Origin: Nitrospirota bacterium
GTDB taxonomy: Bacteria; Nitrospirota; Nitrospiria; Nitrospirales; Nitrospiraceae
Length of the DNA: 64,000 nt
Assembly (NCBI GenBank): GCA_963701855.1
Contig: CAVPBK010000006.1
Coordinates: forward strand, 1,120,001 to 1,184,000
Direction of reading: 5' to 3'
The notes under the pieces: generated by a model
What the model was told of the DNA's origin: nothing
The model's database searches: none
Seen by the model: only the letters and a program-made list of their open reading frames with translations
Translations under genes and position numbers: made by a program
Shown here: positions 1 to 64,000 of the stretch, piece by piece
How positions within the stretch are numbered: the stretch's first letter is position 1
Layout of the letters: every line of letters begins with the position of its first letter

Positions 1-262
1 CCAGATCTTGGAGTCGAATGCGTCCCGACTTGAGATAGGCGCGATACTGATGGCTGGGCAGGTAGCCGTTGCCTCCCAAGAACTGCTTGCCGCGCCGGAC
101 GGTCTCTTCGAATGGAAGGTATTCAAGGCTATGGAGCGGGTTATGGTGCACGAAAGTCCGCATCGGCCAATACTGCGCGACCACTTCGCCTGCGAGATGG
201 ACAATACCTCGCAGCTCCATTCGCCTCGTTTCGATGTCGGGTCGGTTCTCTACTTGTTCCAT
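1..262 (-). CDS. dabA: DUF2309 / DabA (MpsB) inorganic carbon transporter subunit, N-terminal part (runs off window)
   Basis: Hand translation from ATG at 262: MEQVENRPDIETRRMELRGIVHLAGEVVAQYWPMRTFVHHNPLHSLEYLPF. WP..FVHHNPL is the DUF2309 N-terminal motif; lies downstream of NuoL/M-like genes. Not in the ORF track. Confidence 0.88.
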   Translation of the reverse strand, partial: MEQVENRPDIETRRMELRGIVHLAGEVVAQYWPMRTFVHHNPLHSLEYLPFEETVRRGKQFLGGNGYLPSHQYRAYLKSGRIRLQDL

Positions 263-1557
263 ACGAACAATTCCGTGATGGCGCCGGCTGCCGTCGTGAG
301 CGTGCCCGTTTCAAACAGATGGGTCGGGACCACGCCCAAAGCCAGCAACACCACAACGAGGATCGTGAGCGAAGCCAATTCGCCAGGAAGCAGATCTGTG
401 TAGCGCAAATCACAGCGGCGCGCTCCGAAGAGCCACTGCTGCGCCATGCCCATGATGTACCATGAAGCGGCAAGCCAGGCCGTCACGATGATGACGATCG
501 CGATGGAGAAGGAAACCTCGGACAACAGAAGCAGGCCCATGAAACCGGCAAAGAGGCCGAACGGCGGCAGGCCTGTCGCAGCCAAGGCCAAAAGCGAGAG
601 AAGAACGGCGTAGCGCGGCATAGTCGCCGCCAACCCACTGATGGATTGCGGGTCCACGTCGTCTCCATAGCGCGTTCGGATGACCTGCCAAGCGAGCAGC
701 AGTCCGCTGGTGGTGAACCCGACTGCCCCGACGAAGACCGCAGCGCGTGGTGTCGTGGCATTGGTCGAGGCACCAAACCACCACAGCATCGAGTAGAACG
801 ACAGGCTGCTGTACGACAAGAGGAGTCGTGCGCGCGATTGCGCCAGCGCCTTAACCGCACCGTAGAACGTGCCTGCCAGGGCAAACAGGCTTACAGTCCA
901 GGCCGCCGCGTCAGGGACTGTCGGCATGACCGATGTTGCGCCGTGCAGTCCGATCACGGGGAAGAGCAACACGATGAACGAAGGTAGGCTGCCGGGGAGC
1001 CGCGTAAGCGCAGTGATATGTCCCTGGTGAAACGGCATAAGCGGCAACAAAACTGCGCAGGTCAACAAGGACGCGACGGAAGAGAGCGGCGGGGCAGCCA
1101 CGAGAGAAATCGTGACGCACCCAACGGCGAGTGCATAGGCGCCGATCCCCAACCAGGAAATTGGCCACAATGGCGTATGGTGGCGGTAGAGCAACGCGAT
1201 GAGTGAACTGAGCAGCACAAGCAAGCACACCTGCCCCATGACGTTTTGGCTCGTCAGGATGACGAATCCCAGTCCGAGAAACAGCAAGGTCGTGATCCAC
1301 GACAGCCGCAGATTCTTGTGACCCGGCTGTCCCAGGAGAGATGCACAGGCGGCAACCGGCAGGAGATAAACCAGCAACAGATTTTCAGGTGAGGTCGTGA
1401 GGGATTCAGACATTCCGGCAGCCGCGACGAGGCTCAGGATCGACAGGACGACCGACCAGTTCCTGAGATAGTCCGGTCGCGACCAGACTGCGAAGCCCAA
1501 CGCTGCTCCCAGAAGAGGAATACCTGCCAGAAGCAATGAAGCGACGGCACCATCCAT
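250..1557 (-). CDS. Degenerate NuoM/MrpD-like proton-antiporter-family membrane subunit of the DAB locus
   Basis: Very hydrophobic; PLMPFH, ISGLAATMPR and GLPPFGLFAGF motifs. Start taken at ATG 1557, overlapping the upstream TGA (TGATG). Confidence 0.8.
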   Translation of the reverse strand: MDGAVASLLLAGIPLLGAALGFAVWSRPDYLRNWSVVLSILSLVAAAGMSESLTTSPENLLLVYLLPVAACASLLGQPGHKNLRLSWITTLLFLGLGFVILTSQNVMGQVCLLVLLSSLIALLYRHHTPLWPISWLGIGAYALAVGCVTISLVAAPPLSSVASLLTCAVLLPLMPFHQGHITALTRLPGSLPSFIVLLFPVIGLHGATSVMPTVPDAAAWTVSLFALAGTFYGAVKALAQSRARLLLSYSSLSFYSMLWWFGASTNATTPRAAVFVGAVGFTTSGLLLAWQVIRTRYGDDVDPQSISGLAATMPRYAVLLSLLALAATGLPPFGLFAGFMGLLLLSEVSFSIAIVIIVTAWLAASWYIMGMAQQWLFGARRCDLRYTDLLPGELASLTILVVVLLALGVVPTHLFETGTLTTAAGAITELFVWNK

Positions 1558-3257
1558 CACCGCGACCATCCTCGTACGCTTTTGTCGAATCGGACCAGGA
1601 GTCGCCCGGCTACCCCGCCCAGTTTTTGATAGACCTCGTCCGCATAAAGCCGGTTCATGAACAGGACGTACAAGCGAATCCTCACCCCCTCGACCCACGA
1701 CGGCATCCAGACAGTACGCCCATGGGCCCGCATGTAGAGATAGAACCATCCGGCGATCGTCGTCAGCGTCGCCATGATGATCATCAGGTCGAAGAACCAA
1801 TTCGGGAGTTCGGCCGCCTTGAAGTAGGACGCAACTTCATGCGGGTCCGGGTAGAGGAACGCCGTAAAAGATTCCACGGCGAATAGATATACAAACACAA
1901 TGAACAGCAGGGTCAGCAGCATCACGGACGACACTTTCCACGAGGCCACGGCCCTTAATCGTGTAAGTGTCATGATGGCCTGTGAGGAGGTGATCCAGAT
2001 GAAGAACAGAAAGATCACCGTGCCCTGCGACTCAAGCAGTGGAATATGCAACACGCCGTGCGTGACGAGGAGAATCAGCAGGGGAATGAAGAGTGTCGTC
2101 ACGAAACCGGTCGACCAGGTGAGACGGGAGAAGCCCTCTTCCTCCTCCTGATGGTCATGGTGAGGGAAATGAGGTTCCTGCCGGGCCTTATGGATGACGT
2201 TGCCACAGTTCAAAAACACGGTCGCCTTGAACAGTCCGTGCGCGATCAGATGGAAGACTGCGAGAGAAAATGCGCCCAATCCACATTCCATGATCATGTA
2301 ACCCATCTGACCTATTGTGGAGAAACCGAGCGTTTTCTTGATGTCGTTTTGCGCCAGCATCATGCTGGCACCGAGAACAGCTGTCAGGGTGCCGACAGCG
2401 AAGGCTACGTGGAGGGTTGTCGAGCTCAATCCGAAGAGCGGCGCCAACCGGTTGATCAGAAACCCGCCGGCATTGATGATGCCGGCATGGAGCAACGCGT
2501 GCACCGGTGTGGGGGCATAGAGCGAGCGGGGCAGCCAGACGTGGATCGGAAACTGCGCCGACTTGCTCATTCCTCCGATGAACAGCAGCAGCGTGACGGC
2601 TGTGGTTCCGTTGAGTTCCCATCCAGGCAGAGGCGAGAGCGTGACCGGCGTCTCAGCCGCCTTGACGAACAATGGCTGGAACTCCAATGTGCCATAGAGT
2701 GAATGGGCCAGGACGATACCGGAAAGAAACGCCACATCGCCGACGCGCAAAAGCGTAAACGTTCGAAAGGCGCCTTCCAGCGTCGCTGCATGCGCATGAT
2801 TGTGGGCCAGGATATAGAGCAGGTAACTCAGGAGCTGCCAAAAGATGAACAGCATCATGAGATTGCCGCTTGAGACCATGCAAAGCAGTACGAAGGTCGT
2901 AAATCCGATCAGCGAAAGGTACCGGGTTTCATGCGGATCCTGGTACAGGTATCCGACGGAATAAGTGTAGATGATGGTTCCGACGCCGGAGATTAACACC
3001 ATCATGATCGCACTCAGCCGATCGATGTAAAAACCAATGGGAAAAGCCAGCGTCGCAGGGGATGAGGGGTCGTAGAACCGAATGGTGATGGCCCCGTGTG
3101 TCGCCACATACCAGAGGGTCACGATGGCTCCCAGCAAAGCTGCGCCGATGGGATAGGCCGCGATCCTGGCGCGTCGGTGTCGGGAGTTCTCATCGCCGAC
3201 CAGCACGATGAGCCCCGCGAGGAGCGGGAGGAATGGAACTAGGATGACGGAGAACAC
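1557..3257 (-). CDS. dabB: NuoL-like DabB/MpsA subunit of inorganic carbon transporter
   Basis: IDRLS, KSAQFPIHVWLP, PTPVHALLHAG, DIKKTLGFST, HLIAHGLFKATVFL motifs; GTG start at 3257 with GAGG upstream. Confidence 0.88.
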   Translation of the reverse strand: MFSVILVPFLPLLAGLIVLVGDENSRHRRARIAAYPIGAALLGAIVTLWYVATHGAITIRFYDPSSPATLAFPIGFYIDRLSAIMMVLISGVGTIIYTYSVGYLYQDPHETRYLSLIGFTTFVLLCMVSSGNLMMLFIFWQLLSYLLYILAHNHAHAATLEGAFRTFTLLRVGDVAFLSGIVLAHSLYGTLEFQPLFVKAAETPVTLSPLPGWELNGTTAVTLLLFIGGMSKSAQFPIHVWLPRSLYAPTPVHALLHAGIINAGGFLINRLAPLFGLSSTTLHVAFAVGTLTAVLGASMMLAQNDIKKTLGFSTIGQMGYMIMECGLGAFSLAVFHLIAHGLFKATVFLNCGNVIHKARQEPHFPHHDHQEEEEGFSRLTWSTGFVTTLFIPLLILLVTHGVLHIPLLESQGTVIFLFFIWITSSQAIMTLTRLRAVASWKVSSVMLLTLLFIVFVYLFAVESFTAFLYPDPHEVASYFKAAELPNWFFDLMIIMATLTTIAGWFYLYMRAHGRTVWMPSWVEGVRIRLYVLFMNRLYADEVYQKLGGVAGRLLVRFDKSVRGWSR

Positions 3258-3288
3258 TGGTACCTCATGATGATCGACGCAGGAACCC

Positions 3289-3350
3289 AAGAAAACAGAA
3301 AAGCCAACCGGGGATTCCCCGACGACTGATCGAGGCAATCCGGTTGGCTT
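3289..3350 (-). terminator. Intrinsic terminator in the dab leader
   Basis: AAGCCAACCGG...CCGGTTGGCTT perfect 11-bp stem followed by TTCTGTTTTCTT, about 30 nt before the dabB start. Confidence 0.8.
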
Positions 3351-3465
3351 GTACTGCAACCGGCCTCTCTCCTGAATTGCCGGTCGCCCTACGGCCGCTG
3401 ACAGTCGAAGCCGGTGTTTCGCCTGTTTCCGAGGAGTCTCGAGACAGGAGACATCGCCGTACTGT
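3289..3465 (-). ncRNA. Candidate structured 5' leader (riboswitch or attenuator) of the dab operon
   Basis: Three stem-loop domains; the last is an intrinsic terminator, and an alternative antiterminator pairing exists (see findings). Confidence 0.6.
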
Positions 3466-3482
3466 GAAGTCCAGCTCAATCA

Positions 3483-3509
3483 ATAATACTGTCCATAGAC
3501 ATTCGTCAA
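3483..3509 (-). promoter_or_regulatory. Possible sigma70 promoter of the dab leader
   Basis: TTGACG-N15-TATTAT; spacer is shorter than ideal. Confidence 0.35.
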
Positions 3510-3689
3510 GCGTCTGCTACGAAATTGGTGTCCCCGATCGTTGGGCGAAGGCCTAAAAGTCCCAGGCGGCGAACCGGTTTGGATAAAAGCCCTACGTTTC
3601 CACTTGTTCAGGCGGGCACCCCCCCTTATAATCTGCTGCCGAGTCGGCTACCACAATCGAATTCCCTCATCATTCGGACAAAGTACCGC

Positions 3690-4034
3690 GTGGAAAACGC
3701 CATTCGCAATATCATCATCAAGTTCGAGCAAGAATTCATGGGTCGCGGACCCGATGAAGTGCGCGCGTTTGTCGTGCGGGATCTGGTCGTTGTCCGGCTG
3801 AAAGGGGTGCTTACGCTCGCAGAGCGCCAATTAGCCAAAACGACAGAAGGCGTCGACATGGTGAAGCGGTTACGGCAAAACTTGATCGCACTGGGTCGCG
3901 ACAAACTCTGCGATCAAGTGAGCGACATCACGGGCGCCAAAACCCTGGCCCTTTTTACCGACATTGACGTACAGATCGGCGAACGGGTTTTCGTGTTCAC
4001 ACTCGATCGCGACATTCAGGGTGGAAGCCGATAG
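3690..4034 (+). CDS. DUF2294 (MpsC/YbcI-like) protein
   Basis: KFEQEFMGRGP..VVVRLKGVLT.AE..LA and TDID...GERVFVFTL motifs; start uncertain (GTG 3690 or slightly upstream). Confidence 0.85.
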   Translation: MENAIRNIIIKFEQEFMGRGPDEVRAFVVRDLVVVRLKGVLTLAERQLAKTTEGVDMVKRLRQNLIALGRDKLCDQVSDITGAKTLALFTDIDVQIGERVFVFTLDRDIQGGSR

Positions 4035-4048
4035 CGCAAATACGCACA

Positions 4049-4640
4049 ATGGGACAACTCGCCACAGGCCTCCTCAAGTTTCGATTCGAGATGTTCGGCA
4101 AGAAACAAGAGCTCTTCACCAGGCCTTCAGAACTCCTTGATCCCTTTTCATTACCTGTTTCGATTCACGAGTCGACCCGACTCTCCTGACCCAAGCCGAT
4201 CCCGTGGAGCTCTGTATTCTCAGGAACGTCGGCAATATGGTGGCTGTGTGGCTCGATGCAAGGGGGCGGCACAGCGACCATCGAGTACGCCATTGGCCGT
4301 TCTGAAGGTTCCACCCAGTATTGTCTGCGGACATGAGGCTTGCAGTGTGATGAGAGCGCTCGTGCACCGAAGGATGTGCAGGACCCACCGGCCCTCAGGA
4401 AGTGGGTCGGGCAAGCAGAAGCCTGCCCGGCGCTTGATCAAAGCTTCGCGGGAAAACATGCGATCACAGATCGACCAGCTTCGCACCCCCCCGTCCGTCG
4501 CCGTGCGTCTACGTCCGCGAAACGTGTCTCTCCATGGGTGGGTGTATTCCATTTCGACCGGCGACGTGTGGGTCTATGACTTCGACTCCGAGCGATTCAC
4601 CTCTCTGCTGGACGAGGCTTTTCCTAGCTTGAAAGCATAG
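4049..4640 (+). pseudogene. Beta-class carbonic anhydrase, multiply frameshifted
   Basis: Segments in different frames: FITCFDSRVDPTLLTQ..LRNVGNMV / ATIEYA / VLKV..IVCGHEAC / ENMRSQIDQLRT..LHGWVYSISTG. Confidence 0.85.
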
Positions 4641-4670
4641 TGTTTGTCCTGGCAAGCTGTACCCACGACC

Positions 4671-6140
4671 ATGCGCCCACTGGAAACTCTCTCTTTCGAT
4701 AACTCCTATGCCCGTTTGCCCCAGACTTTCTACGCCAAGTTGAACCCCACGCCGTTTGACGTGCCTCCGTATCTCGTCAGTTTCAATCCCGCAGCAGCCG
4801 AACTGATCGACCTTGATCCGGCGCAAGCGAAGCGACCGGAGTTTGCCGGGGTGTTTGGTGGGAGTCTTCTAGTCCCGGGGATGGAGCCGTTGGCGATGCT
4901 CTACTCGGGCCATCAATTTGGGGTCTACGTTCCGCAATTGGGAGACGGTCGCGCAATTCTCCTTGGCGAAATACGGAACGAACGGGGCGAGAAGTGGGAT
5001 CTGCATCTGAAGGGGGCGGGACTTACACCGTTCTCGCGAGAGGGAGACGGCCGCGCGGTTCTGCGTTCGACCATCCGGGAGTATCTCTGCTGCGAAGCGA
5101 TGCATGGGCTGGGCATTCCGACGACGAGGGCACTCTGCATCGTCGGCAGCGATCACAAGGTCTATCGCGAACAGGTCGAGACCGGCGCGATCGTACTTCG
5201 CATGGCGCCCTCTCACGTGCGGTTCGGCTCGTTCGAAATTCTCTATTATCGGAAACAACATGAACAGCTCAAAGTGCTGGCCGACTTCGTGATTGCGCAT
5301 CACTATCCTCATCTCGTGGAAGCAGCAGACAAATATGCGCACTTCTTTCATGAGGTCGTCGAGCGTACCGCGAAGCTGATTTCCCAATGGCAGGCCGTCG
5401 GTTGGGCGCACGGAGTGATGAACACCGACAACATGTCGATCCTGGGGATCACACTTGACTACGGCCCGTTCGGCTTTATCGACGACTACGATCCAGGACT
5501 TGTCTGCAACCACTCCGACCACAACGGCCGTTATGCCTTCAATCAACAGCCCTATATCGGTCTCTGGAATCTCAGCTGTCTGGCGCAGGCGTTGCTCCCG
5601 TTGGCCCAGAAAGAAGATTTGAAGGCCGCACTAGACCGCTACACCCCCCTCTGCGAAGAAGGGTACATGGAGTTGATGCGGGCTAAGCTCGGACTCATCG
5701 AGACGAAGGAGGAAGATGCGTCGATGATCCAAGACCTCTTGGCGCTCATGCACCTACAGCATGTCGATTACACTAGCTTCTTTCGAGCCCTGGGACTGTT
5801 TCAAGCCGGAACTGAATCGCTGAATGAGCTGATCCGCGACTTCTTCCTGGATCGTGAATCGTTCGACCAGTGGGCTCGCCGGTACAAGGATCGGTTGCGC
5901 CAAGAGGGGAGTCGAGACGAGGACCGGTTGGTCCGTATGAACCGCGTCAATCCCAAGTACGTGCTCCGCAACTATCTGGCGCAGACCGCCATCGAGAAGG
6001 CTCAGAAGAAGGACTTCTCCGAGATCGATCGGTTGCTCTCTCTGCTGCAAAATCCCTACAGCGACCAGTCAGGCATGGATGCCTACGCAGCCCCGCCACC
6101 TAACTGGGGCAAACACTTGTCCGTTAGTTGTAGCTCCTAG
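4671..6140 (+). CDS. selO: Protein adenylyltransferase SelO (YdiU)
   Basis: YSGHQFG, QLGDGRA, KGAGLTPFSREGDGRAVLRS, HGVMNTDN, NPKYVLRNY, C-terminal CSS. Confidence 0.95.
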   Translation: MRPLETLSFDNSYARLPQTFYAKLNPTPFDVPPYLVSFNPAAAELIDLDPAQAKRPEFAGVFGGSLLVPGMEPLAMLYSGHQFGVYVPQLGDGRAILLGEIRNERGEKWDLHLKGAGLTPFSREGDGRAVLRSTIREYLCCEAMHGLGIPTTRALCIVGSDHKVYREQVETGAIVLRMAPSHVRFGSFEILYYRKQHEQLKVLADFVIAHHYPHLVEAADKYAHFFHEVVERTAKLISQWQAVGWAHGVMNTDNMSILGITLDYGPFGFIDDYDPGLVCNHSDHNGRYAFNQQPYIGLWNLSCLAQALLPLAQKEDLKAALDRYTPLCEEGYMELMRAKLGLIETKEEDASMIQDLLALMHLQHVDYTSFFRALGLFQAGTESLNELIRDFFLDRESFDQWARRYKDRLRQEGSRDEDRLVRMNRVNPKYVLRNYLAQTAIEKAQKKDFSEIDRLLSLLQNPYSDQSGMDAYAAPPPNWGKHLSVSCSS

Positions 6141-6248
6141 CACATTCCCGCCTTGCAGTTCCCCTCACTATCTGTTGTACAGTGGCACGATGACCGAGCG
6201 AGTGCCCCGCGCTCGCTCGGCGGCTGATTACAGAAGACGGACTCCTCT

Positions 6249-9200
6249 ATGGCAAAAGGAAGTGGAGAATCGAAGCTCGCCCTAGTGGGGGTGGTCACCC
6301 TCGCAGTTGCGCTTGCCGGCGTGCTGTTGGTGAAAGAGCCTCTACGCAGTTCGCGGCCGGTAGGGACCGGGTTGGATATAAACCAGACCACCGGTGAGGA
6401 GTCGGTCCGCGCGCGGCTATGGGAAGATCCGGTGGCTGCGGTGCAGCGGGGCCTGAGAGGAACTCGGCCACCACCAGCCGGGTCATCCAAGCCCGGCCAG
6501 TCGGGTGAGTCATCTCTCTCGCAGCGTCTGAGGCCACTGCGGCAGGCGATTGCCGATCGAGTCGAGAAGGGCGAGCGGATTACAGTCCTATTGGTGACCC
6601 TGAGCGGCGATCCCTATGCAGAGAGTACGGAGTCCCGCATTCGAGATCGTTATGCGGTCGGCACCGCACTGGGGGTGGCCTGCTATGTTCCGGAAGACGA
6701 AGGACATCTCTCGTTCGTCGAGGGGGACGCTCAGGCGGTCGGTCATGCGTTGCCGTACGAGTGGTATCGGATCCGCAAGACACGAATATGCGGCGAGGAA
6801 CGGGGTCGAATCCAGAGCACGCTCGTGGTCTGGATTCCCGACGACGCCCTGAGTCAAGGGTACTTGGCGACCCTGACCTCCTTGTCGCAGGCCATGGTGT
6901 GTCAGGAGTCGAAACAGAAGAACGAATGCATACTGACCGAGGACAAACGCAGGCTGGTTCGATTGAATCCTGCAGTTCAACAAGCCGTCACGTTCAAGCT
7001 GGTGGGGCCCCGCAGTTCTTCCGCCCTGCGTGATCTCCTGGAAGAGGCTGGAAGCTTGTATGGAGAGCCCCATGAAGGGGTCGGCGTCTGGCCGAATACG
7101 GACGGGACCATCGAACTGTATTCACCATGGGCCAGCGCGATGAAAGGGCTTATGGCCTATGGACTGAAGAAGGAAGGGGGGAAAGGCCCGGCCTGCCAGA
7201 CCTATGAAGCCTGCGAGCAGGAGTTTTTTCATCGGCTGGCGGCCGCGAATATACGGCTTGTCTATGAGATCGGATCTGACGACCGGCTCTTCGACACGCT
7301 GATCGAGGAATTAGAACGTCGCCAGGTACGGCTCGGTTGGGATGCGGTGATCCTCATCGGGGAGTGGGATTCGTTGTATGGTCGAGCGCTGCCCATTGAG
7401 TTCCGTGCGGCAGCTTGTGCGAAAGTGGCGACCTTCACGGAGGCAGAGCTGAAGCAGATCCAGGTGCCGACGACGATCAAAGCCTGGTGTCCGACAGTCC
7501 CGCGTGCAATCGATCTGCAGGTTCAGCGCACGGCGGACTATGAGTCCCTGACCTTGAACGTCTTCCGCTATAGCTATCTGAGCGGTCTCGACGGCGAAGT
7601 GCCGGGCGACGACAGCGTGAAAGCCGCACGTGTAGAGAAACCCAAAACCAGTGAGACGGCGAAGGATGCACTGGCCGGTGGTCTAAAGGAACGGCCCGAA
7701 GGCACCAGTCAGCTTGATTATGTGCGCGCCTTGGCCACGCGGATTCAAGACGAAGGAGAAGGCGCGAAAGCGATCGGTATCCTGGGCTCGGACCCTTACG
7801 ACGCATTGCTCATTCTGAAAGCACTACGGCCGGCATTTCCTTACGCCGTCTTCTTCACCGTCGACCTCGATGCACGCCACCTTCAGGCGAGCGAATATCA
7901 ATGGACCAGGAATATGGTCATCGCCTCGCCATTCGGCTTGCAGCTGGATGGTGGTTTGCAACGCGATGTCCCGCCGTTCAGGAGCAGTGATCAAACGGCC
8001 ACTTATTTTGCCGTACTCCGGGCGGTGAATTACGTTACCTGTCGCGCAGTGGGCGATCGACAAAACCCGGCAGCCCTCTGTCCAGGGGGATATCACGTTG
8101 CGATGACCCCGGATGACCGAATCTACGATGCGGCTGAACATCCTCGGATCTTCGAAGTAGGGCGAGAGGGTGCCGTGGACTTAAGTGTCGTGGATATCGA
8201 AGGTGTGAGAACGATCCATCCCTTACGGGCGGACCTCGACCATACGGACAATCTGGGACAGTTGAAGCAGGGCATCGGTCCCGGCAGCGCAACCGTGACG
8301 GCGTTGGTCGCGATCGGGCTGTTCGTCGGGACGGTGCTCGCCTGGACCAATCAGCGACTCTGGCTCCGGGTCTCGCGCTCCTGGCGTCTGCTTGCCGTGA
8401 CTGGCTTCCTTCTTCTGGCCGGGACATCGGTCTTTTGGGTCATGGGTGGCGGGACAGCCCTCATGGCCCACCACGATGAAGGCGAACCTTTTTCGTGGAC
8501 CGCGGGCGTGAGCATTTGGCCCGGTGAGGGGCTCCGGCTTCTCGCGGGGATCTTGTGCGTCGTCTTCCTGGTCAAAGGATTGCGGGATCTCGTCAAGAAC
8601 AGCGACGATCTCACCGATGCCTTCCAGTTCCGTATCGATCAAGGCCAACGCTCCCGATTCACCTTGAAGACATTCTGGACGAATCTGCAGCGGGTCTATC
8701 ATTCGGCTGCCACCAGAACGGCCACCACGGTCGATCAAGCCTGGGCCTGGTACCTCGATGCAGCAGACCCGTTGCAGCGGACGGCGCGCGTTCTGGTCCT
8801 ATTCCTGCTCTATGGCGCTGTCATGATTTCCCTCGGTCACTGGGTCGTTGACGAAGAGATGATCCATCCCTGTCGAGGGTGGCTGAGCTGTCGAGTGGAC
8901 GAGATCATGACGCTGGTCAGCGTGAGCCTCGTCGTGTTGCTGAACCTGGCGGTGTTCGATGAGGTCATGTTGTGCCGTAGGTGGGTCGGTTGGGTGAACA
9001 GCTCGAGTGGGGGGTGGTCGGAACAGGTGCAGCAGGAATACTTGCGTGAGTATGGGTTGAGCCAGAGCCACAAGACCGAGTTCGAAAAACTCAAGTACTT
9101 AGCCGGGATCGATCTGATCAGCCGGCGGACGGAAGCGGTTAATCGCCTCATCCGGTACCCCTTCATCACCTTGCTGATCATGATCGCCGCGCGCAACGAC

Positions 9201-9521
9201 TACTTCGATATTTGGAATTACCCACTCCTCCTTCTGCTATCCTGGGCCGTGAATGTCGTTCTGGCACTGAGTGGAGCGTTATTGCTCTATCAAGCTGCCG
9301 ATCGGGCGAAACAAGCGGTCTTGGCGGGACTGAGCAAGCAAATGATCCAAGCCCTTGGGCTCGGCAAGGACCACGAAATCCGTGCGAAACAGGTCCAGTA
9401 CATCATCGGCGAGGTTGAGGCCAACCAGAAGGGCGCGTTCGTTCCCTTCTACCAGCAACCCGTCGTTGAATCGTCGCTCTACGGCGTCGTCGCATTGCTG
9501 CAATATCTGTATATGAGATAA
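6249..9521 (+). CDS. Large membrane protein of unknown function (N-terminal anchor, about 650-aa extracytoplasmic domain, about 7 C-terminal TM helices)
   Basis: 1090-aa ORF; hydrophobic segments read by eye. Confidence 0.8.
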   Translation: MAKGSGESKLALVGVVTLAVALAGVLLVKEPLRSSRPVGTGLDINQTTGEESVRARLWEDPVAAVQRGLRGTRPPPAGSSKPGQSGESSLSQRLRPLRQAIADRVEKGERITVLLVTLSGDPYAESTESRIRDRYAVGTALGVACYVPEDEGHLSFVEGDAQAVGHALPYEWYRIRKTRICGEERGRIQSTLVVWIPDDALSQGYLATLTSLSQAMVCQESKQKNECILTEDKRRLVRLNPAVQQAVTFKLVGPRSSSALRDLLEEAGSLYGEPHEGVGVWPNTDGTIELYSPWASAMKGLMAYGLKKEGGKGPACQTYEACEQEFFHRLAAANIRLVYEIGSDDRLFDTLIEELERRQVRLGWDAVILIGEWDSLYGRALPIEFRAAACAKVATFTEAELKQIQVPTTIKAWCPTVPRAIDLQVQRTADYESLTLNVFRYSYLSGLDGEVPGDDSVKAARVEKPKTSETAKDALAGGLKERPEGTSQLDYVRALATRIQDEGEGAKAIGILGSDPYDALLILKALRPAFPYAVFFTVDLDARHLQASEYQWTRNMVIASPFGLQLDGGLQRDVPPFRSSDQTATYFAVLRAVNYVTCRAVGDRQNPAALCPGGYHVAMTPDDRIYDAAEHPRIFEVGREGAVDLSVVDIEGVRTIHPLRADLDHTDNLGQLKQGIGPGSATVTALVAIGLFVGTVLAWTNQRLWLRVSRSWRLLAVTGFLLLAGTSVFWVMGGGTALMAHHDEGEPFSWTAGVSIWPGEGLRLLAGILCVVFLVKGLRDLVKNSDDLTDAFQFRIDQGQRSRFTLKTFWTNLQRVYHSAATRTATTVDQAWAWYLDAADPLQRTARVLVLFLLYGAVMISLGHWVVDEEMIHPCRGWLSCRVDEIMTLVSVSLVVLLNLAVFDEVMLCRRWVGWVNSSSGGWSEQVQQEYLREYGLSQSHKTEFEKLKYLAGIDLISRRTEAVNRLIRYPFITLLIMIAARNDYFDIWNYPLLLLLSWAVNVVLALSGALLLYQAADRAKQAVLAGLSKQMIQALGLGKDHEIRAKQVQYIIGEVEANQKGAFVPFYQQPVVESSLYGVVALLQYLYMR

Positions 9522-9531
9522 CGGGTTGTTC

Positions 9532-10251
9532 ATGCGTGAAGAACACATAGGCGGGTTACGGGCACGAGTCACGGGCGGCACAGATGGAAAGGGTGGAGGT
9601 CGCGGTCCGCTTGTCCTGCTTCTGCATGGTTTCGGCGCGCCAGGGGACGATCTTGTGTCGTTGGCTGACGTCTTGAACGTGCCGGCTGGCACGAGGTTTG
9701 TCTTTCCCGAAGGCCCGCTCTCGTTGAGTTTTGGGCCGAGCGATGCGCGCGCCTGGTGGCTCATTGACATGGCGCGCATTGCCGCGGATCAAGCCGCAGG
9801 CCGGGTGCGTGATCTCTCGCAAGACATTCCTAAAGGCCTGGCTCCTGCTCGCGAGACGATGCTGGCGTTTCTGAAGGAAGTCGAACACAAGTTCGGTGCG
9901 GACCCGCGGAAGACCATTCTCGGGGGATTTTCCCAGGGCGCCATGCTTTCTTGTGATGTGATGCTCAGATCGACGCAACCCTATGCCGGGTTGGTCCAAC
10001 TGTCTGGAACGCTCCTCGCCGTACAGGAATGGACTCCGCTTCTCCAGAAACGCAAGGGCCTGCCGGTGTTTCAAAGCCATGGGATGCAGGATGAGCTTCT
10101 GCCCTACGTGGGGGCAGAAAGGCTGCGCGACACTTTGATTCACTCGGGCCTTTTGGTTGAATGGCACAGTTTCCGTGGTGGCCATGAGATTCCAAGAATG
10201 GTTCTGCAGCAGCTGGGGCCGTTCATCAACAAGGCGGTCGCTCAAATATGA
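9532..10251 (+). CDS. Phospholipase/carboxylesterase (alpha/beta hydrolase)
   Basis: LLHGFGA, GGFSQGA nucleophile motif, HG..D, GGHEI. Confidence 0.9.
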   Translation: MREEHIGGLRARVTGGTDGKGGGRGPLVLLLHGFGAPGDDLVSLADVLNVPAGTRFVFPEGPLSLSFGPSDARAWWLIDMARIAADQAAGRVRDLSQDIPKGLAPARETMLAFLKEVEHKFGADPRKTILGGFSQGAMLSCDVMLRSTQPYAGLVQLSGTLLAVQEWTPLLQKRKGLPVFQSHGMQDELLPYVGAERLRDTLIHSGLLVEWHSFRGGHEIPRMVLQQLGPFINKAVAQI

Positions 10252-11003
10252 GTAGTCCGCACTCGTTCGAACTCGCAGCCGCAGACGGCAAAATGATTCG
10301 CGGCGATCGCTCAATTGGCCAGGATCGCCAGATTCTCTTCATCACCGGTTTCCTCTCGAAACGCTGGGGCAACAAGAGCAAGGCGCTCGCACAGTGGTGT
10401 GAAGATAAAGGGTGGGGGTTTTGCTGCTACGATGTGCGCGGGTTCGGGGAGTCAGAAGGGAGATTTACCGACTACACGTTGTCCGATTGGATCGCCGATG
10501 CGCGGCTCGTGTTGAATATGCTGCGAGAGGGACCGCCGATTTCCATAGTTGGCAATTCACTCGGAAGTTGGATCGCCTGGCTTATGGCGCAAGAGTTTCA
10601 GGAAGTTGAGCGACTGATTCTCATCGCTCCCGCATTCAACATGATGGGCGTCCGCGCGCGGTCAATTTCAGAAGAACGGCGCCATGCCTGGCTTACCGCC
10701 GGCTGGATGCCCTGGGACGACGAGCTCGCTCACAAGGATTGGCCGTTGTCATGGAAATGGGTCGAGGAAAGCGCCGGCTATTGGAAGACTAGCTTCGATC
10801 GACTCAGGCCGGTGAAAACAACGATCCTCCACGGTCTCCAAGATACGGTGATTCTACCGAGAGGGAGCAGTGAGTTCGTTGAGCAACTGCTCTCGCGCGA
10901 CCCCGCGTTCCCGGTCGAACTTCATCTGATTCCGGGCGATCATCGATTGAGCAGTCATGAACAGGTTGAACGGTTTCGCCGGCTTGTCCTTGAAACCCCA
11001 TGA
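10248..11003 (+). CDS. Alpha/beta fold hydrolase
   Basis: YDVRGFGESEG, GNSLG, HGLQD, GDHRLS. Confidence 0.9.
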   Translation: MSSPHSFELAAADGKMIRGDRSIGQDRQILFITGFLSKRWGNKSKALAQWCEDKGWGFCCYDVRGFGESEGRFTDYTLSDWIADARLVLNMLREGPPISIVGNSLGSWIAWLMAQEFQEVERLILIAPAFNMMGVRARSISEERRHAWLTAGWMPWDDELAHKDWPLSWKWVEESAGYWKTSFDRLRPVKTTILHGLQDTVILPRGSSEFVEQLLSRDPAFPVELHLIPGDHRLSSHEQVERFRRLVLETP

Positions 11004-11009
11004 GGCACG

Positions 11010-11180
11010 ATGATGCTCACATTGATTCATAAAGAATGCGGTGGGCCCGCCCTGGACGAATCGCCGGTCGGCGAAGTCTGTGCCATCCCCATCGACCGGT
11101 TTCCCTTTGCTTGCTTCAGTTGCCTTGAAGAAATCGACGACGAATCGGAAGTCCGGCTCTCCGAAGAATTGGGCATTTGA
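11010..11180 (+). CDS. 56-aa putative zinc-ribbon protein
   Basis: MMLTLIHKECGGPALDESPVGEVCAIPIDRFPFACFSCLEEIDDESEVRLSEELGI: HxxC...CxxC; GAGG RBS; directly follows the hydrolase stop. Confidence 0.65.
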   Translation: MMLTLIHKECGGPALDESPVGEVCAIPIDRFPFACFSCLEEIDDESEVRLSEELGI

Positions 11181-11288
11181 CGGAACACACCCTTCCTCTC
11201 AGGCTCCATCCAACTGGTTGTGCAACAGGATAGGCTTTTGTTATCGTGAGCCCTTCAGCAGGGCTATATACAAGGAGAACGGTGTTCC

Positions 11289-12968
<1,680 letters not shown>

Positions 12969-12981
12969 TAAATCACCCACC

Positions 12982-13863
12982 ATGGCACCTCGTGCGATCA
13001 TCACCGGGGCGGCAGGATTGATCGGACAGTATCTTGTAAAGACCGCCACGAGATGGGCTCCGGGTTGGGATGTACAGGGGCTGACCCGTGCGGAGCTTGA
13101 TCTGACCGAGATGTTGAAGGTGGAAGCGCGGGTTCATGCGCTGAAGCCCGACCTCCTCATTCATTGTGCCGCGCTTAGCCGAACCAAGGCCTGCGAGCAA
13201 GATCCTGAACAAGCCCGCCGCATCAATGTGGAGGCCACTGCGCACCTCGCACAACTGTCCCAGGACATTCCTTTCATATTTTTGTCCAGCGGGGAAGTTT
13301 TCGATGGGAGGACCGGCTGGTATGGCGAGACGGATGAACCGAACCCGATCAACGTGTATGGTCAGACCAAGCTGGAAGCCGAACAGGCCATCATACAGAA
13401 TCCCAGACATTCAGTCGTTCGGATTGTCCTGACTGCCGGAACTTCTGAGACCGGTAATAGAAGTTTTGTCGAAGATATGTGTCGGGCTGCGAAGGCCGAC
13501 AAGGACGTGACACTCTATGTCGACGAGTTCCGCTGCCCGCTTCCTGCTGTGGTCATCGCCCGAGTCATCTGGGAATTAGTCGATCGCAAGCAGCCAGGTC
13601 TCTATCACCTGGGCGGGAGCGAACGGCTCTCGCGCTGGGAAATCGGAGAAGCCTTGCTGCCTTGGTATCCGGAGTTGAAAGGCCACCTGATAAAAGGTTC
13701 CGCACGGGACCACGTCGGGAGCCTTAGGCCTGCCGACCTCTCGCTCCGCTGCGACAAGATCCAGAGCCTCCTGTCGTTTCGTATTCCGGGGTTTTGTGAA
13801 TGGCTCGCTCAACGTCCGCGCCGAGGTGCCGACCCGTGGGACTATCTCGATAGAAGTCCGTGA
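12982..13863 (+). CDS. RmlD-like SDR oxidoreductase (dTDP-4-dehydrorhamnose reductase family)
   Basis: ITGAAGLIG, PINVYGQTK (YxxxK), GLYHLGG. Confidence 0.85.
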   Translation: MAPRAIITGAAGLIGQYLVKTATRWAPGWDVQGLTRAELDLTEMLKVEARVHALKPDLLIHCAALSRTKACEQDPEQARRINVEATAHLAQLSQDIPFIFLSSGEVFDGRTGWYGETDEPNPINVYGQTKLEAEQAIIQNPRHSVVRIVLTAGTSETGNRSFVEDMCRAAKADKDVTLYVDEFRCPLPAVVIARVIWELVDRKQPGLYHLGGSERLSRWEIGEALLPWYPELKGHLIKGSARDHVGSLRPADLSLRCDKIQSLLSFRIPGFCEWLAQRPRRGADPWDYLDRSP

Positions 13864-14123
13864 GGCGTGAATTTAGGGATCGGAACATCGGAGGACGCGA
13901 TGGTCACGGCTATGGTGGGCCTACGTTGTCAGGGGAGTGAGCATGCCTGGATGGCTCCTGACCTGACCTGGGTTGGTTGGCGCTACCGAAAGTCATCGGT
14001 ATTCCCTGGACGGAGCGACAGGCCCTCGCGAGCCGTGGAGAGTCTATCGAGAGTACCAACGGACGACGAACGCATTCTTCCCATGGTTTTCTCGGGGCTT
14101 GCAGTGAATGCATGAAAAGTGCG

Positions 14124-14486
14124 CTACCAAGATCTTGCCCCCACCAACTCGCAAGACGATTCAGTTTCCACCTGATCCAGAAAACGATTCAGCCTAGCAC
14201 GCGATGTCGCATCAATCGTTTGGATTGTCCACCCGGCATCGCGTCCTTTCGACCATTGGACGATAGCGGAGTCGATCAGTAAATACTTGGACTCTCCACC
14301 ATCGGCAAGTTCAAGGTAAACTGGCATACTCATACCCGGTGTGACCGGGTGGTCTCCCGTGGCTCGCCAGCCGGATGCCGACAGATCCCAGAGGTGACCT
14401 TTTCCGTGAAATTCCTCGCTATGGTACAGAAAGGCACAGCAGACCGAAACACGCTGCCCCGCTCGAACGACATAGGTCCTGGCCAT
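14124..14486 (-). CDS. Stand-alone PilZ domain protein
   Basis: RAGQR (RxxxR) and DLSASG (DxSxxG); AAGGAG RBS before ATG 14486. Confidence 0.85.
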   Translation of the reverse strand: MARTYVVRAGQRVSVCCAFLYHSEEFHGKGHLWDLSASGWRATGDHPVTPGMSMPVYLELADGGESKYLLIDSAIVQWSKGRDAGWTIQTIDATSRARLNRFLDQVETESSCELVGARSW

Positions 14487-14666
14487 CTCACTCTCCTTGT
14501 CGATCGCCTTTCCTTCCAAGGTGTCTGCTCCAAACATAGCAAGGCAGCTCTTTGGCGCTATGCCTCATAAGAGGGGGCAAGGGTGATCTTGAGAGGGACA
14601 TCTTGCCGCAGTTTGATCAGAAGAAGTGAATGTAAAGGGGACCAGGAGATGGGCGGAGTAGGTGAT

Positions 14667-14897
14667 CTACTGGCTTTGCTTGAGAGTGGCGAGGCGAGCT
14701 TGGGCCGTGGTTGCTTCTTGGCTGGTTGGATAGAGACGGATCACATCTTCGTACAACTGCTTCGCGTGGGGCAGATTCATCTGGCGCTCTTCAAACTGGG
14801 CGGTCTCAAGCAGTTCCTTGGCCTTGTCGCCTGAACAGCCTAGCAACAGCATGCAACAAAACGCGCAGAGTATGAGGCGTATCGTCATTCTAGTCAT
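14667..14897 (-). CDS. Small TPR-like lipoprotein
   Basis: Lipobox LLGC; single helical repeat AKQLYEDVIRLYPTS..A..AQARL. Confidence 0.7.
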   Translation of the reverse strand: MTRMTIRLILCAFCCMLLLGCSGDKAKELLETAQFEERQMNLPHAKQLYEDVIRLYPTSQEATTAQARLATLKQSQ

Positions 14898-14913
14898 CCT
14901 TTCTGGACGCATC

Positions 14914-15258
14914 CTACCGGCCTGACGCGTTGCTGTCCACTCGACCAGATGGTGATCCAACCGAATCGATGCCGTAACGCGGGGCGGTAATGCCCTCGCT
15001 TCGACAATATGGGCATCGGCTTGGGCTCGTTAAGCGTCTGCGGTCGCAAAAAACAAAGTCGCAATCCTGACAGCGTGCCGGGTCCAGAATGAATCGCCTT
15101 GTCTTGTCACGCGCAACGGTTTTCACGACGTGGGTCAGATGCTCCTCGACCTGTCGCTCGCGAATACCCAGTAGCTGTGCCAACTGGTAAGACGATAGCC
15201 TGGTGCCGGTAATCGCGTCGATGATCCGTTGACGCGGTGTCCGTTCGGGAGGCAACAT
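14914..15258 (-). CDS. HTH plus Zn-ribbon transcriptional regulator (COG3357-like)
   Basis: QLAQLLGIRERQVEEHL helix-turn-helix; CQDC...CPYC. Confidence 0.8.
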   Translation of the reverse strand: MLPPERTPRQRIIDAITGTRLSSYQLAQLLGIRERQVEEHLTHVVKTVARDKTRRFILDPARCQDCDFVFCDRRRLTSPSRCPYCRSEGITAPRYGIDSVGSPSGRVDSNASGR

Positions 15259-15340
15259 GCCACAACATCGTAGGACATCGGGCGAGAAAAACCAAGGCCG
15301 AGTTGAACAGTGCCGGCGTCTCTGCCAGGATACAACCATC

Positions 15341-16807
15341 ATGCTCGGTCATCCGAATCCTCATCAGGACGAACTCGCCGAACTCGTGCTGAAACGCGTG
15401 GTGGCTTCCGGCGCCGAATATGGGGACATCCGCCTCCTCGACAGCGTGACCCAGACCATTCGAGGTGAAGATCGCCGGATCGCCTCCATTCGAGAATCGC
15501 AGGACCGTGGGTTCGGGATACGGGTTCTCTATCATGGCGCTTGGGGCTTCGCGGCCAGTTCTGTGCAGTCGCTGGAAGAAGTCCCTCGTGTGGCTGAATT
15601 GGCGATCGAGATTGCCAAAGGCTCTGCGTCCGTCGCGAGCGAAAAGGTAAAACTTGCCGAAGAGGCGGTCCATCGAGACCGGGTCGTCACGGAACGGCGG
15701 ATCGATCCGTTTGCCGTCGCGATCGAGAAGAAAACAGCGCTGCTCCTGGACACGATGGAGTCTGTCCATCGGCAGCCCGGCATCGTGCGGAGCAGCGCGA
15801 ACCTATGGGCTCGTCGGGACCGTAAGCTCTTCGTGTCGACCGAAGGGTCGCGTCTGGAATTCGACCTCCTTGCCGTGAACGGAGATTTCGATGCCACGGC
15901 GATCCATGACGGGCGGTTCGCCTCGCGGAGCTTCAATACGCCGCATCTTCGAACGGGCTATGAATTGATCGAGGGCGCGAATTTTTTAGCCGAGGCCTCA
16001 CGCCTCGCGTTTCAAGCCGTTGAGAAGGTGAAGGCGCCCATCACCGAACCGGGTCTCTACGATCTCGTCCTTGATCCTGAACATCTGTCGCTCACGATGC
16101 ATGAGTCCTGTGGCCATCCAAGCGAGCTCGACCGCGCGCTTGGGTATGAGGCCAACTATGCGGGCACCAGCTTTCTCACGACCGACAAACGAGGAACCTT
16201 TCGATACGGCTCTCCGCACGTGAATCTGGTGGCCGACAACGGTGAACCGGAGACCCTCGCCGCAACCGGCTACGACGATGATGGCGTGGCATGTCAGCGA
16301 TGGGACATTGTGCGCGACGGGATCTTCGTCGGCTATTGCACGAACCGCGAGGTTGCGACGAAGATCGGCGAGACGCGCTCACGCGGTTCCAATCGTGCGG
16401 ACAGCTGGGGGAGCGTCCCGATCGTTCGTATCGCCAACATCGGCCTTGAGCCAGGTTCCGCCACCCTCGATGAGTTACTTGCCGATGTGACGCGGGGCAT
16501 CTACATCGAAGGCCACGGGTCCTACAGCATCGATCAACGGCGGTATAACTTCCAGTTCGGCGGCGATGCATTTTGGCTGATCGAGAATGGGAAACGAACC
16601 CACATGATTCGCGATGTCGTCTACCATGGAATCACGCCGGAGTTTTGGAATAGTTGCGACGGGGTTGCGGATCGATCGCATCGACGGCGGTATGGGTTTA
16701 TCACGTGTGGAAAAGGCCAGCCTGCCCAGTCCGGCTGGATGACTCATGCGGCGTCCCACGCGCGGTTCCGCAACGTCAGCGTCATCGGAGGGCAGGCCGG
16801 ATCATGA
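15341..16807 (+). CDS. tldD: TldD metalloprotease
   Basis: HESCGHPSELD zinc motif, GFGIRV, CGKGQP. Confidence 0.92.
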   Translation: MLGHPNPHQDELAELVLKRVVASGAEYGDIRLLDSVTQTIRGEDRRIASIRESQDRGFGIRVLYHGAWGFAASSVQSLEEVPRVAELAIEIAKGSASVASEKVKLAEEAVHRDRVVTERRIDPFAVAIEKKTALLLDTMESVHRQPGIVRSSANLWARRDRKLFVSTEGSRLEFDLLAVNGDFDATAIHDGRFASRSFNTPHLRTGYELIEGANFLAEASRLAFQAVEKVKAPITEPGLYDLVLDPEHLSLTMHESCGHPSELDRALGYEANYAGTSFLTTDKRGTFRYGSPHVNLVADNGEPETLAATGYDDDGVACQRWDIVRDGIFVGYCTNREVATKIGETRSRGSNRADSWGSVPIVRIANIGLEPGSATLDELLADVTRGIYIEGHGSYSIDQRRYNFQFGGDAFWLIENGKRTHMIRDVVYHGITPEFWNSCDGVADRSHRRRYGFITCGKGQPAQSGWMTHAASHARFRNVSVIGGQAGS

Positions 16808-18147
16808 ATACGACCGGTCACAAAACCTGGCCGAAGCTGACAAGCCGGGAGGAGTTCAGATTTCTCGCGGATCTGGTCCTCAAACATTCGACCGGCGATC
16901 ACACGCTGGTGTCGTTGCACGATCAGCAGAGCGGGACGACGCGGTTTGCGAACAATCAGATCATTCAGAACATCGATACAAGACGCGGGTCTTTGAATGT
17001 GACGGTGGCGTTCGAGCGTCGTCACGGCACCGCCGGCACGACGGACTTTACCGCGGGGGCGGTGCAAGAGGCGGTGGTCAGAGCCACGCAGATCGCGCGT
17101 TTGTCGCCGGACGATCTAGAATACCTCCCACCGGTGGAGCCACAGCAATATCCGACGACACCTACAACGCGACCAGAAACTGCCGTGGCAGGGCCGGCCC
17201 GTCGGCTGGAATACACGAACGAGGCGATCGGGCAATGCCGGATGGAAAATCTGGGCGCAGCCGGTATTGTATCCTCGTCGATGGCGACGGTTGGAGTGGC
17301 CGCGAGCACGGGGCTTTTTGCCCATGAAGAACGGACTGATGCACGATTCAGTCTCACAGTTCAGGCCGGCGAGGCCACAGGCTGGGGTGCCGCGGCCCAT
17401 CGGTCCATCGATCATCTGAAGGTCCAGGAACGGACACTCACCGCGATCGATAGAGCCAAGCGGGGCCTGGAGGTGCGCGAGCTGCCGCCGGGGCGCTATA
17501 CCGTGATCCTTGAGCCGGCTGCCGTCGCGGGGCTGTGGTCCTCGCTGCTCTGGACGCTCGATGCGAAATCCTACGAGAAAGGGACGAGTGCACTCTCAGG
17601 CAAATTGGGACAATTGATCGTCGACAAGCGATTGACGCTGCGCAATCTGCCGTCGCACGAGGATCTCTTGGGCATTGGGTTCACCACTGATGGATTGCCG
17701 ACCGTGGCATCCGACTGGATTGTAGACGGGATACTCACACAGCTTGCGTATGATCGGTTCACTGCAAAGGAGCGTGGGGTCGACAAGATTCCCACGCTCG
17801 ATGCTCCCTGCCTCTCAGGAAGAGGATCCTTTTTGCCGAGCCTACAGGATTTAATCAAGAGCACGGAACGCGCCATCCTCGTGACGAACTTCTGGTACAT
17901 CCGGACGGTCAATCCGACCGACCTTACCCTGACCGGTATGACGAGAGATGGCACATTTCTCGTCGAAAATGGAGCGATCATGTCGGCGGTGAAAAACTTT
18001 CGGTTTCACGAGAGCCCTCTGCGAGTGTTCAACCGGATCGTGGCTTTCACCAATCCGGCTGAAGCGATCACGTCCGAAACCGGCAAGCTTCTCGTGCCGG
18101 CGATGACGCTTCGCGACTTTAACTTTTCCAGCGTCACCCGATTCTGA
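16804..18147 (+). CDS. pmbA: PmbA/TldE partner protein
   Basis: TTRFANN, LPPGRYTVILEP, LTGMTRDG; ATGA overlap with tldD. Confidence 0.85.
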   Translation: MNTTGHKTWPKLTSREEFRFLADLVLKHSTGDHTLVSLHDQQSGTTRFANNQIIQNIDTRRGSLNVTVAFERRHGTAGTTDFTAGAVQEAVVRATQIARLSPDDLEYLPPVEPQQYPTTPTTRPETAVAGPARRLEYTNEAIGQCRMENLGAAGIVSSSMATVGVAASTGLFAHEERTDARFSLTVQAGEATGWGAAAHRSIDHLKVQERTLTAIDRAKRGLEVRELPPGRYTVILEPAAVAGLWSSLLWTLDAKSYEKGTSALSGKLGQLIVDKRLTLRNLPSHEDLLGIGFTTDGLPTVASDWIVDGILTQLAYDRFTAKERGVDKIPTLDAPCLSGRGSFLPSLQDLIKSTERAILVTNFWYIRTVNPTDLTLTGMTRDGTFLVENGAIMSAVKNFRFHESPLRVFNRIVAFTNPAEAITSETGKLLVPAMTLRDFNFSSVTRF

Positions 18148-18219
18148 GGTTCGCCTGTCCGAGCGGACAACCTACCATCAATTTGTTGACTCGGCGGGAG
18201 AGCAGAGATACACAAGAGT

Positions 18220-18450
18220 GTGGGGAATGGAGTGAGTCTGACAAGATGGTGTCTCATGGCGGTGCTGGGAGCGAGCTTGTTAGGCGCCGGTTGCAATTTC
18301 GCAAGAACTTCGACGCAAGAGGATCTCGGACAAGGAATCGCGCGGGGCACGCTGAGAGCCCAACAGAGCGGCGACGTGCAGCTCGCTATGCCGACTAATG
18401 TTTTTTCTCTAACTAATCGGAACATTGATCGAGGCGAAGGATCGTACTAA
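18220..18450 (+). CDS. Possible small lipoprotein
   Basis: Hydrophobic N-terminus with LLGAGC lipobox; no other support. Confidence 0.35.
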   Translation: MGNGVSLTRWCLMAVLGASLLGAGCNFARTSTQEDLGQGIARGTLRAQQSGDVQLAMPTNVFSLTNRNIDRGEGSY

Positions 18451-18478
18451 ATCAAGCTCAGGTCTGATAAACAGGCTC

Positions 18479-20137
18479 ATGCAGGTTAGAAGAGGATCGA
18501 TGTTCGCTACATTCTTGGTTGTAGGTATGGCCTGTTGGCTTGCGATATTCTCATTGGCGGAAGCCGCGCTTGCTGACCAGACCGATGCTCCGCCGCTCTT
18601 CGACAATCTGGGCTCCCTCCACCATTCCATCACCACCACATCGGAACAGACTCAACGGTATTTTGATCAGGGGCTCCGACTCGTCTATGCCTTCAACCAC
18701 GAAGAAGCGATCCGGTCGTTTGAGGCTGCGATCCAACAGGACCCTCAGGCACCCATGCCCTATTGGGGAATTGCTCTGGCACTCGGCCCCAACATCAATA
18801 GTGCGATGGAAAAGAAACACGAACGTCGCGCCGTTGAGATGGTAGAAAAGGCTCGACGACTGGCAGATCACACAACTCGTGAGGAAAAGGCCTATATCGA
18901 AGCGTTGGTCCTGCGGTACGTGAGCCGGAAGGGGGCCAACCGCCAGGGACTCAATGAGGCCTATGCGAAGGCCATGAGATCGGTGGCGCAGCAATTCCCC
19001 GAGGATGATGATGCGGCCACCCTGTTTACGGAGGCGCTGATGGATTTGCGGCCCTGGGATTTTTGGAAACCGGATGGGCGACCGCAGCCTGGCACAGACG
19101 AGATCGTTACTACGCTCGAGTCTGTGCTCGCGCGAAACCCTGATCATCCGGGGGCCTGCCACTACTACCTGCATGCAGTTGAGGCGTCATTGGAGCCGGA
19201 ACGGGCCTTGCCCTGTGCGGAACGGCTGCCGAATCTCATGCCGGGCGCCGGCCATCTCGTTCATATGCCTGCACATATTTACATGCGGGTCGGGAGGTAC
19301 CACGAAGCAGTGGAGCGGAATCAGCAGGCAGCCCACGTCGATGAGCAATACACGGCCACTCAACACCCAACCGGCGAGTATACCGATGGCTATTACAAAC
19401 ACAATCTACATTTTCTCTGGGCGTCCCTGGCAATGGAGGGGCGTAATGTCGAAGCCATGAAGGCTGCTCGCGACTTGACGGCGACCATTACAGCGGAGGA
19501 AGCCAGCAAAGACCGTTCGAAGGAACTTTACCTCCCGACGCCGATTTTTTCGATGATTCGGTTCAGTCGGTGGGAGGAGTTGCTCAGGGAACCTCCGCCG
19601 CCCAAGGGGTTACGTTTGATGGAAGGGATGTGGAGACTGGGGCGAGGGCTGGCTCTTGTTTCAACCGGCCGACTCCCCGGGGCGGAGGGTGAACACGTTG
19701 TCCTTGCCGGCCTCACAAAGCAGATCCGTCGGGATCGCACGACAGAAGAAAAGACCGAACGGGCGCTTCTCAAGATTGCTGAGCGAGTCCTGTCAGGAGA
19801 GATCGCTGTCCGCCGCCAGCGCTACAATGACGCGATTCGGCTGTTTGAGGACGCGATCAAAATAGAAGAGGCACTTCCATACTCGGAGCCGCCACTCTGG
19901 CCATTGTCCGTACGGCACCATTTGGGGACAGCGCTCTTACTGGCCGATCGCCCGTCAGAAGCGGAAGCGGCCTATCATGCGGATCTTCTGCGACATCCGG
20001 ACAACGGGTGGGCGCTGATCGGATTGATCCAGAGCCTGCGAGCCCAACAGAAGGATGATCAGGCAACTGAGGCCGAAGATCGGTTCAAGAAGGCCTGGGC
20101 TCATGCCGACTTCACTCCGGCTGCGTCTCGGATGTAA
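18479..20137 (+). CDS. Exported TPR-repeat protein
   Basis: Signal peptide; YFDQGLRLVYAFNHEEA, HPGACHYYLHAVE, GHLVHMPAHIY; start uncertain. Confidence 0.85.
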   Translation: MQVRRGSMFATFLVVGMACWLAIFSLAEAALADQTDAPPLFDNLGSLHHSITTTSEQTQRYFDQGLRLVYAFNHEEAIRSFEAAIQQDPQAPMPYWGIALALGPNINSAMEKKHERRAVEMVEKARRLADHTTREEKAYIEALVLRYVSRKGANRQGLNEAYAKAMRSVAQQFPEDDDAATLFTEALMDLRPWDFWKPDGRPQPGTDEIVTTLESVLARNPDHPGACHYYLHAVEASLEPERALPCAERLPNLMPGAGHLVHMPAHIYMRVGRYHEAVERNQQAAHVDEQYTATQHPTGEYTDGYYKHNLHFLWASLAMEGRNVEAMKAARDLTATITAEEASKDRSKELYLPTPIFSMIRFSRWEELLREPPPPKGLRLMEGMWRLGRGLALVSTGRLPGAEGEHVVLAGLTKQIRRDRTTEEKTERALLKIAERVLSGEIAVRRQRYNDAIRLFEDAIKIEEALPYSEPPLWPLSVRHHLGTALLLADRPSEAEAAYHADLLRHPDNGWALIGLIQSLRAQQKDDQATEAEDRFKKAWAHADFTPAASRM

Positions 20138-20259
20138 AGCATGAGCGAGACAAATAAGACGTGCGAGACATGAACCGCCCCGCTTTTCTCACAAGTCTCG
20201 CATGTGAGGTGTAAGGTTTCACAAAGCTATTCGACCGAGTCAGTGAGGAGGGTTGTTTC

Positions 20260-20880
20260 ATGAGAAGACAAATCACCCGATCGGTTCTTACTGTGGCCAT
20301 CCTTCTCATCGGAGCTTGGAGCGTGCAATCGATCAGCCAGGCTGCAGCTGGTGCGACTCCAGTCAAAGCGTACTTCGCGGGGGGGTGTTTTTGGTGCATG
20401 GAAGAAGTCTTCGAGAAGGTTGAAGGGGTGCTGTCCGCAACCTCGGGGTATATGGGGGGGACGGTCGCCAGTCCGAGCTATGAAGAGGTGTCTGCTGGAC
20501 GAACAGGGCATGCTGAATCGGTCGAAGTAATCTATGACCCGGCCAAAGTGAGTTATCAGAAGTTACTAGAGGCTTTCTGGCACAACGTCGATCCGATCAC
20601 ACCGAACGCACAGTTCTGTGACCACGGCAGTCAGTATCGCTCTGCCATTTTCTTTCAGACGGATGAAGAGAAACGCGCGTCGGAGGCCTCCAAACAGGGA
20701 ATCGAGCAATCGAGGCGATTCACAGAGCCAATCGTCACGCAGATTGTGATGGCCTCGCAGTTCTATCCCGCCGAGGAGTACCATCAGGATTTCTACAAAA
20801 AGAACCCTGTGCGCTACAAATTCTACAAATATAATTGCGGTCGCGCCCAGCGGCTGGAAACGTTGTGGGGAAAACCTTAA
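20260..20880 (+). CDS. msrA: Peptide-methionine (S)-S-oxide reductase, exported
   Basis: FAGGCFWC, GHAE, QYRSAIF, FYPAEEYHQ; N-terminal signal peptide. Confidence 0.96.
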   Translation: MRRQITRSVLTVAILLIGAWSVQSISQAAAGATPVKAYFAGGCFWCMEEVFEKVEGVLSATSGYMGGTVASPSYEEVSAGRTGHAESVEVIYDPAKVSYQKLLEAFWHNVDPITPNAQFCDHGSQYRSAIFFQTDEEKRASEASKQGIEQSRRFTEPIVTQIVMASQFYPAEEYHQDFYKKNPVRYKFYKYNCGRAQRLETLWGKP

Positions 20881-20996
20881 CCCGCGCGTCTTACTTTCTA
20901 TTGCCCTGACCCATCGCAAGAGTCTCGCGACAAGCCCCCCGCCCTCGGTGTATATTTCTGATCCCAGCAACTGGTGCCGATTCTTTACCTAATGAG

Positions 20997-21515
20997 GTGC
21001 AGTCCGTGAAACGTCCGATCCGGCAATCGATTAGAAAACCTGTGATCGGTGTCATGGGTCCGGCCAAGGCCGGTATCAAAGAATTGGTCGATGCCAAAAT
21101 CTTGGGAGAACTCATCGCGCGTCAAGGATGGGTGGTGTTGACAGGCGGGCGCGCGAGCGGCGTGATGGACGCGGCTAGCGAGGGGGCGAAGTCGGTGCCA
21201 GGAAGCTTGACGATTGGAATTCTTCCGGATGGCAAAACGCAGGTGTCTCGGTACGTGGATGTAGCGATTGTCACGGATTTAGGCCAGGCGCGTAACAACG
21301 TGAATGTGATGTCCAGCGATGTCATTGTGGCCTGTGGGCTCGGCGGCACAGGAACGGTCTCAGAGGTTGCACTGGCGCTGAAGGCAAAGAAGACTGTGAT
21401 ATTATTGGGAGCCGATAAAACCGGGGTGGGCCTGTTCAAAAACCTCGCGCCGCATCTCGTCCATGCCGCTGCCTCTCCCGAAGAGGCGGTCAAGCTGATC
21501 GGCGATCTCCTGTAG
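20997..21515 (+). CDS. LOG/SLOG family (TIGR00725-like) protein
   Basis: IGVMG, LTGG..GVMDAA, ARN, GTGTVSEV. Confidence 0.85.
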   Translation: MQSVKRPIRQSIRKPVIGVMGPAKAGIKELVDAKILGELIARQGWVVLTGGRASGVMDAASEGAKSVPGSLTIGILPDGKTQVSRYVDVAIVTDLGQARNNVNVMSSDVIVACGLGGTGTVSEVALALKAKKTVILLGADKTGVGLFKNLAPHLVHAAASPEEAVKLIGDLL

Positions 21516-21831
21516 CGCATGAAGCCTGAACGAGACAAGCAAGACGTGTGCGATAGGCGCAACTCGGATTTCGAATTTCAGAAAACCTCAGCCGTCAGAT
21601 TATCTCACCCGTCCCGCTTTTCCCGCCAGTCTCGCGCGGCTATCCTGGGGGTATAGGCAACAGTTCTCAAACGTCCATTTCGAGCACATTAGGCCAGAGT
21701 AAGCACTGTGGCAGATATGCCGTTTTCCTATGCCATCAGTACGTTAGTGGAGACTTACCCAGGCATGGGTCTTGAGAGCTTAACAGGCTTCTATGAAGGT
21801 TATCTCGTGCACAGGGATGTAAGCGCACACT

Positions 21832-22395
21832 ATGGCCACCGACAACACAAGGAGCGGATTGCTCTGTTCACGTCTGCTGCGCACCACCGTCTGTGCGCTG
21901 GTGATGCTGTGTCTGCTGATCGCCGCTGTCCCCACGCCGACGCGGCCCGATTACGACGGCGCCTACCCTCGGTATTCTAAACAGGAAATACGTCGGGCCG
22001 TCGAGTGGTACGCCAAGAAGTATCGTCTCGACCCTGCCCTGCTGCGTGCGGTCATCAAAACCGAATCAGATTTTCGCCAGCATGCCGTGTCCCCTAAAGG
22101 AGCAGTGGGCTTGATGCAGCTGACGCCGGCTACCGCAGCCACGTTGCGTGTGAGCGACTCCTACGATTCCGTCCAGAATATCCGCGGAGGCGCCAAGCAG
22201 CTGCGGCATCTGCTGAACCTCTACCAAGGCGATCTTCTCTTGGCCTTGGCGGCCTATAACGCCGGGGTCCACCGGGTTAAAGACCACAAAGTTCCGCGCA
22301 TTCGAGAAACCCGCGCCTACGTGAGGAAAGTACTACGGCACTATGAGATGTTACGTTCTCACCCACAGCCTCTTCCCAAGAACGAAAAGAAGTGA
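21832..22395 (+). CDS. Lytic transglycosylase (SLT domain)
   Basis: VIKTES, AVSPKGAVGLMQL, ALAAYNAG, ETRAYV. Confidence 0.92.
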   Translation: MATDNTRSGLLCSRLLRTTVCALVMLCLLIAAVPTPTRPDYDGAYPRYSKQEIRRAVEWYAKKYRLDPALLRAVIKTESDFRQHAVSPKGAVGLMQLTPATAATLRVSDSYDSVQNIRGGAKQLRHLLNLYQGDLLLALAAYNAGVHRVKDHKVPRIRETRAYVRKVLRHYEMLRSHPQPLPKNEKK

Positions 22396-22525
22396 GGGCA
22401 GGGCGTTGACCAGGTCGAGCTCCCATCCTTACGCATACAAAGCTAGCTACTAATACCCCAGATTGTCCTCCACCAGCTTTTCCATCGCTGGCGCATTGGG
22501 CTAGGTTCATCTTGTTGCGGATGTT

Positions 22526-22719
22526 CTAGGGGCCTGTTCGACATTGACCGTTCTACTGCGGCGAATGATCCGCAACCATCTATGTCGTGCTTGGCCCTGA
22601 AAAGTCCTCAACGTGTTGTACTCCAGTGAATACGCCTCAGATTTTTCCGAGCCTGCAGCCTCGCATCTGGCCGCACCTCCTTCGCCTCGCCAGGAAGGCA
22701 ATGTCGGACAGGATCCTAG
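22526..22719. mobile_element. MITE-like element
   Basis: Terminal inverted repeats TAGGGGCCTGTTCGACATTG / CAATGTCGGACAGGATCCTA (17 of 20 match); CTAG at both ends; no transposase. Confidence 0.65.
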
Positions 22720-22833
22720 GCAACAAGTGGGTCGTGATATGGAGGGATGGTACGAGGGGGGAGATACCATTTCACGCGATAGAGGTAAAGGAAAGACAGC
22801 TGGAATGAAGGAAGGATCTAGGCTAGCAGTTTC

Positions 22834-23202
22834 TCAGAGCTTAGCCTTCATAATGATGGCTCGTACTCGTTCTCGTTGGGCCGGTCTGATTCCCGTCAAT
22901 TCGAGACCGAACTTTTCGCCGTTGACCCACCGCACCAGGGCTTCGTCGATACGCAGAGGCCATTTCTGGTCATCAAGGAACAGAGATAGGCGGAGCACCA
23001 TGCCGATCTGCACCTGGGTAATGGATGTCGCTTGACAGCCGTTCGTGGAGAGATCGAGAACCGTTGCCTCGCCCTCGAAATCATCATCTCCAAAAAAGAA
23101 TAGACGGCAATTCAGACCGAGACGGCGGCCTCGACGTTCCGCCATTGCGGACTCCTGGTCAGAACTCGAAGCGCGGGAGGATCTGGGGTCCTGCGCGTTC
23201 AT
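22834..23202 (-). CDS. Stand-alone PilZ domain protein
   Basis: ERRGRR and DLSTNG motifs; VRWV...FGLE. Confidence 0.88.
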   Translation of the reverse strand: MNAQDPRSSRASSSDQESAMAERRGRRLGLNCRLFFFGDDDFEGEATVLDLSTNGCQATSITQVQIGMVLRLSLFLDDQKWPLRIDEALVRWVNGEKFGLELTGIRPAQRERVRAIIMKAKL

Positions 23203-23350
23203 GAATTACGCCCTTTCCCTCAATCACCCAGAGAAGAAATGCATCGACGGTAAGACCACTTTACCGGACATGTTGTTGGCCTGCCTTCCTCAAGTGGAGT
23301 AACCCAAAAGAGGGTACAACAGGGCTTTGATCGCAGTATAGCCAATTAGT

Positions 23351-23363
23351 TTGTGTATGTAAC
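23351..23363 (+). repeat. attL core
   Basis: TTGTGTATGTAAC within AGTTTGT-GTATGTA-ACGAACT (imperfect inverted arms around a 7-bp overlap). Confidence 0.8.
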
Positions 23364-23382
23364 GAACTAACGGAAATGCGGG

Positions 23383-24546
23383 TCACCTCCCGCCCTCGCC
23401 GCTGGCCCTCCATTCCCCGCTCCTATCAAGGCGTTCCAGTGTTTCCCCCCGCTCATTTTCCACGCCGGTCAGCACGCCTTCGGGCATCTGTTTGGGCTGA
23501 ATTGTCAAGTAACTGTCAAGTGAGCGGGACGATTGGGGGTCCAACACCCGAACTGCCGAGGTGAGGTGATTCGGGGACAGGTGGGCATACCGGAGGGTCA
23601 TTGTCGGAGACGCATGCCCCAGGAGTTTACTCACCGTGGCTAAGGGGACGCCGCGCATCATGAGCCAGGAGGCGAACGTATGCCGGAGATCGTGAAAGTG
23701 GAAGTCCGTAAAGCCAGCCCCTTTACAGGCCGCGCTAAAGAGGTACTGAATATCACGGCGTGGTGTTCCCGCTGCATCGTGAAACACCCACGGCACGTCG
23801 AGCCGAGTCCGTAGCCCGCTCAAGAGTGTCCACAGGGTTTCATTGAGTGGCACCGCCCGTGCCTTTCCGCTCTTCGTCAGCTTCAAGCGGATACACCCGT
23901 TCGTCAGATCTACCGCGTCCCAGGTGAGGCCCAGGAGTTCCCCTTTCCGCATGCCGGTATGAAGCGCCGCTAGGACAATGGGACGGAGAGAATCGTCACA
24001 GGCTTGGAGGAGGCGTTCCGCTTCGGACTCCCCTGACAGATACCGCAGGCGTCCCTCCGGCTCCTGATAGTTCTTACTGGCGGCCAATTCTTCTCGTGAG
24101 GTCTTGTGTAACAACTTCCACTCCACGGCCTTGGTCAGGGCATGTTTCAACGTCGATATTTCACGGTTGACTGTGGCGGGCCCCATCTGTTCACTCAGGC
24201 GCAAGGCGCGGTAGTGGTCCAACGCCTCCACCGTGAAGGTATGAATCGGGGGATTGCCCCACACCCGCCTGAAATGGGCGAAGTGAATCTTCTTGGTCCT
24301 CTCTCCACGCTGATAGCTCGCAAAAGAGAGATACCGTGCTTGGAGATCCGCCAGGGCGAGCGGTTTAATGGGAGGCGAAGGGGCCAAGCCTTCTTGTGCT
24401 TCCTTCCGTCGATTCGTCAGACGTTGATCGGCCTCCTTCTTGTTCGAGGTCTTGCACGACTCAAAACGTTGCGTCCCTAGGGCGTCACGATAGGTCATCC
24501 ACCAGACTTCACCCCGCTTATACAAGCCTCTCGTTGTTCGTGCCAT
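23383..24546 (-). CDS. int: Tyrosine recombinase/phage integrase
   Basis: Catalytic set intact: HTGMRKGE, TKSG, FHDLRH, LGH, TLRY. Confidence 0.95.
   Translation of the reverse strand: MARTTRGLYKRGEVWWMTYRDALGTQRFESCKTSNKKEADQRLTNRRKEAQEGLAPSPPIKPLALADLQARYLSFASYQRGERTKKIHFAHFRRVWGNPPIHTFTVEALDHYRALRLSEQMGPATVNREISTLKHALTKAVEWKLLHKTSREELAASKNYQEPEGRLRYLSGESEAERLLQACDDSLRPIVLAALHTGMRKGELLGLTWDAVDLTNGCIRLKLTKSGKARAVPLNETLWTLLSGLRTRLDVPWVFHDAAGTPRRDIQYLFSAACKGAGFTDFHFHDLRHTFASWLMMRGVPLATVSKLLGHASPTMTLRYAHLSPNHLTSAVRVLDPQSSRSLDSYLTIQPKQMPEGVLTGVENERGETLERLDRSGEWRASGEGGR
23503..23522 (+). repeat. Integrase arm-type sites (left)
   Basis: TGTCAAGTAACTGTCAAGTG, identical to 36551-36570. Confidence 0.75.
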
Positions 24547-24549
24547 CGT

Positions 24550-24684
24550 TCACCGTCCTTTCTTCAAATCACGTTCGATGAGCGAACGGATATAGCCGTT
24601 GATTGTGTAGCCCTGACTTCGCAGCGCATCGAGTTGTTGCTTCACTGTCGCGGGTATCTGGATCAACACCTTTACCTGCTTCAT
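24550..24684 (-). CDS. 44-aa ribbon-helix-helix-like regulator, co-oriented with int
   Basis: MKQVKVLIQIPATVKQQLDALRSQGYTINGYIRSLIERDLKKGR; GAGGAGG RBS. Not in the ORF track. Confidence 0.7.
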   Translation of the reverse strand: MKQVKVLIQIPATVKQQLDALRSQGYTINGYIRSLIERDLKKGR

Positions 24685-24788
24685 GATTCCTCCTCTGTGC
24701 TAGTGTGCTAGCAGTATATCATACTATATATCTATCTAGCAAGCTAGAGTGTTGACGAGCTAGCACGCTGTCCTGTACCGTTCAGCGC

Positions 24789-24968
24789 ATGGCACGAGAA
24801 AAGACGATGGATAAGACAGAGCCCAAGAAAAACTATGGCCTAAGGTTGGACCAAGCGCTTATGGAGGACTTGGGCCATCTCGCCGTGGACGAGGAAAAGT
24901 GGCTCAATGAACTGGTGGAAGAAGCCGTACGGGACTTACTGAAGAAGTACCGAGACAAGCGGAAATAG
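24789..24968 (+). CDS. 59-aa ribbon-helix-helix-like regulator
   Basis: MAREKTMDKTEPKKNYGLRLDQALMEDLGHLAVDEEKWLNELVEEAVRDLLKKYRDKRK. Not in the ORF track. Confidence 0.72.
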   Translation: MAREKTMDKTEPKKNYGLRLDQALMEDLGHLAVDEEKWLNELVEEAVRDLLKKYRDKRK

Positions 24969-24979
24969 CCCCCTTCCCT

Positions 24980-25298
24980 CTATCCCTCTTCTCGTGAGTG
25001 ATCCTCCAAGGCGGGCTGCACGTCCAGCACCGGCCCTGGCTGAGAACCGTACACAACCACCCTTATGCCTTCATTATGTGTCAGGTCCAGCTCTTGGCGG
25101 GGTCTGCCGTAGAGAAGTTCTGCCACGTATCGTTCCATGTGGTCGGCCTTTCCATCGAGCATCCGGCGCTTGAGACTATCGCGATACTCGGTGGACGCTA
25201 AGAACTGTTGCCAGAAGCCCTTAAATTCAGCTGTGGCTCGATTTGGTGTTCCTTCTCTGCGACCGACCAATTTTGGGCTGCCCTGGTTCAAATGGCAT
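24980..25298 (-). pseudogene. Small-terminase-like (DUF5681-like) gene with a +1 frameshift near 25265
   Basis: GGAG RBS, ATG 25298: MPFEPGQPKIG then, one base out of frame, GRREGTPNRAT...LLYGRPRQELDL. Confidence 0.55.
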
Positions 25299-25315
25299 GC
25301 TATTGCGCTCCTACC

Positions 25316-25564
25316 TTAGAATGGTTCCGAAACCATGCGGCGCAGCCATGTAGTCGGAATCACACACTCAACCTCTGTCAATGGATGTATCACCCGCACT
25401 CCATTCGGAAGATCTTCTTGCACCGTCGCACTTATTAGCCCGAATAGAGGACTATCCCAGCTCACGATGCGCCCGATGAGGTCACCGGGATGAATGGTAG
25501 AGATTGGGGCCTGGGCCTGTTGTTGCCGGAGTGCCTCTTTCGCGAGCCTGACTAATTCACTCAT
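25316..25564 (-). CDS. Hypothetical satellite protein
   Basis: 82 aa, GGAGGAG RBS, co-oriented between primase and TerS-like gene. Confidence 0.7.
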   Translation of the reverse strand: MSELVRLAKEALRQQQAQAPISTIHPGDLIGRIVSWDSPLFGLISATVQEDLPNGVRVIHPLTEVECVIPTTWLRRMVSEPF

Positions 25565-25581
25565 GTTTTGATTCTCCTCCC

Positions 25582-25657
25582 ATGCGCAAATAGCGCATTA
25601 AGGGTAAAAAGCCCCCCTACTCACCGACCTTTACCCCCTTTTTGCGCATATTGCGCA
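25582..25657. repeat. Inverted iteron-like repeats at the primase 3' end (candidate origin)
   Basis: ATGCGCAAATAGCGCATTAAGGGTAAA facing TTTACCCCCTTTTTGCGCATATTGCGCA. Confidence 0.5.
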
Positions 25658-27910
25658 CCCTGGTAGAGTACCAACATGCCATTCCGTGACCGATCGGCCT
25701 GCCGTGGATTTGATTGCACCATGAATACGATCCAGCCGTTGCAGGAGGTCAAGCGCTTGCCCTTTTCGGTTTCGATCACCCTCATGCTTCCCCAGTGACT
25801 CATAGAGGTCTGTATCTGTCCGTGGTCCAGCCTTAATGAGTCTCAGGAATCGATCCGCAATCGGATCACCCACCGCATCCCCGAAGATGTGATAGGCCGA
25901 GGCCTTACAGTAATCCCAGACCGCCAGTGCCGCGAGGAGGTGCGGTACACGGATAGCTGTCTCGGTCCGGTTGGCCTCTCCTTCATCAATGAGGGCATAG
26001 ATCAGGCTGAGCCGGAGTACCTGTGCCGCCCCCCGCGCGAGAATCGCCCCAGTTAAGCCTTGTGGAACTTCCGCCAGCTTCCGGTAGACCGAGGCCCAGA
26101 GTTGTTCGGTCTCTCTGTCACGGGTTAATTCTCCCCGTGTTCTCGCTCGCTCCAAAGTGCGCAAGAAGCGCATAAAGAAGGGCTCTAGGATTTCGGGAGG
26201 CGTGCCTTTGCCTGACGGGATGAATTTGGATTGCCGGACCAATGCGAACAAATAGCGATTTGCGAATCCATTCGCCCGCTCGGTTGCCGCGAGACAGCGG
26301 AGCAACTCGTTGACTGTAATATGTCCGATGTTGCAGACATGGGCACCTGTCGCGACCAGTCGGTCTTTTTTCGTGAGCGGAGACAAGTTCCCATGGTCCC
26401 AGACATCGCGCAAGATTGGGGAGAGGGTATTGCCTTCACGCTCCATCACTTTCAATGCGGAGGCAAATTCTGACTCAATAATGAGCAATCGCTTATCGGG
26501 TTCGCCGGGATCTGAAAGGACATCCTCATAGCCAATGATTTCGCCGGTTCTTCGTCCACCCTCTCGAATTGGAACCTTGTCATACTGCGGATCGCGGACC
26601 TGGAAGATCAGGCCTTCCCCGCTGGAAAGTCCGGACTTGACCCGCTTGAGGACAAATGCTTCATCGACCTTCGACAGAAGGTAGCGCGCAGGCCCCCAGC
26701 TGGTGCCCTTCCTCCCTCCCGCTGTCTCCCCCACGATCAAGGCGTTCGTTCTCGCATAGTGCGGGGTGTGTTCGACGAGCACATGGGGGAGTGGTCCGAT
26801 CAATGCGCCTGCTGGGATGAGTACGTTGAGAAGAATTCCAGAGGGGTCAGCTTCCGAGTACGGTTCGACTGCTTTGGTAAATTCACCGGCTAATCCGTAG
26901 AATGCCGCCTCGTCTAATTGGGGCCAAGGATCGGTGTGTAACTCCACTGTGGCCGCTGCCGTGTTCATCATTCTCATCGCCTCCCGCCGGATCGCCATGG
27001 TGATGGCCTCTTTCACGGCATCGAGTCCGCGCTGTGTATGCACGTCATTCCAGTCGCATTTCCGCCCGTCGAGTTCCGGCATGACGAGGACGCCTTGAAT
27101 GGCACGAGCTGCCGCTGTCGCAGCGTCCAGTCCTGTATTGGGTGTCTCGTCATCGCGGAGATCGTTGTCACCACAGACAAGAATCGTGGCCGCCGGATAC
27201 CGTTGGCGCAGATCCTCCGCTACATGTGTCAGGTTGTTTGCGGAGAAGGCCACCACCACCGGAAGGCCGGTGGCTTCGTACAAACTCGCGCTCGTGGCGA
27301 ATCCTTCACACAGCAGAACGGTTGTGGGCTCTGTCAGATCACCGATGGTGTAGCAGCCGCCTTGCATGGCCCCGTTCCGAAGAAAGCGCTTCGCGCCGCT
27401 GCCATAGATGAATTGAAGGCTGGTCATCGTGCCATCGATGGTCACTGGCACGATCAACAAGTCTCCGTCATCGACTCGGACTCGCACGACGCGCAGGCCG
27501 TGGGGACCAATACCTTTCATCTGTAGATATGGCTGCTGTCCCGTCGCTGGTGCGGCCTTGTTCCAGATGGCGTGCGCCCTCTGTGCGGCGTCCACATGCC
27601 GGAGCCGTTCGTCGGCTTCGCGCTGCTGTCGCGCATGCTCCAGACGTGTTCGGTGTTCCTCGCGTTCCATCGCACTCATCTGCCGGTCGGCCTTAGCACA
27701 CCATTTCTGCGTGAGGTTGGATCGAAAACAGCCGAATGATCCAGCCGGAAGACCATCGCCGTAGAGCACATACCACCCGGCATCGTCGGCACGGTTCCCA
27801 TTGCTCGCAAACCGATGGAGCGCGCCATCCGCGACTATGGTAGCTGGAGGAACAAGCCCGGCTTTTTCGATCTCCTGGCGGAAGGCGTCTAATCGCGTGG
27901 TGGTCATCAT
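25631..27910 (-). CDS. Toprim primase fused to DUF3987-like helicase domain
   Basis: CEGFATSAS, VVAFSANNL, CGDND, DWND (Toprim); GETAGGRKGT, SSGEGL, NGFANR (DUF3987-like). Confidence 0.88.
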   Translation of the reverse strand: MMTTTRLDAFRQEIEKAGLVPPATIVADGALHRFASNGNRADDAGWYVLYGDGLPAGSFGCFRSNLTQKWCAKADRQMSAMEREEHRTRLEHARQQREADERLRHVDAAQRAHAIWNKAAPATGQQPYLQMKGIGPHGLRVVRVRVDDGDLLIVPVTIDGTMTSLQFIYGSGAKRFLRNGAMQGGCYTIGDLTEPTTVLLCEGFATSASLYEATGLPVVVAFSANNLTHVAEDLRQRYPAATILVCGDNDLRDDETPNTGLDAATAAARAIQGVLVMPELDGRKCDWNDVHTQRGLDAVKEAITMAIRREAMRMMNTAAATVELHTDPWPQLDEAAFYGLAGEFTKAVEPYSEADPSGILLNVLIPAGALIGPLPHVLVEHTPHYARTNALIVGETAGGRKGTSWGPARYLLSKVDEAFVLKRVKSGLSSGEGLIFQVRDPQYDKVPIREGGRRTGEIIGYEDVLSDPGEPDKRLLIIESEFASALKVMEREGNTLSPILRDVWDHGNLSPLTKKDRLVATGAHVCNIGHITVNELLRCLAATERANGFANRYLFALVRQSKFIPSGKGTPPEILEPFFMRFLRTLERARTRGELTRDRETEQLWASVYRKLAEVPQGLTGAILARGAAQVLRLSLIYALIDEGEANRTETAIRVPHLLAALAVWDYCKASAYHIFGDAVGDPIADRFLRLIKAGPRTDTDLYESLGKHEGDRNRKGQALDLLQRLDRIHGAIKSTAGRSVTEWHVGTLPGCAICAKRG

Positions 27911-27983
27911 GGTCGCCTTCGTTCTGCATCAAGATACTCAGCGAGCCGTTCCCGAATATGGGTCAGTCGATCAAGCTGAAGGT

Positions 27984-28199
27984 TCAAGGCCGCGTCCCAA
28001 CCGGCTGGGATGTTTTGCTCAAGCCGTCGATGCTCGGAGCGGAGAAGCCACGCGGCGAGAATGACGAGGAGACTTGAGCCTCTGCGCAGGGAGGCTTGCC
28101 GTGTGTTTCTGGCCGTGCTACGTTCACATTCGCCAACCTCTGTCCCTGCCCCGGTTTGGTGCCAGCCAAGCCGGGGCTTTCCATTTCAAGGAAAATCAT
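27984..28199 (-). CDS. Small hypothetical protein
   Basis: ATGA overlap with the upstream HTH gene. Confidence 0.4.
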   Translation of the reverse strand: MIFLEMESPGLAGTKPGQGQRLANVNVARPETHGKPPCAEAQVSSSFSPRGFSAPSIDGLSKTSQPVGTRP

Positions 28200-28402
28200 T
28201 TTTCCACCTCTTCAACTGACTTTCTTCGCAACGCTTCTCGCACTTCGCGCAGATCGAACCGCACGCCGCCTTTCTTCTCACCGACGGAATAGCTCGGAAC
28301 CGCGCCTGAACGGGAAAGTCGATACACTTGAGAAGTCGCCATCCCCATCGCTTCGCCCACCACTCGCGCCGTAACTAATTTCTCAATCGTTACCTGTTCC
28401 AT
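28196..28402 (-). CDS. Excisionase/AlpA-like winged-HTH protein
   Basis: VTARVVGEAMGMATSQVYRL..G..P...VRFDLREV. Confidence 0.78.
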   Translation of the reverse strand: MEQVTIEKLVTARVVGEAMGMATSQVYRLSRSGAVPSYSVGEKKGGVRFDLREVREALRRKSVEEVEK

Positions 28403-28516
28403 GTGCCCCCCTTTGACTTGATAGATTTCATCGTGCCGTGCTGATGCACAGCCTCTACCAGAGGGGAGTAGCGGACAAAGTCATGGAGTTTGTTCTTAAG
28501 AAGGGGGAGAGGCTAA

Positions 28517-29484
28517 CTAGCCTAATTTATTTATGAAATTCCGGGCGTACTGGCACGAGTGGCCGCATTCCTTTCCATGTTCAGGGCAGTCGAAGGTCGT
28601 TATTTCATGGACTAAACGGGTATCAGCGCGATGAGATACATGTTTGCGGGCTTTGAAGGACTTGCGGAAGAGCTTGTACGGTTTCCGGAAGAGAATAAGG
28701 TGGACTCGCTCAACGGATTCACGAACAGAAGATTCTTTAGCCACAGGGGGGCCGATGGAGCGTGTTGGCATTGCCCCCGTACGCTCATAAGCCGCAATCC
28801 AACGATACGGCACGCCATGATAAAAACGTTGTTGAAAGCGGCGGTAGTCACGATCGATGTTCTGTGACCAAGTGGACGGCGGTTTTCTAAGGTTTCTCGG
28901 TAGTGATTTCAGGCATCGCCGAACCGCCCGTTTAAACTCATCTGCCAAATCAGCGAGGCTGTTGCGCTTTACCTGCGAGAGATCCACGTGAAGCGTCATG
29001 ATAGGTGGGGACACGAGGGGGCGTTTCGGCAATGGGGGAGTTGGTACAGTGTTCCACTCTCAGAAGGAAAAACTTGTGCGTTTTTGGGGAGGACATGAAA
29101 TCGCACTACTGGTGAAAAAAAAGAGGTCTCCCAATTTGTTTCTATGCGGAGTCGTTCGTCCGTGGACACCCGGAGGTTAGCAAGCCAGTCTTTCTTTTTG
29201 ACGAGGTATGGATCGCCTCCCCCAAATCCTCTAATCCCGTATCTCTTGCAGATCGCCTTGGATAGACTGGCATGCTGCTTCAACAAGCTCTTCCGGCGAG
29301 CATCAGAAAGCTGGGGGACACGTTCCCCGCTCGCTATGCGCTGTCCTGTCGCTTGAAGAGAATCAAGGACGAGTTGGTAGTGAACGTTTCTATAGTCTTG
29401 AACACGCGGGTCATCACGAAGGGCTAATGCCTTCAGATAGATGGTGGGGTCAGGCGCTGTAGTGGGGTCTTTTTTTCGTGGCAT
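28517..29484 (-). pseudogene. Hypothetical gene split by a frameshift in a C5 tract (about 29034-29038)
   Basis: ORFs 28996-29484 and 28517-29032 join as ..YQLPPLPKRP.. if one C is added. Confidence 0.5.
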
Positions 29485-29693
29485 TCCGCTCCTGTGCGGT
29501 CCTGATTATGAGGGAGGGCAGCACAAACGCCAGGAAACGTCTACCGGTCAGGAGATCAATCCTACCCGTTGCCGCCCGTGGAATTCGTGCGCCATAATAC
29601 CACCATTTCCCCACGCTCCGCCTTGCGGTTTGCTCACTCCCTCCTAACGCCTTAGCGCCTGCCGCAGAAGCACAAATCCGTGTAAAGAAGCAG

Positions 29694-29807
29694 TTGAGTG
29701 TCAGAAATGTTTACAGAGTCACTTTTCTGCTCTAAGGCACTGTTAACTCTGCTCTTGTGATGATTCGTCTATCCAAATAAAAATTTTGAGTGTCAGTATT
29801 GTTTACA
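29694..29807 (+). promoter_or_regulatory. Two TGT-N11-ACA enhancer-like boxes
   Basis: TTGAGTGTCAGAAATGTTTACA (29694-29715) and TTGAGTGTCAGTATTGTTTACA (29786-29807). Confidence 0.6.
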
Positions 29808-29998
29808 CTCTCTCCATACGGAGAACTCCCTACGATGACTGATTGATCATGGTCAAGACAAACGTCATGCCACACAAGGCCCCCAGAATCGCATATGAAA
29901 AAGGTGGGAAACACAGAAGCAGTCCCGCAGTCCGGTCAATTGTTTCGTGAAGATTTCTGCGTTCCTCTTGTGCCCCTACTCCTATATCTAAGACCCTG

Positions 29999-30014
29999 GG
30001 GCATAATATTTGCT
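29999..30014 (+). promoter_or_regulatory. Sigma54 -24/-12 promoter for the PEP-CTERM genes
   Basis: GGGCATAATATTTGCT (GG-N10-GC). Confidence 0.6.
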
Positions 30015-30108
30015 CGTTTATTTTGTGGGGTACATATGCCATCATGCAGGGCCTCGCAGAGGTATAGGCTCCTCACCACCGCAATCAGATGAAAGGACGG
30101 TTGCGTCC

Positions 30109-31035
30109 ATGAAATACCTCCACAACCGGCGTTTAGGGAGCCTGGCAACCCGAGTGAGACCAGGCCTGCGGATGATCGGACTGGTAGTGGGCCTTAGTGT
30201 GGCCATGTGGCTCCAGGCGTCGGCGTCGCACGCCACCTCATTTTTGGTGGACCTCGAAGCTTTTGTACAAGCCAATGATCAATTTAATCCAAGCAATTCT
30301 CAGCACAACGAGTTCCTCACCCATTCCATCACGCAGCCTTCGGTGACTGGCTCGGCGAGTGCCTCGATACCCACCGCTACCGCAAGCGCAGACGGAACCG
30401 CAGCCCTGGGTTCGCTGGGTGGAACTACGAGTGCGAGTGCCAGTGGGTCCCCGAGTACAACGGTCAACCCCCCCCCTGTCTCGGTCGCTTCAATCATGCT
30501 CACTGCGGAAGACAATGCGACTGTGACTTCTGATACTCTCGTGAGTGGCACAACCGTGGACTTTCGGCTCACGGAGCACGTCGATGGGGTGCTGACAAGC
30601 GGAGGAGACTCTGGCAACCAATTACATTACTTTGTCGACTATTCCAACTTTTCTGGCGGCGTATTTGTTGGTCACGGGATTTTAGAGACGTTTTTCAACA
30701 ATGGTAGCGAAGCCTTTCTCGGCCATGCTTGTTCCGGGTTGTGTTCAGATTCATCAAGCGTGGTCATCCACGTTCCGGTGGGATCTACATTATTTTTCAT
30801 CAACAGACTGGACCTAGCTTCCCTTGCTAATCAGCCGACCTCATTTGCGCAAGTCGACGCAGGCCATACGGCCAGGATGTTTCTTGACCCCCTCACGGCA
30901 GGGGCCAGCTATACCACCGCAAGTGGTGCGACCTATTTCACTCCCACGGCAAACGTGCCAGAGCCTTCCACGATCCTCCTCCTCGGCTCTGGTCTCGTGG
31001 GCCTGGCGGTGTGGCGATGGAAGCGGGCAGCGTAA
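30109..31035 (+). CDS. PEP-CTERM sorted exported protein
   Basis: Signal peptide, Ser/Thr-rich body, C-terminal VPEPSTILLLGSGLVGLAVWRWKRAA. Confidence 0.92.
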   Translation: MKYLHNRRLGSLATRVRPGLRMIGLVVGLSVAMWLQASASHATSFLVDLEAFVQANDQFNPSNSQHNEFLTHSITQPSVTGSASASIPTATASADGTAALGSLGGTTSASASGSPSTTVNPPPVSVASIMLTAEDNATVTSDTLVSGTTVDFRLTEHVDGVLTSGGDSGNQLHYFVDYSNFSGGVFVGHGILETFFNNGSEAFLGHACSGLCSDSSSVVIHVPVGSTLFFINRLDLASLANQPTSFAQVDAGHTARMFLDPLTAGASYTTASGATYFTPTANVPEPSTILLLGSGLVGLAVWRWKRAA

Positions 31036-31080
31036 GTATGCACCTAACGCATCCCGCCGCTTACAAGAGGAGTTCTGTCC

Positions 31081-31479
31081 ATGCGAATCCCCATCCTCCG
31101 TTTTGCCATGACGGTCACCTGCCTCCTGCTCTGCAGCGCCCCGTATCAAGTCCAGGGTAGCAGTTTTATCTATGACTCCGGCACGTATACCGTATTTGAC
31201 GTTCCCGGCGCCACGGGCACCTACGCCAACGGGATCAATGACTCTGGCCAAATCGTGGGCTCCTATGTCGATGTCGCAGGGCGGTTTCATGGGTTTCTGG
31301 ACAGCGGGGGCAGCTTCACGACGATCGATGTGCCCGGCTCCACCAAGGGGACCATCGCCGCCGGGATCAATAACGCGGGCCAAATCGTGGGCTTCTCGGT
31401 GCCCGAACCCTCCTCCCTACTCTTGTCCGGCATAGCCCTCGTAGGCTTAGCGGCATGGCGGTGGAAGCGGGCGGCATAA
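31081..31479 (+). CDS. PEP-CTERM protein with two GIN..GQIVG extracellular repeats
   Basis: ANGINDSGQIVG / AAGINNAGQIVG; VPEPSSLLLSGIALVGLAAWRWKRAA. Confidence 0.92.
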   Translation: MRIPILRFAMTVTCLLLCSAPYQVQGSSFIYDSGTYTVFDVPGATGTYANGINDSGQIVGSYVDVAGRFHGFLDSGGSFTTIDVPGSTKGTIAAGINNAGQIVGFSVPEPSSLLLSGIALVGLAAWRWKRAA

Positions 31480-31501
31480 ACTCAACGCATAGCGTGATCA
31501 C

Positions 31502-31540
31502 AAACGGCGGTCCCAGCGATGGAACCGCCGTTTTCGTTTT
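31502..31540 (+). terminator. Intrinsic terminator
   Basis: AAACGGCGGT...ACCGCCGTTT followed by TCGTTTT. Confidence 0.75.
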
Positions 31541-31732
31541 GTTCTAGTGAGTGCGCGGCTTGTAGTCTCCGATACTGAGCCGGTGCCGCCGTGGGAGTGG
31601 CGGAAGCGGAAGTAGCACGCCATCAATTATTGAGACGTTCCCCGTATGAGTAAGCTTCGCCTGCTATGAGTGAGACGGCCAGCTAAACGTTCTGGCATCT
31701 CTTCTGACTCAGCCTCGTCCAACGCGTCGTGC

Positions 31733-32740
31733 TCAGTAGAGGCTCTTGCTGACTTCGTCCGACAGTTCACTTTCGTCGCCGGTACTGTTGTAAGCGGAGA
31801 TGGCAAAGTAGTAGGTCTGGCCCTTGGGAAGACGGGAGATTGTATAGCTCGTGACTTTTCCTGTCATGAAGGGAGACCCAGGGAAACTGTACGTGCCGGA
31901 ATTCGTACCGACGTAGATTTTGTAACCGGCCAGATCAGGGTCCACATTCGCCGCCCATCTCAGTGTCGCGTTCCCTGTCGATGGACTAGCAGGAGGCGAA
32001 GATGGTGGTGGGCTTAACGAAGGAGTCGAGGGCGGACGTGCTGTGACAACAGGAGTCGCGGGATGCAACAGGCTCCTGATCGGAGAGTTCTTGAGCACGT
32101 TCGCTGCCGATCTCGAACCGCCAGACACAGGAGCTGGGCTGCTACCCGTTGAGGCTGCAGAATGACCGCCTGCCGATCCTGTCAACGGAGAGGAACCGGT
32201 CGGAGCCCCCGAAGCGGAGGCGACCGGGGTTGTTCCAGGAAACGTCGCAGCCGTCGCCATTGTGATGGGCGCCGTTGCCGTGGGGCCGCTACTGCTCGAT
32301 TGGGTCGTCGAGGTCGAACTGGTGATGGATCCGGATGTCACCGTCAGTGTCACGGGAACCGCGATATTTCCGCCCTTCTTGATGGAGACCGTAACGGTCC
32401 CCGTGTAGCTCCCGACCGTCAACCCCGTGGGGTTCACACTCACTGAGATTTGCGCTGCGTTCGTCAGGCTCCCAGTCGTAGGGGATACGCTTAGCCACGA
32501 TGCGTTGTCGCTGCTACTCCAGCTGAGAGTGCGGTTATTACTCTTAAGAATGTTCACGATTTGGCTCGGTGGATTGGTGCTGCCCTGCATGGCCTGGAAG
32601 CTCAACATCGTCGGAACGGCGTCCAACGCCCATGCGTCAGGGAATGCGAGCACGCTGACAACAAGCATCACACCGGTGCGCAAGAGCCCGCTCCACCATC
32701 TCCAGACGTGACCTGGGACATATCGCTTGGCCGCGTTCAT
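31733..32740 (-). CDS. Secreted BACON-like plus fibronectin type III protein
   Basis: Signal peptide; ASWLSVSPTTG..GSYTGTVTV; Ser/Thr/Pro linker; LRW..DLAGYKIY..TYYFAISAY. Confidence 0.85.
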   Translation of the reverse strand: MNAAKRYVPGHVWRWWSGLLRTGVMLVVSVLAFPDAWALDAVPTMLSFQAMQGSTNPPSQIVNILKSNNRTLSWSSSDNASWLSVSPTTGSLTNAAQISVSVNPTGLTVGSYTGTVTVSIKKGGNIAVPVTLTVTSGSITSSTSTTQSSSSGPTATAPITMATAATFPGTTPVASASGAPTGSSPLTGSAGGHSAASTGSSPAPVSGGSRSAANVLKNSPIRSLLHPATPVVTARPPSTPSLSPPPSSPPASPSTGNATLRWAANVDPDLAGYKIYVGTNSGTYSFPGSPFMTGKVTSYTISRLPKGQTYYFAISAYNSTGDESELSDEVSKSLY

Positions 32741-32845
32741 CGGTTTCCCTCATTTGCAGGAACAAGCCGCTGTTCCCCGCCCCAGCCCATGCATGCCACG
32801 GTTGTGCGTCTCCGAGTCGCTCCCGTGGAAGCCCAACGTTGGAAC

Positions 32846-32861
32846 AGCAATCTGCATACCA
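32846..32861 (-). promoter_or_regulatory. Sigma54 promoter for the BACON/Fn3 gene
   Basis: TGGTATGCAGATTGCT (GG-N10-GC) about 105 nt upstream of the start. Confidence 0.6.
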
Positions 32862-33395
32862 TACAAGCTGGCCTGGCAAACCGATTGACTGCACAGGCCT
32901 AAACGGGCGTCGAGCTGTAGGCTGGGCACGTCCGGACTGGCCGGATTTGTTCAGGCGGTTCAGAGCCCGGCAGCGGACCAAACCGTGGTCGACTCAGAGG
33001 TGCCGAAGGAAGAAGTTCGGGAGTCACTGCACCGGTACGCCGGCCAGATACCAAGACCAGGGTGTAACCCGTTGCGACTGGGGGTGCCGCTCCCTCTGGC
33101 TGTGGTCGATTCGTAGGTTCCCCGCAGACTGAGCCGGTCTGAAAGGCACATGCTGAGCGGCTCCGGCCCCACCTCAGTAATCCAGTTGTGTCCCACGTAA
33201 GCTTTGGACAGGCCTCACCCGCACTGATCCGCAGTCGGTGCCGCCGTGGGAGTGGCGGAAGAGAACCCGGTAGTGTGGAGATAATCCGATGAATCCGCTG
33301 AATGAGGCGAATCCGAGGAACCCGGCGAGTCCGATGAATCGGGGGCTGTATGGGCTTCCGTTTGAGCCGTTACGGTGAGACGGTAGGGAATCTCT

Positions 33396-34517
33396 TCAAA
33401 GACTGCAAAGAGAAACTGAGGTTGGAAACAATTCAACACTCCAGTTGTTGACATCCGCATCAAGGGCTTTCTTCCGTAATCGTATGATTCCACTTGAACT
33501 GGGCAATTCTCGAATGGACCGGACGGTTTCGCGTATCGTCTTTTCCACTGTAGAAGGTCGGCCTTTTACTTGCCGCACATTGAGGTTCGTAGTGATAAAG
33601 GCATTGGGTGTATACCGGCAAATCCTAGACGAGTCATCGGGAGTGGGCAACACGACTCGACCGCATACGAACGGTGTGAGAATCGCGTGTGGGTTTGGCT
33701 CCAACAAGTTTGTCCAAATGTCCGGATGGTGTGCGGTATGTGAACCATGATGAGCAACTTTAGACACCGAAGCTTTGCCTTGGGGCCGGATAGCTGGGTC
33801 GAGTATCGCGGTCCAGCCGGTTGTCGGGTCGCCTGACTCTTCTAAGTTGATCCCAAAAGAATCCTTGAATCACCGGCTGTCACCCACAGGGCAACGGCTG
33901 AGTGATTGGGTGATCTCGGGCTGACTCACCTTTTTGGTTCGTGAACTTTTGGAAACAGAGATGCGATATCGAATTGGGTACGCGTGACTGCTGAATTGAG
34001 GGGATAGACTCCGAATTTCTGCGCCGAAGGACTGGCCATTGATCTTATGCCGCTCCCAAAGGATTTTATTTGCAGATGCTAATGTGGGAGAACCCACTCT
34101 AGATCTTGATTTAGATCTCTGTTTGAGTGTGTTGACGACATCGCTGAACTCTTTCACGCCAGAGGTTCTCATCATCGAATTGACGCTGGCTGCTTTGACT
34201 AATGTGAGGAACTCTAGACTGTTCAGGGCACCGGAGCATGCGAAACGAGCAGATTGGCATTCTTTGAACAACATACCGAGCCCGCCAATGCGGTCGTCAT
34301 GCCAGTGGGTTGCCACGACAAGTTTTACGATCTGAGCGGGATCTTGGCCGAGTGCGCGGAGGTATTCGAGAACCGGAGGGCGCTTATCTCTATTTAAACA
34401 TGAATCAACAATAATCCAGTCGGAAAAACCTAGGTGGAGGAGGACGCATTCCCCATACCCAGGCCCAAATGATGACACCTCAATTTCATCAAAAAACGGC
34501 CCCTTGGTTATTTCCAT
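33396..34517 (-). pseudogene. ComEC/Rec2-like MBL-fold metallohydrolase, frameshifted
   Basis: GPGYGECVLL, THWHDDRIGG (last His replaced by Arg), KVAHHGS in a separate downstream ORF. Confidence 0.8.
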
Positions 34518-35150
34518 TCAAGGAGACCACTCAGTCGTTCGGCCTCACGTCTCGCTCGTTGTAATTCCTCCGAACGCCAGATTGGCAGACGCCTGAAACG
34601 AATGACTGATACTCTTGCCCGTCCGGTCGAACTGTCGGAATAACCAATATACCAATAGAACATTGCTCCGGGATTGAGAATTCTTATCGGCTGCATCAAT
34701 TTCATCTAGCGCAAATTCACCTTCTTCGTCAGAGCCTTTTTGCGTGAGATCGATGAGTCTGGCCGTAAACGAATTGCTCAGCACATCGAGCACAAATCCT
34801 TCCCACTTTTGGAGAACCTTAAACCGCGAGTGTGGTTGGGCATAAACCGTCTTTCTGAAAAAGACATTCGGAGGAGCTTGCTGTTCTCTCATTGATAGGC
34901 TGACATTGCTGTTGACGTTCGCGGAAATCCCACTTGATGGAGCTTGTACGATTCCAGTATTTGTGAGCATTACTTGGTTCAACTGCTTATCGGGTAGGGA
35001 GGTCGGATACCAGTACTTTTCGCCATAGTGACGAGCTGTCTCTTGGGCTGGATCGCCATTTATTCTTATAGAACCTTGCAAAGCCGAAGAGTTCGGAGGA
35101 CCTAATTCAGCTTGAAATGGATCGTATTTGAGGGCAGCAGCGGACTTCAT
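34508..35150 (-). pseudogene. Hypothetical protein, frameshifted near 34685
   Basis: QKWEGFV..FTARLIDL..EGEF continues as PGAMFYWYIGY..IRFRRLP in another frame; overlaps both neighbours. Confidence 0.7.
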
Positions 35151-35800
35151 TTCAATCCTGCGATTGTTTCACCAATATGGAAAGACGGATCCAGTGATTT
35201 TGTCCAAGATGCTTCCAGGAGACCAATTATCTGATCGCTACCATGAGATGGTTCAAGGGGCATTTCATAATGGTCATTCACATTTACAAACACTCCGGGT
35301 TTAACCTTGCCAGAAGGCTCTATCCGTACATTTAAGGCGCCCTTGTGCTCATCCGGTCGTTTCGCTGTGATTGTCAACCCAGCCATCCCTGGATCTATTA
35401 ACAACCCTTTCCATATATCTTTCGGGGCTAAGCGATGACCAATCGCATGCCAAGCTTCCTCTGTCTCTATCCTGAAATGTATATCACGGTTAATTCCTAA
35501 CTTATCAATGGGTGTATGAGGCAAGACTCTGAACGTGCCAATAGCCAGATCACGTAGCCATTCAAATGCTTGAGCTTGGGCAGTTGCGAGCATCATTCGT
35601 TCTGGGGTGACTTCAATACGGAGCCAGCCGGACGAAAAAATTACTAACTCATGATGGATGATTTCTATTTTGGCCCCGTCCGCTTCATCCTTTTTCAGGA
35701 GATTTTGAGAGCCAAACCAAGCCGGTTGGAATATTTGAGGATTGAAGGACCCTACAAACACTATTGTATGGCCATCTATCTCAGATTTGATAACCGGCAT
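35147..35800 (-). CDS. TIGR04255-like protein
   Basis: IVFVGSFNPQIFQPAWF, HTPIDKLGIN, VNDHY; family assignment by recall only. Confidence 0.6.
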   Translation of the reverse strand: MPVIKSEIDGHTIVFVGSFNPQIFQPAWFGSQNLLKKDEADGAKIEIIHHELVIFSSGWLRIEVTPERMMLATAQAQAFEWLRDLAIGTFRVLPHTPIDKLGINRDIHFRIETEEAWHAIGHRLAPKDIWKGLLIDPGMAGLTITAKRPDEHKGALNVRIEPSGKVKPGVFVNVNDHYEMPLEPSHGSDQIIGLLEASWTKSLDPSFHIGETIAGLK

Positions 35801-36550
35801 GTGATCCAGGGCTATGAAGTTGGATGTCCAAAATCGAGTTTAGTCACTCTTCGTGTGGGGATAGCTCCTGGGTTTGAACAGTATAAAGGACATCGCTCGG
35901 AATCCGCAACCTCTATGGTATATCCTGCGATACATCCACAAACCAACTTCCTAATCATTCCTAATGACAGATCACGCCCCCACAAGATGATATGATCCCT
36001 TTTTGATTCAAGTTTTGGGTCCACGTTCTGAACCTAATTCGACCACGCGCCGTCACACTGATCGGGGCGGCTTTCCAAAGAGGGACTGAAAAAGGAACCG
36101 GCCTAACTTTCCGATTCATTGAAATTCGCAAACCACTGACTGGTAGCGGTGTTTGGCGGTTCATGCGGAGCATATTAAGCCTCTAGATCCAGCCGCACAA
36201 TGGCTGAGCGGATCAACCTATCAAGCCACCATGACTCTCGTCTTCTCGCGCTGGCCGGGGGCGGGGGATCCGTACGGATAGAAGTTTTTCAAATCTGATG
36301 GCCCACCCTTCTTTCCCTTGTCCGTGTACTGTTGACATGCTCATACCGTCAGCGTCGGGACTCCACTCCGCGCCGAGGATCCGGACTGATTCAGGGATGC
36401 GTTTCAACGAGGACGGGGGTCTTCTTGGGAAGAGTGCACCGTGGATATCTGGCCGTACAGCTAGAGGACTCCATGGGATGGGGCCGCCTGCCGAACAAGG
36501 CCGGGGGGTCGTTATGCTGGGGAAGGGAGAGGAAAACTTTTTCCGGCCAC

Positions 36551-36570
36551 TGTCAAGTAACTGTCAAGTG
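36551..36570 (+). repeat. Integrase arm-type sites (right)
   Basis: TGTCAAGTAACTGTCAAGTG, identical to 23503-23522. Confidence 0.75.
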
Positions 36571-36686
36571 GCTGCCCTATTCCATTGTTCCCTGTTGTGT
36601 CGCGCTGTCTCATGAATGCCCAGAAACATAAGGGGAAGTGCAATGCACGCCACAGCAAGACACTAGGCGCTATGCCCTTCAATACC

Positions 36687-36699
36687 TTGTGTATGTAAC
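36687..36699 (+). repeat. attR core
   Basis: TTGTGTATGTAAC, identical to 23351-23363. Confidence 0.8.
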
Positions 36700-36821
36700 A
36701 AAAACTTCGTAATCCGCAATCGCAACTGAACTGACCTGTTCCACGGTCTGTGTAAAAAGAAGGCTTGACCTGTATGGAACAGCTCTGCGAAAAGAAAGCA
36801 CTATGATCTAGGAGGGGTGCA

Positions 36822-37982
36822 ATGATGGAACAGCATATCAACCAACGAATGGCTGCATTGGCCCATTCGGAGATTCGAGCGATGACCCAAGCTTGTGTCC
36901 AGTCGAAGGGTCTCAACATGGCACAAGGGGTTTGCGACACGCCGGTTCCACCGGTAGTGCTTCGAGCCGCAGCGCAGGCGATGGAGCGTGGGAAGAATGT
37001 CTATTCGCGGTTCGATGGATTGCCCGAGCTGCGGCAGGCGATCGCCAAGAAGCTCGTGCAGTTCAACGGCATCGTGGCTGATCCAGAAACGGACGTGACG
37101 GTCAGTGCGGGGGCCACAGGATCCTTTCATTGTGCCTGCCTGGCGCTGCTCAATCCCGGCGACGAGGTCGTCCTCTTCGAGCCCTATTACCAGTATCACA
37201 TCAGTGCGCTGCTGGCGGTTGAGGCGGTTCCGGTGGCGGTGAAGATGCGGGCTCCGGACTGGACTTTTTCCGTGGCCGAGGTCGAGCGCGCAATCACGCC
37301 ACGAACCAAGGCGATCATAGTGAACTCGCCTGGCAATCCATCAGGGAAAGTGTTCAGCAGGCAAGAACTGGAGAGTATTGCCGCGATCGCACAACAACAC
37401 GGTTTGTTCGTGTTTACCGATGAAATATACGAATACTTTCTGTATGACGGTCGGACGCATGTGAGCTTCGCAACCTTGCCGGGCATGGCCGACCGTACGA
37501 TTACCATCGGCGGTTACTCCAAAACGTTTAGTATCACCGGTTGGCGCATTGGCTACAGTGTCGCAGCGGCGCGATGGGCGCAAGCGATAGGAGCCATGAA
37601 CGACCTACTCTATGTCTGTGCCCCGACGCCGTTGCAGGCGGGGGTGGCGGTGGGTATCCAGGAACTTCCGGATTCGTTCTACCGCGATCTGGCGCGCGAT
37701 TATGGACAGAAACGTGATCGGTTCTGCCAGGCCTTGGCGAAGGCCGGTCTGACGCCGTCGATTCCACGGGGCGCCTATTATGTCCTGGCCGATGCGTCGC
37801 GGTTGCCTGGCACAACAGGAAAAGAGCGGGCAATGTTTCTCCTTGAGGCGATCGGTTTGGCCGGCGTGCCGGGTGAAGCTTTCTTTTCCGGGGTTGACGG
37901 GAGGCAGTTCATTCGATTTAGCTATGCGAAAATCGACTCTGACATCGACGACGCTTGCCGGCGACTTGAGCGGCTTGGGTAG
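36822..37982 (+). CDS. Class I/II PLP-dependent aminotransferase
   Basis: NSPGNPSG, DEIY, GYSKTFSITGWRIGY. Confidence 0.93.
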   Translation: MMEQHINQRMAALAHSEIRAMTQACVQSKGLNMAQGVCDTPVPPVVLRAAAQAMERGKNVYSRFDGLPELRQAIAKKLVQFNGIVADPETDVTVSAGATGSFHCACLALLNPGDEVVLFEPYYQYHISALLAVEAVPVAVKMRAPDWTFSVAEVERAITPRTKAIIVNSPGNPSGKVFSRQELESIAAIAQQHGLFVFTDEIYEYFLYDGRTHVSFATLPGMADRTITIGGYSKTFSITGWRIGYSVAAARWAQAIGAMNDLLYVCAPTPLQAGVAVGIQELPDSFYRDLARDYGQKRDRFCQALAKAGLTPSIPRGAYYVLADASRLPGTTGKERAMFLLEAIGLAGVPGEAFFSGVDGRQFIRFSYAKIDSDIDDACRRLERLG

Positions 37983-38130
37983 TATCCTGTTAGAATGCGG
38001 ATAATTTAGATGGTGGATTTACGGAGCGTGTTATCTCGGCAAGATGACCGCTCTCATCAATACATAGCGATACGACATCGGCACCGTGAATAGTTTCTCA
38101 CGCCATAACCGATGATCTGCAGGGAGTCCC

Positions 38131-38445
38131 ATGGAAGGACGCAAACATACCCGTTTCGCAGTACAACTTCCTGTGTCGTTCAGTGGAGACCAGCTTTCCG
38201 ACAGGGGCACTATCTTAAACTTGTCTGCGGAGGGTTGCGCCATCACGTCGGAAACCGTCGCGGGCGTTGCAGTCTATCTGCAATTGACGATGCAACTCCG
38301 GGAGCGAGATGAGCCGATCCAGGTCGATCTGGCCGCGGTTCGGTGGATTTCCTCGACGAGGTTCGGTGTTGAGTTTATCAAGATTCGTCCTGAAGAAGGG
38401 GAGCGACTGAAGCAGTTCGTCAATGTACTGGAGTCGACGACCTGA
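38131..38445 (+). CDS. Stand-alone PilZ domain protein
   Basis: RKHTR and NLSAEG; VRW...FGVEF. Confidence 0.88.
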   Translation: MEGRKHTRFAVQLPVSFSGDQLSDRGTILNLSAEGCAITSETVAGVAVYLQLTMQLRERDEPIQVDLAAVRWISSTRFGVEFIKIRPEEGERLKQFVNVLESTT

Positions 38446-38475
38446 GCACAGGGGTTCGCAACAAGATTCGAGCGG

Positions 38476-40227
38476 CTATTTCATGGCGACGGCCCGGACT
38501 TGTTCATAGGTAGTCAGTCCGGCGAGGATTTTCAGAATTCCGTCCTGCACGAGCGTCACCATCCCTTCCTTCTCAGCCAGGCGCTGCATCTCCGTCGTTT
38601 TGGCGCGGCTCTGGATCAGGCTTCGCAGTTCATCCGATCCGCTCAGGAGTTCGTGCAAGGCGATCCGACCTTTGAGGCCTGTTCGGCCGCAGGCTTCACA
38701 CCCCCGCCCCCGATAGAGCTGAAAGTCGTCGCAATAGCCTATTCCGAGCGCCTCCCACATGTGCTTACCGTACCTACTCACCAGTCTATCGTACTCTTGC
38801 ACTGTTGGATGATACTGTTCTTTACAATTGACGCAGATCCGCTTGCAGAGGCGTTGGGCGAGCACTCCCTGCATGGCATCGGCGAAGTTGAAGGAGTCGC
38901 ATCCCAGGTCGAGGAGCCGAACCACAGTCTCGGCCGCCCCATTCGTGTGTAATGTGCTCAAGACCAGGTGGCCAGTCAACGAGGCCTCGATGGCCACATC
39001 GGCTGTTTCCTTGTCCCGCATTTCACCGATCATAATGACATCCGGATCGGCTCGTAAAAATGACCGCATGGCGGCGGCAAAGGTAAACCCGATTCTTGAA
39101 TGGACCTGTACCTGACGGAGGCCCTCCTGGGTGATCTCAATGGGATCCTCCGCCGTCCAGATTTTCCGTTCGTCTGTGTTGAGATGGCGAAGCAGGGCGT
39201 GTAGCGTCGTCGTTTTTCCGGATCCGGTGGGACCCACGCACAAAATGATGCCATGCGGTTTCTCCGCGATGTCCAGGAGTGCTGTGAGCGTGGCTGGAGC
39301 AAACTCCATGGAGTCAAGAGGGAGGGGCTCCTTCGCCGTGAGCAATCGCATAACGATGTCTTCGTTGTTGCCGGCGGTTGGCAGAGTCGCCACCCGCAGC
39401 TCGATTTCTCTATCCTGACTCAGCTTGAACCGGATCTTCCCGTCCTGCGGTTTCCGGCGTTCAGAAATGTCCAGATGGGACATGATCTTGATACGGGAAA
39501 CTAAGGCTCGGCGATAAATCGCGGGAATCCGCATATAGGTGGAACATGTGCCATCTATCCGAAAACGAATGGCTGTTTCCTTACGATCCGAGTACGGTTC
39601 GATATGAATATCGGATGCATCGTGTCGGTATGCCTCGACAATGATCTGATTCGCGAGCCGTACGATCGCGGAATCGTTCTCGTCAATGCCGTCAGAGTTG
39701 ATGTCAAGTGATTGCTCCAGATGAGCGTCGTTGACCAGCTCGCCCAATGTGTCCGCAATGGATCCGCTATCGGTGTCTCCAATCGTGGCGTTGAGGAATC
39801 GCTCGATGTCACGCCGCAGGCCCAAGGCATACCGTATCGTCAGGCCTGGAAAGGCGCGCTGGATGTCATGACCTCTATCGAGATCATGGGGGTTGTCAAT
39901 CAGGACATCCAGAATATCACCCTGCTGTTTCAGTGGGAGCCAGTGATGCCTGTGAAGGTAATCGTGACTAAGATTACTGAGGAGTTGGGGGTCAGCCAGG
40001 GTCCGTTCGTCAAATGGAATATAGGGGCAATCGAAGAAGCTGCTCAGTGTTTTGCCTAGCACTGCTTTCGGGACTCGGTATTTCTCGATCAGCAGGCCTT
40101 CCAAGTCGGTCGATCCCTGCAAGGACTCCTGAACAGCTTTCACGAGGTCCGGCTGGCGGATGAAGCCCTCGTGGATCAAGGGATCATAGGCACGGGGTTC
40201 AATGGTTCTGTGGGCCGCCTTCTGCAT
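38476..40227 (-). CDS. GspE/PilB family secretion ATPase
   Basis: ASDIHIEP, GPTGSGKTTT, LRADPD..IGEMRD, TGH..STLH, CxxC...CxxC. Confidence 0.93.
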   Translation of the reverse strand: MQKAAHRTIEPRAYDPLIHEGFIRQPDLVKAVQESLQGSTDLEGLLIEKYRVPKAVLGKTLSSFFDCPYIPFDERTLADPQLLSNLSHDYLHRHHWLPLKQQGDILDVLIDNPHDLDRGHDIQRAFPGLTIRYALGLRRDIERFLNATIGDTDSGSIADTLGELVNDAHLEQSLDINSDGIDENDSAIVRLANQIIVEAYRHDASDIHIEPYSDRKETAIRFRIDGTCSTYMRIPAIYRRALVSRIKIMSHLDISERRKPQDGKIRFKLSQDREIELRVATLPTAGNNEDIVMRLLTAKEPLPLDSMEFAPATLTALLDIAEKPHGIILCVGPTGSGKTTTLHALLRHLNTDERKIWTAEDPIEITQEGLRQVQVHSRIGFTFAAAMRSFLRADPDVIMIGEMRDKETADVAIEASLTGHLVLSTLHTNGAAETVVRLLDLGCDSFNFADAMQGVLAQRLCKRICVNCKEQYHPTVQEYDRLVSRYGKHMWEALGIGYCDDFQLYRGRGCEACGRTGLKGRIALHELLSGSDELRSLIQSRAKTTEMQRLAEKEGMVTLVQDGILKILAGLTTYEQVRAVAMK

Positions 40228-40546
40228 GGTTCCTATTATGTGGGCTCCAGAAGGGGGTTGATGTCCGTTTCAATCCCGCCGCCGATCGTCATCACTCTCA
40301 GTATAGAAGTATTTTCGTCGTTCTCAACGAATATCAAAAAAGAAACGCGATCCTTCGCGATCTTATCGGAGGCGGGAACTGGCAATGAGCTTGCGGAGGA
40401 ATGATGTGGTTATGGAGTCGTGAGCAAGACAGGCAAGATCTGCGCGACAGGCGAGACCTGAGCCTGTTGAGGGACGTCCATGAGGAACGCGTTCCGCGAG
40501 ATTTTTCAACAAACCGCCACGAGCGTGTGAAATAGCAGGGTGATGG

Positions 40547-41362
40547 TTATGAAGCGGTTCGTTTCCGTTCTGATTTCGAGCTGGCACGGTTGGCGTGGGT
40601 CTGGAGGTTGGCGTGCAAGTCTTTGCCAGCGGTGGCAGCCACAGCGATGACACCGCGAAATCTCGGTATCGGTTGATTGAAGGCAAAGGGTTTCCCCTTC
40701 GCGTCGCTGATGGCGCCGCCGCTTTCTTCGATGAGCAGGACTCCGGCTGCAAGATCCCACTCGTTCTCCGGCTCGATGGTGAAGGCTGCCTGGACGCGAC
40801 CTGCGGCGACCAGGGCCAGTGCGTTGGCGATGGAGTACATGGGTCGGCACCGAGCGGTCTCGGCGAGTATCGACCATCGGCCGATCCGGAATTCCCCCGC
40901 ACTGACCATGATGGCCGGGTCGAACGCATGAGTGGGGGAGGGGGTGACACGTGTGCCGTTCAGGAAGAGTCCGCTGCCGCGCACCGCGGTGAAGAGTTCG
41001 TCGGTCGAGGGATTGAGGATCGCGGCGACGACCGGTGTGCCTCGTTCAATCAACGCGGCAGAGATGCAGAACTCCGGCATCCGATTCACCAAGGCTTTTG
41101 TACCGTCGATGGGGTCCACAATCCAGACGCGCTGGTTGGTGAGTCGAGCCGGATCGTCGGGAGACTCTTCCGAGAGCCATCCATCCTGTGGAAACTCCCG
41201 GCGCTGCATCTCATGTAGAATGCGGTTGACCTCATAATCCACAGTCGTGACCGGCGAACGATCCGGCTTCGTCTGCACTTCGAACCCAACCCTGATCAGT
41301 TCACGCACCTTCGTACCGGCGTTCCGGATCGATTCGACCAACGTTGCCAACTCTCGTTCCAT
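40547..41362 (-). CDS. cysQ: 3'(2'),5'-bisphosphate nucleotidase / inositol monophosphatase family
   Basis: LSEE, WIVDPIDGT, EWDLAAG; start at ATG 41362. Confidence 0.82.
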   Translation of the reverse strand: MERELATLVESIRNAGTKVRELIRVGFEVQTKPDRSPVTTVDYEVNRILHEMQRREFPQDGWLSEESPDDPARLTNQRVWIVDPIDGTKALVNRMPEFCISAALIERGTPVVAAILNPSTDELFTAVRGSGLFLNGTRVTPSPTHAFDPAIMVSAGEFRIGRWSILAETARCRPMYSIANALALVAAGRVQAAFTIEPENEWDLAAGVLLIEESGGAISDAKGKPFAFNQPIPRFRGVIAVAATAGKDLHANLQTHANRASSKSERKRTAS

Positions 41363-41513
41363 GTTGCATGCCTCGCTGAGTGGACCAGGAAGAGTAGCAG
41401 GTCTTACAGGATCAGCAAAGCGTAAAGAGGGCATCCGGCGATCAGCGCCGACGGTCCTCTTGACCATCGCAGTGAACCTGCGTACAAGCAGGGGGTTCTG
41501 CGAGGTCTCTACC

Positions 41514-42569
41514 ATGAAACTGGTCCAGAAACGATCCAGAAAGACGGGGCTTCCCCCAGGTACGCTTGTCCATATCGGTGAGAAAAAACCGGCCAAGGTC
41601 ACTATCACGGCCTTTAACTACGCCGACGCTCGCTGCGACGAACGCCAGGATCTGTCGCTTGAAGGGCTTGCGCCACCGACCGATGAATCCGTCACATGGG
41701 TAGATGTCGGGGGCGTTCACAGGATGGACATTCTGGAATCGTTTGGGAAGCAGTTCCAGCTCCATTCCCTTCTTCTCGAAGACATTGCAAACACCGATCA
41801 GCGTCCGAAACTCGACGACTATGAAACCCGCTTGTTCCTCGTGATGAAGATGCTCTCGGTCACCGACCGACAGGAGATCGTCGTCGAACAGGTGAGTCTG
41901 ATCCTCGGGCCGAACTTTGTACTGTCCTTTCAGGAAAATGGGGCCGACGTCTTCACATCGGTGCGGGATCGACTTCGTGGGGGGAAGGGACGCTTGCGGC
42001 AGTCCGGGGCCGACTACCTGCTCTATGCGCTGATCGATGCCATTGTCGATCAATACTTCGAGGTGCTGGAGGCGCTAGGCGAAAAGATCGAAGCGCTGCA
42101 AGATCTGGTGGTCAGCGATCCGAAGCCAGAGACGCTGCACAAAATCCACGGCCTCAAACGGCAGTTACTGTTTCTGCGGCGGGCGGTGTGGCCACTCCGT
42201 GAAGCGGCGAACAGTCTATCCCGATCAGAATGCCCGTTCTTACAGGAATCGACAAAGATATTCTTCCGTGATGTCTACGATCACGTGGTTCAGATCGTGG
42301 ATACCATCGAGACGCTTCGCGAAATGGTCTCAACCAGTCTCGATATCTATCTGTCGAGCATCAGCTATCGGCTGAACGCTGTGATGAAGGTGCTGACGAT
42401 CATTACGACGATTTTCATGCCCCTGACCTTCATCGTCGGTATCTACGGGATGAACTTCGAACACATGCCGGAGCTGAAGTGGGAATGGGGCTACCCGCTG
42501 GTACTTGGACTGATGGTGGCGATCGTGATCGCCATGCTCGGGTTTTTCAAAGGAAAGAAGTGGATTTAA
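41514..42569 (+). CDS. corA: Magnesium/cobalt transporter CorA
   Basis: GLPPGTL, QRPK, FRDVYDH, YGMNF signature, MPEL. Confidence 0.95.
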   Translation: MKLVQKRSRKTGLPPGTLVHIGEKKPAKVTITAFNYADARCDERQDLSLEGLAPPTDESVTWVDVGGVHRMDILESFGKQFQLHSLLLEDIANTDQRPKLDDYETRLFLVMKMLSVTDRQEIVVEQVSLILGPNFVLSFQENGADVFTSVRDRLRGGKGRLRQSGADYLLYALIDAIVDQYFEVLEALGEKIEALQDLVVSDPKPETLHKIHGLKRQLLFLRRAVWPLREAANSLSRSECPFLQESTKIFFRDVYDHVVQIVDTIETLREMVSTSLDIYLSSISYRLNAVMKVLTIITTIFMPLTFIVGIYGMNFEHMPELKWEWGYPLVLGLMVAIVIAMLGFFKGKKWI

Positions 42570-42587
42570 TCCGGGCTAAAAGAGGGA

Positions 42588-43151
42588 GTGATGAGGAGAC
42601 GACGAATTCTCACCGTCATGATCGGCGCGCTGCTGCTCGGTGGGTTGCTTGTGACAGGCTGTGAGAGTGCGGACGCACAAGGAGTGCCGGGCGATCTGTC
42701 TGGTGTCAACAAGAATCGAGACAAAGCTCTGTCGGCGGCGCAGCGGTTCGTCGTCCTGCCGGCCTTCAACAGTGAGGCGGTTTTGGATAAAGAAACCAAC
42801 TTGATCTGGGAGAGGTCACCGCAGACAACGAGCGCCAGATGGATCGCGGCTCGCCGTACCTGCATCGAGAAGAATGTCGGAGGGCAGAAAGGCTGGCGGC
42901 TGCCATTGCTTGAGGAGCTGACTAGTCTGGTGGACCCCTCCGTAGCTCCTCCGGGTCCGACTCTTCCGCCAGGTCATCCATTCCTGACGATCCAGTCGAC
43001 CGTCTATTGGTCAGCGACGAGGGTTGATGAGGACGCCAGGGGTTCGTGGGCCGTGCATTTCGGATTGGGCGGCGGCGCGACCTTCATCAACTGGGCCCAC
43101 AGCATCCAAAGCTGGTGTGTCCGTGATGGCATGAATGTGAATCAGCCTTGA
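42588..43151 (+). CDS. DUF1566 (Lcl C-terminal) domain lipoprotein
   Basis: Lipobox VTGC; D.ETNLIWE, WRLP..EEL.SL, YWS. Confidence 0.85.
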   Translation: MMRRRRILTVMIGALLLGGLLVTGCESADAQGVPGDLSGVNKNRDKALSAAQRFVVLPAFNSEAVLDKETNLIWERSPQTTSARWIAARRTCIEKNVGGQKGWRLPLLEELTSLVDPSVAPPGPTLPPGHPFLTIQSTVYWSATRVDEDARGSWAVHFGLGGGATFINWAHSIQSWCVRDGMNVNQP

Positions 43152-43217
43152 GGCTTCGGTGATTAGAGCGAGGACGGCGCTTGGGCGTGCCGGCAGGGGC
43201 GGCCCAAATGAGAGAGT

Positions 43218-43574
43218 TTATTCGGCGACCTCGACGCGATCGACGTAGTAGGCGGTCTCTCCGAAGCAAGTCGTAGGGAGGTAGCGATACTCTTTATAGT
43301 GCAGAACCAATCGTTTTCCCATGCCTTGCGAGAGTTGTGACGCCACTTTCTCATCCCAGACTGAAAAGTTCCACAATATCGGGGCCACGCCCGGCACCGT
43401 TGTCATAGCCAACTCGCCCTCGTGCGTCTTGCAGATCCAGCCCTTGTTGGAAAACTTCTGAATATAGCCGGCTCGGTTTCCGTCGGAATAGTCGTAATTG
43501 AAGGCGACGAGCAAATAGGCCGAGCCGATAAACAACATGATGATTAGAAATAATTTTATCATCTTTCTCATCAC
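43218..43574 (-). CDS. Conserved membrane-anchored hypothetical protein
   Basis: N-terminal TM; YSDGNRAGYIQKFS.KGWICKT.EGEL; coupled to leuD. Confidence 0.8.
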   Translation of the reverse strand: MMRKMIKLFLIIMLFIGSAYLLVAFNYDYSDGNRAGYIQKFSNKGWICKTHEGELAMTTVPGVAPILWNFSVWDEKVASQLSQGMGKRLVLHYKEYRYLPTTCFGETAYYVDRVEVAE

Positions 43575-44212
43575 GCTTTCCCTGAGTTAGGGAGAAGATC
43601 CGTAAATAACCAGGGGGCCTCAGTCTTCCGCCGCGCCTCGTATGAGGAAATGGTGGTCTCGTGTTGCAACGTTAATCCGATAGCGTCGAGACCCCGATAC
43701 AAACAATCTTTTCTGAAGGGGTCGATCTCGAAGCGAGAACGGGTGCCGTCTGGGGCGGTCACTGTCTGGTCTCCAAGGTCCACCGTCAGTTGGTACCCGG
43801 GCGTCTCTAGGACACCGTTCATCATGGCCAGGACTTCGTCGGCCTTCAACACCACGGGCAGCATGCCGTTTTGGAAACAATTGCTGTAGAAGATGTCGGC
43901 AAAGCTCGACGCGATGATACAACGGAATCCCTGGTCGAGGAGCGCCCAGGGGGCATGTTCACGCGACGATCCGCACCCGAAGTTATCGCGGGTCAGAAGA
44001 ATTGTTGCCCCCTGAAAGCGCGGTTGATTCAAAAAAAACTCCGGATCCTGTGACCCGTCCTTCTTCTTGCGCCAATCGTAGAATAGCCCTTCCCGGAGCC
44101 CGGTCCGCTTGATCGTCTTCAGAAACTGCTTCGGGATGATTTGATCGGTATCAACATTGACGCGGTCCAGTGGGGCCACTAACCCCGTGAGTGTCGTAAA
44201 GGCTTGCATCAT
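43571..44212 (-). CDS. leuD: 3-isopropylmalate dehydratase small subunit
   Basis: NVDTDQIIPKQFL, NFGCGSSREHAPWAL. Confidence 0.97.
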   Translation of the reverse strand: MMQAFTTLTGLVAPLDRVNVDTDQIIPKQFLKTIKRTGLREGLFYDWRKKKDGSQDPEFFLNQPRFQGATILLTRDNFGCGSSREHAPWALLDQGFRCIIASSFADIFYSNCFQNGMLPVVLKADEVLAMMNGVLETPGYQLTVDLGDQTVTAPDGTRSRFEIDPFRKDCLYRGLDAIGLTLQHETTISSYEARRKTEAPWLFTDLLPNSGKA

Positions 44213-44284
44213 GATCCTCGTGAAACGTAAGTAAGCTCTTGAAATCCGCTCATCATTCCTCTCATGCAGACCCCCGTCCAGTTC

Positions 44285-45688
44285 TCACGACCAATGGCGA
44301 ATGTCGACGAAATGGCCTTCGACCGCTGCGGCTACGGCCATCGCCGGCGACACGAGATGGGTCCGGCCGCCGGCCCCCTGGCGCCCTTCGAAGTTTCGAT
44401 TGCTGGTCGAGGCGCAACGCTCTCCGGGCTGAAGCACGTCGGCATTCATCGCCAGACACATACTACAGCCGGCTTCCCGCCACTCGAAGCCTGCTTCTTT
44501 GAATAGTCGGTCGAGCCCTTCCTGTTCGGCCTGTTGCTTTACGAGGCCGGAACCGGGCACGACCATCGCATGAACAGTCTTCGCGACATGCTTACCCTTC
44601 GCCAAGCTCGCAGCCAGACGGAGATCTTCGATGCGCGCATTCGTGCAGGATCCGATGAAGACTTTGTCGATGGCGATATCGGTCATGGGCATGTTCGGAA
44701 TGAGGCCCATGTATTCCAACGCCCGTGCAGTAGCCTGGCGCTGGTTCTCGTCGGTGATCGTATGCGGGTCCGGCACTCGTTGATCGATGCCGGTCACCAT
44801 CCCGGGGCTTGTGCCCCAGCTGACTTGCGGCGCGATGTCCTCGGCCCGCATCGTGACGGTCGTATTGTACGTCGCATTCACATCGGTCTTGAGCTGCTGC
44901 CATGCTTGTACGGCCTGCTCGAACAACTCTCCCTTCGGGGCCAATGGACGCCCCTTGACATAGGCGATGGTGTTTTCGTCCGGCGCCACCATTCCAGCCC
45001 TTGCGCCGCCCTCGATCGACATATTGCAGAGCGTCATGCGCCCTTCCATGCTGAGGGCGCGGATCGCTGAGCCAGTGTACTCGATGACATAACCGGTTCC
45101 GCCAGCTGTACCGATTTTTCCGATGATGGCCAGAATTACATCCTTTGCCGAACAGAGATTCGACAGTACCCCGTCGACGCGAATCTCCATAGTCTTGGGC
45201 CGTTTCTGCACCAAACACTGGGTGGCTAGCACATGTTCCACTTCACTGGTGCCGATACCGAAGGCCAATGCGCCGAACGCTCCATGCGTCGATGTGTGAG
45301 AATCACCGCACACGATGGTCGTCCCCGGCAGGGTAAAGCCCTGTTCTGGCCCGATCACGTGCACTACGCCTTGGCGAATGTCGTTCATGCCGAAGAGTGT
45401 AATGCCGAAGTCATGGCAATTCTCCTCCAGCGTCTTGATTTGTTTCGCACTGAGGGGATCAGCGATGCCAAGGGTCCGGTCGGTGGTTGGAACGTTGTGG
45501 TCCGGCACCGCTAATGTGACGCCAGGACGGCGAGGGCGTCGGCCCGAGAGCTTGAGTCCTTCAAACGCCTGCGGCGATGTTACTTCGTGGACCAACTGAC
45601 GATCAATATAGAGCAGAGTGGTCCCGTCCGGCTCCGCGCGAACGACGTGAGATTCCCAGATTTTGTCGAAAAGAGTTTGAGTAGCCAT
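44285..45688 (-). CDS. leuC: 3-isopropylmalate dehydratase large subunit
   Basis: [41 protein letters not shown]. Confidence 0.97.
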
Positions 45689-45876
45689 AGTATGATCCTC
45701 AATGATCGTGTCTCTCTCGGAGGGTACCTCCGAGCGGATGCATATTATACAGAGTCCTCCCATGGTCTGTACAAGAGCACCCAGCGTGTTTCTTGTGTTG
45801 ACCGAATGGACGTGGTACACCGCGCGGTGGGTGGGGACCAGGCTCCTTTCTTACGATTGCCCCGGAGGATTGTGCC

Positions 45877-46347
45877 GTGACTTCTCAGGTATGGACCAAT
45901 CACGGCATCATAGAGTGGTCGCAACTGCTCCTCAACAGTTTCCGTCACTGGACTGGGCGTGAACTGCTCGAACGAGTAGGCGATCAGGACTATCAGGCCC
46001 ACGCGCTCTTCCAGTCTCCCTTAGTCGTCGTATCCCACGGGATAGAAGATGATCCACTCCTCAATTACGGCAATCAGGTCGCGTTAGACTTATGGGAGCT
46101 GACCTGGGCGCAACTCGTAACGACACCGTCGCGGCTGACGGCTGAGTCGGTCAATCGAGCTGAGCGAGAATGGATGTTGGAACAGGCCAGAACGCGTGGC
46201 TATCTCGACACCTATCAAGGCGTGAGAATTGCTTCAACAGGACGCCGCTTTCTCGTCGAGAACGCTCTCATCTGGAATGTCATGGATGTAGAGGGACAGA
46301 GAGTCGGGCAGGCTGCGACCTTCGCGCAATGGACCTGGTTGACCTGA
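45877..46347 (+). CDS. Stand-alone MEKHLA (PAS-like) domain protein
   Basis: SF...TGR.L, VVSHG..DPLLNYGN, PSRLTAE, GVRIASTGRRF. Confidence 0.88.
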   Translation: MTSQVWTNHGIIEWSQLLLNSFRHWTGRELLERVGDQDYQAHALFQSPLVVVSHGIEDDPLLNYGNQVALDLWELTWAQLVTTPSRLTAESVNRAEREWMLEQARTRGYLDTYQGVRIASTGRRFLVENALIWNVMDVEGQRVGQAATFAQWTWLT

Positions 46348-46429
46348 CGCGCAGGTGCGGGAAAACTGTTCTGCGAGTTAGGAGGTGGAAGGACTACATG
46401 ATGTCAAGGGCAAGTGGAACGTTTCCTGC

Positions 46430-46551
46430 CAGATTCCCCAAAAGGCCGTCAGCAAGGCCGAAGCGAGTGAAGGGTCGAGGCGTATCCTCGGGATACGTTG
46501 AGGGTCTGAACGATGCGAGAACGAAGCCGACGGACATTTTGAGCATCCTGC
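46430..46551. repeat. Degenerate intergenic MITE-like repeat
   Basis: CAGATTCCCCAAAAGGCCGTC...GACGGACATTTTGAGCATCCTG imperfect terminal inverted repeats; central CGTATCCTCGGGATACG hairpin. Confidence 0.5.
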
Positions 46552-47211
46552 GGGCTAGGAGGGGAAATAGATCTCAAATATTCCATAGATGCCGCTGTAG
46601 AGGTCGTGTTGTATTGATAGCCACCCGTGACGAGCACAAACACGTTACCAACATGAACTTCGCCGAGGGGTTCAGTCATGACCCCCCGGAAATCTGCATT
46701 ACCCATTCCGGTTACGTTCCAGCCAACATATGTTGTGCAACGGCTCATCTCGGGCTTATAAGCCAGAACCTTTCCTCGTAGCCGACTCCAGAAGAAATTA
46801 TCGAGGTCAGCGTATGACCCTATGGCATAGAGGCTCCATTTTTCATGCCAATAAAAAGCGCTTCAAGCTGGACATACACGCCAGCCTGATAGGTGATCGT
46901 ATTACTCGTGTTCAGCCGCTGTTCTTCGATTCTGCACAGCTGAGGGCCGGCAAGGGCAGAGAGCGTCCAGCCACCGAGGGTTGTGGTGATGCTGAGCAAC
47001 GGGACAACAGCCTGGATGTTGGCATCCAGGAGTTGCCCATCGGTCTTAAAGTTATAGCCGAACCAAGAAGTCATAGCCTGAACAAACAAGCCGGATCCTG
47101 CTGAATTCCGAAAGATCGTGGTCGGACACCGAGATAGGTAATGTACTGGCTCTTATTGTCGATCTGAAATCCGGTGAAGACTGACCTTCCCCCAATTCCG
47201 TGGACACCGGG

Positions 47212-48076
47212 TTAAGCCACAGCCGTCCTCGCTTCGAACTCGGCCGGGGAATCGTAGCCGAGCGTGGAGTGACGCCGCCGCCGATTGTAGAACACCTCAA
47301 TGTACTCGACGATATCCTGTGTCGCGTCGTCACGGGTTGCATAGTGCCGATGGTACACGAGCTCGCGTTTAAGTGTCCCGAAAAAACTTTCGACACAGGC
47401 ATTGTCCCAGCCGTTGCCCGTGCGGCTCATGCTGCTGGTGATGCCGTGCTCGGCGAGCAGCTGCTGGTAGCGACGTGCCGCGTACTGGCTGCCGCGATCC
47501 GAGTGATATAGCAACCCCGCCATGGGCTTCCGATGCGTCAGCGCCAGGGTGAGGGCCCGCTCGGCTAGCTCCACGGTCAGCCGAGGGCCCATCGCCCAGC
47601 CGATCACGGTACGCGCGTACAGGTCGAGCACCACGGCGAGATAGCAGCCAGCCCTCCGTAGTCCAGACATAGGTCATGTCCCCGGCCCACACCCGGTTGG
47701 GCTGCTCGATCTGGAACTGCCGGTTGAGGGTGTTGCGGGCTACCGGCCACGGGTGGTTCGAGTCGGTCGTGGCGCGCCACTTCTTCACGGTCTTGGCCCG
47801 GGTCCCTGCGACGCGCATCCGTCGCGCGATGCGATGTTCGCCGACCCCGTGCCCTCGCTTCATCAATGCGTCCCAGATGCTCGGACTGCCGTAGGTCTCG
47901 CGAGACTCTCGGTGGATCACTCGGATTTCCGAGAGCAGGATGCGGTTGTGCATTGCACGGCGGCTCTCGGGCCGATCCTTCCAGGCGTAATAGCCTGCAG
48001 CCGATACCGCGAGCGCCCGGCACATGAGCCGGATGGGAAAGCGACGGTCGTGCTTCTGGATCGCGCGGTATCTCAT
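47212..48076 (-). pseudogene. IS3 OrfB DDE transposase with an internal +1 frameshift near 47645
   Basis: WAGDMTY..EGWL breaks before YLAVVLD; HSDRGSQY, DNACVESFF..LKRE. Confidence 0.88.
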
Positions 48077-48369
48077 TGCGATGCCCTCGCGAAGAACGCC
48101 GCCGCACGTTGTAAAAAATCCCGCTCCTGGGTGACCCGCGCCAACTCCCGCTTCACACGCGTGCGTTCCTCGGCCTCGGCGCGCTGGGCGACCCGTGTGG
48201 GGCCATGGGCCGCCGCCTGCCGATGCTGGGCGGTCCAGCGATACAACACGTTGTCCGAAATCCCCAGGTCCCGCGCGACCTGGGCCACTGGGTAAGCGGA
48301 TTCACACACCAACCGCACCGCCTCCCGCTTAAATTCCTCGGTATACCGACGTCGAGTGCTTGCTGGCAT
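48073..48369 (-). CDS. IS3 OrfA
   Basis: RRRYTEEFKREAV, VARDLGI..LYRW, ERDFLQRAAAFFA; ATGA coupling to OrfB. Confidence 0.92.
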   Translation of the reverse strand: MPASTRRRYTEEFKREAVRLVCESAYPVAQVARDLGISDNVLYRWTAQHRQAAAHGPTRVAQRAEAEERTRVKRELARVTQERDFLQRAAAFFARASQ

Positions 48370-48703
48370 GGGCACCTCCGGTTTCACCATTCTCCCCCTT
48401 ATGAAGGTGTCTGTAAAATCGGGGGAGGGTCAGACCTCTCCCACCTCGCTCACGAGAGACAAGCATGTCAGGATACATGCCGCCAGTAGGAGTCGTATCC
48501 GTCTCGCCATCGCTCTTCTCTCTCGTTGAAACTCAATGTTGGAGACCCGCCTGAAATCAAGCACAGTCGCGCATAGGCTTCGACATTCACAGTCTGGAAA
48601 CGAAAAAACGTTTTTCAAGGAGTAACAATTACGAGAGCGAGTGACGGGGTACCTGCTTCCTCAAGATGGGGGACATGAAAGGGCACCCAAGGAGGAAGGT
48701 CAT

Positions 48704-48928
48704 TTAGCCTGTAGGTTCGTCCGGGAGTCGTTGGAACCGTGGGCGTGGAAGACCCTCTACCATCACGGTTTCCACAAACATGGCCATTGGTCTGACCCAC
48801 AGATCTCGTTCGCCGTAGAGTGCGCGATAGACGACGAACTCTTTTTCCGTTTCCGAATGCCGCGCCACACCGAGCACCTCGTACTCGTGGCCCTTCTTGT
48901 AGTGCCGATAGCGGCCAGGCTGGACCAT
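48704..48928 (-). CDS. DUF1653 domain protein
   Basis: GRYRHYK, ARHSET...VVYRALY, WVRP..MF, PRF. Confidence 0.88.
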   Translation of the reverse strand: MVQPGRYRHYKKGHEYEVLGVARHSETEKEFVVYRALYGERDLWVRPMAMFVETVMVEGLPRPRFQRLPDEPTG

Positions 48929-49118
48929 CGTGTCTCCATTTCCGCTCCGTACTATACGAGAACAAACTCTGGAATTACAGAGCTGCAAGGTCCAGCCTTT
49001 CGGCTGAAGCTCTTGGCTGGATGAGCCATGAAGAGGGCGGGCGCAGTACCTTGTGAGGGCCTGTAACGTGGGTGCGTGGAAACTCAAGATTCTGTGGGAA
49101 GTAATCAGAGCGTTAACC

Positions 49119-49301
49119 CGCATTATTCATGACGGTTCGTGGCGAAATTGCTGAGCCGCGTCGCGAGATCGGCTCGCGGAACCGTGAGAATCCGATGCGT
49201 ACTCGTGTAGCACGGTGAGAGTTCGAGGGTAAGCCCGTTGGCCCAAGGTTCGTCGTAGCCGCAGATCGGCGATTGCAGCAGAAGCGCTCATGAATAATGC
49301 G
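49119..49301. mobile_element. MITE-like element
   Basis: Perfect 14-bp terminal inverted repeats CGCATTATTCATGA / TCATGAATAATGCG; non-coding interior. Confidence 0.7.
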
Positions 49302-49315
49302 TGATAAGGCGTTGG

Positions 49316-49939
49316 TTACGTCCGGAGATCGAGTGGGCTTCGGTGGACGATGGCTCGGAGAATATCGCTAGTTGTCAGAATGCCGACCGGGTGACGGGAG
49401 CTGTCGAGAATCGGAATTGCACTGACCTGTTCATCGAGCATGGCATGGGCGATCTCGCGGATCTCCGTCGTCGGGGTGGCGGACAAGACTCGGCTGCTCA
49501 TCACATGGGCGAGCTTGTGCCCGACGGACGGTCCTGGGGAACTGACGGATTCCAACTCATGCGCATAGGGCAGCAGGTCGTAGTTCGATATCATTCCGAC
49601 CAACGTGCCATGAACCGACATTACAGGAAGATGTTGAATCCCCTTGTGCTTCATGAGGCTCCATGCCTCCAGCAGCGTACTGTCGGACGGCAACCATATG
49701 ACGGGCGAGGTCATTAAGTCCTGTGCAAAGAGGGCCGGCTTCGATGCAGGGGCTTGGTTCACCTGTTGCTGGTAGGCCCGTTGAGCGAGGCGTGCTGCAT
49801 GGTCGCCAGTCTGTTGCTCCTGACCTTTTGAGCGATCCTCTCGATCGGCCGCAACAACCTGTGCGGCTGGTGGGCGTGGAGCCACCGGTAGGGCAGGATG
49901 TATTTCGACGATTCCATCGACCGCACGTATAATCGGCAT
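49316..49939 (-). CDS. CBS-pair domain protein
   Basis: DLMTSPV, IQHLPV..LVGMIS, AIPIL..PVGILTTSDIL. Confidence 0.88.
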   Translation of the reverse strand: MPIIRAVDGIVEIHPALPVAPRPPAAQVVAADREDRSKGQEQQTGDHAARLAQRAYQQQVNQAPASKPALFAQDLMTSPVIWLPSDSTLLEAWSLMKHKGIQHLPVMSVHGTLVGMISNYDLLPYAHELESVSSPGPSVGHKLAHVMSSRVLSATPTTEIREIAHAMLDEQVSAIPILDSSRHPVGILTTSDILRAIVHRSPLDLRT

Positions 49940-50325
49940 GGCTGACCTCGTAACGTCTGTATCGGAGGCTAGCAGTAAGTACTTAAGCGGGGAAGGGTTT
50001 GTCTGGCGACCGTTGAAGGCGAGCGGGGACCAGGATCGGGAACAAGAATCAAGGGCCTGAGTGGAGATTACGGGAAAGCAAGGAATTGAAACAGTGGACA
50101 AGAGTGATCATTAACGATCACGGTTTCCAGCAACATTGCCAATGGTCTGACCCAGGACCCGCGGTCGTCGAGTGTGCGATGGACCACGTGTACTACTTCT
50201 GTTTCTGAGTGCCAGCCACCCTCAACACCTCATACAATTCCTGGGCATTATGTGCCGATAGTAACTAAGTTGTACCATCGTGTATTCTTCCACTCCTGAC
50301 ATCGTACGACAAAAGGGAACGACCA

Positions 50326-51735
50326 ATGGAATCACAGAGTCAGGTTTCGATGAGCAAGAGACATGACGTGATTGTAATCGGCGGCGGATCGGCGGGCTAT
50401 GCCGCGGCACGGACTGCGCGGGATGCCGGCGCTGACGTGGCGATTGTGGATCAGGGTCCGCTTGGGGGGCTCTGTATCCTGCGTGGCTGCATGCCGACAA
50501 AGGCCATTCTGCGTTCTGCCGAAGTCGCAGCCCTTTTCAGGCGAGCGAAGGAATTTGGACTCTGTCCAGTTTCGGCCCAGGCCGATCTGTCAGCGATCAT
50601 GGATCGAAAGGATCGGCTGGTCCGCGAGTTTGCTGACTATCGCATTCAGCAGCTTCAAGACCCAAGGTTCACACTTTATCAATCGCGGGCAGTCTTTCGG
50701 TCGCCCCACGAGATCACCGTCGGAGACGTCGTCTTGTCGGCTGGCTCCTTCATCCTCGCTACCGGGTCGAGGCCCAGTGAGGTTTCGATTCCTGGCCTGG
50801 GCCAAGCCGGATATTTCACGAGCGACACGATCCTGGATCTCCGTACCCAATCGGGTTCATTGATCGTCTTGGGTGGCGGGGCTGTCGCCCTCGAACTTGG
50901 GCAGTTCTTTGCTCGACTTGGAACGAAGGTCACGATCCTCCAACGGGGACGCACACTCCTTTCTGAAATGGACGAGGATATCGGATGCTCGCTTGAAGCT
51001 TCATTGATTGACGAGGGCATCGAAGTTGTCACGGGCGCGCAATGGCTGCGCGTGACTCAGGACGCAAGAGGGAAGACGGTGTGGGCGTTAAAAGATGGAC
51101 GTGAAAGGTCCTACGTCGGCGGGGAGATTCTCCAGGCCTTAGGCCGACGGCCCAACATCGAAGGGCTTCACCTAGAATTAGCGGAGGTGACAGTAACCGG
51201 TGGGCGGATTGTGGTCGATGGCGCGATGCGCACGTCGCAAGCGCATATCTATGCTGTGGGTGACGTAAACGATGTCACGCCCATTGTGCATCTCGCCATC
51301 CAGCAGGGAGAGATTGCGGGGTACAACGCGGCTCACGCAGATCGACCAGCGAAAACGATTGATCATCGCCTGGATGCCGAAGTCGTTTTTACCGATCCTC
51401 AGGTTGCGGTGCTGGGGCTCAATGAAATGCGCGCGAAAGCCAGGAATATACCATATCTCACGGCCTCCTATCCGTTCGCCGATCATGGCAAAGCGCTTTG
51501 TCTTGGCGCGACGCAAGGGTTTGTGAAGTTGCTTGCGGCGCCTCAGACCGGTGAGATTCTTGGTGCGCAGATCGTCGGCCCGGAAGCTGGTGAACTGATT
51601 CACGAACTGATCGCGGTGATGTATTACCATGGGACAGTGGCCGATCTCCTGCGTATGCCGCACTATCATCCCACGCTGGCGGAAATTGTGACCTACCCGG
51701 CGGAATCCATTGTCGAACGGTTGGGCGCACGATAA
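50326..51735 (+). CDS. Pyridine nucleotide-disulfide oxidoreductase (dihydrolipoamide dehydrogenase/MerA family)
   Basis: IGGGSAG, GGLCILRGCMPTK, HYHPTLAE; lacks the MerA C-terminal Cys pair. Confidence 0.9.
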   Translation: MESQSQVSMSKRHDVIVIGGGSAGYAAARTARDAGADVAIVDQGPLGGLCILRGCMPTKAILRSAEVAALFRRAKEFGLCPVSAQADLSAIMDRKDRLVREFADYRIQQLQDPRFTLYQSRAVFRSPHEITVGDVVLSAGSFILATGSRPSEVSIPGLGQAGYFTSDTILDLRTQSGSLIVLGGGAVALELGQFFARLGTKVTILQRGRTLLSEMDEDIGCSLEASLIDEGIEVVTGAQWLRVTQDARGKTVWALKDGRERSYVGGEILQALGRRPNIEGLHLELAEVTVTGGRIVVDGAMRTSQAHIYAVGDVNDVTPIVHLAIQQGEIAGYNAAHADRPAKTIDHRLDAEVVFTDPQVAVLGLNEMRAKARNIPYLTASYPFADHGKALCLGATQGFVKLLAAPQTGEILGAQIVGPEAGELIHELIAVMYYHGTVADLLRMPHYHPTLAEIVTYPAESIVERLGAR

Positions 51736-51921
51736 AGAGATTCAGTGTGCTCGCGCTCAACTATTATCCCTCGCGCTTCGAGGCGAACCGTCGTTTCAGG
51801 CATCACGTTTCCCAAAGAGGCGAGAGGCCTTGCCAATGCACTGTTGAACCGGCCTCGCCATCCAGTGTAGCGTACCCCTACTATGTCAATACACAATGAA
51901 CCGGCTCCCATAAATTTGCGT

Positions 51922-52125
51922 ATGAAGGGGATGATCGCGCGATTCGTGGGGATAGTGGCGATCGCACTCGGGTTCGTCATCGGGATCTACGGACTGGAAG
52001 ATACAGGAGCACCGTGGCTACAGACAGCGCTGGGCTTGCTGGTCACTGGCATGTTGGCTCAAGGCTATGCGCTCTATTGTTCCATGAAGCGCGTGCAAGA
52101 CATCAAGGACCAGTCTAAGTCATGA
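51922..52125 (+). CDS. Small 2-TM membrane protein
   Basis: Two hydrophobic segments; ATGA overlap with the next gene. Confidence 0.6.
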   Translation: MKGMIARFVGIVAIALGFVIGIYGLEDTGAPWLQTALGLLVTGMLAQGYALYCSMKRVQDIKDQSKS

Positions 52126-52547
52126 GGCAAGCGCGTCAGCACTTGTTCGCAGTCGGGATATTCATCCTTGCAGGGGCGATGCTCGCCTGTGGAGGTCCGT
52201 GGCGCGATAGCTATTTCAAGAAGGGCGTGGATCGACTCACGCAAGATGAGGTGACGGAGAAATTCGGGCCGCCCCATACGGCGAAGACGCCGGCTCTCGG
52301 GGGGGATTCGGTCTGGACCTATCGGGTTTCGATCAGTGACAGGGAATTGGCCTCGGTGGACATTTCCCATCTGGGCGACACAGTGAAAGAAGCATCCGCA
52401 TTAATGGGAAAGACTGTCGAACAAGGTCCCAAGGCCATGTTGTACTGCTACCGCTATACACTGACCTTCAACGAACAGAAAATTCTGAAACAGTGGAAAC
52501 GCGAAGAATGCGTGCCGGGAACCCATGATACGCTCAACGCCAATTAA
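52122..52547 (+). CDS. Lipoprotein, SmpA/BamE-like fold possible
   Basis: Lipobox MLAC; TQDEV..KFGPP...VWTY...LTF. Confidence 0.7.
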   Translation: MRQARQHLFAVGIFILAGAMLACGGPWRDSYFKKGVDRLTQDEVTEKFGPPHTAKTPALGGDSVWTYRVSISDRELASVDISHLGDTVKEASALMGKTVEQGPKAMLYCYRYTLTFNEQKILKQWKREECVPGTHDTLNAN

Positions 52548-52566
52548 TGTTCTGATGCGGTAATTC

Positions 52567-53400
52567 ATGCCTGCTTGGTTGCCGCACATCGATAGTTCAG
52601 CCGTGCTCGATGGGCTTACCTCGCTTCTGCTGCTGCTCTTCCTCCTCATCGTGCGGGCATTGATTGTCCGAGCGATCGCAAAGAATCCGACTCTCTCGAT
52701 GGAAGCGAAACGCCGATGGGTGGTCTCTGTCCGCAATAGCATCGTGTTCGTGTTGCTCGTGGGGTTGGTCGTCATCTGGGCGCACGAACTCCAAGCTTTT
52801 GGCCTGTCCCTCGTCGCCTTGGCGGCGGCGTTCGTCCTGGCGACCAAAGAACTCATTCTTTGCTGGAGTGGAGCCGCGCTGAGAGTCGGTGGAAAAATCT
52901 ATTCGGTGGGCGATCGCATTCAGATCGCAGGTCATCGCGGCGTCGTCTTGGATCATGACATCTTTGCGACCAGGCTCCTCGAGATCGGGCCAGGCCAAGC
53001 CTCGCATCTTTATACGGGTCGCGTGACAGTGTTCCCGAACAGCCTACTGTTTGCGAATGCCTTGATCAAAGAGAATCCCGGCCAGGAGTATGGGCTCTAT
53101 CTCCTCGTGATTCCTCTCGGGGACAAGGACGACTGGCGGGATGCCGAACGGCACTTGCTCGACGCAGCCAAGGCCGAATGTACTTCATTTATGGAAGTAG
53201 CAGGTCGTCAGATGAAGTTGTTGGAGCAGACGAATCTGCTTGAAGCGCCGTCACCGGAGCCCCGCGTCACAATTCAATTGTCCGAGCCGGGACGCATCAA
53301 TTTGGTGCTGCGGTTCCCGGCACCGGATCGCGGGCGCTCGCGGATCGAACAGGCCATCCTGCGCCGGTATCTCAACGCGGTTGCGTCAGAGACCAAATAA
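52567..53400 (+). CDS. mscS: Small-conductance mechanosensitive channel family protein
   Basis: Three TM helices; YSVGDRIQI.G..G.V, FPNS. Confidence 0.85.
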   Translation: MPAWLPHIDSSAVLDGLTSLLLLLFLLIVRALIVRAIAKNPTLSMEAKRRWVVSVRNSIVFVLLVGLVVIWAHELQAFGLSLVALAAAFVLATKELILCWSGAALRVGGKIYSVGDRIQIAGHRGVVLDHDIFATRLLEIGPGQASHLYTGRVTVFPNSLLFANALIKENPGQEYGLYLLVIPLGDKDDWRDAERHLLDAAKAECTSFMEVAGRQMKLLEQTNLLEAPSPEPRVTIQLSEPGRINLVLRFPAPDRGRSRIEQAILRRYLNAVASETK

Positions 53401-53702
53401 GCAGGGTTCGCGAGCGGTGTTCTGGCTACCCCTGAATCGCGAAGCGTATATCGCGCCGATTGACGATCAATCCATTGCACCGATGAATCAATTCATGCAC
53501 TGGCTCACGCTCCACAAACGATGGTGAAGAGGGTGGCCTTGGGAGCATTCTGTGGGACCGGAACGAATTGGCCTGCCGATTGAGGCCTAGGCACAGCGAT
53601 GCGTCGGTTCCCGGACAAATTCTTGACAGGATTGAAAAACGAGTACAGGCTGTATTCATTGTGAAGGAAATCATCATTACTATCTATTCCAGGAGGTGCT
53701 GC

Positions 53703-53984
53703 ATGCAGAAATTGATCGGCGTCGCGTTTGCCGCTCTGTGTCTGATCGGGACCAGCTCGCTGGCTCTAGCTGACGATGCCATGAAGAGCGAGATGGGTAC
53801 GATGAAGGGCGAGATGAAAGCCGAGAAAGGTGCGATGAAGGGCAAAATGAAGGCCCACAAAGACGCGATGAAGGCGAAACACCATGAGATGAAGGGCAAG
53901 ATGAAGACGCACAAAGATGCGGCAAAATCCAGCCCGGCAGTCGCTGCTCCGATGTCAGCCCCCGTCCCTGTCGCCGCACCATAA
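53703..53984 (+). CDS. Small exported Met/Lys/His-rich repeat protein
   Basis: AGGAGG RBS; signal peptide ending ALA; MK.. repeats. Confidence 0.8.
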   Translation: MQKLIGVAFAALCLIGTSSLALADDAMKSEMGTMKGEMKAEKGAMKGKMKAHKDAMKAKHHEMKGKMKTHKDAAKSSPAVAAPMSAPVPVAAP

Positions 53985-54011
53985 GTTTTCGCAGTCGCGT
54001 TAGTAGATACC

Positions 54012-54043
54012 TGGCCCTCGGGAGGTCTTTCCTTCTGAGGGCC
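54012..54043 (+). terminator. Hairpin, probable terminator
   Basis: GGCCCTCGGGAGG...CCTTCTGAGGGCC. Confidence 0.5.
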
Positions 54044-54062
54044 GTTCTATGTTGAACTTGAA

Positions 54063-54171
54063 TATTCCCCGTAGCTTGCTACGGGGTTCGCCTCTGGTTC
54101 CGTCCTGCTTCCGAGGAGTCTTCGAAATTAAGTTCTATGATACCCCGCAGCTTGCTGCGGGGAGCTTCATT
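54063..54171. repeat. Pair of REP/IS200-end-like palindromes
   Basis: CCCCGTAGCTTGCTACGGGG and CCCCGCAGCTTGCTGCGGGG. Confidence 0.7.
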
Positions 54172-54344
54172 TCTCTCAGACAAGGACGGGCACGAAGGAA
54201 GCGGGGCTTGGTTCACCGTCATGACGTCACGACGAGAACCGGAATCGCCTCCTCGGTAAACCGCTTCACCGACCATATCCCTCGCCTTGTTCCCCAGTGG
54301 GTCTTTTGCTAGGATGCGGCGGTCTGAATGTTTGCAGGACTCCC

Positions 54345-55118
54345 ATGAAAATCGCGACCTTCAACGTCAACTCTCTCCGCAAACGTTTGCCGATCGTGCT
54401 CGATTGGCTTGCCCGGCAGAAGCCGGACGTACTTTGTCTTCAAGAAACCAAAGTCCAGGACAGCGAGTTTCCGCTACTGGCATTGGCGGAATCCGGGTAC
54501 GACATCACCTACCGGGGGATGAAATCGTATAACGGCGTCGCGATATTGAGCCGGGAGAAGCCAGAGGCGGTGGCGTACGGGTTTGACGATGGAGGCGAAT
54601 CGGAGGATGCGCGGCTCTTGCGCGTAGTGATCAAGGGGATTCCCATCGTGAATACCTATGTGCCGCAAGGCTTCGAGATCGACTCACCCAAGTATCAATA
54701 CAAGCTTGGCTGGTACGATCGGCTCCGCAAGTATTTCGAAAAGCATGTGCTGCCGAACAAACCGGCCATCTGGTGTGGCGATATGAACGTCGCTCCTCGG
54801 CCTATGGACGTGCACAGCCCAGAAAAACATCTCAAGCATGTCTGCTATCACGAAGATGTGCGGCGAGCGTATGAGAACACGTTGGCGTGGGGATTTCAGG
54901 ACGTGTTTGTGAAACTCTATCCGGACCGGCAGCAGTATACGTTTTGGGATTACCGGGCGCCGGGCTCGCTGGAAGCGAATAAAGGCTGGCGCATCGACCA
55001 TATTCTGACAACGGCCTCGCTGGCAGAACACTGTGTCAGGGTAGAGGTGGACGTCGAGCCGCGGCGAGCGAAAGACCCTTCAGATCACACATTCTTATGG
55101 GCGGAGTTTTCGGTCTAA
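54345..55118 (+). CDS. xth: Exodeoxyribonuclease III
   Basis: MKIATFNVNS, LQETK, YNGVAIL, GDMN, RIDH, SDH. Confidence 0.95.
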   Translation: MKIATFNVNSLRKRLPIVLDWLARQKPDVLCLQETKVQDSEFPLLALAESGYDITYRGMKSYNGVAILSREKPEAVAYGFDDGGESEDARLLRVVIKGIPIVNTYVPQGFEIDSPKYQYKLGWYDRLRKYFEKHVLPNKPAIWCGDMNVAPRPMDVHSPEKHLKHVCYHEDVRRAYENTLAWGFQDVFVKLYPDRQQYTFWDYRAPGSLEANKGWRIDHILTTASLAEHCVRVEVDVEPRRAKDPSDHTFLWAEFSV

Positions 55119-55208
55119 CCACGAGCGCAACGTCCACATCTGCCTAGCTCGGTCGGTTCTCTATGGCGTCCACACCGACCGAACTGGCTCACGATCTCGA
55201 ACGAACCA

Positions 55209-55379
55209 TTACGCCGCATGCAGGACCCGCTGCTTCGCAGGCAACGGGGTCACGCGATTCTGTGCAATCAATGGATCGAGGACCAGTCCGCAATTGATAC
55301 AGCGGAGCACTGCGGCCTCCGGGGAGAATTCCGGCCGCCACTCTTTCACCATCAGCCCTTTGCATTTTTGACAGGTCAT
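55209..55379 (-). CDS. 56-aa CxxC...CxxC zinc-ribbon protein
   Basis: MTCQKCKGLMVKEWRPEFSPEAAVLRCINCGLVLDPLIAQNRVTPLPAKQRVLHAA; AGGAGGT RBS. Not in the ORF track. Confidence 0.8.
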   Translation of the reverse strand: MTCQKCKGLMVKEWRPEFSPEAAVLRCINCGLVLDPLIAQNRVTPLPAKQRVLHAA

Positions 55380-55491
55380 CGTGCTCACCTCCTGCTTTCG
55401 TGTGTTCCGGCGCCGACGAGTCGACCGTTCACGAGGGGAACTCTAACATTGCAAGATTAATAAGGTGTTAACTGGCAGTTAAAACTCTCTA

Positions 55492-56787
55492 ATGTCTATA
55501 CATGACGATTTGTATGATGTTGCGGTGGTCGGTGCTGGCGCCGCCGGTCTGGCAGCTTCGATTTTCGTGGCAGAGACGGCCGCGAAGGGCGATCGCGTTC
55601 AGAGGATTGTGCTGCTCGATGGTGTGAAAACGATCGGCGCCAAGATCCTCGTCTCCGGAGGCGGGCGCTGTAATGTGACGCACGAGGCCGTCATCCCCAC
55701 CGACTACTTTGGCAATCGCCGGATCATCAAGAATGTGCTGGCGGCGTTTTCCGTTGAGCAGACCGTGAAGTGGTTTGCCTCGTTAGGGGTCGAGCTTAAA
55801 CGCGAAGAGACCGGGAAGCTCTTTCCCGTTACCGACAACGCACGAACTGTCCTGAACGCGCTTGTTGATCGCTGTCACGCGCTTGATGTCGCCATTCGCC
55901 CGGACCATCGGGTAACGAGCATCGAAAGTCGAGGTGGGTTAGAACCTGGATTTATCCTGCACCATACCCACGGGATTCTATATGTGAAGAAGGTTATTCT
56001 GGCAACCGGAGGCCGATCGATCCCCAAATCGGGGAGCGATGGATTCGGCTACGAATTAGCGCGACGTTTGAGTCATTGGGTGACGGCCACTGTCCCGGCA
56101 CTCGTGCCACTAATGCTTGACGACCAGATGTTTCATAAGACACTCTCCGGTCTCTCGCATAACGTCGAGTTGACCACTATGGTGAAGGGTCGCGTCGTCG
56201 ACCGCCGGACAGGGAGTTTACTCTGGACCCACTTCGGCATCAGTGGGCCAGTGGTCATGGATGTGAGCCGCTTCTGGACACTTGGGCATGAGCAGGGAGA
56301 AACCGTAGAGGTTTATGGAAACTTCTTGATCGGTCAGACACAAGAACAGGCAAAGTCGTGGGTTATGGAGCAAGCGAAGGGCAATCCCCGGCGATCATTG
56401 CTGAAGACATGGGCGCAACAGATACCAGAGCGGTTTGCCGAAGCACTCTGTTCCCACGTCGAATGCGATCCCAAGACGGCGATTGCACAACTGCCGCGAA
56501 AAGACCGAGATCGTCTGCTCGCTGCACTGACCAAGTTTAAATTCCCAGTCAAACACGATCGAGGTTGGAACTATGCCGAGGTCACAGCCGGTGGTGTGCC
56601 GCTCGAAGAAATCAACTTTCGGACTATGGAATCCAAGCTGGTGCCGGGCCTCTATCTGATTGGTGAGATTCTCGACTGCGACGGCCGGATCGGCGGGTTC
56701 AACTTCCAATGGGCCTGGGCGACGGGATTTCTGGCTGGCCGTGCGATCGTGTCCTGTCGCCGATCAGATTATTCGCAAGGCGGCTGA
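55492..56787 (+). CDS. BaiN/HI0933 (YhiN) family flavoprotein
   Basis: GAGAAG, KILVSGGGRCNVT, THFGISGP, TAGGV, GGFNFQWAW. Confidence 0.92.
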   Translation: MSIHDDLYDVAVVGAGAAGLAASIFVAETAAKGDRVQRIVLLDGVKTIGAKILVSGGGRCNVTHEAVIPTDYFGNRRIIKNVLAAFSVEQTVKWFASLGVELKREETGKLFPVTDNARTVLNALVDRCHALDVAIRPDHRVTSIESRGGLEPGFILHHTHGILYVKKVILATGGRSIPKSGSDGFGYELARRLSHWVTATVPALVPLMLDDQMFHKTLSGLSHNVELTTMVKGRVVDRRTGSLLWTHFGISGPVVMDVSRFWTLGHEQGETVEVYGNFLIGQTQEQAKSWVMEQAKGNPRRSLLKTWAQQIPERFAEALCSHVECDPKTAIAQLPRKDRDRLLAALTKFKFPVKHDRGWNYAEVTAGGVPLEEINFRTMESKLVPGLYLIGEILDCDGRIGGFNFQWAWATGFLAGRAIVSCRRSDYSQGG

Positions 56788-56832
56788 AACGTCCTCTCCG
56801 GACCAGACGACGTCCAGCAGGGCTCGTTTCTC

Positions 56833-57192
56833 TCAGGCCGCATTGACTTGTGGTCTGGCGTCGTCCTTCAACCCCCCAAATTTGGACTCATATTCGGCGA
56901 CCACACGATTGAGCACGGCGGCCAACCGTTTTGCCGCAAAGGGGTTCAGCACGATACGATTCGTCAGCTGAACCTGGATATTCGCCTGCGCCCGCTCCCA
57001 CACGTTATTGACGCCAAAGGCCAGCACCACTTCTTCACGGGTCGAAGATACGTTGCACACGTTGGCGTAGGAACTCTGAAGATTGGAGACATCAAACTGG
57101 ACCGTCGGAGTGGCATTGGTTGGCTGGCTTGGATGTGACGGGCTTGCCAAGGATAGGCCCGTTGCATTCGCCGTTGATCCTGCCTCTTTCAT
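56833..57192 (-). CDS. DUF3467 family protein
   Basis: SSYANVCNV..TREE..L.FG, RIVLNPFAAKRL, YESKFG; GGAGG RBS. Confidence 0.82.
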   Translation of the reverse strand: MKEAGSTANATGLSLASPSHPSQPTNATPTVQFDVSNLQSSYANVCNVSSTREEVVLAFGVNNVWERAQANIQVQLTNRIVLNPFAAKRLAAVLNRVVAEYESKFGGLKDDARPQVNAA

Positions 57193-57521
57193 AAAGACCT
57201 CCCTGGTGATGGGTGAAACCGTTCTCAACCGAAAGAAACACATTCCCAACATCTTGTACGCAGGCTAGCAAGAAATGTGACGCACAAAAAGGAAAAACAG
57301 GATTTGTGCGATCGTTTCCGTGCCACCGAGGCTGTTCATCGCGACCACGCGGTGAGGGGATGTACAAATGCGGAAAAATGATGACAAACCACAGCAGTCA
57401 AGTACTCTGATAACAATCTACGCAGGCATTGAGCCGGTCGGTGGTCGGGCAGCAGAGCGCGGTTGTCTGTCGCCGCGCGAAATAGGTCTGGTTCAAGTGG
57501 TGCGCCTATGCAGAAAGTGAC

Positions 57522-59060
57522 ATGGTGAACGAACCGAATTCTCCAGCTGACCGCTCTCGAGGCATAGCTAGCCCGTTACTGGTGGTACTGACGATTCTCG
57601 CTGCCATAGGTCTCAGCAGTTGTGCCGTCACACCAATACCGTTGACGAGGGAAGAGGTGCGATCACGAGCGCAAGAAGATCGGGCCGTTCTAATAAAGGA
57701 TCAAGAGCCTGTCTCGGGCCCGATCGATCTCTACGAAGCAATGGCGCGGGCGCTGAAGTATAACCTCGACGCGCGTGTCGAGCTGATGCACAAGATGCTG
57801 GCACAGACGCAACTTGATCTGTCTCACTATGCCATGTTGCCTCGTCTCGCGGCGAACGCTGGATTCGACGGTCGCGATAATTACTCGGGAGGAGTTGGGC
57901 GGTCCTTGGTTACAGGGATAGATAACCTCTCACCTTTTACCTCTTCCGAGAAAAACGTATTCTCCGCCGATCTGTCGCTTAGTTGGAATGTGTTGGATTT
58001 CGGAATGTCGTACATCCGAGCGAAGCAGGCAGCCGACGACGTGTTGATCGCTGAAGAAGAGCGTCGGCGTGTGGCTAATCGGGTGATGCAGGATGTGCGG
58101 GCCGCCTATTGGCGTGCCGTCAGCGCGGAACGAATTCTCCCCTCACTCAAGATGCTGGATGAATGGGTGAAGACCGCGCTGGAAAAAGCCCAAGCAGTTC
58201 AGGACGAGAAACTGAGTACGCCACTGGTTCCCTTGCAGTACAGGCTAGAACTCCTCAATACCCAACGCTACATTCAACAGTTATTCCGGGAACTCAATAT
58301 TGCGAAGCTTCATTTGGTCGCGCTCATCAATCTTCCTCCAGGCCAGGAGCAAGAAATGAAGCTCATGGTTCCGGAGCGAGAGGCTGGAACGCTGAACCTT
58401 CCGCTGGATATGACGATGCTGGAGGATCGAGCTCTGGAAGCACGCCCGGAACTGAGGCAGATTGATTATCGTCGTCGCATCAACGCGCGCGAGACTAAGG
58501 CGGCGATTCTCGAAATGATCCCCAGCCTGAATTTCCAAGTCGGCGGGAACTACAATGGCAACGCGCTTCTCTTCCATCAGCATTGGGCCGCCTATGCAGC
58601 CCGGACCAGTTGGAATTTGCTGAACATCTTTCGGTATCCAGCCCGGGCGAAGACCATTGAGGCTCAAGATAAGGTGCTACACACGCAGAACCTCGCACTG
58701 ACCATGGCCATCATGTCGCAGGTGCATGTCAGCGTGGCACAGGTGGCATATGCGAAGAAAGAAACCTCTACGGCGAAGCTCTATCACGATACGCAGTCCC
58801 AAATTTCCGAGCAGACTCGATTAGGTTGGCGGATCGGACGGCAGAGCGAACAGGCTGTGCTGCGCGAACGAGTCAATCAGGTGGCGGCACAACTGCGATA
58901 CGATGCCATAGAATCCGAACTCCAAACCTCCTGGGCCTCGCTCCTGGCCGCCATTGGAGAAGATGTACTGCCCAACGATCTGACGCGGGAACAGAGCGTG
59001 TCCGACCTCGCCCTCGAAATTCGTACGCGATGGGCGAAAAGCAAGGAGTTGATCAAGTGA
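57522..59060 (+). CDS. TolC-family outer-membrane efflux lipoprotein
   Basis: Lipobox LSSC; EAMARALKYNLD, LSWNVLDFG, DVRAAYWRA, RPEL. Confidence 0.9.
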   Translation: MVNEPNSPADRSRGIASPLLVVLTILAAIGLSSCAVTPIPLTREEVRSRAQEDRAVLIKDQEPVSGPIDLYEAMARALKYNLDARVELMHKMLAQTQLDLSHYAMLPRLAANAGFDGRDNYSGGVGRSLVTGIDNLSPFTSSEKNVFSADLSLSWNVLDFGMSYIRAKQAADDVLIAEEERRRVANRVMQDVRAAYWRAVSAERILPSLKMLDEWVKTALEKAQAVQDEKLSTPLVPLQYRLELLNTQRYIQQLFRELNIAKLHLVALINLPPGQEQEMKLMVPEREAGTLNLPLDMTMLEDRALEARPELRQIDYRRRINARETKAAILEMIPSLNFQVGGNYNGNALLFHQHWAAYAARTSWNLLNIFRYPARAKTIEAQDKVLHTQNLALTMAIMSQVHVSVAQVAYAKKETSTAKLYHDTQSQISEQTRLGWRIGRQSEQAVLRERVNQVAAQLRYDAIESELQTSWASLLAAIGEDVLPNDLTREQSVSDLALEIRTRWAKSKELIK

Positions 59061-59845
59061 CCCGTCTCAGCTGGCCACTAGCTTGTGGCTGTATCATGGG
59101 CCTGTGGTTCCTGATGCCGATGTGGCTCGCGACGGCCGGCACCAAGTCAGATCCCAAGCCCGCCAGCAGCGCGGCAGAACTCAGCACGATCCGTGGGCTC
59201 GTGAAGGCGACCGCGCAAGCCACCTTAGCCAGCCAGGTTCAGGGCCGGATCAGCCAGCTGCCGTTCAAGGAGGGGCAGCGGTTTAAAAAAGGAGCCATCC
59301 TGGTTGCCCTCGATTGTTCGAAGTATGAGGCGGAACTGGCGAGCGTCCAGGCGGAATATCGCGGCAAGAGGAAGACCTACGAGAACAACGTCCAGCTCGC
59401 TAAACACCAAGCCGTTGGTGAACTCGAACTCGTGGTCTCTCAGGCCGATGCGGAGAAAGCGTTTGCCGCTGTGAAGGTCGCGCAAGTCAATGTGACCGGC
59501 TGCACCGTGCGCGCACCGTTTCCTGGACGTGTCGTCAAAATGATCGTGAACGAACACGAGAATGTATTTCCCAACGACCAGCTCATAAGCCTGTTGGATG
59601 ATAGCCTACTGGAGATCGAGCTCATTCTGCCGTCGAAGTCTCTCGCGTGGCTGAAGGTCGGCACGCCGTTCGATTACACCGTCGATGAAACGGCACTTCG
59701 GTATCCCGCGGTGGTGCAGGACATCGGCGCGAACGTTGATCCTGCCAGCCAGACAGTGAAGGTGAAGGGTTTGTTCCGCGCCCAGCCGGACAATGTGCTG
59801 GCAGGCATGAGCGGAACCGCCTCCTTCACGGAGCTCCCACGCTAA
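59057..59845 (+). CDS. Periplasmic adaptor (HlyD/RND MFP), short
   Basis: GRI..L..KEGQRFKKG, APFPGRV, VDPASQT, LAGMSG; GTG start overlaps the TolC stop. Confidence 0.88.
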   Translation: MTRLSWPLACGCIMGLWFLMPMWLATAGTKSDPKPASSAAELSTIRGLVKATAQATLASQVQGRISQLPFKEGQRFKKGAILVALDCSKYEAELASVQAEYRGKRKTYENNVQLAKHQAVGELELVVSQADAEKAFAAVKVAQVNVTGCTVRAPFPGRVVKMIVNEHENVFPNDQLISLLDDSLLEIELILPSKSLAWLKVGTPFDYTVDETALRYPAVVQDIGANVDPASQTVKVKGLFRAQPDNVLAGMSGTASFTELPR

Positions 59846-59847
59846 AT

Positions 59848-61212
59848 ATGAACGCAGCAGAAAGTAAGCCACCCAGCCTGCCGAAGAACGCGGTAGTCTA
59901 CACGTTGCTTCAGGTGGAAGGGAAGATTCGCGCCGTCCAGAACCAGCAAGAACTACAATTTCTCTTCGTCAATGAAACGCGTCGGTTGGTTCCCTATCAA
60001 CAAGCAATACTGCTCAGCCCGCTGACCCCGTCGGCACAAAGTTATCAGGTAAGAGCCGCATCGAGTATCCCGGTGGTGGATCGCACCGTGCCCTTGATGC
60101 AATGGACCGAGCGATTGATTGGAGGTCTGCGCAAGACTTCGACAGGGCCGGACATGTGTCACGTCACGGAAACGGATTGCCCTGCCGAGCTCAGACCAGA
60201 CTGGAAAGAATTTACTCCAGGCTATGGATTGTGGTGCCCTCTCAAGCACCCCGGGGGACAGATTATTGGCGGCCTGTGGATGACGCGGGACCAGCCCTGG
60301 GCAGACCATGAGGTGCCGATCCTGCAGCGTCTCAGCGAAGCCTATGCCTATGCCTGGCACGCCGTCGGCCGATCGAACAGCCGTCGGTGGAGATGGGGAC
60401 TGAGCCGGACCACGACATGGATACTCGCAATTGCAACGCTGGGCGCACTGGCCATTCCCGTCCCCATGTCGACGCTGGCGCCTGCGAAGATTGTCGCAAA
60501 GGATCCCCTGATCGTGAGCGCGCCGATCGATGGTGTCATCGCCGAGATTCTCGTCCTCCCCAATACTGTCGTGTCCGAAGGCCAAGTGTTGTTCAAGTAC
60601 GAAGACACCACGTTCAGAAGCGAGTATGACGTTGCGGAACGGAACCTTGATGTGGCGATGGCGCAGTATCGGCGCGCGGCGCAAGGCTCATTCGTAGAAG
60701 CCGACCAAAAGGCCGATGTTCCGTTGTTGAAAGCCGAAGTCGAGTTGCGAGAAACCGAGCGGAACTATGCCCATGAACGATTGACGAAGGTCGAGGTGAA
60801 GGCGGAGCAGGCCGGGCTGTTGCTCTACTCGGACAAGTCCGATTGGATCGGAAAGCCGGTCGTGGTCGGCCAACGCATCATGGAACTGGCGAACCCACAG
60901 CAGCTGGAGGTGCGGATCGATCTGCCGGTGGAGGATGCCATTGTGTTGCGCGAAGGCGCATCGGCGACGCTGTTCCTGAATGCCAATCCTTTTTCCAGCG
61001 TTCCTGCTACGGTCAGTCATGCGAGCTACCATGCCGAGGTCTTGCCGAACAATACGCTGGCCTACCGTGTGACGGCACAGCTCGAGCAAGGATCATCGGA
61101 ATTCCGCATAGGCTGGCAAGGCAGCGCAAAAATATACGGAGAGCAGGTGCTGCTGTTCACCTATCTGTTCCGTCGCCCGATTTCCGCCATCCGACCATGG
61201 ATCGGCCTATGA
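59848..61212 (+). CDS. HlyD-family adaptor with N-terminal cytoplasmic GAF-like domain
   Basis: About 185-aa N-terminal domain, one TM, VSAPIDGVI biotinyl-lipoyl motif, G.AKI, YLFRRP. Confidence 0.85.
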   Translation: MNAAESKPPSLPKNAVVYTLLQVEGKIRAVQNQQELQFLFVNETRRLVPYQQAILLSPLTPSAQSYQVRAASSIPVVDRTVPLMQWTERLIGGLRKTSTGPDMCHVTETDCPAELRPDWKEFTPGYGLWCPLKHPGGQIIGGLWMTRDQPWADHEVPILQRLSEAYAYAWHAVGRSNSRRWRWGLSRTTTWILAIATLGALAIPVPMSTLAPAKIVAKDPLIVSAPIDGVIAEILVLPNTVVSEGQVLFKYEDTTFRSEYDVAERNLDVAMAQYRRAAQGSFVEADQKADVPLLKAEVELRETERNYAHERLTKVEVKAEQAGLLLYSDKSDWIGKPVVVGQRIMELANPQQLEVRIDLPVEDAIVLREGASATLFLNANPFSSVPATVSHASYHAEVLPNNTLAYRVTAQLEQGSSEFRIGWQGSAKIYGEQVLLFTYLFRRPISAIRPWIGL

Positions 61213-63341
61213 AACTGACAACGCCGCCCACGCAGGATGTCGCGTTACCGCTGTTGCGCGGGGATCTCCAGCTCATCGAGGGTGGCTCGGCCGCCGATGG
61301 TTCGCCGACTTGGGTCATCGTCGATCCGGTCCGCGGGAAATATTTTCAGATCGGCTGGGCGGCCTACCAGATTCTGTCGCGCTGGGACGCCCAATCCGCG
61401 GAGGCCATCCTCGCGCAGATCCATACGGACACGACCTGCCGAGCCACAAAGCATGACGTCGAGGATCTCCTCCGATTTTTGTATGCCAACCATCTGATGC
61501 GCGATCCGCCGCAGGGTGGGTATCGGGCCTATGCCGAGCAAGCAGAGGCTGCGCGGCCATCTTGGGTGACCTGGCTGGTGCATCACTATCTGTTTTTCCA
61601 GATTCCACTCCTCCGGCCGGATCGGTTTCTTCGTGCCACGCTTCCGTTCGTGGACTGGCTCTATTCATGGGCTGTGGCCTGGGCGATCGGCGGTATCGGG
61701 TTCATCGGACTGTATCTGGTCTCGCGCCAGTGGGACACCTTCATGGCCACCGCCCTGCATTTTTTCACCCCCCGTGGCTTCGCGCTGTACATCCTCTGTC
61801 TGGCCTTCGTCAAGGTATTCCATGAACTCGGGCATGCCTATACGGCGACGCGCTATGGCTGTCGGGTTCCCACCATGGGCTTTGCCATGGTTGTAATGGT
61901 GCCGATGCTGTATTCAGACACTTCAGATGCGTGGAAATTAGCCTCCCGTCGTCAGCGTGCCGCGATCGGCGCTGCCGGTATGATCGTTGAATGCGCGTTG
62001 GCCGCCCTGGCGATCTTCGCGTGGAACTTTCTTGACGACGGCCTGGCGCGGAGTCTGGTGTTTATCGTGGCGACCACGAGCCTAATGGTCGGTGCTGCCA
62101 TTAATTTGAGCCCGTTCATGCGATTCGATGGGTACTATGTGCTTTCTGACTGGCTGGGCATTCCCAACTTGCACGATCGAGCCTTTGCCTTCGGGCGGTG
62201 GCAGCTACGGCGCCTTCTGTTTGGTTTGGATAGACCGATGCCCGAGCCGGTGACCGCTGCCCGACGCCGACTCTTGGTCTGGTTCGCCTGGGGAGTCTGG
62301 GCGTACCGTTTTACGCTGTTTCTCGGCATCGCGCTGATGGTGTACCACTATTTTTTCAAACTTCTGGGCCTGATTCTATTTGCCATTGAGATTGGGTGGT
62401 TCATCGTGCTCCCGATGGTGGGCGAACTGAAGATCTGGTGGGCCTTGCGCGGAGAAATCATCGAACGTCGGAGGGGGTGGCTCTCCGCCGGGGTGCTGGC
62501 CTGTGTCATCGCCGTACTGTTCGTGCCCTGGTCCGATCGCATCAGCCTCCCTGCGGTGTTGGAGTCGACGCCGCACGCGACAATCTATGCGCCAGCGCCC
62601 GGGAGGATCGTCGAACTGTCGGTGAAAGAAGGGAGGCTGGTGGGGGTGGGGGATAGGCTGGTTGTATTGGAGTCTCCCGCACTTGAAAAGGATATGGCGT
62701 TGACACGCAAACGGATCGAGGTTGAGAGATTGAGAAGCCAGCGACAGTTCGTCGATCGAGAAGAGCTCGCGAAGCACCAGGTAACGTTGGAAAACCTGAG
62801 GGCGCGCCTCTCACAGCTTGAAGGCCTGCTCCAGCAGCAACAGAACCTGTCACTAACGGCGCCGATTGCGGGAGTGGTGACCGACCGAGTGGAGGCCCTG
62901 CACGTGGGTCAGTGGATCAACAAGCAACTGCCGCTCGCATACGTGATCGATCCGGCCGGTGAAGAACTGCATGCGCTGGCTCCCGAGACAGACGTCGGCT
63001 ATCTCCACGAGGGTCAATCAGCCCGATTCATTCCAGAAGGTCCGGATCGGCCTAGCTTGGAGGCGCAGGTTACCGAGATTCGAGGCATCGACGAAAGCAG
63101 CTTCACGGTGCCCTACCTCCTCTCCGTCTATGGCGGAGATGTATCAGTTCGTGAAGATGCCAATCATAGACTGAAGCCCGAAACCTCCGTCTATCGCATC
63201 ACGCTGCATCTCGTCGAGTCGCCGCCACGATGGAACCAAGCCGTGCGAGGAACCGTGCTGGTGAAAGGCCCTCGTATCAGCTTTGCTCAACGAGCTTGGG
63301 AACAGACCGCCCGCATCTTCATTCGCGAAAGCGGTGCGTAG
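61209..63341 (+). CDS. Site-2-protease (M50)-like membrane domain fused to a HlyD adaptor, with PqqD-like N-terminus
   Basis: HELGH and NLSPFMRFDGYY motifs; C-terminal APAPGRI / APIAGVV hairpin motifs. Confidence 0.88.
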   Translation: MKLTTPPTQDVALPLLRGDLQLIEGGSAADGSPTWVIVDPVRGKYFQIGWAAYQILSRWDAQSAEAILAQIHTDTTCRATKHDVEDLLRFLYANHLMRDPPQGGYRAYAEQAEAARPSWVTWLVHHYLFFQIPLLRPDRFLRATLPFVDWLYSWAVAWAIGGIGFIGLYLVSRQWDTFMATALHFFTPRGFALYILCLAFVKVFHELGHAYTATRYGCRVPTMGFAMVVMVPMLYSDTSDAWKLASRRQRAAIGAAGMIVECALAALAIFAWNFLDDGLARSLVFIVATTSLMVGAAINLSPFMRFDGYYVLSDWLGIPNLHDRAFAFGRWQLRRLLFGLDRPMPEPVTAARRRLLVWFAWGVWAYRFTLFLGIALMVYHYFFKLLGLILFAIEIGWFIVLPMVGELKIWWALRGEIIERRRGWLSAGVLACVIAVLFVPWSDRISLPAVLESTPHATIYAPAPGRIVELSVKEGRLVGVGDRLVVLESPALEKDMALTRKRIEVERLRSQRQFVDREELAKHQVTLENLRARLSQLEGLLQQQQNLSLTAPIAGVVTDRVEALHVGQWINKQLPLAYVIDPAGEELHALAPETDVGYLHEGQSARFIPEGPDRPSLEAQVTEIRGIDESSFTVPYLLSVYGGDVSVREDANHRLKPETSVYRITLHLVESPPRWNQAVRGTVLVKGPRISFAQRAWEQTARIFIRESGA

Positions 63342-63494
63342 GAGAAATGTAGGAGGTCAGCCCTCACTGTCGACCCCCTCTAAAGTGTCAGGCCAGAAAA
63401 AGTCGTCCTAGGGCGCATTCTGTAGCCCTCAGCGAACCTCCCTACCAAGAGCACTATAACTCGGCTGCACAAAAGAAGAAATTAGTAAGAGGAA

Positions 63495-63510
63495 TGGCAC
63501 CCTCCTTGCT
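63495..63510 (+). promoter_or_regulatory. Sigma54 -24/-12 promoter
   Basis: TGGCACCCTCCTTGCT, consensus match, 46 nt before the ATG at 63557. Confidence 0.8.
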
Positions 63511-63556
63511 ACAGTATTGCGGGTAATAATGGACGTATGCTGTCTCAAGCCATACC

Positions 63557-64000
63557 ATGAAAATACTACGTAGGCAGAAGAAAGCGGCGGGCAAACCAGC
63601 GCGAGGGCAGCGTCCTGCCTCCGCGGACACACGCATCACTCTTTCGACGTTTGGTGGCTCGTTGATTGCGCTCGAATCGCGCATCATGTTTGACGGCGCT
63701 GCCGTAGCCACGGTCAGTACTGTGACCACCGAGCAAATCGCGCAAAGCCAGGCTGATAAGGCTCTCTCGAATCATGACGCGGCGGCAGCCGATAGCGCGC
63801 CTGCTGCGCCGACGGGCGACCCGCACTCTACTACCAGCGACCAGGCGTTGTTCGATGCCCTGGCGGCATACGATACATCGGCCGCCCGCCAGGAGGTTGT
63901 GTTCCTTTCCCCCAGCGTCCTTGACTACCAGCAACTCCTCGACGGCATCAGTCCCAACGTCGAAGTGCACATACTCGACCCTGGCCGCGACGGCGTTCAG
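63557..64000 (+). CDS. LEPRxLL-motif / DUF4347 secreted protein, N-terminus only (runs off window)
   Basis: Open to the window end: MKILRRQKK...ALESRIMFDGAAV...EVVFLSPSVLDYQQLLDGISPNVEVHILDPGRDGVQ. Not in the ORF track. Confidence 0.85.
   Translation, partial: MKILRRQKKAAGKPARGQRPASADTRITLSTFGGSLIALESRIMFDGAAVATVSTVTTEQIAQSQADKALSNHDAAAADSAPAAPTGDPHSTTSDQALFDALAAYDTSAARQEVVFLSPSVLDYQQLLDGISPNVEVHILDPGRDGVQ

Follow-up and report, generated by a model that had tools for sequence, protein, structure and literature searches.

The leader that precedes the dabB-dabA operon on the minus strand of the window, the whole 64,000-nt stretch of DNA analysed here, is best read as belonging to a cis-regulatory RNA family that occurs in the order Nitrospirales and has not been described before. 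Its conservation, its covariation, the features of its terminator and its gene association are direct observations, and we are highly confident that it represents a real, conserved cis-regulatory attenuator RNA. To our knowledge, inorganic-carbon sensing and regulation in non-cyanobacterial chemolithoautotrophs are largely unknown. The motif offers a defined and testable regulator of 50-170 nt with more than 100 natural variants, and its putative regulon connects DabA with Mrp-like modules and SulP transporters, and MpsC is a candidate protein partner of the motif. Nitrospirales nitrite oxidisers and comammox bacteria are globally important. Should the RNA bind its ligand directly, it would join the orphan riboswitches as a new class, and its ligand would tell what signals carbon limitation inside the cells of key nitrifiers; should it depend on a protein, a function would be given to DUF2294/MpsC. 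Either way, CO2-uptake engineering could make use of it as a reporter or control element.

The window leader is read on the minus strand, and all of its hairpins, the terminator and the U-tract lie where the preliminary description had placed them. The 5' domain (3409..3463) is composed of P1 (3455-3463 with 3409-3416), a conserved internal loop of the AUG / GAAAC type between P1 and P2, P2 itself (3444-3451 with 3419-3426) and a variable tip hairpin (3427-3443). An ACAGT/ACTGT helix (3465-3461 with 3405-3401) can also be read in the window, as can a CCTGT/ACAGG helix (3448-3444 with 3426-3422) that encloses the tip hairpin CGAG/CTCG. The universal core (3346..3396), the proposed sensor and antiterminator, opens with GGC (3396-3394), C (3393), GUA (3392-3390) and GG (3389-3388). 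It continues through hairpin 2, here termed P3, in which GCGACCGGC (3387-3379) pairs with GCCGGTTGC (3364-3356) around a loop at 3378-3365, and closes with AG (3355-3354), UAC (3353-3351), AA (3350-3349) and GCC (3348-3346). The intrinsic terminator hairpin (3301..3350) consists of an inner stem on an 11-bp base formed by AAGCCAACCGG (3350-3340) and CCGGTTGGCTT (3311-3301), and the U-rich tract TTCTGTTTTCTT (3300-3289) follows directly after the stem. A ribosome-binding site, GAGG (3265-3262), stands ahead of the GTG start codon of dabB (3257-3255), which was aligned to the ATG, GTG or TTG starts of DabB homologues. The leader of 223 nt folds at -88.2 kcal/mol compared with -77.6 ± 4.8 for shuffled sequences (z = -2.2), of which 4 in 200 fold just as stably. 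Fold energy alone gives modest support, and it is the comparative data that decide whether the leader is real: P2, P3 and the terminator are both conserved and covarying among relatives.

In its general form the core reads GGC-N-GUA-GG-[P3]-AG-UAC-AA-GCC, where P3 is a covarying 9-bp helix, and a strong intrinsic terminator follows directly after it. GG[C/U] is found 0-3 nt ahead of GUA in 104 of 108 leaders; GUA is kept in 98 of them, UAC in 92 (UGC in 16), GG in 104, AG in 107 and AA in 90. A MAFFT alignment of 30 sequences has 92.3% of its cells paired and double changes at 12 pairs; none of 500 shuffles matches its covariation score, and slid controls pair 27-46% of cells. When 119 hits were aligned to the model, double-sided changes appeared at 33 of the 41 modelled pairs (633 cells), the observed score was again matched by 0 of 500 shuffles, and slid controls paired 26-44%. 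Such changes affect 8 of 12 pairs of helix 5, which comprises P3 and GUA/UAC, as well as 6 of the 10 base pairs of the terminator base and all 5 of its inner pairs. Conservation and covariation of orthologous leaders, named in the preliminary description as the test of its switch, hold in three families of the order. Its view that the leader is unassigned and laid out like a riboswitch or attenuator expression platform is borne out. As in riboswitches, a structured proposed sensor domain combines covarying helices with invariant unpaired nucleotides.

From the plain MAFFT alignment RNAalifold recovered only P3, GUA/UAC and the terminator, and the pairing of the 5' domain was set by hand from single-sequence folds, which give its shape in most of the 30 sequences. 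In this alignment the P2 pair 15-56 occurs as CG (13), UA (9) and UG (6), and double changes are seen at the P2 pairs 18-53, 20-52 and 21-51. The domain 1 that had been described from the window does fold, and its P2 covaries, but the ACAGT/ACTGT helix said to close it is lost even in genus-mates. The domain is present in leaders of family f1 and in f23-like leaders, but missing in much of f2, where other hairpins are found instead.

The terminator has the properties of an intrinsic terminator, namely a G+C-rich hairpin and an immediate U-tract just upstream of dabB. Over 108 leaders its hairpin has a mean energy of -26.5 kcal/mol, and in 98 of them at least 6 of the first 9 nt past the stem are U. 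When folds are cut ahead of the terminator 3' arm, most of the 30 sequences form a GGC/GCC pairing, an extension of the P3 hairpin that adds a mean of -5.3 kcal/mol. The GGC/GCC helix is only 3 bp long. GCC is part of the terminator 5' arm, and GGC/GCC together with the adjoining AA overlaps the terminator base. In the 30-sequence alignment GGC/GCC is paired in 94% of cells and never varies, so that covariation neither supports nor refutes this pairing. We infer that this extension of hairpin 2, and not the CCGGTTG/CAACCGG pairing, is the candidate for the conserved competitor of the terminator.

Covariance model R1 detected the motif in 91 of the 151 Nitrospirales genomes sampled (by family, f1 41/62, f2 43/62, f23 6/21 and f24 0/5) and in none of the 125 genomes that represented 20 other families of the phylum. 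When all GTDB species were scanned for the invariant words, 80 readable loci came up. Of these, R1 matched 27, exactly those titled Nitrospira, Nitrospiraceae, Nitrospirales, Nitrospirae or Nitrospirota, and 0 of the other 53, and the word scan revealed no copy of the motif outside Nitrospirales. Among the DabA-positive genomes sampled, 43 of 134 gave no motif at E <= 0.001. The absence of a recognisable Rfam family, already stated in the preliminary description, was confirmed by cmscan against Rfam 15, in which no family matches the leader. With permissive filters and E <= 10, positions 2800-4000 of the window gave only two chance hits, both on the other strand (22.1 and 20.7 bits, where the gathering scores are 44 and 65), and seven diverse relatives (45.7 kb) searched at E <= 1 gave only two unrelated weak hits. 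The families left unmatched include DUF1646 Na+, nhaA-I Li+, ykkC, yybP, M-box, fluoride and PRE/alx. Our literature searches returned no paper in which DAB, MpsAB or SulP-type uptake genes are connected with an RNA element; the excerpted part of PMC12342949 describes extra nuoL/M genes beside Mnh/Mrp and mentions guanidine riboswitches only.

The first gene proposed to be controlled in the window is dabB (1557..3257, minus strand), which encodes a NuoL/MrpA-like membrane subunit (Pfam Proton_antipo_M 6.5e-46, Proton_antipo_N 2.1e-13). DabA (PF10070, 1e-244) is encoded two genes downstream, across the window start, with a second PF00361-like gene in between. The DAB operon reported to lie downstream of the leader is therefore there, as both a DabB-type PF00361 protein and a PF10070 DabA are present. 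Among 111 leaders, the gene that comes first downstream is DabB in 61 cases, MnhE of an Mrp-like operon in 18, DabA in 17 (with 1 more in which it comes later), SulP in 11 and HtrA in 1, and 2 have none. Genomes carry at most three leader copies, which differ in sequence and lie within one 10-20 kb cluster. According to our tally, DabA is present in all 91 motif-positive genomes and the motif in 0 of 17 genomes without DabA. Judging from gene order, we propose that the operons for DabB/DabA, for anion transporters of the SulP type and for Mrp-like antiporters form one inorganic-carbon uptake regulon. The occurrence of SulP and Mrp-like operons behind the motif fits the inorganic-carbon, Na+ or pH theme raised in the preliminary description, which likewise allowed for sensing by the RNA or through a protein, and the composition of the regulon points to inorganic-carbon shortage or a coupled Na+/H+ status as the signal.

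Putting together a predicted start site, a presumed GGC/GCC pairing, ON logic and direct ligand binding, we propose an ON-type riboswitch-like attenuator of inorganic-carbon uptake operons, a statement that, taken as a whole, we consider evenly poised between right and wrong. Transcription would begin at the conserved promoter near 3476, and the 5' accessory domain (P1/P2) would fold first in the nascent RNA, followed by the proposed sensor hairpin that spans the core from GGC to GCC. The GUA/UAC and GGC/GCC basal helices of this hairpin, with the invariant internal loops between them, would hold the AAGCC that opens the terminator 5' arm. A signal stabilising the hairpin base would then prevent the terminator from closing down to the U-tract and allow read-through into dabB-dabA (ON). 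If the signal is lacking, the terminator, being far more stable, would displace the 3-bp GGC/GCC helix and transcription would stop at 3289-3300. The signal would most likely be an ion or small ligand that the invariant loops bind. Given ON logic and an inorganic-carbon regulon, bicarbonate itself is ruled out as a sensible ligand. We put forward only tentatively, and with some doubt, that the 50-nt core is the first natural riboswitch class to report inorganic-carbon status, directly binding a small molecule or ion whose level follows the supply of CO2/bicarbonate; candidates would be a carboxylation-substrate metabolite, a second messenger or the coupling cation. According to that same tentative reading, the core might turn on the whole carbon-concentrating regulon, made up of the DAB pump, SulP transporters of the bicarbonate type and Mrp-like cation modules, of Nitrospirales nitrite oxidisers and comammox bacteria.

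The proposed layout has counterparts among known systems. In the pbuE/ydhL adenine ON riboswitch, the 3' strand of the closing helix starts the terminator 5' arm and the ligand prevents termination. In the proposed fold, the 3' strand of the hairpin base likewise begins the terminator 5' arm in our leader, which, however, has no three-way junction and is unrelated in sequence and ligand. The targets of RAT (LicT/SacY/BglG) and ANTAR regulators are short internal-loop hairpins whose base overlaps the terminator 5' arm and is stabilised externally. Here, too, a small candidate regulator gene is found near the leader, but no PRD/ANTAR regulator lies beside the examined loci, the two-hexaloop ANTAR pattern is absent, and the neighbouring MpsC is modelled with a Bet3/V4R/H-NOX-like fold and not with that of CAT or ANTAR. 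Pfam scans of the genes neighbouring these loci detected no ANTAR, PRD or CAT domain. Inspection of the alignments by eye against the consensus revealed no ANTAR/RAT-type antiterminator pattern, and the GA/AGUA-GAA patterns required for K-turn or loop-E internal loops were likewise absent by inspection. Li+ riboswitches are built from a simple stem with an internal loop, an architecture that resembles the leader. As described in the excerpted part of PMC9646797, the Li+ riboswitches nhaA-I and nhaA-II are ON switches ahead of cation/proton antiporter genes. They differ from the leader in that no Rfam match links the two, the genes are different and the leader also fronts CO2/bicarbonate uptake genes. 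Validated ON riboswitches with an aptamer helix that overlaps the terminator are covered in the excerpted part of PMC9337991, and the leader matches their layout. The same part of that source covers the Na+ riboswitch (DUF1646 motif), with its compact hairpin-type aptamer, a helix that overlaps one terminator shoulder, ON control through transcription read-through, cation-coupled transport genes and several copies that may serve one physiological theme (PMC9337991). Our leader, in the fold and logic proposed here, resembles it in these features. In contrast, the DUF1646 model does not match the leader, the conserved words differ, and the leader is confined to Nitrospirales and precedes DAB, SulP and Mrp-like genes instead.

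Direct sensing by the RNA has to be weighed against antitermination by a protein, the obvious candidate being MpsC/DUF2294, which would act as the signal sensor and stabilise the conserved hairpin base. RAT/LicT-type and ANTAR-type systems of protein-dependent antitermination provide the model for this explanation, which we take seriously without expecting it to prevail. In the window, mpsC (3690..4034, plus strand; Pfam MpsC 8.2e-32; likely start GTG 3690) is divergent from the leader. A divergent mpsC lies 98-356 nt from a leader in 18 genomes, window included, of f1, f2 and f23, so that each of the three motif-carrying families has a leader-adjoining copy. MpsC is found in 84 of the 91 motif-positive genomes of the 151-genome order sample, and a tally of DabA-positive genomes gave the motif in 84 of 102 with MpsC versus 7 of 32 without. 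Of these seven MpsC-less genomes, one is 87% complete, and the motif hits of the other six are weak, with E between 4e-7 and 7.5e-4. A gene so placed and so often found together with the motif is what one would expect of a protein-dependent system. However, related genomes are not independent, 19 MpsC-positive genomes are without the motif, and the co-occurrence could be explained by mpsC and the leader forming one physically linked cassette. The structure model of MpsC, a confident one (pLDDT 92.9), has Bet3/TPC6, YslB and H-NOX-type small-molecule-binding domains as its nearest folds in Foldseek (TM 0.38-0.50, E at least 0.003). Folds of the small-molecule-binding type would suit a sensor, but the matches are weak and include no known RNA-binding antiterminator. 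A search of the MpsC sequence against PDB chains returned nothing below E 0.2, that is, no solved structure among its relatives. That the three paralogous leaders of a genome share the small core only is compatible with a protein footprint. Yet MpsC also belongs to the mpsABC-type DAB loci of Firmicutes (Pfam description; control hit in Bacillus subtilis), whereas the word scan found the motif only in Nitrospirales. MpsC is thus a candidate for either a trans-acting partner or a co-regulated gene. We consider unlikely the four-segment attenuator that goes back to the preliminary description, in which hairpin 2 (1:2) and the terminator (3:4) alternate with a 2:3 pairing of CCGGTTG (3363-3357) and CAACCGG (3346-3340) once segment 1 is prevented from pairing. 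This exclusive pairing does form a duplex of 7 bp and -12.1 kcal/mol in the window, but in most relatives it comes down to a 4-bp core (CGGU/ACYG), which nearly all 30 sequences retain, while the outer pairs are kept in only 13 and 15 of them. Over 104 of the 108 rows (those with empty arms were left out), 2:3 duplexes are slightly better within sequences than between them (mean -6.64 vs -6.32 kcal/mol), and 79 of 5000 shuffles reach the observed mean, a test that is inflated by the kinship of the sequences. SulP-type leaders, whose terminator arm is changed, remain well complementary and reach -10.3 kcal/mol with their own partner versus -6.4 crosswise. Conversely, the duplex is -5 kcal/mol or weaker in 24 of 104 leaders, in contrast to -17.6 for P3 and the far stronger terminator; no conserved upstream element is able to sequester segment 1; and the invariant GUA, GG, AG, UAC, AA and upstream GGC are left without a reason.

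Two further explanations were weighed. The leader might be no switch at all but a constitutive 5' UTR with stabilising hairpins and a leaky terminator, or a separately functioning small RNA of ~185 nt ending at 3289. Control of the operons would then lie elsewhere, for instance at the promoter by way of the conserved stretch just upstream of the -35 hexamer. RNA-library contigs that both end near the terminator (3292, 3311) and bridge it (3105-3406) would agree with this. We nevertheless regard it as very improbable, because near-invariant unpaired internal-loop nucleotides adjoining covarying helices, a core that overlaps the terminator base exactly and the recurrence of the motif ahead of three operon types with linked functions could hardly result from stability alone; moreover, a constitutive terminator ahead of needed uptake genes would be wasteful. 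Leader-peptide attenuation, in which a short open reading frame couples ribosome position to the terminator, deserves hardly any credence. In the window, the AUG at 3454-3452 opens a 21-codon frame that stops at the UAG inside GUAGGG. This AUG has no preceding Shine-Dalgarno sequence, however, and in relatives it is replaced by CUG, GUG, UUG or AGG or is absent, frame length and stop position vary, and many f2 leaders lack the domain altogether; the alignments thus conserve neither start codon nor frame, and the region covaries in the manner of RNA. An N-terminal extension of DabB from TTG 3479 was rejected on similar grounds, as lengths vary by non-multiples of three and covariation is of the RNA type.

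Upstream of the leader, a -35-like hexamer TTGACG (3504..3509) and a -10-like hexamer TATTAT (3483..3488), both on the minus strand and conserved in f1 leaders, may act as the promoter, from which a transcription start near 3476 is predicted. TTGACG-15 nt-TATTAT (or TACTAT) is kept ~75-104 nt upstream of the core in f1 leaders, and in a promoter scan 43 of 108 leaders reach 9-10 of 12 matches. A consensus scan of the window for promoters and terminators listed no promoter and only the inner terminator stem; the promoter was missed because its hexamers are only 15 nt apart and the scan used spacers of 16-18 nt. The sequence just upstream of the -35 hexamer is conserved as well. A 95-99% relative is present in assembled contigs of one soil metatranscriptome study only, as pieces that correspond to 3292-3624, 3341-3554, 3231-3311, 3087-3311 and 3105-3406 and may derive from either strand or from DNA carry-over. 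Piece 3105-3406 bridges the terminator and others end at 3292 or 3311, whereas contig 3292-3624, with the same latitude as to strand and DNA carry-over, reaches well upstream of the predicted promoter. The ends at 3292 and 3311 adjoin a 2-nt strain difference.

Read on the minus strand, the leader ahead of dabB contains, at the positions given there, all the elements listed in the preliminary description, namely domain 1 (3465-3401) with its inner helix CCTGT/ACAGG, hairpin 2 (here P3; 3387-3379 with 3364-3356), a terminator with an 11-bp helix (3350-3340 with 3311-3301), a U-rich tract (3300-3289) and an RBS (3265-3262). In alignments, homologues start at the position of the dabB start codon, GTG 3257 (minus strand). 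The leader folded moderately better than shuffled sequences (z = -2.2; an equal fold in 4/200 shuffles). In agreement with the initial impression that no known family is present, it matched no Rfam 15 family even at E <= 10, and seven diverse relatives likewise gave no Rfam match. A chance 'Hairpin ribozyme' match came from the plus strand of the palindromic terminator (3301-3350), and in several loci this antisense stretch scored 20-38 bits against positions 114-161 of R1, our covariance model of the leader. Such antisense matches are artefacts and not additional elements.

A blastn search of same-family genomes with the leader retrieved 30 loci, in all of which (30/30) the region from hairpin 2 to the U-tract was 70-88% identical; within the genus, conservation spans the entire leader. 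Genomes flagged as unpublished among the hits carry none of the conclusions drawn here. Directly 3' of the leader lies a DabB homologue in 27 of these loci, a broken dabB in two and a SulP transporter in one. The alignments display a conserved promoter-like pair (TTGACG-15 nt-TATTAT) that recurs ~75-104 nt 5' of the core in leaders of the Nitrospirales family f1, and its position would place the entire leader inside the 5' UTR. They further reveal a 5' domain with the conserved helices P1 (CGGCG/CGCCG-type) and P2 and, continuing directly into the terminator, the invariant sequence GGC-N-GUA-GG-[hairpin 2]-AG-UAC-AA-GCC. Between the -35 hexamer and mpsC (3550-3595, minus strand) we noted two similar words, GTAGGGCTTTTATCC (3595-3581) and CTGGGACTTTTAGGCC (3565-3550). 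Most of the 30 related loci conserve a block matching them, (C/G)TAGGGCTTTCGGGCC, at the equivalent position. It may serve a DNA-binding regulator as operator or belong to the mpsC promoter or 5' UTR.

We placed the structure by hand on a MAFFT alignment of the 30 sequences. In this alignment 92.3% of cells pair, double-sided changes occur in 12 pairs, the covariation score was reached by 0/500 column shuffles and pairing falls to 27-46% when the partners are slid. R1 was derived from this alignment, and 119 hits from 97 loci were aligned to it, 111 of which cover the entire model while eight match the palindromic terminator on its opposite strand. The R1-aligned hits contain double-sided changes in 33/41 pairs (633 cells; P3 helix 8/12, terminator base 6/10, terminator inner stem 5/5) and a score again reached by 0/500 shuffles, figures that overstate independence because the alignment is model-fitted and the genomes are related. 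P3 has been remade from rather different sequences across lineages and also between paralogous copies in one genome. Orthologous leaders are thus both conserved and covarying, a point on which the preliminary description had staked its proposal. Counts for the core and the terminator are based on 108 of the 111 full hits, as a length filter dropped three with short 5' parts (L085:9538-9668, L086:13091-13227 and L087:7646-7754). Across these 108 leaders the unpaired core is near-invariant: GG[C/U] stands 0-3 nt 5' of GUA in 104, GUA itself is found in 98, GG in 104, AG in 107, AA in 90 and UAC in 92, with UGC in 16.

A strong terminator closes all 108 leaders (mean -26.5 kcal/mol), and 98/108 have at least six U in the first nine nt after the terminator stem. 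We folded the RNA only as far as the terminator loop, which represents the stage before the 3' arm exists. At this stage most of the 30 sequences form a helix between GGC and the GCC within AAGCC, extending hairpin 2 via GUA/UAC (mean -5.3 kcal/mol) and covering the bases needed to pair with GGCUU beside the U-tract. We infer that GGC/GCC is the antiterminator pairing; it is invariant in the alignment of 30 sequences, and covariation is uninformative on it because the pairing never varies. That this extension holds the terminator-base nucleotides would account for the invariance of GGC, both internal loops and UACAAGCC and for the freedom of P3 to covary. The core is therefore best read as a sensor hairpin in which the base, weak and interrupted by loops, serves as antiterminator. 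If a signal made the internal loops rigid, AAGCC would stay engaged and the polymerase could pass, making the element an ON switch, and the terminator would prevail when the signal is missing. ON riboswitches that have been validated, the Na+ class among them, share this layout (PMC9337991). Given the ON logic, bicarbonate itself is unlikely to be the ligand; speculatively, a metabolite or ion that rises under carbon shortage, or the coupling cation, would fit better.

The switch proposed in the preliminary description is thus supported in kind, but its anatomy had to be corrected. Genus-mates do not retain the ACAGT/ACTGT helix that closes domain 1, and much of family f2 carries other hairpins in place of this domain. 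The pairing of the 3' arm of hairpin 2 with the terminator 5' arm (CCGGTTG/CAACCGG), which had been taken as the mutually exclusive fold, is real and strong in the window (-12.1 kcal/mol) but weaker elsewhere: its outer pairs are kept in just 13 and 15 of 30 relatives, and the duplex is -5 kcal/mol or weaker in 24/104 leaders. Over these 104 leaders the own-sequence mean was -6.64 kcal/mol, a value reached by 79/5000 shuffles, versus -6.32 kcal/mol for mismatched partners. This pairing might assist as a helper, but it gives no account of the invariant nucleotides.

We also considered a protein-dependent system with MpsC (DUF2294) as candidate partner, which we regard as rather unlikely. In 18 genomes from three families, that of the window among them, mpsC lies divergently at 98-356 nt from a leader, and in the order sample MpsC is present in 84/91 motif-positive genomes, the seven exceptions being six weak motif matches and one genome that is 87% complete. 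However, 19 genomes of this sample have MpsC and lack the motif, and physical linkage could explain the co-occurrence. The confident AlphaFold model of MpsC (window 3690-4031; pLDDT 92.9) opens with a helix and a pair of strands, continues with a short and a long helix and ends in two more strands, and is weakly similar to TRAPP Bet3/TPC6, YslB and H-NOX-type ligand-binding domains (TM 0.38-0.50). Such a predicted fold would suit a sensor, yet it does not correspond to any fold known to bind RNA; the model hints that DUF2294 may be a small-molecule-binding or adaptor domain. The longest mpsC frame opens at TTG 3525 (plus strand), and since the Pfam match and homologues begin near GTG 3690, ~165 nt of this ORF (3525-3689) are probably non-coding.

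R1 found the motif in 91/151 genomes of the order sample (f1 41/62, f2 43/62, f23 6/21, f24 0/5). In the phylum sample it was restricted to f1 and f2, with 0/125 genomes of 20 other families matching. Scanning all GTDB species for two invariant words gave at least 80 readable loci. Among the matches listed, R1 recovered 27, exactly the listed records titled Nitrospira, Nitrospiraceae, Nitrospirales, Nitrospirae or Nitrospirota, and none of the other 53. The public RNA data yielded contigs of a soil relative only, and these do not decide the transcription start, in vivo termination, switching or the signal. Our literature searches found no paper tying an RNA element to DAB, MpsAB or SulP-type genes. 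We regard the leader as a well-supported candidate for a new class of Nitrospirales cis-regulator that merits bench study.

In the window, Pfam identifies DabB (1557-3257), followed by a second, PF00361-like antiporter-like membrane gene (~435-440 aa once an overlapping long ORF is trimmed) and by dabA (1076 aa, spanning the window start), all on the minus strand. This order (window 250-1800, minus strand, and L031) is also found in L103, L104, L108 and L110. The divergent plus-strand genes encode, according to Pfam, MpsC/DUF2294, a beta-carbonic-anhydrase-like protein (Pro_CA 8.7e-11) and SelO, the latter two at 4137-6140 and 3' of mpsC; SelO also lies downstream of a leader-controlled SulP gene at L118. 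For each of the 111 leaders we classified the first gene that could be recognised in the 500 nt downstream, using Pfam-backed classes. It encodes DabB in 61, MnhE opening an Mrp/Mnh-like operon (E-(F)-G-MbhD/E-MnhB) in 18, DabA in 17 (and farther downstream in one more), a SulP-family transporter in 11 and an HtrA-like protease in one; two leaders have no gene after them because the contig ends. MnhE lies directly 3' of DabA in some loci, and f2 genomes carry as many as three leaders per 10-20 kb cluster, ahead of SulP, DabA and Mrp-like genes, respectively. Taken together, these operons form a consistent group that serves the uptake of inorganic carbon and the cation cycling behind it. DabA is present in 91/91 motif-positive genomes of the order sample, the motif occurs in 0/17 genomes without DabA, and 43 DabA-positive genomes lack it at the threshold used.

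In L010 (genome G119) and L008 (G183) an intact leader precedes a dabB-start remnant and a SulP-family gene (453 aa and without a STAS domain in L010), suggesting that the gene was replaced behind a kept leader; L004 has a leader without an intact dabB ORF. L032 (G142:C1:70000-80500) carries a tandem DabB-like gene pair after its first leader copy and a second copy ahead of genes for SulP+STAS, a CitMHS/NhaD-like permease and a CBS-pair protein, with mpsC divergent upstream. An HtrA/DegP-like protease (Trypsin_2 and two PDZ domains) directly follows DabA within the leader-controlled f2 clusters L083, L084, L115, L117 and L054; in L054 a weak leader match has this protease gene as its nearest downstream gene. 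In many genomes of the order sample DabA occurs in an additional copy that is accompanied by a divergent MpsC paralogue (Pfam E 1e-12 to 1e-20) but has no leader match nearby, for instance in G013 (C9:19171-22254 with C9:31477-31809), which suggests that two DAB cluster types exist, only one of them using the RNA motif.

Follow-up and report, generated by a model that had tools for sequence, protein, structure and literature searches.

The window, by which we mean the whole stretch of 64,000 nt analysed here (positions 1,120,001–1,184,000 of contig CAVPBK010000006.1, from a Nitrospirota bacterium of the family Nitrospiraceae), opens with the leader-proximal part of a dab operon carried on the minus strand. 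The first gene behind the leader is dabB (1557–3257, minus strand, with a GTG start at 3257), which encodes a NuoL/MpsA-type membrane subunit containing domains Proton_antipo_M (E = 6.2e-46) and Proton_antipo_N (E = 2.5e-13). Between this gene and dabA there is a second, sequence-divergent antiporter-like membrane gene, designated here dabB2 (approximately 250–1569, minus strand, with a start inferred from the reading frame), which matches Proton_antipo_M with E = 2.1e-09. The window contains the 5′ end of dabA (DUF2309; 1–262, minus strand), with a match to PF10070 of E = 4.5e-17 on this part; the gene continues beyond the window and in the genome encodes a full-length product of 1076 aa (PF10070, E = 2.5e-266).

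Divergently from this operon we found a gene of the MpsC family (PF10057, formerly DUF2294). The profile was matched by the plus-strand ORF 3525–4034 (E = 8.2e-32, 110 bits for a cut-off of 23) along its whole length (positions 1–111 of 111), starting at residue 52 of the ORF, and we obtained the same result when searching the whole genome. Because the ATG of the relatives aligns with GTG 3690, and because many database entries, with 83–95% identity to the DUF2294 protein from the window, are 114 aa long, the true start is most likely this GTG; the gene would then span 3690–4034 on the plus strand and encode 114 aa plus the stop codon. The preliminary description of this DNA had placed a DUF2294 gene head-to-head with an attenuated dab operon and upstream of a carbonic anhydrase remnant, and both observations hold: the profile match is full-length, the start codons of DUF2294 and dabB are 433 nt apart, and the remnant lies downstream as a frameshifted sequence (see below). 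The span of 3289–4034 given earlier comprises the leader, the intergenic promoters and the DUF2294 gene, and not this gene alone. Both DUF2294 and dabA are present in a single copy in the genome, and the PF10057 and PF10070 profiles each match the B. subtilis genome used as a control.

The intergenic region contains two probable promoters, separated by around 95 nt. That of the dab operon (3481–3509, minus strand) comprises TTGACG (3509–3504) and an A/T-rich −10 box within 3488–3481, and is kept in the closest relatives (alignment A3). The DUF2294 gene is preceded by a probable promoter of the sigma-70 type (3604–3632, plus strand), formed by TTGTTC (3604–3609), a 17-nt spacer and TATAAT (3627–3632); the motifs CTTGT and TATAAT are unchanged in all nine aligned relatives, with variable flanks. 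Both promoters were read from the sequence, and an automated promoter scan did not list that of DUF2294. It is therefore probable that DUF2294 is expressed from its own promoter, outside of the attenuated dab transcript.

Downstream of DUF2294, a beta-carbonic anhydrase pseudogene (4050–4640, plus strand) is broken into three reading frames, with a match to Pro_CA (E = 8.7e-11) on one of the pieces, and is followed by selO (4644–6140, plus strand; SelO, E = 5.2e-149), which is in the genus a conserved neighbour of DUF2294 and, where present, of the carbonic anhydrase gene. The frame between DUF2294 and selO is intact, with 212–220 aa, in eight of 19 related loci, recognised by eye from their likeness to the remnant in the window and not by Pfam, whereas three loci contain short remnants and seven contain nothing. 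In Nitrospira, DUF2294, beta-carbonic anhydrase and selO appear ancestrally to have lain on the opposite side from leader-dabB-dabB2-dabA.

The 5′ region of the dab operon (3480–3258, minus strand) folds into a structure more stable than that of its shuffled versions (z = −3.1), in which three elements can be distinguished, all on the minus strand. The first hairpin, P1 (3410–3457), appeared in single-sequence folds of this and related leaders, and was not called in the RNAalifold consensus. It is followed by a rod hairpin (3346–3396), consisting in the consensus structure of three helical segments with conserved internal loops between them, and by an intrinsic terminator (3292–3350), identified with a terminator scan, with a stem from 3350 to 3301 and a U tract extending to 3292. 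In 19 aligned leader regions, taken from this genus and three further genera of the order, the rod hairpin is conserved, with the terminator directly after it, and their consensus contains compensatory changes at 10 of the 20 pairs of hairpin and terminator. Likewise, all 22 of the divergent dab leaders that yielded a best hairpin keep the terminator.

The outer GGC:GCC helix of the rod overlaps the 5′ arm of the terminator, whose first bases it uses. The minimum-energy fold of the full-length dab leader includes the terminator; when the 3′ arm of the terminator is omitted, the rod gains this outer helix in 13 of the 19 leaders, according to our own reading of the folds. The overlap of rod and terminator has an antiterminator geometry and, since the terminator is contained in the full-length minimum-energy fold, the rod would have to be stabilised to win. 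This outer helix is the antiterminator-related feature that is common to the relatives. Pairing of the 3′ arm of the rod with the 5′ arm of the terminator could by eye also form an antiterminator in the window, and was discarded because it is not conserved in the relatives. A search of Rfam 15 with positions 2900–4800 (E ≤ 10) retrieved only three weak, unrelated matches, and hence no known family for the leader; additionally, only tRNAs reached the gathering score in eight leader-bearing loci. For further comparisons we used a covariance model of the leader, R1, which the leader from the window matches at 3289–3400 with 96.3 bits.

The distribution of DUF2294 and of the leader was compared in 61 Nitrospirales genomes, which included that of the window and 60 relatives. 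PF10057 was found in 37 of them, dabA in 46 and R1 in 37; DUF2294 and R1 appeared together in 33 genomes and neither of them in 20, whereas four contained DUF2294 without R1 (G012, G025, G033 and G058, the last with stops in a broken gene) and four contained R1 without DUF2294 (G018, G020, G043 and G060), with the caution that related genomes are not independent samples. The phylogenetic coupling of leader and DUF2294, whose absence would have spoken against the earlier proposal of a trans-acting regulator, is thus evident within this order. Moreover, 30 of the 48 forward R1 matches sit 170–365 nt from a divergent DUF2294 match, and this adjacency is seen irrespective of whether the leader precedes dabB or dabA; one genome (G005) even contains two DUF2294 genes, each adjoining its own leader.

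The leader can nevertheless persist without DUF2294, as indicated by G018, G043 and G060, which are 99% complete (two of them in a single contig) and keep R1 leaders before SulP or dab genes, but in which a search with the family profile at E ≤ 1 did not reveal any DUF2294. The best R1 scores in these three genomes, of 42–55 bits, are similar to the 50–61 bits of the SulP leaders in genomes carrying DUF2294. The leader of G020 lies at the start of a contig, and this genome is therefore uninformative on the absence of the gene. In one genus with small, complete genomes there are extra R1 copies before SulP-family permeases and Mrp-like antiporter operons, some of them clustered with the dabA leader and DUF2294. 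This same genus possesses a second dab type that adjoins a LysR gene and has no DUF2294 beside it; we did not find an R1 leader before dabB in three loci of this type (L119, L120 and L122), and the only R1 matches in L122, of 14–15 bits, are sub-threshold and located elsewhere. As the LysR-linked dab type is devoid both of the R1 leader and of an adjacent DUF2294, we conclude that DUF2294 tracks the leader, and not dab as such.

A scan of species genomes with an alignment of nine DUF2294 sequences produced 596 confirmed stretches, from which we kept the best 80; these loci belong mostly to Planctomycetota, Verrucomicrobiota, Lentisphaerota, Hydrogenedentota and Desulfobacterota, and are biased to one type of DUF2294 sequence. 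None of these best 80 loci of the 596 contains dabA in its flanks (up to 10 kb), and a general link between DUF2294 and Dab was therefore rejected. Searching the 80 loci (1.1 Mb) with R1 at E ≤ 1 yielded 24 matches, with scores of just 13–36 bits, of which 14 were within 600 nt downstream of DUF2294 and on the same strand. We then used a model, R2, rebuilt from 19 such matches of other phyla, which at E ≤ 0.1 retrieved 53 matches from the 80 loci; 33 of them were within 600 nt downstream of DUF2294, an interval that represents about 2% of the search space. These 33 matches cover 29 of the 80 loci, 16 of which are outside of the training set; including one more match, located upstream and divergent, a leader match adjoins DUF2294 in only 30 of the 80 loci. 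The aligned matches of other phyla have in common the rod, the closing GU(A/G)...(U/C)AC pairs and the run into the terminator arm. Their orientation is different from that in Nitrospirales, because DUF2294 is co-directional and the leader comes next downstream.

These figures have to be read with the fact that R2 discriminates poorly at low scores, since seven Verrucomicrobiota genomes without DUF2294 give R2 matches of around 30 bits. Of 101 genomes from this phylum, two contain DUF2294; the single strong R2 match corresponds to a genome used for training, and the second carrier has a match of 21 bits situated 141 nt after the gene.

We also examined with Pfam the 167 near neighbours of DUF2294 in the loci from other phyla (at least 150 aa, positions −1, +1 and +2). 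Among them, 27, from 24 loci, belong to a set of target families comprising PEPCK, PurE/PurK, beta-carbonic anhydrase, carbamoyl-phosphate synthase, Sua5, HMGL-like and hexapeptide proteins, versus eight among the control ORFs located 4–7 kb away (120 of 142), three of which are in turn behind further leader matches; the list of families was chosen after the first results, and this contrast between near and distant ORFs is thus indicative only. Additionally, DUF4914 is present in six further loci, and another ten contain an unassigned family of around 590 aa with a faint likeness to PEPCK.

In an alignment of 61 DUF2294 sequences (A1), D91 is invariant and E2, G18, G20, D31, L41, E45, L48, G54, K59, R62 and E98 are conserved in at least 90%. 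The DUF2294 protein from the window has all the conserved residues of the family, including the GRG loop, the LTxAE motif, the invariant Asp of strand 3 and the Glu of strand 4. AlphaFold2, run on 61 aligned sequences, returned a model with a pLDDT of 96.5, in which a helix is followed by two strands, a short helix, a long helix and two further strands. Sequence comparisons with solved structures gave no relatives below E = 0.067, and fold searches in three modes did not identify a clear relative, with no known RNA-binding fold standing out. The best Foldseek match had an E of 4e-3, with TM values of 0.4–0.5 to TPC6/Bet3, and the best VIA match (Z = 7.3, rmsd 2.9, 90 aligned residues) was to an unrelated collagenase subdomain. 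Matches to TRAPP/Bet3, YslB, H-NOX and V4R, with VIA Z scores of 4.5–6.1 (e.g., 2c0j_B, Z = 6.1, rmsd 3.8, 92 aligned residues), did not exceed those of unrelated rows, are within the stated noise of the tool and were considered too weak to draw on. Likewise, a look-up in the ESM Atlas excluding PF10057 gave no usable match.

The model predicts that DUF2294 is probably a dimer. The homodimer model reached a score of 0.47, compared with 0.00 for the best control, the three runs agree in 100% of the contacts, and the pLDDT of the partner is at least 86; among solved structures, 20 of 30 homodimers and one of 23 monomers reach this mark, although these counts are only rough because our own alignment was used. 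The modelled interface is formed by the face of the sheet and contains D91, E98 and residues 29–30 and 32, flanking D31, a composition that could accommodate a metal or a ligand. Conserved basic residues K59 and R62 map, in the model, to the long helix. The core of the family has a median pI of 5.8, with values below 6 in 38 of 61 sequences, versus a near-neutral 7.9 for the copy from the window. DUF2294 shows no RNA-binding signature: no RNA-binding fold stands out, and the core of the family is mostly acidic.

In the loci from both samples, DUF2294 and the rod-terminator leader form the constant pair, whereas the genes under regulation differ. DUF2294 is always outside of the regulated transcript: in Nitrospirales it is encoded divergently, and in other phyla immediately upstream. 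A constant pair together with a gene placed outside the transcript is the pattern expected for a regulator accompanied by its RNA site. We propose, with belief and doubt in roughly equal parts, that DUF2294 is a HutP-like trans-acting factor that responds to a signal related to inorganic carbon by stabilising the rod against the terminator. According to this model, DUF2294, probably a dimer, would be produced from its own promoter, outside of the transcript that it regulates. By default, the dab leader would fold as the rod plus a strong terminator, and transcription would end before dabB. When active, DUF2294 would bind the conserved internal loops of the rod and, once bound, stabilise the outer helix of the rod, which occupies the initial bases of the 5′ arm of the terminator. 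Formation of the terminator would then fail and RNA polymerase would read into dabB-dabB2-dabA; it is the overlap of rod and terminator that suggests that binding turns the genes on, and not off. This signal would probably be linked to inorganic carbon, either CO2 or bicarbonate, as suggested solely by the gene content of the regulon, because the genes behind the leaders participate in carbon uptake in this genome and include enzymes of CO2/bicarbonate metabolism in other phyla.

Two families of antitermination proteins offer parallels for this arrangement. HutP is a small protein encoded immediately upstream of the terminator-bearing hut leader in B. subtilis. As with HutP, DUF2294 is a small alpha/beta protein whose gene adjoins a terminator leader, which in other phyla is located immediately after it, as occurs with hutP; similarly, DUF2294 is expected to bind RNA when loaded with its signal and to prevent termination, and is predicted to be an oligomer, in this case a dimer. 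However, both proteins do not match in sequence (Pfam at E ≤ 0.01 returns only MpsC for DUF2294), HutP is absent among the fold matches listed for DUF2294 with Foldseek and VIA-align, the leader is a rod with internal loops whereas the hut RNA contains spaced triplet repeats, and in the window the DUF2294 gene is divergent from the leader. The second parallel is with BglG, LicT and SacY and their RAT hairpins, where an antiterminator hairpin also overlaps the 5′ arm of the terminator and its stabilisation blocks termination. Unlike these antiterminators, DUF2294 contains no CAT or PRD domains according to Pfam, and there are no sugar-transport genes in its context. Our literature searches returned nothing relevant on DUF2294, PF10057 or YbcI, or on a riboswitch tied to these genes.

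Alternatively, the leader could be a stand-alone riboswitch, responding to an ion or small molecule associated with inorganic carbon or with sodium/pH balance, with DUF2294 not being its effector. The latter would then be a functionally linked protein, such as a cytosolic sensor or modulator acting post-translationally on carbon-handling enzymes or transporters; we deem this explanation possible, if on the unlikely side. The main evidence for it comes from the three leader-only genomes, where the leaders are kept at normal scores, and from DUF2294 itself, with an acidic core and no RNA-binding fold or other RNA-binding signature. Furthermore, rod-like hairpins opposed to terminators are typical of some ion riboswitches, and the regulon (dab, SulP, Mrp-like, PEPCK, PurEK and carbonic anhydrase) would be compatible with a single chemical signal common to all its members. 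The Na+ (DUF1646 motif) and Li+ (nhaA-I) riboswitches are rod-like aptamers coupled to terminators and, like the leader, present a hairpin with conserved internal loops against a terminator, before ion and transport genes that include an Mrp-like operon; the leader differs from them in the lack of an Rfam match at or near threshold, and in that it is accompanied by a conserved protein gene. Nevertheless, the leader, a simple rod in which few bases are conserved, drifts strongly in sequence between phyla, as reflected in the low R1 scores outside of Nitrospirales, which fits a co-evolving protein site better than a universally shared pocket for a ligand. It also argues against a riboswitch that the RNA keeps DUF2294 as its constant partner even where the regulated genes change, and that this gene occupies a fixed place outside the regulated transcript, as such regulators do.

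It is much less probable that DUF2294 is a DNA-binding regulator acting at the promoter level on the shared divergent promoter region, with the leader being regulated independently. Sharing of a control region by two divergent genes, as with the closely spaced promoters found here, is typical of transcription factors, but neither the Pfam scan nor the model of DUF2294 contains a helix-turn-helix or any other DNA-binding domain, the core of the family is acidic, and the gene in other phyla points in the same direction as the leader that follows it, instead of sharing a divergent promoter region. LysR-type regulators of the CcmR/CbbR type control carbon-concentrating genes. They resemble DUF2294 in that they control inorganic-carbon uptake genes from beside them, and a LysR gene adjoins the leaderless dab type described above; conversely, they bind DNA at promoters, whereas DUF2294 lacks a domain of this kind and is accompanied by an RNA element. 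LysR genes with an HCR phenotype have been described in Halothiobacillus, in a preprint that presents DabAB as a carbon pump and whose available text touches on LysR regulators and Nitrospirae only in passing, with nothing on RNA regulation (bioRxiv 10.1101/476713). Least probable of all, and in our opinion very improbable, is a role for DUF2294 in the Dab/Mps carbon pump, as an accessory subunit or an assembly factor, which could be assumed from its adjacency to dab genes in Nitrospirales and from the name MpsC, which derives from the mpsABC cluster of S. aureus (PMC6689103). MpsC of S. aureus is a member of the same Pfam family, and its gene adjoins those of the DabB/DabA homologues MpsA/MpsB; this gene, however, is located after mpsAB and is preceded by a weak terminator, whereas DUF2294 is here transcribed divergently from dab (PMC6689103). 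According to the available part of that report, mpsC is not needed for MpsAB function or transport, its deletion causes no growth defect at ambient CO2, which counts against an antitermination role in that it rules out dependence of mpsAB expression in S. aureus on MpsC, and expression of mpsA is downregulated at 5% CO2 (PMC6689103). Both the divergent transcription in the window and the absence of dabA from the flanks of all 80 loci of other phyla argue against a role as a pump subunit. The coupling with the leader in Nitrospirales, the leaders in other phyla, the probable promoter of its own and the dispensability of mpsC in S. aureus thus favour a regulator over a transporter subunit, as put forward in the preliminary description; its further suggestion of an RNA-binding antiterminator is weakened by the lack of an RNA-binding fold, the acidic core and the three leader-only genomes.

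Returning to DUF2294 as an antitermination partner of the leader, the proposal can be extended to a CO2/bicarbonate-sensing, RNA-binding dimer that would sense through the acidic cluster at its interface and open terminator leaders in several phyla. This extension is doubtful, as is, to the same degree, the regulon that it would imply: Dab, SulP and Mrp-like uptake systems together with PEPCK, PurEK, carbamoyl-phosphate synthase and carbonic anhydrase. CO2/bicarbonate sensing is poorly understood in non-photosynthetic bacteria, the CO2-fixing Nitrospira are key nitrite oxidisers, and pumps of the Dab type are also important in pathogens. If correct, an antitermination role would provide a function for an orphan family of around 1,100 clusters at 50% identity, would bring a new protein fold into the small group of RNA-binding attenuation factors, and would allow a regulon of carbon-uptake and carboxylation genes to be read from sequence; should the sensing of CO2/bicarbonate also be correct, this would be the first transcription attenuation system responsive to inorganic carbon. 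With an RNA of around 110 nt and a protein of 114 aa, the system is small and directly testable in vitro.

Metatranscriptome contigs from four soil runs of one study contain parts of dabB, the leader and DUF2294 with 90–99% identity; these contigs give no strand, ends or level and might include DNA carry-over, so they do not constitute proof of expression or attenuation. None of the contigs from the four runs covers positions 4091–4587, within the carbonic anhydrase pseudogene, and one contig, from a relative, directly joins the positions equivalent to 4045 and 4638, without carbonic anhydrase.

Searches with R1, our model of the Nitrospirales leader RNA, revealed that in a related genus whose complete genomes are small a single cluster holds three types of operon, each preceded by the same leader (R1 matches in L113 from genome G052, L114 from G056, L115 from G054, L116–L118 from G049 and L124 from G046). 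The first type contains dabA, the second encodes a permease of the SulP family that may be a BicA-like bicarbonate transporter, and the third is an Mrp-like antiporter operon with MnhE, MbhD/E and Proton_antipo_M. The gene for DUF2294 (MpsC) also occurs in more than one copy: several Nitrospira genomes (G005, G017, G021, G025 and G029) carry a tandem pair of paralogues, and in G005 (contig C553, 3407–7444) each of the two has its own adjacent R1 leader. In the Planctomycetota loci L039, L042 and L084, the leader is followed by a second, divergent MpsC paralogue, which this placement puts inside the regulated transcript.

A conserved protein family of ca. 590–650 aa is encoded directly 3′ of DUF2294 plus leader in 10 loci from several phyla (L058, 5922–7697; L067, 3312–5081; L091, 4737–6506; L103, 10684–12462; L107, 10665–12434; as well as L074, L087, L106, L062 and L049), often with chorismate synthase as the next gene. 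This family has no match in Pfam, and it resembles ATP-type PEP carboxykinase only faintly (E = 7.5e-4 in NCBIfam). The same position behind DUF2294 and the leader is occupied in five loci by DUF4914, which shows weak similarity to GTP-type PEP carboxykinase (blastp, E = 6e-5); in a sixth locus, L105, DUF4914 is found upstream of DUF2294.

Between dabB and dabA, the window contains a second antiporter-like membrane protein gene (250–1569, minus strand) that is strongly diverged, with a Proton_antipo_M match of merely 37 bits. Among the three-gene dab loci read, namely those of the window's genome, L119, L122 and L123, this middle gene is conserved. Two-gene DabAB systems lack it. A second dab type, with the order dabB, a 437-aa gene and dabA (1081 aa), and with a LysR-type regulator close by, was found in L119 (8068–14284, G060), L122 (9491–15710, G037) and L120 (G043). 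In these three loci there was no above-threshold R1 match ahead of dabB and no adjoining DUF2294. Additionally, both G060 and G037 contain a weak leader match followed by a fragment of dabA that carries an in-frame TGA.

Farther along the window, a 1090-aa ORF (6249–9521, plus strand) with several predicted membrane stretches matched no Pfam family at E ≤ 0.01. After DUF2294, a beta-carbonic anhydrase gene is broken across three frames (4050–4640); its counterpart is intact in eight of 19 related loci and gone from some of the others. One soil metatranscriptome contig from a relative joins position 4045 to position 4638 through 15 letters of different sequence, and therefore that relative lacks the remnant. 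Another single contig, 331 letters long with a mean word depth of 14, came from soil metatranscriptome run X4 and covers 3292–3624, extending from the leader terminator across the presumed dab promoter nearly to the −10 box of DUF2294. DNA carry-over is possible; if the contig derives from RNA, it would indicate either a dab-side start further upstream than assumed, or antisense or read-through transcription.

Follow-up and report, generated by a model that had tools for sequence, protein, structure and literature searches.

A site-2-protease/adaptor fusion in an ABC-less TolC cassette beside a giant DUF4347 gene of Nitrospiraceae: a candidate leader-guided envelope machine

Gene organization of the locus

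The DNA analyzed here, referred to as the window, is a stretch of 64,000 nucleotides from a Nitrospirota bacterium (Nitrospiraceae), which corresponds to positions 1,120,001-1,184,000 of the forward strand of contig CAVPBK010000006.1 in assembly GCA_963701855.1; the piece under study covers positions 56,833-64,000. Four genes that overlap or abut encode a TolC-type channel, a short HlyD-type adaptor, an adaptor that combines a cytoplasmic domain with HlyD, and a fusion of an RRE domain, an M50 peptidase and HlyD (Table 1). They are followed, after a gap of 215 nt, by the ORF of a giant DUF4347 protein. Coordinates, overlaps and family matches confirm the first-pass annotation of this DNA, which had described four coupled genes and a tagged DUF4347 ORF next to them. 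The short adaptor starts at the GTG at position 59057 with a GTGA overlap with the TolC stop and an AAGGAG 7 nt upstream, and an ATGA overlap joins the second adaptor to the fusion. HlyD_3 was detected in all three adaptor proteins, in line with the three adaptor domains proposed for the operon. Genes for a PAS kinase, a GGDEF protein and a PilZ protein lie 3' of the giant gene.

Table 1 Features of the cassette and its neighbours. Positions are those of the window unless a contig position is indicated.
Feature	Position	Strand	Basis
DUF3467 gene, divergent from the operon	56833-57252	-	PF11950, 73.9 bits
TolC-type outer-membrane factor (OEP), first gene of the operon	57522-59060	+	PF02321, 112.6 bits, two stretches
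Short periplasmic adaptor, 262 aa	59057-59845	+	TIGR01730 RND_mfp, 118.9 bits (cut-off 94.9); HlyD_3
Second adaptor (cytoplasmic N-domain/HlyD)	59848-61212	+	HlyD_3, 54.6 bits
RRE/M50 site-2-protease/HlyD fusion, 710 aa	61209-63341	+	Pfam, NCBIfam, predicted fold
RRE (PqqD-like) domain of the fusion, residues 12-102	61242-61514	+	Structure match
HELGH zinc motif of the fusion, residues 205-209	61821-61835	+	Alignment
N-x-x-P-x-x-x-x-D-G motif of the fusion, residues 299-308	62103-62132	+	Alignment
HlyD-type adaptor domain, C-terminus of the fusion, residues ~450-710	62556-63338	+	HlyD_3, 60.2 bits; HlyD_D23
Start of the giant DUF4347 gene (5,843 aa)	63557-64000, on to contig position 1201088	+	ORF, DUF4347
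Leader tag L-E-S-R-I-M-F-D-G-A, residues 39-48 of the giant	63671-63700	+	Motif

The N-terminus of the TolC-type protein ends in LSSC and is lipoprotein-like, and the short adaptor carries a hydrophobic 19-mer at residue 8, which represents an N-terminal anchor or signal. In the second adaptor, a divergent, GAF-like cytoplasmic N-domain of about 185 aa is followed by one transmembrane segment near residue 192 and by the HlyD part. Its description as GAF-like stands only in part: the protein of the window has no Pfam match to GAF, but 3 of 30 homologues do, and a distant paralogue matches GAF at 8.9e-11.

The fusion combines a predicted RRE fold with a site-2-protease centre

The fusion matches Peptidase_M50 (PF02163) with 34.1 bits against a cut-off of 27.2, belongs to a family of 3,582 clusters at an E-value of 1e-30 or better, and was modelled with a pLDDT of 82.8. 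H205, E206, H209, N299, D307 and G308 are invariant in two alignments of 39 and 38 sequences, respectively. Both zinc motifs named in the first-pass annotation are thus present, HELGH as described and the second with four residues between P and DG instead of three. Structural comparison of the M50 core with site-2 proteases (S2Ps) yielded matches to 7w6y (Z 10.8, rmsd 2.9, 130 residues aligned), 3b4r_A (Z 9.6) and 8vjl_A (Z 9.5); Z values below about 13 can arise in helical folds from the arrangement of helices alone, and for this core the motifs agree with the match. Foldseek retrieved 3b4r_A at an E-value of 7.3e-4. We conclude that the fusion holds an intact site-2-protease centre. About seven hydrophobic segments were counted by hydropathy, consistent with a topology in which the RRE domain lies inside and the HlyD domain outside.

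The N-terminal domain had been annotated as PqqD-like, and its predicted fold bears this out, without a match to the PqqD model PF05402 in the fusion of the window; a distant paralogue matches PqqD below the cut-off (E 3.9e-4). VIA-align superimposed the domain on the solved RREs 6jx3_B (Z 9.1, rmsd 2.9, 82 of 85 residues aligned), 5v1u_B (Z 8.8) and 5v1v_A (Z 8.6), and Foldseek returned 5v1v_A with a probability of 1.00. The predicted secondary structure, with strands at residues 21-24, 35-39 and 44-48 followed by helices at 50-57, 64-74 and 81-93, matches the RRE layout. The domain is accordingly predicted to have an RRE/PqqD-type fold.

The core resembles RseP, SpoIVFB and MjS2P in its fold (Z 9.5-10.8) and in its HExxH and N..P....DG motifs. 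Unlike these proteases, the fusion shows no PDZ or CBS domain, carries an added N-terminal RRE domain and C-terminal adaptor, and has no sigma/anti-sigma context.

The giant DUF4347 protein carries a conserved N-terminal tag

The basic N-terminus, the sequence LESRIMFDG and the DUF4347 domain that had been reported for the neighbouring ORF are all found in the 5,843-aa protein. Nine K or R residues occur among the first 30 positions, followed by the tag, and DUF4347 (PF14252, 178.5-182.3 bits) begins at residue 114. Within 24 leaders L39, E40, R42, D46 and A48 are invariant, and the tag was found in 81 of 91 Nitrospirota loci. A search of all six frames of the 4.3-Mb genome returned its pattern a single time, in the giant ORF, a placement that is more than chance. 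LEPR-XLL appears as an NCBI domain name in PMC10868602. In an NCBIfam search no model matched at E-values up to 1; the LEPR-type motif is present with S replacing P.

The reported lack of a Sec signal agrees with the hydropathy count, which places the sole strongly hydrophobic 19-mer of the protein at residue 5759, ahead of a basic tail. A Pfam scan covered the first 778 and the last 195 residues; the last 195, which contain the hydrophobic segment and the basic tail, matched no Pfam or NCBIfam family. Type I substrates have an uncleaved signal at the C-terminus and usually RTX repeats, and repeats of the RTX type may lie between the two scanned parts of the giant. The gene also contains two tandem arrays of 435 nt (5.1 copies) and 354 nt (31.1 copies). 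The C-terminal hydrophobic module is conserved in the giants of Nitrospirota only, and proteobacterial giants end differently, so that tethering by this module would not be general.

Fusion and tagged giant co-occur in two unrelated lineages

In Nitrospiraceae the genes keep their order (TolC, short adaptor, GAF-type adaptor, fusion, tagged giant) down to a fusion identity of 47-51%, and 69 of 79 loci of this family showed the N-terminus of the giant. The complete set of four cassette genes is present in 49 of 69 further loci, which stem from Alpha-, Beta-, Gamma- and Zetaproteobacteria, Desulfobacterota and others. Among the proteobacterial loci the giant lies upstream of TolC in 8 of the 10 listed, and in four of five genomes tested the giants begin with DUF4347, with the tag present.

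The first-pass annotation had proposed phylogenetic profiling, and this revealed the joint presence of fusion and DUF4347 in two lineages that are unrelated to each other. Counted over related genomes, and hence with counts that are not independent, 32 of 301 genomes of a phylum sample hold both, four the fusion only and four DUF4347 only; two of the fusion-only genomes hold just a 26% paralogue, and in one the match lies at a contig end. The corresponding numbers for 151 genomes around a Pseudomonas genome are 51, 10 and one, and exactly two DUF4347 matches occur in 12 of the 19 genomes of this sample with at least two fusion matches. Among the fusion-bearing genomes, no DUF4347 was found in 4 of 36 of the phylum sample and in 10 of 61 of the Pseudomonas sample; in genome G307 a giant ORF lies upstream of the cassette, but DUF4347 is missing. 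The genome of the window itself contains one fusion gene and one DUF4347 gene, which are adjacent. The tagged DUF4347 giant is a consistent partner of the fusion in a one-to-one genomic partnership. Such pairs, which come without a pump, occur in Nitrospira, which are key nitrifiers, as well as in Pseudomonas, methanotrophs, rhizobia and marine bacteria.

No motor is linked to the cassette

No ABC, RND or SecA-like gene is located in the operon, and the 19 kb beyond the giant gene contain no ABC_tran or ACR_tran match. The nearest matches on the contig lie about 45 kb (ABC_tran, over the cut-off) and about 95 kb (ACR_tran) upstream. In the fetched flanks of 148 related loci, ABC genes were present in 10 (mostly kilobases away), an RND gene in one and a SecA-like gene in none, using a SecA query that detects truncated paralogues at 32-38% identity where these are present. 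The genome encodes one SecA of 931 aa and no paralogue at the locus or elsewhere, and a single SecA of canonical length was found in 11 of 11 genomes that carry this type of cassette. The cassette lacks ABC and RND components here and in its relatives, as had been claimed, and no ABC, RND or SecA-like gene is consistently linked to it in the 148 loci.

Relation to described systems

The first-pass annotation was not aware of a mechanistic description, and our literature search on the cassette did not find a mechanistic study. A sister module has nevertheless been described in silico: Kamneva, Poudel and Ward (2015, PLoS One) reported a 'type I secretion-related' module with a secondary, truncated SecA_DEAD protein, which comprises GAF-HlyD, Peptidase_M50/HlyD, a further HlyD, sometimes OEP, and no ABC transporter; the M50 protein was already their candidate for the membrane part (PMC4452313). 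In the sections of that paper that deal with the module, it is not tied to a substrate such as giant tagged proteins, to an RRE domain or to DUF4347. The window shares with it the combination of GAF-HlyD (weak, with GAF in 3 of 30 homologues), M50-HlyD and HlyD, whereas its cassette has no SecA paralogue and starts with TolC; the two fusion types are only 26-29% identical. We found the SecA-bearing module in other Nitrospira (loci L088 and L188) and in Burkholderiales (L190 and L193), next to proteins with an LE-x-R-type N-terminal tag.

As in type I export of giant adhesins (HlyBD-TolC, LapBCE/LapA), a TolC-type channel and HlyD adaptors stand beside a giant repetitive adhesin, and as in peptidase-containing ABC exporters (PCATs) the inner-membrane component includes a fused protease domain, C39 there and M50 here (see also PMC4452313). 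The locus further resembles the Lap system in its nearby c-di-GMP genes. In contrast to type I secretion, there is no ABC transporter, the three adaptors differ from each other and the putative signal is N-terminal rather than C-terminal; and in contrast to the cytoplasmic cysteine protease of PCATs, the protease is a membrane-embedded zinc S2P.

Candidate mechanism and alternative explanations

The fusion had been suggested to bind the leader. A complex prediction with residues 1-430 of the fusion and residues 1-80 of the giant lends this weak support, with a score of 0.60 compared to 0.00 for the best of three controls. Of 157 solved complexes 116 attained this mark, as did 2 of 215 mismatched pairs; only 18 of the 157 attained it with a score of 0.60 or less, and both passing mismatches fall in that range. 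The runs agree in at least 47% of contacts with a partner pLDDT of at least 44; no contacts are given. Because solved RRE-leader complexes exist, the score may reflect likeness only.

Judged from gene content and conservation, we consider it somewhat probable that the four genes form an envelope machine that is guided by the leader and dedicated to the giant DUF4347 adhesin next to it. The RRE domain would bind the basic N-terminus and the LE-x-R-x-M-F-D tag of the nascent giant on the cytoplasmic side, and the M50 centre, which would face the cytoplasmic leaflet as in RseP, may clip the leader in a manner similar to the C39 domain of PCATs, which cuts at the transporter entrance. The three different HlyD-type adaptors, one of them within the fusion, could assemble under the TolC trimer as a periplasmic tunnel, through which the giant would leave N-terminus first. 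In Nitrospira, the conserved hydrophobic segment and the basic tail may remain in the inner membrane as a tether for the adhesin. The energy source would lie outside the cassette; we would guess at the housekeeping SecA, given the truncated SecA paralogue of the sister cassette.

More doubtful, and put forward tentatively, is the stronger proposal of a distinct non-type-I route, in which the fusion would replace the ABC transporter, read the N-terminal leader and feed giants N-terminus first through the three-adaptor/TolC tunnel without a dedicated ATPase. The Nitrospira chain would then be tethered by its C-terminal inner-membrane anchor, one polypeptide spanning the envelope through TolC. 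The first-pass suggestion that the M50 domain itself may conduct the substrate found no support. We know of no protein translocation by M50 proteases, and to our knowledge the sole established TolC route for giant adhesins depends on an ABC transporter together with a signal at the C-terminus. Such adhesins promote biofilm formation and attachment to surfaces. If the cassette is an exporter, it would represent a new logic of leader-guided protein secretion, and site-2 proteases and RRE domains would gain functions beyond signalling and peptide natural products. The question is directly testable, since cultured hosts that are not pathogenic carry the same cassette.

It is unlikely, in our view, that the role of the cassette is limited to processing, docking or anchoring of the giant and that a transporter encoded elsewhere, such as the canonical C39-ABC type I system of the genome or the general Sec system, mediates passage of the inner membrane. 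The lack of a motor speaks for this explanation, as do the complete canonical type I system of the genome with its 731-aa C39-ABC protein, the total of 42 ABC_tran matches, a C39-ABC gene that terminates the sister cluster in another Nitrospira, and ABC genes within about 2 kb of the fusion in two loci (L148 and L150). However, the ABC genes are confined to those 10 of 148 flanks, the canonical system has RTX substrates, an adaptor and an OEP of its own, the giant ends in a hydrophobic anchor without a recognizable type I signal, and a TolC and three adaptors are hard to explain for a mere protease. Regulated release appears still less plausible. Here, the M50 domain would cut the C-terminal membrane segment of the giant, or another membrane protein, and free or remodel the adhesin on signals received via the GAF-like domain and the downstream c-di-GMP genes. 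Such a role would fit the S2P-family fold, as RseP and SpoIVFB cut transmembrane segments, the conserved C-terminal module of Nitrospirota giants and the PAS kinase, GGDEF and PilZ genes; yet proteobacterial giants without a hydrophobic C-terminus keep the cassette, and the features of the partners that are conserved universally are the N-terminal tag on one side and the RRE domain on the other.

The database name 'putative peptide zinc metalloprotease' would point to maturation and export of a small peptide of the RiPP or bacteriocin type, with the giant as a coincidental neighbour. RRE domains are typical of RiPP pathways, and the best NCBIfam match of the fusion is the daptide intramembrane protease NF041824, followed at a distance by YydH/LiaK (NF058609), families that share the RRE-fold N-domain and HExxH and match best over the N-terminal two thirds. 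We regard this explanation as very improbable: the scores (172.2 bits against a cut-off of 300, and 26.3 against 225) fall below the cut-offs, the fusion has a C-terminal HlyD domain and a 5,843-aa partner rather than a small peptide, the ORF lists of the operon show no small precursor gene or modification enzyme, and the fusion adjoins and co-occurs with tagged giants in two lineages.

DUF3467 is at most an accessory of the cassette

The DUF3467 gene is divergent from the operon, as annotated. The suggestion that its product is a chaperone was not upheld, as the predicted model shows no chaperone fold and the gene occurs in only 15 of the 36 fusion-bearing genomes of the phylum sample. Of the 79 Nitrospiraceae loci, 26 retain it next to the cassette, each with a fusion identity of at least 77%. 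DUF3467 is accessory at most and not part of the core; it is linked in some Nitrospira, with a subfamily that is really linked to the cassettes.

Organization of the cassette and its surroundings

The gene arrangement reported in the first-pass annotation was confirmed, with four tightly packed, gapless plus-strand genes preceding that of the giant DUF4347 protein. The interpretation offered there, an ABC-less pathway in which a PqqD-like domain reads the leader, the M50 domain cleaves or conducts the substrate and DUF3467 acts as a chaperone, is partly supported.

Coordinates of the cassette and of related loci
Feature	Position	Strand	Remarks
DUF3467 gene	56833-57252		Divergent from operon
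OEP/TolC gene	57522-59060	+	Pfam/NCBIfam OEP
Adaptor, 262 aa	59057-59845	+	GTG start overlaps TolC stop; HlyD_3/HlyD_D23/RND_mfp-type matches
Second adaptor, 454 aa	59848-61212	+	HlyD-type match
Fusion, 710 aa	61209-63341	+	ATG overlaps preceding stop; Peptidase_M50
Giant gene	start 63557	+	215 nt after fusion; 5,843 codons in genome
Sister cassettes	L088:7578-20000; L188:8522-19295		Other Nitrospira
Canonical type I system	L196:1873-15646		Own genome; three RTX-repeat ORFs, 731-aa C39-ABC protein, HlyD protein, OEP protein

Matches to HlyD_3/HlyD_D23/RND_mfp families (Pfam, NCBIfam) were found in all three adaptors, which are predicted to form a mixed hexamer. The second one has a cytoplasmic domain of ~185 aa ahead of a single membrane segment; GAF is matched by Pfam in only 3 of 30 homologues and in the distant paralogue. 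We found no transporter gene in the 19 kb past the giant gene or upstream of the cassette; the nearest ABC_tran match on the contig is ~45 kb away and the nearest ACR_tran match ~95 kb. Nor is a dedicated transporter consistently linked among the 148 loci compared, which contain ABC genes in 10 cases, an RND gene in one and SecA-like genes in none; the SecA query is sensitive enough, as it detects the truncated SecA paralogues, 32-38% identical, in loci that have them. All of 11 genomes with this cassette type have a single SecA of canonical length and no second copy. Another contig of the same genome encodes a canonical type I system that is complete and has RTX genes, which speaks for the ABC-less cassette being a device of its own, although the two may be cross-used.

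The genomes related at 96-99% identity belong to the Nitrospiraceae. Contigs from three RNA libraries of two studies cover 29, 30 and 24 of the 30 bins of positions 56700-64000 at a likeness of at least 90%, which we do not count as expression because DNA carry-over is possible and a silent control is missing. Directly past the giant gene (L001:589-5648) are genes for a PAS histidine kinase, two receiver proteins, one with HisKA and one a GGDEF cyclase, and a PilZ protein, possibly a c-di-GMP control module for the giant as an adhesin.

The fusion protein combines an RRE fold with an intact protease centre

Peptidase_M50 is matched in the fusion at 34.1 bits (Pfam cut-off 27.2), and the best NCBIfam match, to a daptide intramembrane metalloprotease, reaches 172.2 bits, under its cut-off of 300. 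In a model of residues 1-430 built from 38 sequences (pLDDT 82.8, pTM 0.74), the N-terminal domain previously described as PqqD-like proved to have an RRE fold, since residues 12-102 superpose on the lasso-peptide RRE proteins 6jx3_B (Z 9.1, rmsd 2.9, 82 aligned), 5v1u_B (Z 8.8) and 5v1v_A (Z 8.6), structures that were solved with leader peptides bound. Superposition on the RRE portions of LynD, MccB and CteB gives Z ~6. Residues 186-318 and beyond resemble RseP (7w6y, Z 10.8), MjS2P (Z 9.6) and SpoIVFB (Z 9.5). The protease is intact, with residues H205, E206, H209, N299, D307 and G308 of the zinc motifs noted earlier invariant in two alignments (39 and 38 sequences, 35-88% identity). From seven hydrophobic segments and an HExxH helix oriented as in RseP, we infer a topology for the fusion in which the RRE is cytoplasmic, the active site lies at the cytoplasmic leaflet and the HlyD domain is periplasmic. 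The additional suggestion that the M50 domain conducts the substrate found no support.

Modelling of the leader with the N-terminal part of the fusion, as proposed in the first-pass annotation, lends weak support to leader binding. For a complex of fusion residues 1-430 and leader residues 1-80, the prediction scored 0.60 (runs 0.62, 0.60 and 0.56) versus 0.00 for the best control. Of 157 solved complexes, 116 reached the mark applied, as did 2 of 215 mismatched pairs; only 18 of the 157 passed at 0.60 or under, as did both of these mismatches. Runs agreed in no less than 47% of contacts, the partner pLDDT was 44 or higher, and no individual contacts were returned. As solved RRE-leader complexes exist, the score may reflect likeness alone.

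The giant protein and its tag

The giant begins with a basic N-terminus (9 K/R in 30 residues), followed by the tag L-E-S-R-I-M-F-D-G-A at residues 39-48 and by DUF4347 from residue 114. Five positions, L39, E40, R42, D46 and A48, do not vary among 24 aligned leaders. In the six frames of the whole genome, the strict tag pattern is found a single time, and 81 of 91 Nitrospirota loci contain it. Outside the Nitrospirota, it was found in 10 of 57 loci within 10 kb fetched flanks, a low count that is due to giants sitting upstream, with starts beyond the sequence fetched. Searches of NCBIfam at E up to 1 with the leader, with the initial 778 aa and with the C-terminal 195 aa of the giant gave no model.

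The sole strongly hydrophobic stretch of the giant lies at residue 5759 and is followed by a tail with 18 K/R; a C-terminus of this kind, hydrophobic and then basic, is conserved among Nitrospirota giants, while proteobacterial giants have another conserved, non-hydrophobic C-terminal stretch. The proteobacterial giants of nine loci (L110, L113, L129, L135, L140, L148, L151, L152 and L158) lack the hydrophobic C-terminus and share a short polar stretch of the type S/L-F/L-S/T-x-Q-x ~40-60 residues before their end. The giant gene contains two repeat arrays of 435 nt x5.1 and 354 nt x31.1, with copies 99% identical (L195:3342-16510), and the assembly may not give their copy number reliably.

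Conservation and co-occurrence of cassette and giant

The fusion family comprises 12,747 representatives at E <=1e-3 and 3,582 at 1e-30. Across the 79 Nitrospiraceae loci compared, a gene order of TolC, two adaptors, fusion and tagged giant is kept down to 47-51% identity, with the substrate N-terminus detected in 69 of them and the misses mostly on short contigs. All four cassette genes are present in 49 of 69 further loci, chiefly from Proteobacteria, where the giant gene usually precedes that of TolC, as in 8 of the 10 loci listed. Of 5 genomes tested, 4 have DUF4347 at the start of this giant, and the five DUF4347 loci fetched all have the tag. Methylomonas methanica (L148), Halomonas cupida (L143) and Niveispirillum irakense (L152) are examples of cultured, non-pathogenic bacteria with a TolC-first cassette.

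Co-occurrence was tallied by hand over related genomes, and owing to this relatedness no statistical test was applied. In a phylum sample of 301 genomes, with the fusion counted at E <=1e-20, fusion and DUF4347 were each detected in 36 genomes (both in 32, fusion alone in 4, DUF4347 alone in 4, neither in 261); one of the fusion-only genomes has its match at a contig end and two have just the 26% paralogue. Around a Pseudomonas genome, 151 genomes gave a similar picture (both 51, fusion alone 10, DUF4347 alone 1, neither 89). Copy numbers go together in this second sample, with exactly two DUF4347 matches in 12 of the 19 genomes with at least two fusion matches. Profiling upholds the tagged DUF4347 protein as partner of the fusion.

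A Pseudomonas genome (G307, locus L153) has a TolC-first cassette with an upstream ORF of at least 1,965 aa and no DUF4347 in the genome, so the tag may accompany other N-terminal domains. In L152 and L162, which lie on one contig of 225,753 nt, a giant ORF is open at base 1 and an ORF with DUF4347 exits the opposite end; the giant gene seems to be interrupted where the contig was cut, as would happen with a circular replicon. In a complete Nitrospira genome (G270:C1:3040429-3042562 and 2703666-2703875), fusion matches fall into three pieces, each with a stop codon, and the gene is possibly in decay.

A related module with its own SecA

A paralogue 26-29% identical to the fusion is present in some Nitrospira. 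Its gene context in L088 and L188 comprises GAF-HlyD, PqqD-like/M50/HlyD, SecA, HlyD and OEP; the SecA has 696 aa and lacks C-terminal parts, and a C39-ABC gene closes the module in L088. Between the adaptor genes of the module lies an ORF of 690-715 aa whose N-terminus is basic and followed by the tag LE-A-R-V-L-L, which in the 715-aa protein was spotted by eye. The profile of the 24 leaders had no match in two Nitrospira genomes with the SecA-bearing paralogue alone. The module also occurs in Burkholderiales, ahead of giants that have DUF4347 similarity and the tag C-E-P/A-R-V-L-Y-S-A-D. Two related cassettes would thus act on LE-x-R-tagged proteins: the sister cassette brings a SecA-like ATPase, and that of the window has none. 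Because the sister cassette has such an ATPase, we speculate that housekeeping SecA may power the window-type cassette.

Literature searches found no mechanistic study on M50/HlyD cassettes, LEPR-XLL or DUF4347 proteins. As far as these searches go, no mechanism has been published for the system, although the sister module was described in silico in 2015 by Kamneva et al. (PMC4452313). A preprint on giant genes (10.1101/2023.11.21.568195) deals with other proteins.

DUF3467 is an accessory partner

DUF3467, previously proposed as a chaperone, occurs in 46 of the 301 genomes, namely in 15 of 36 with the fusion and 31 of 265 without, and is therefore neither necessary for nor specific to it. The predicted structure, three strands plus a helix with a pLDDT of 71.6, gave a best Foldseek E of 0.13, a sequence search of solved structures gave no match, and a wide structural search yielded at best Z 5.2 (COMM domains), with Pur-alpha and PC4-type structures at Z 3.8-4.5. 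As these matches are too weak for naming a fold, the chaperone role was dropped.

Eleven DUF3467 copies in nine genomes sit 2-4 kb from a fusion gene, 5 by a window-type cassette and 6 by the distant paralogue, whose SecA-bearing context was verified in two other genomes. Two further copies are divergent to DUF4347 genes. A short insertion marks the linked copies, which make up a subgroup. Among the 79 near-relative loci, DUF3467 lies by the cassette in 26, all with a fusion identity of at least 77%. DUF3467 is a genuine yet accessory partner of the cassette.
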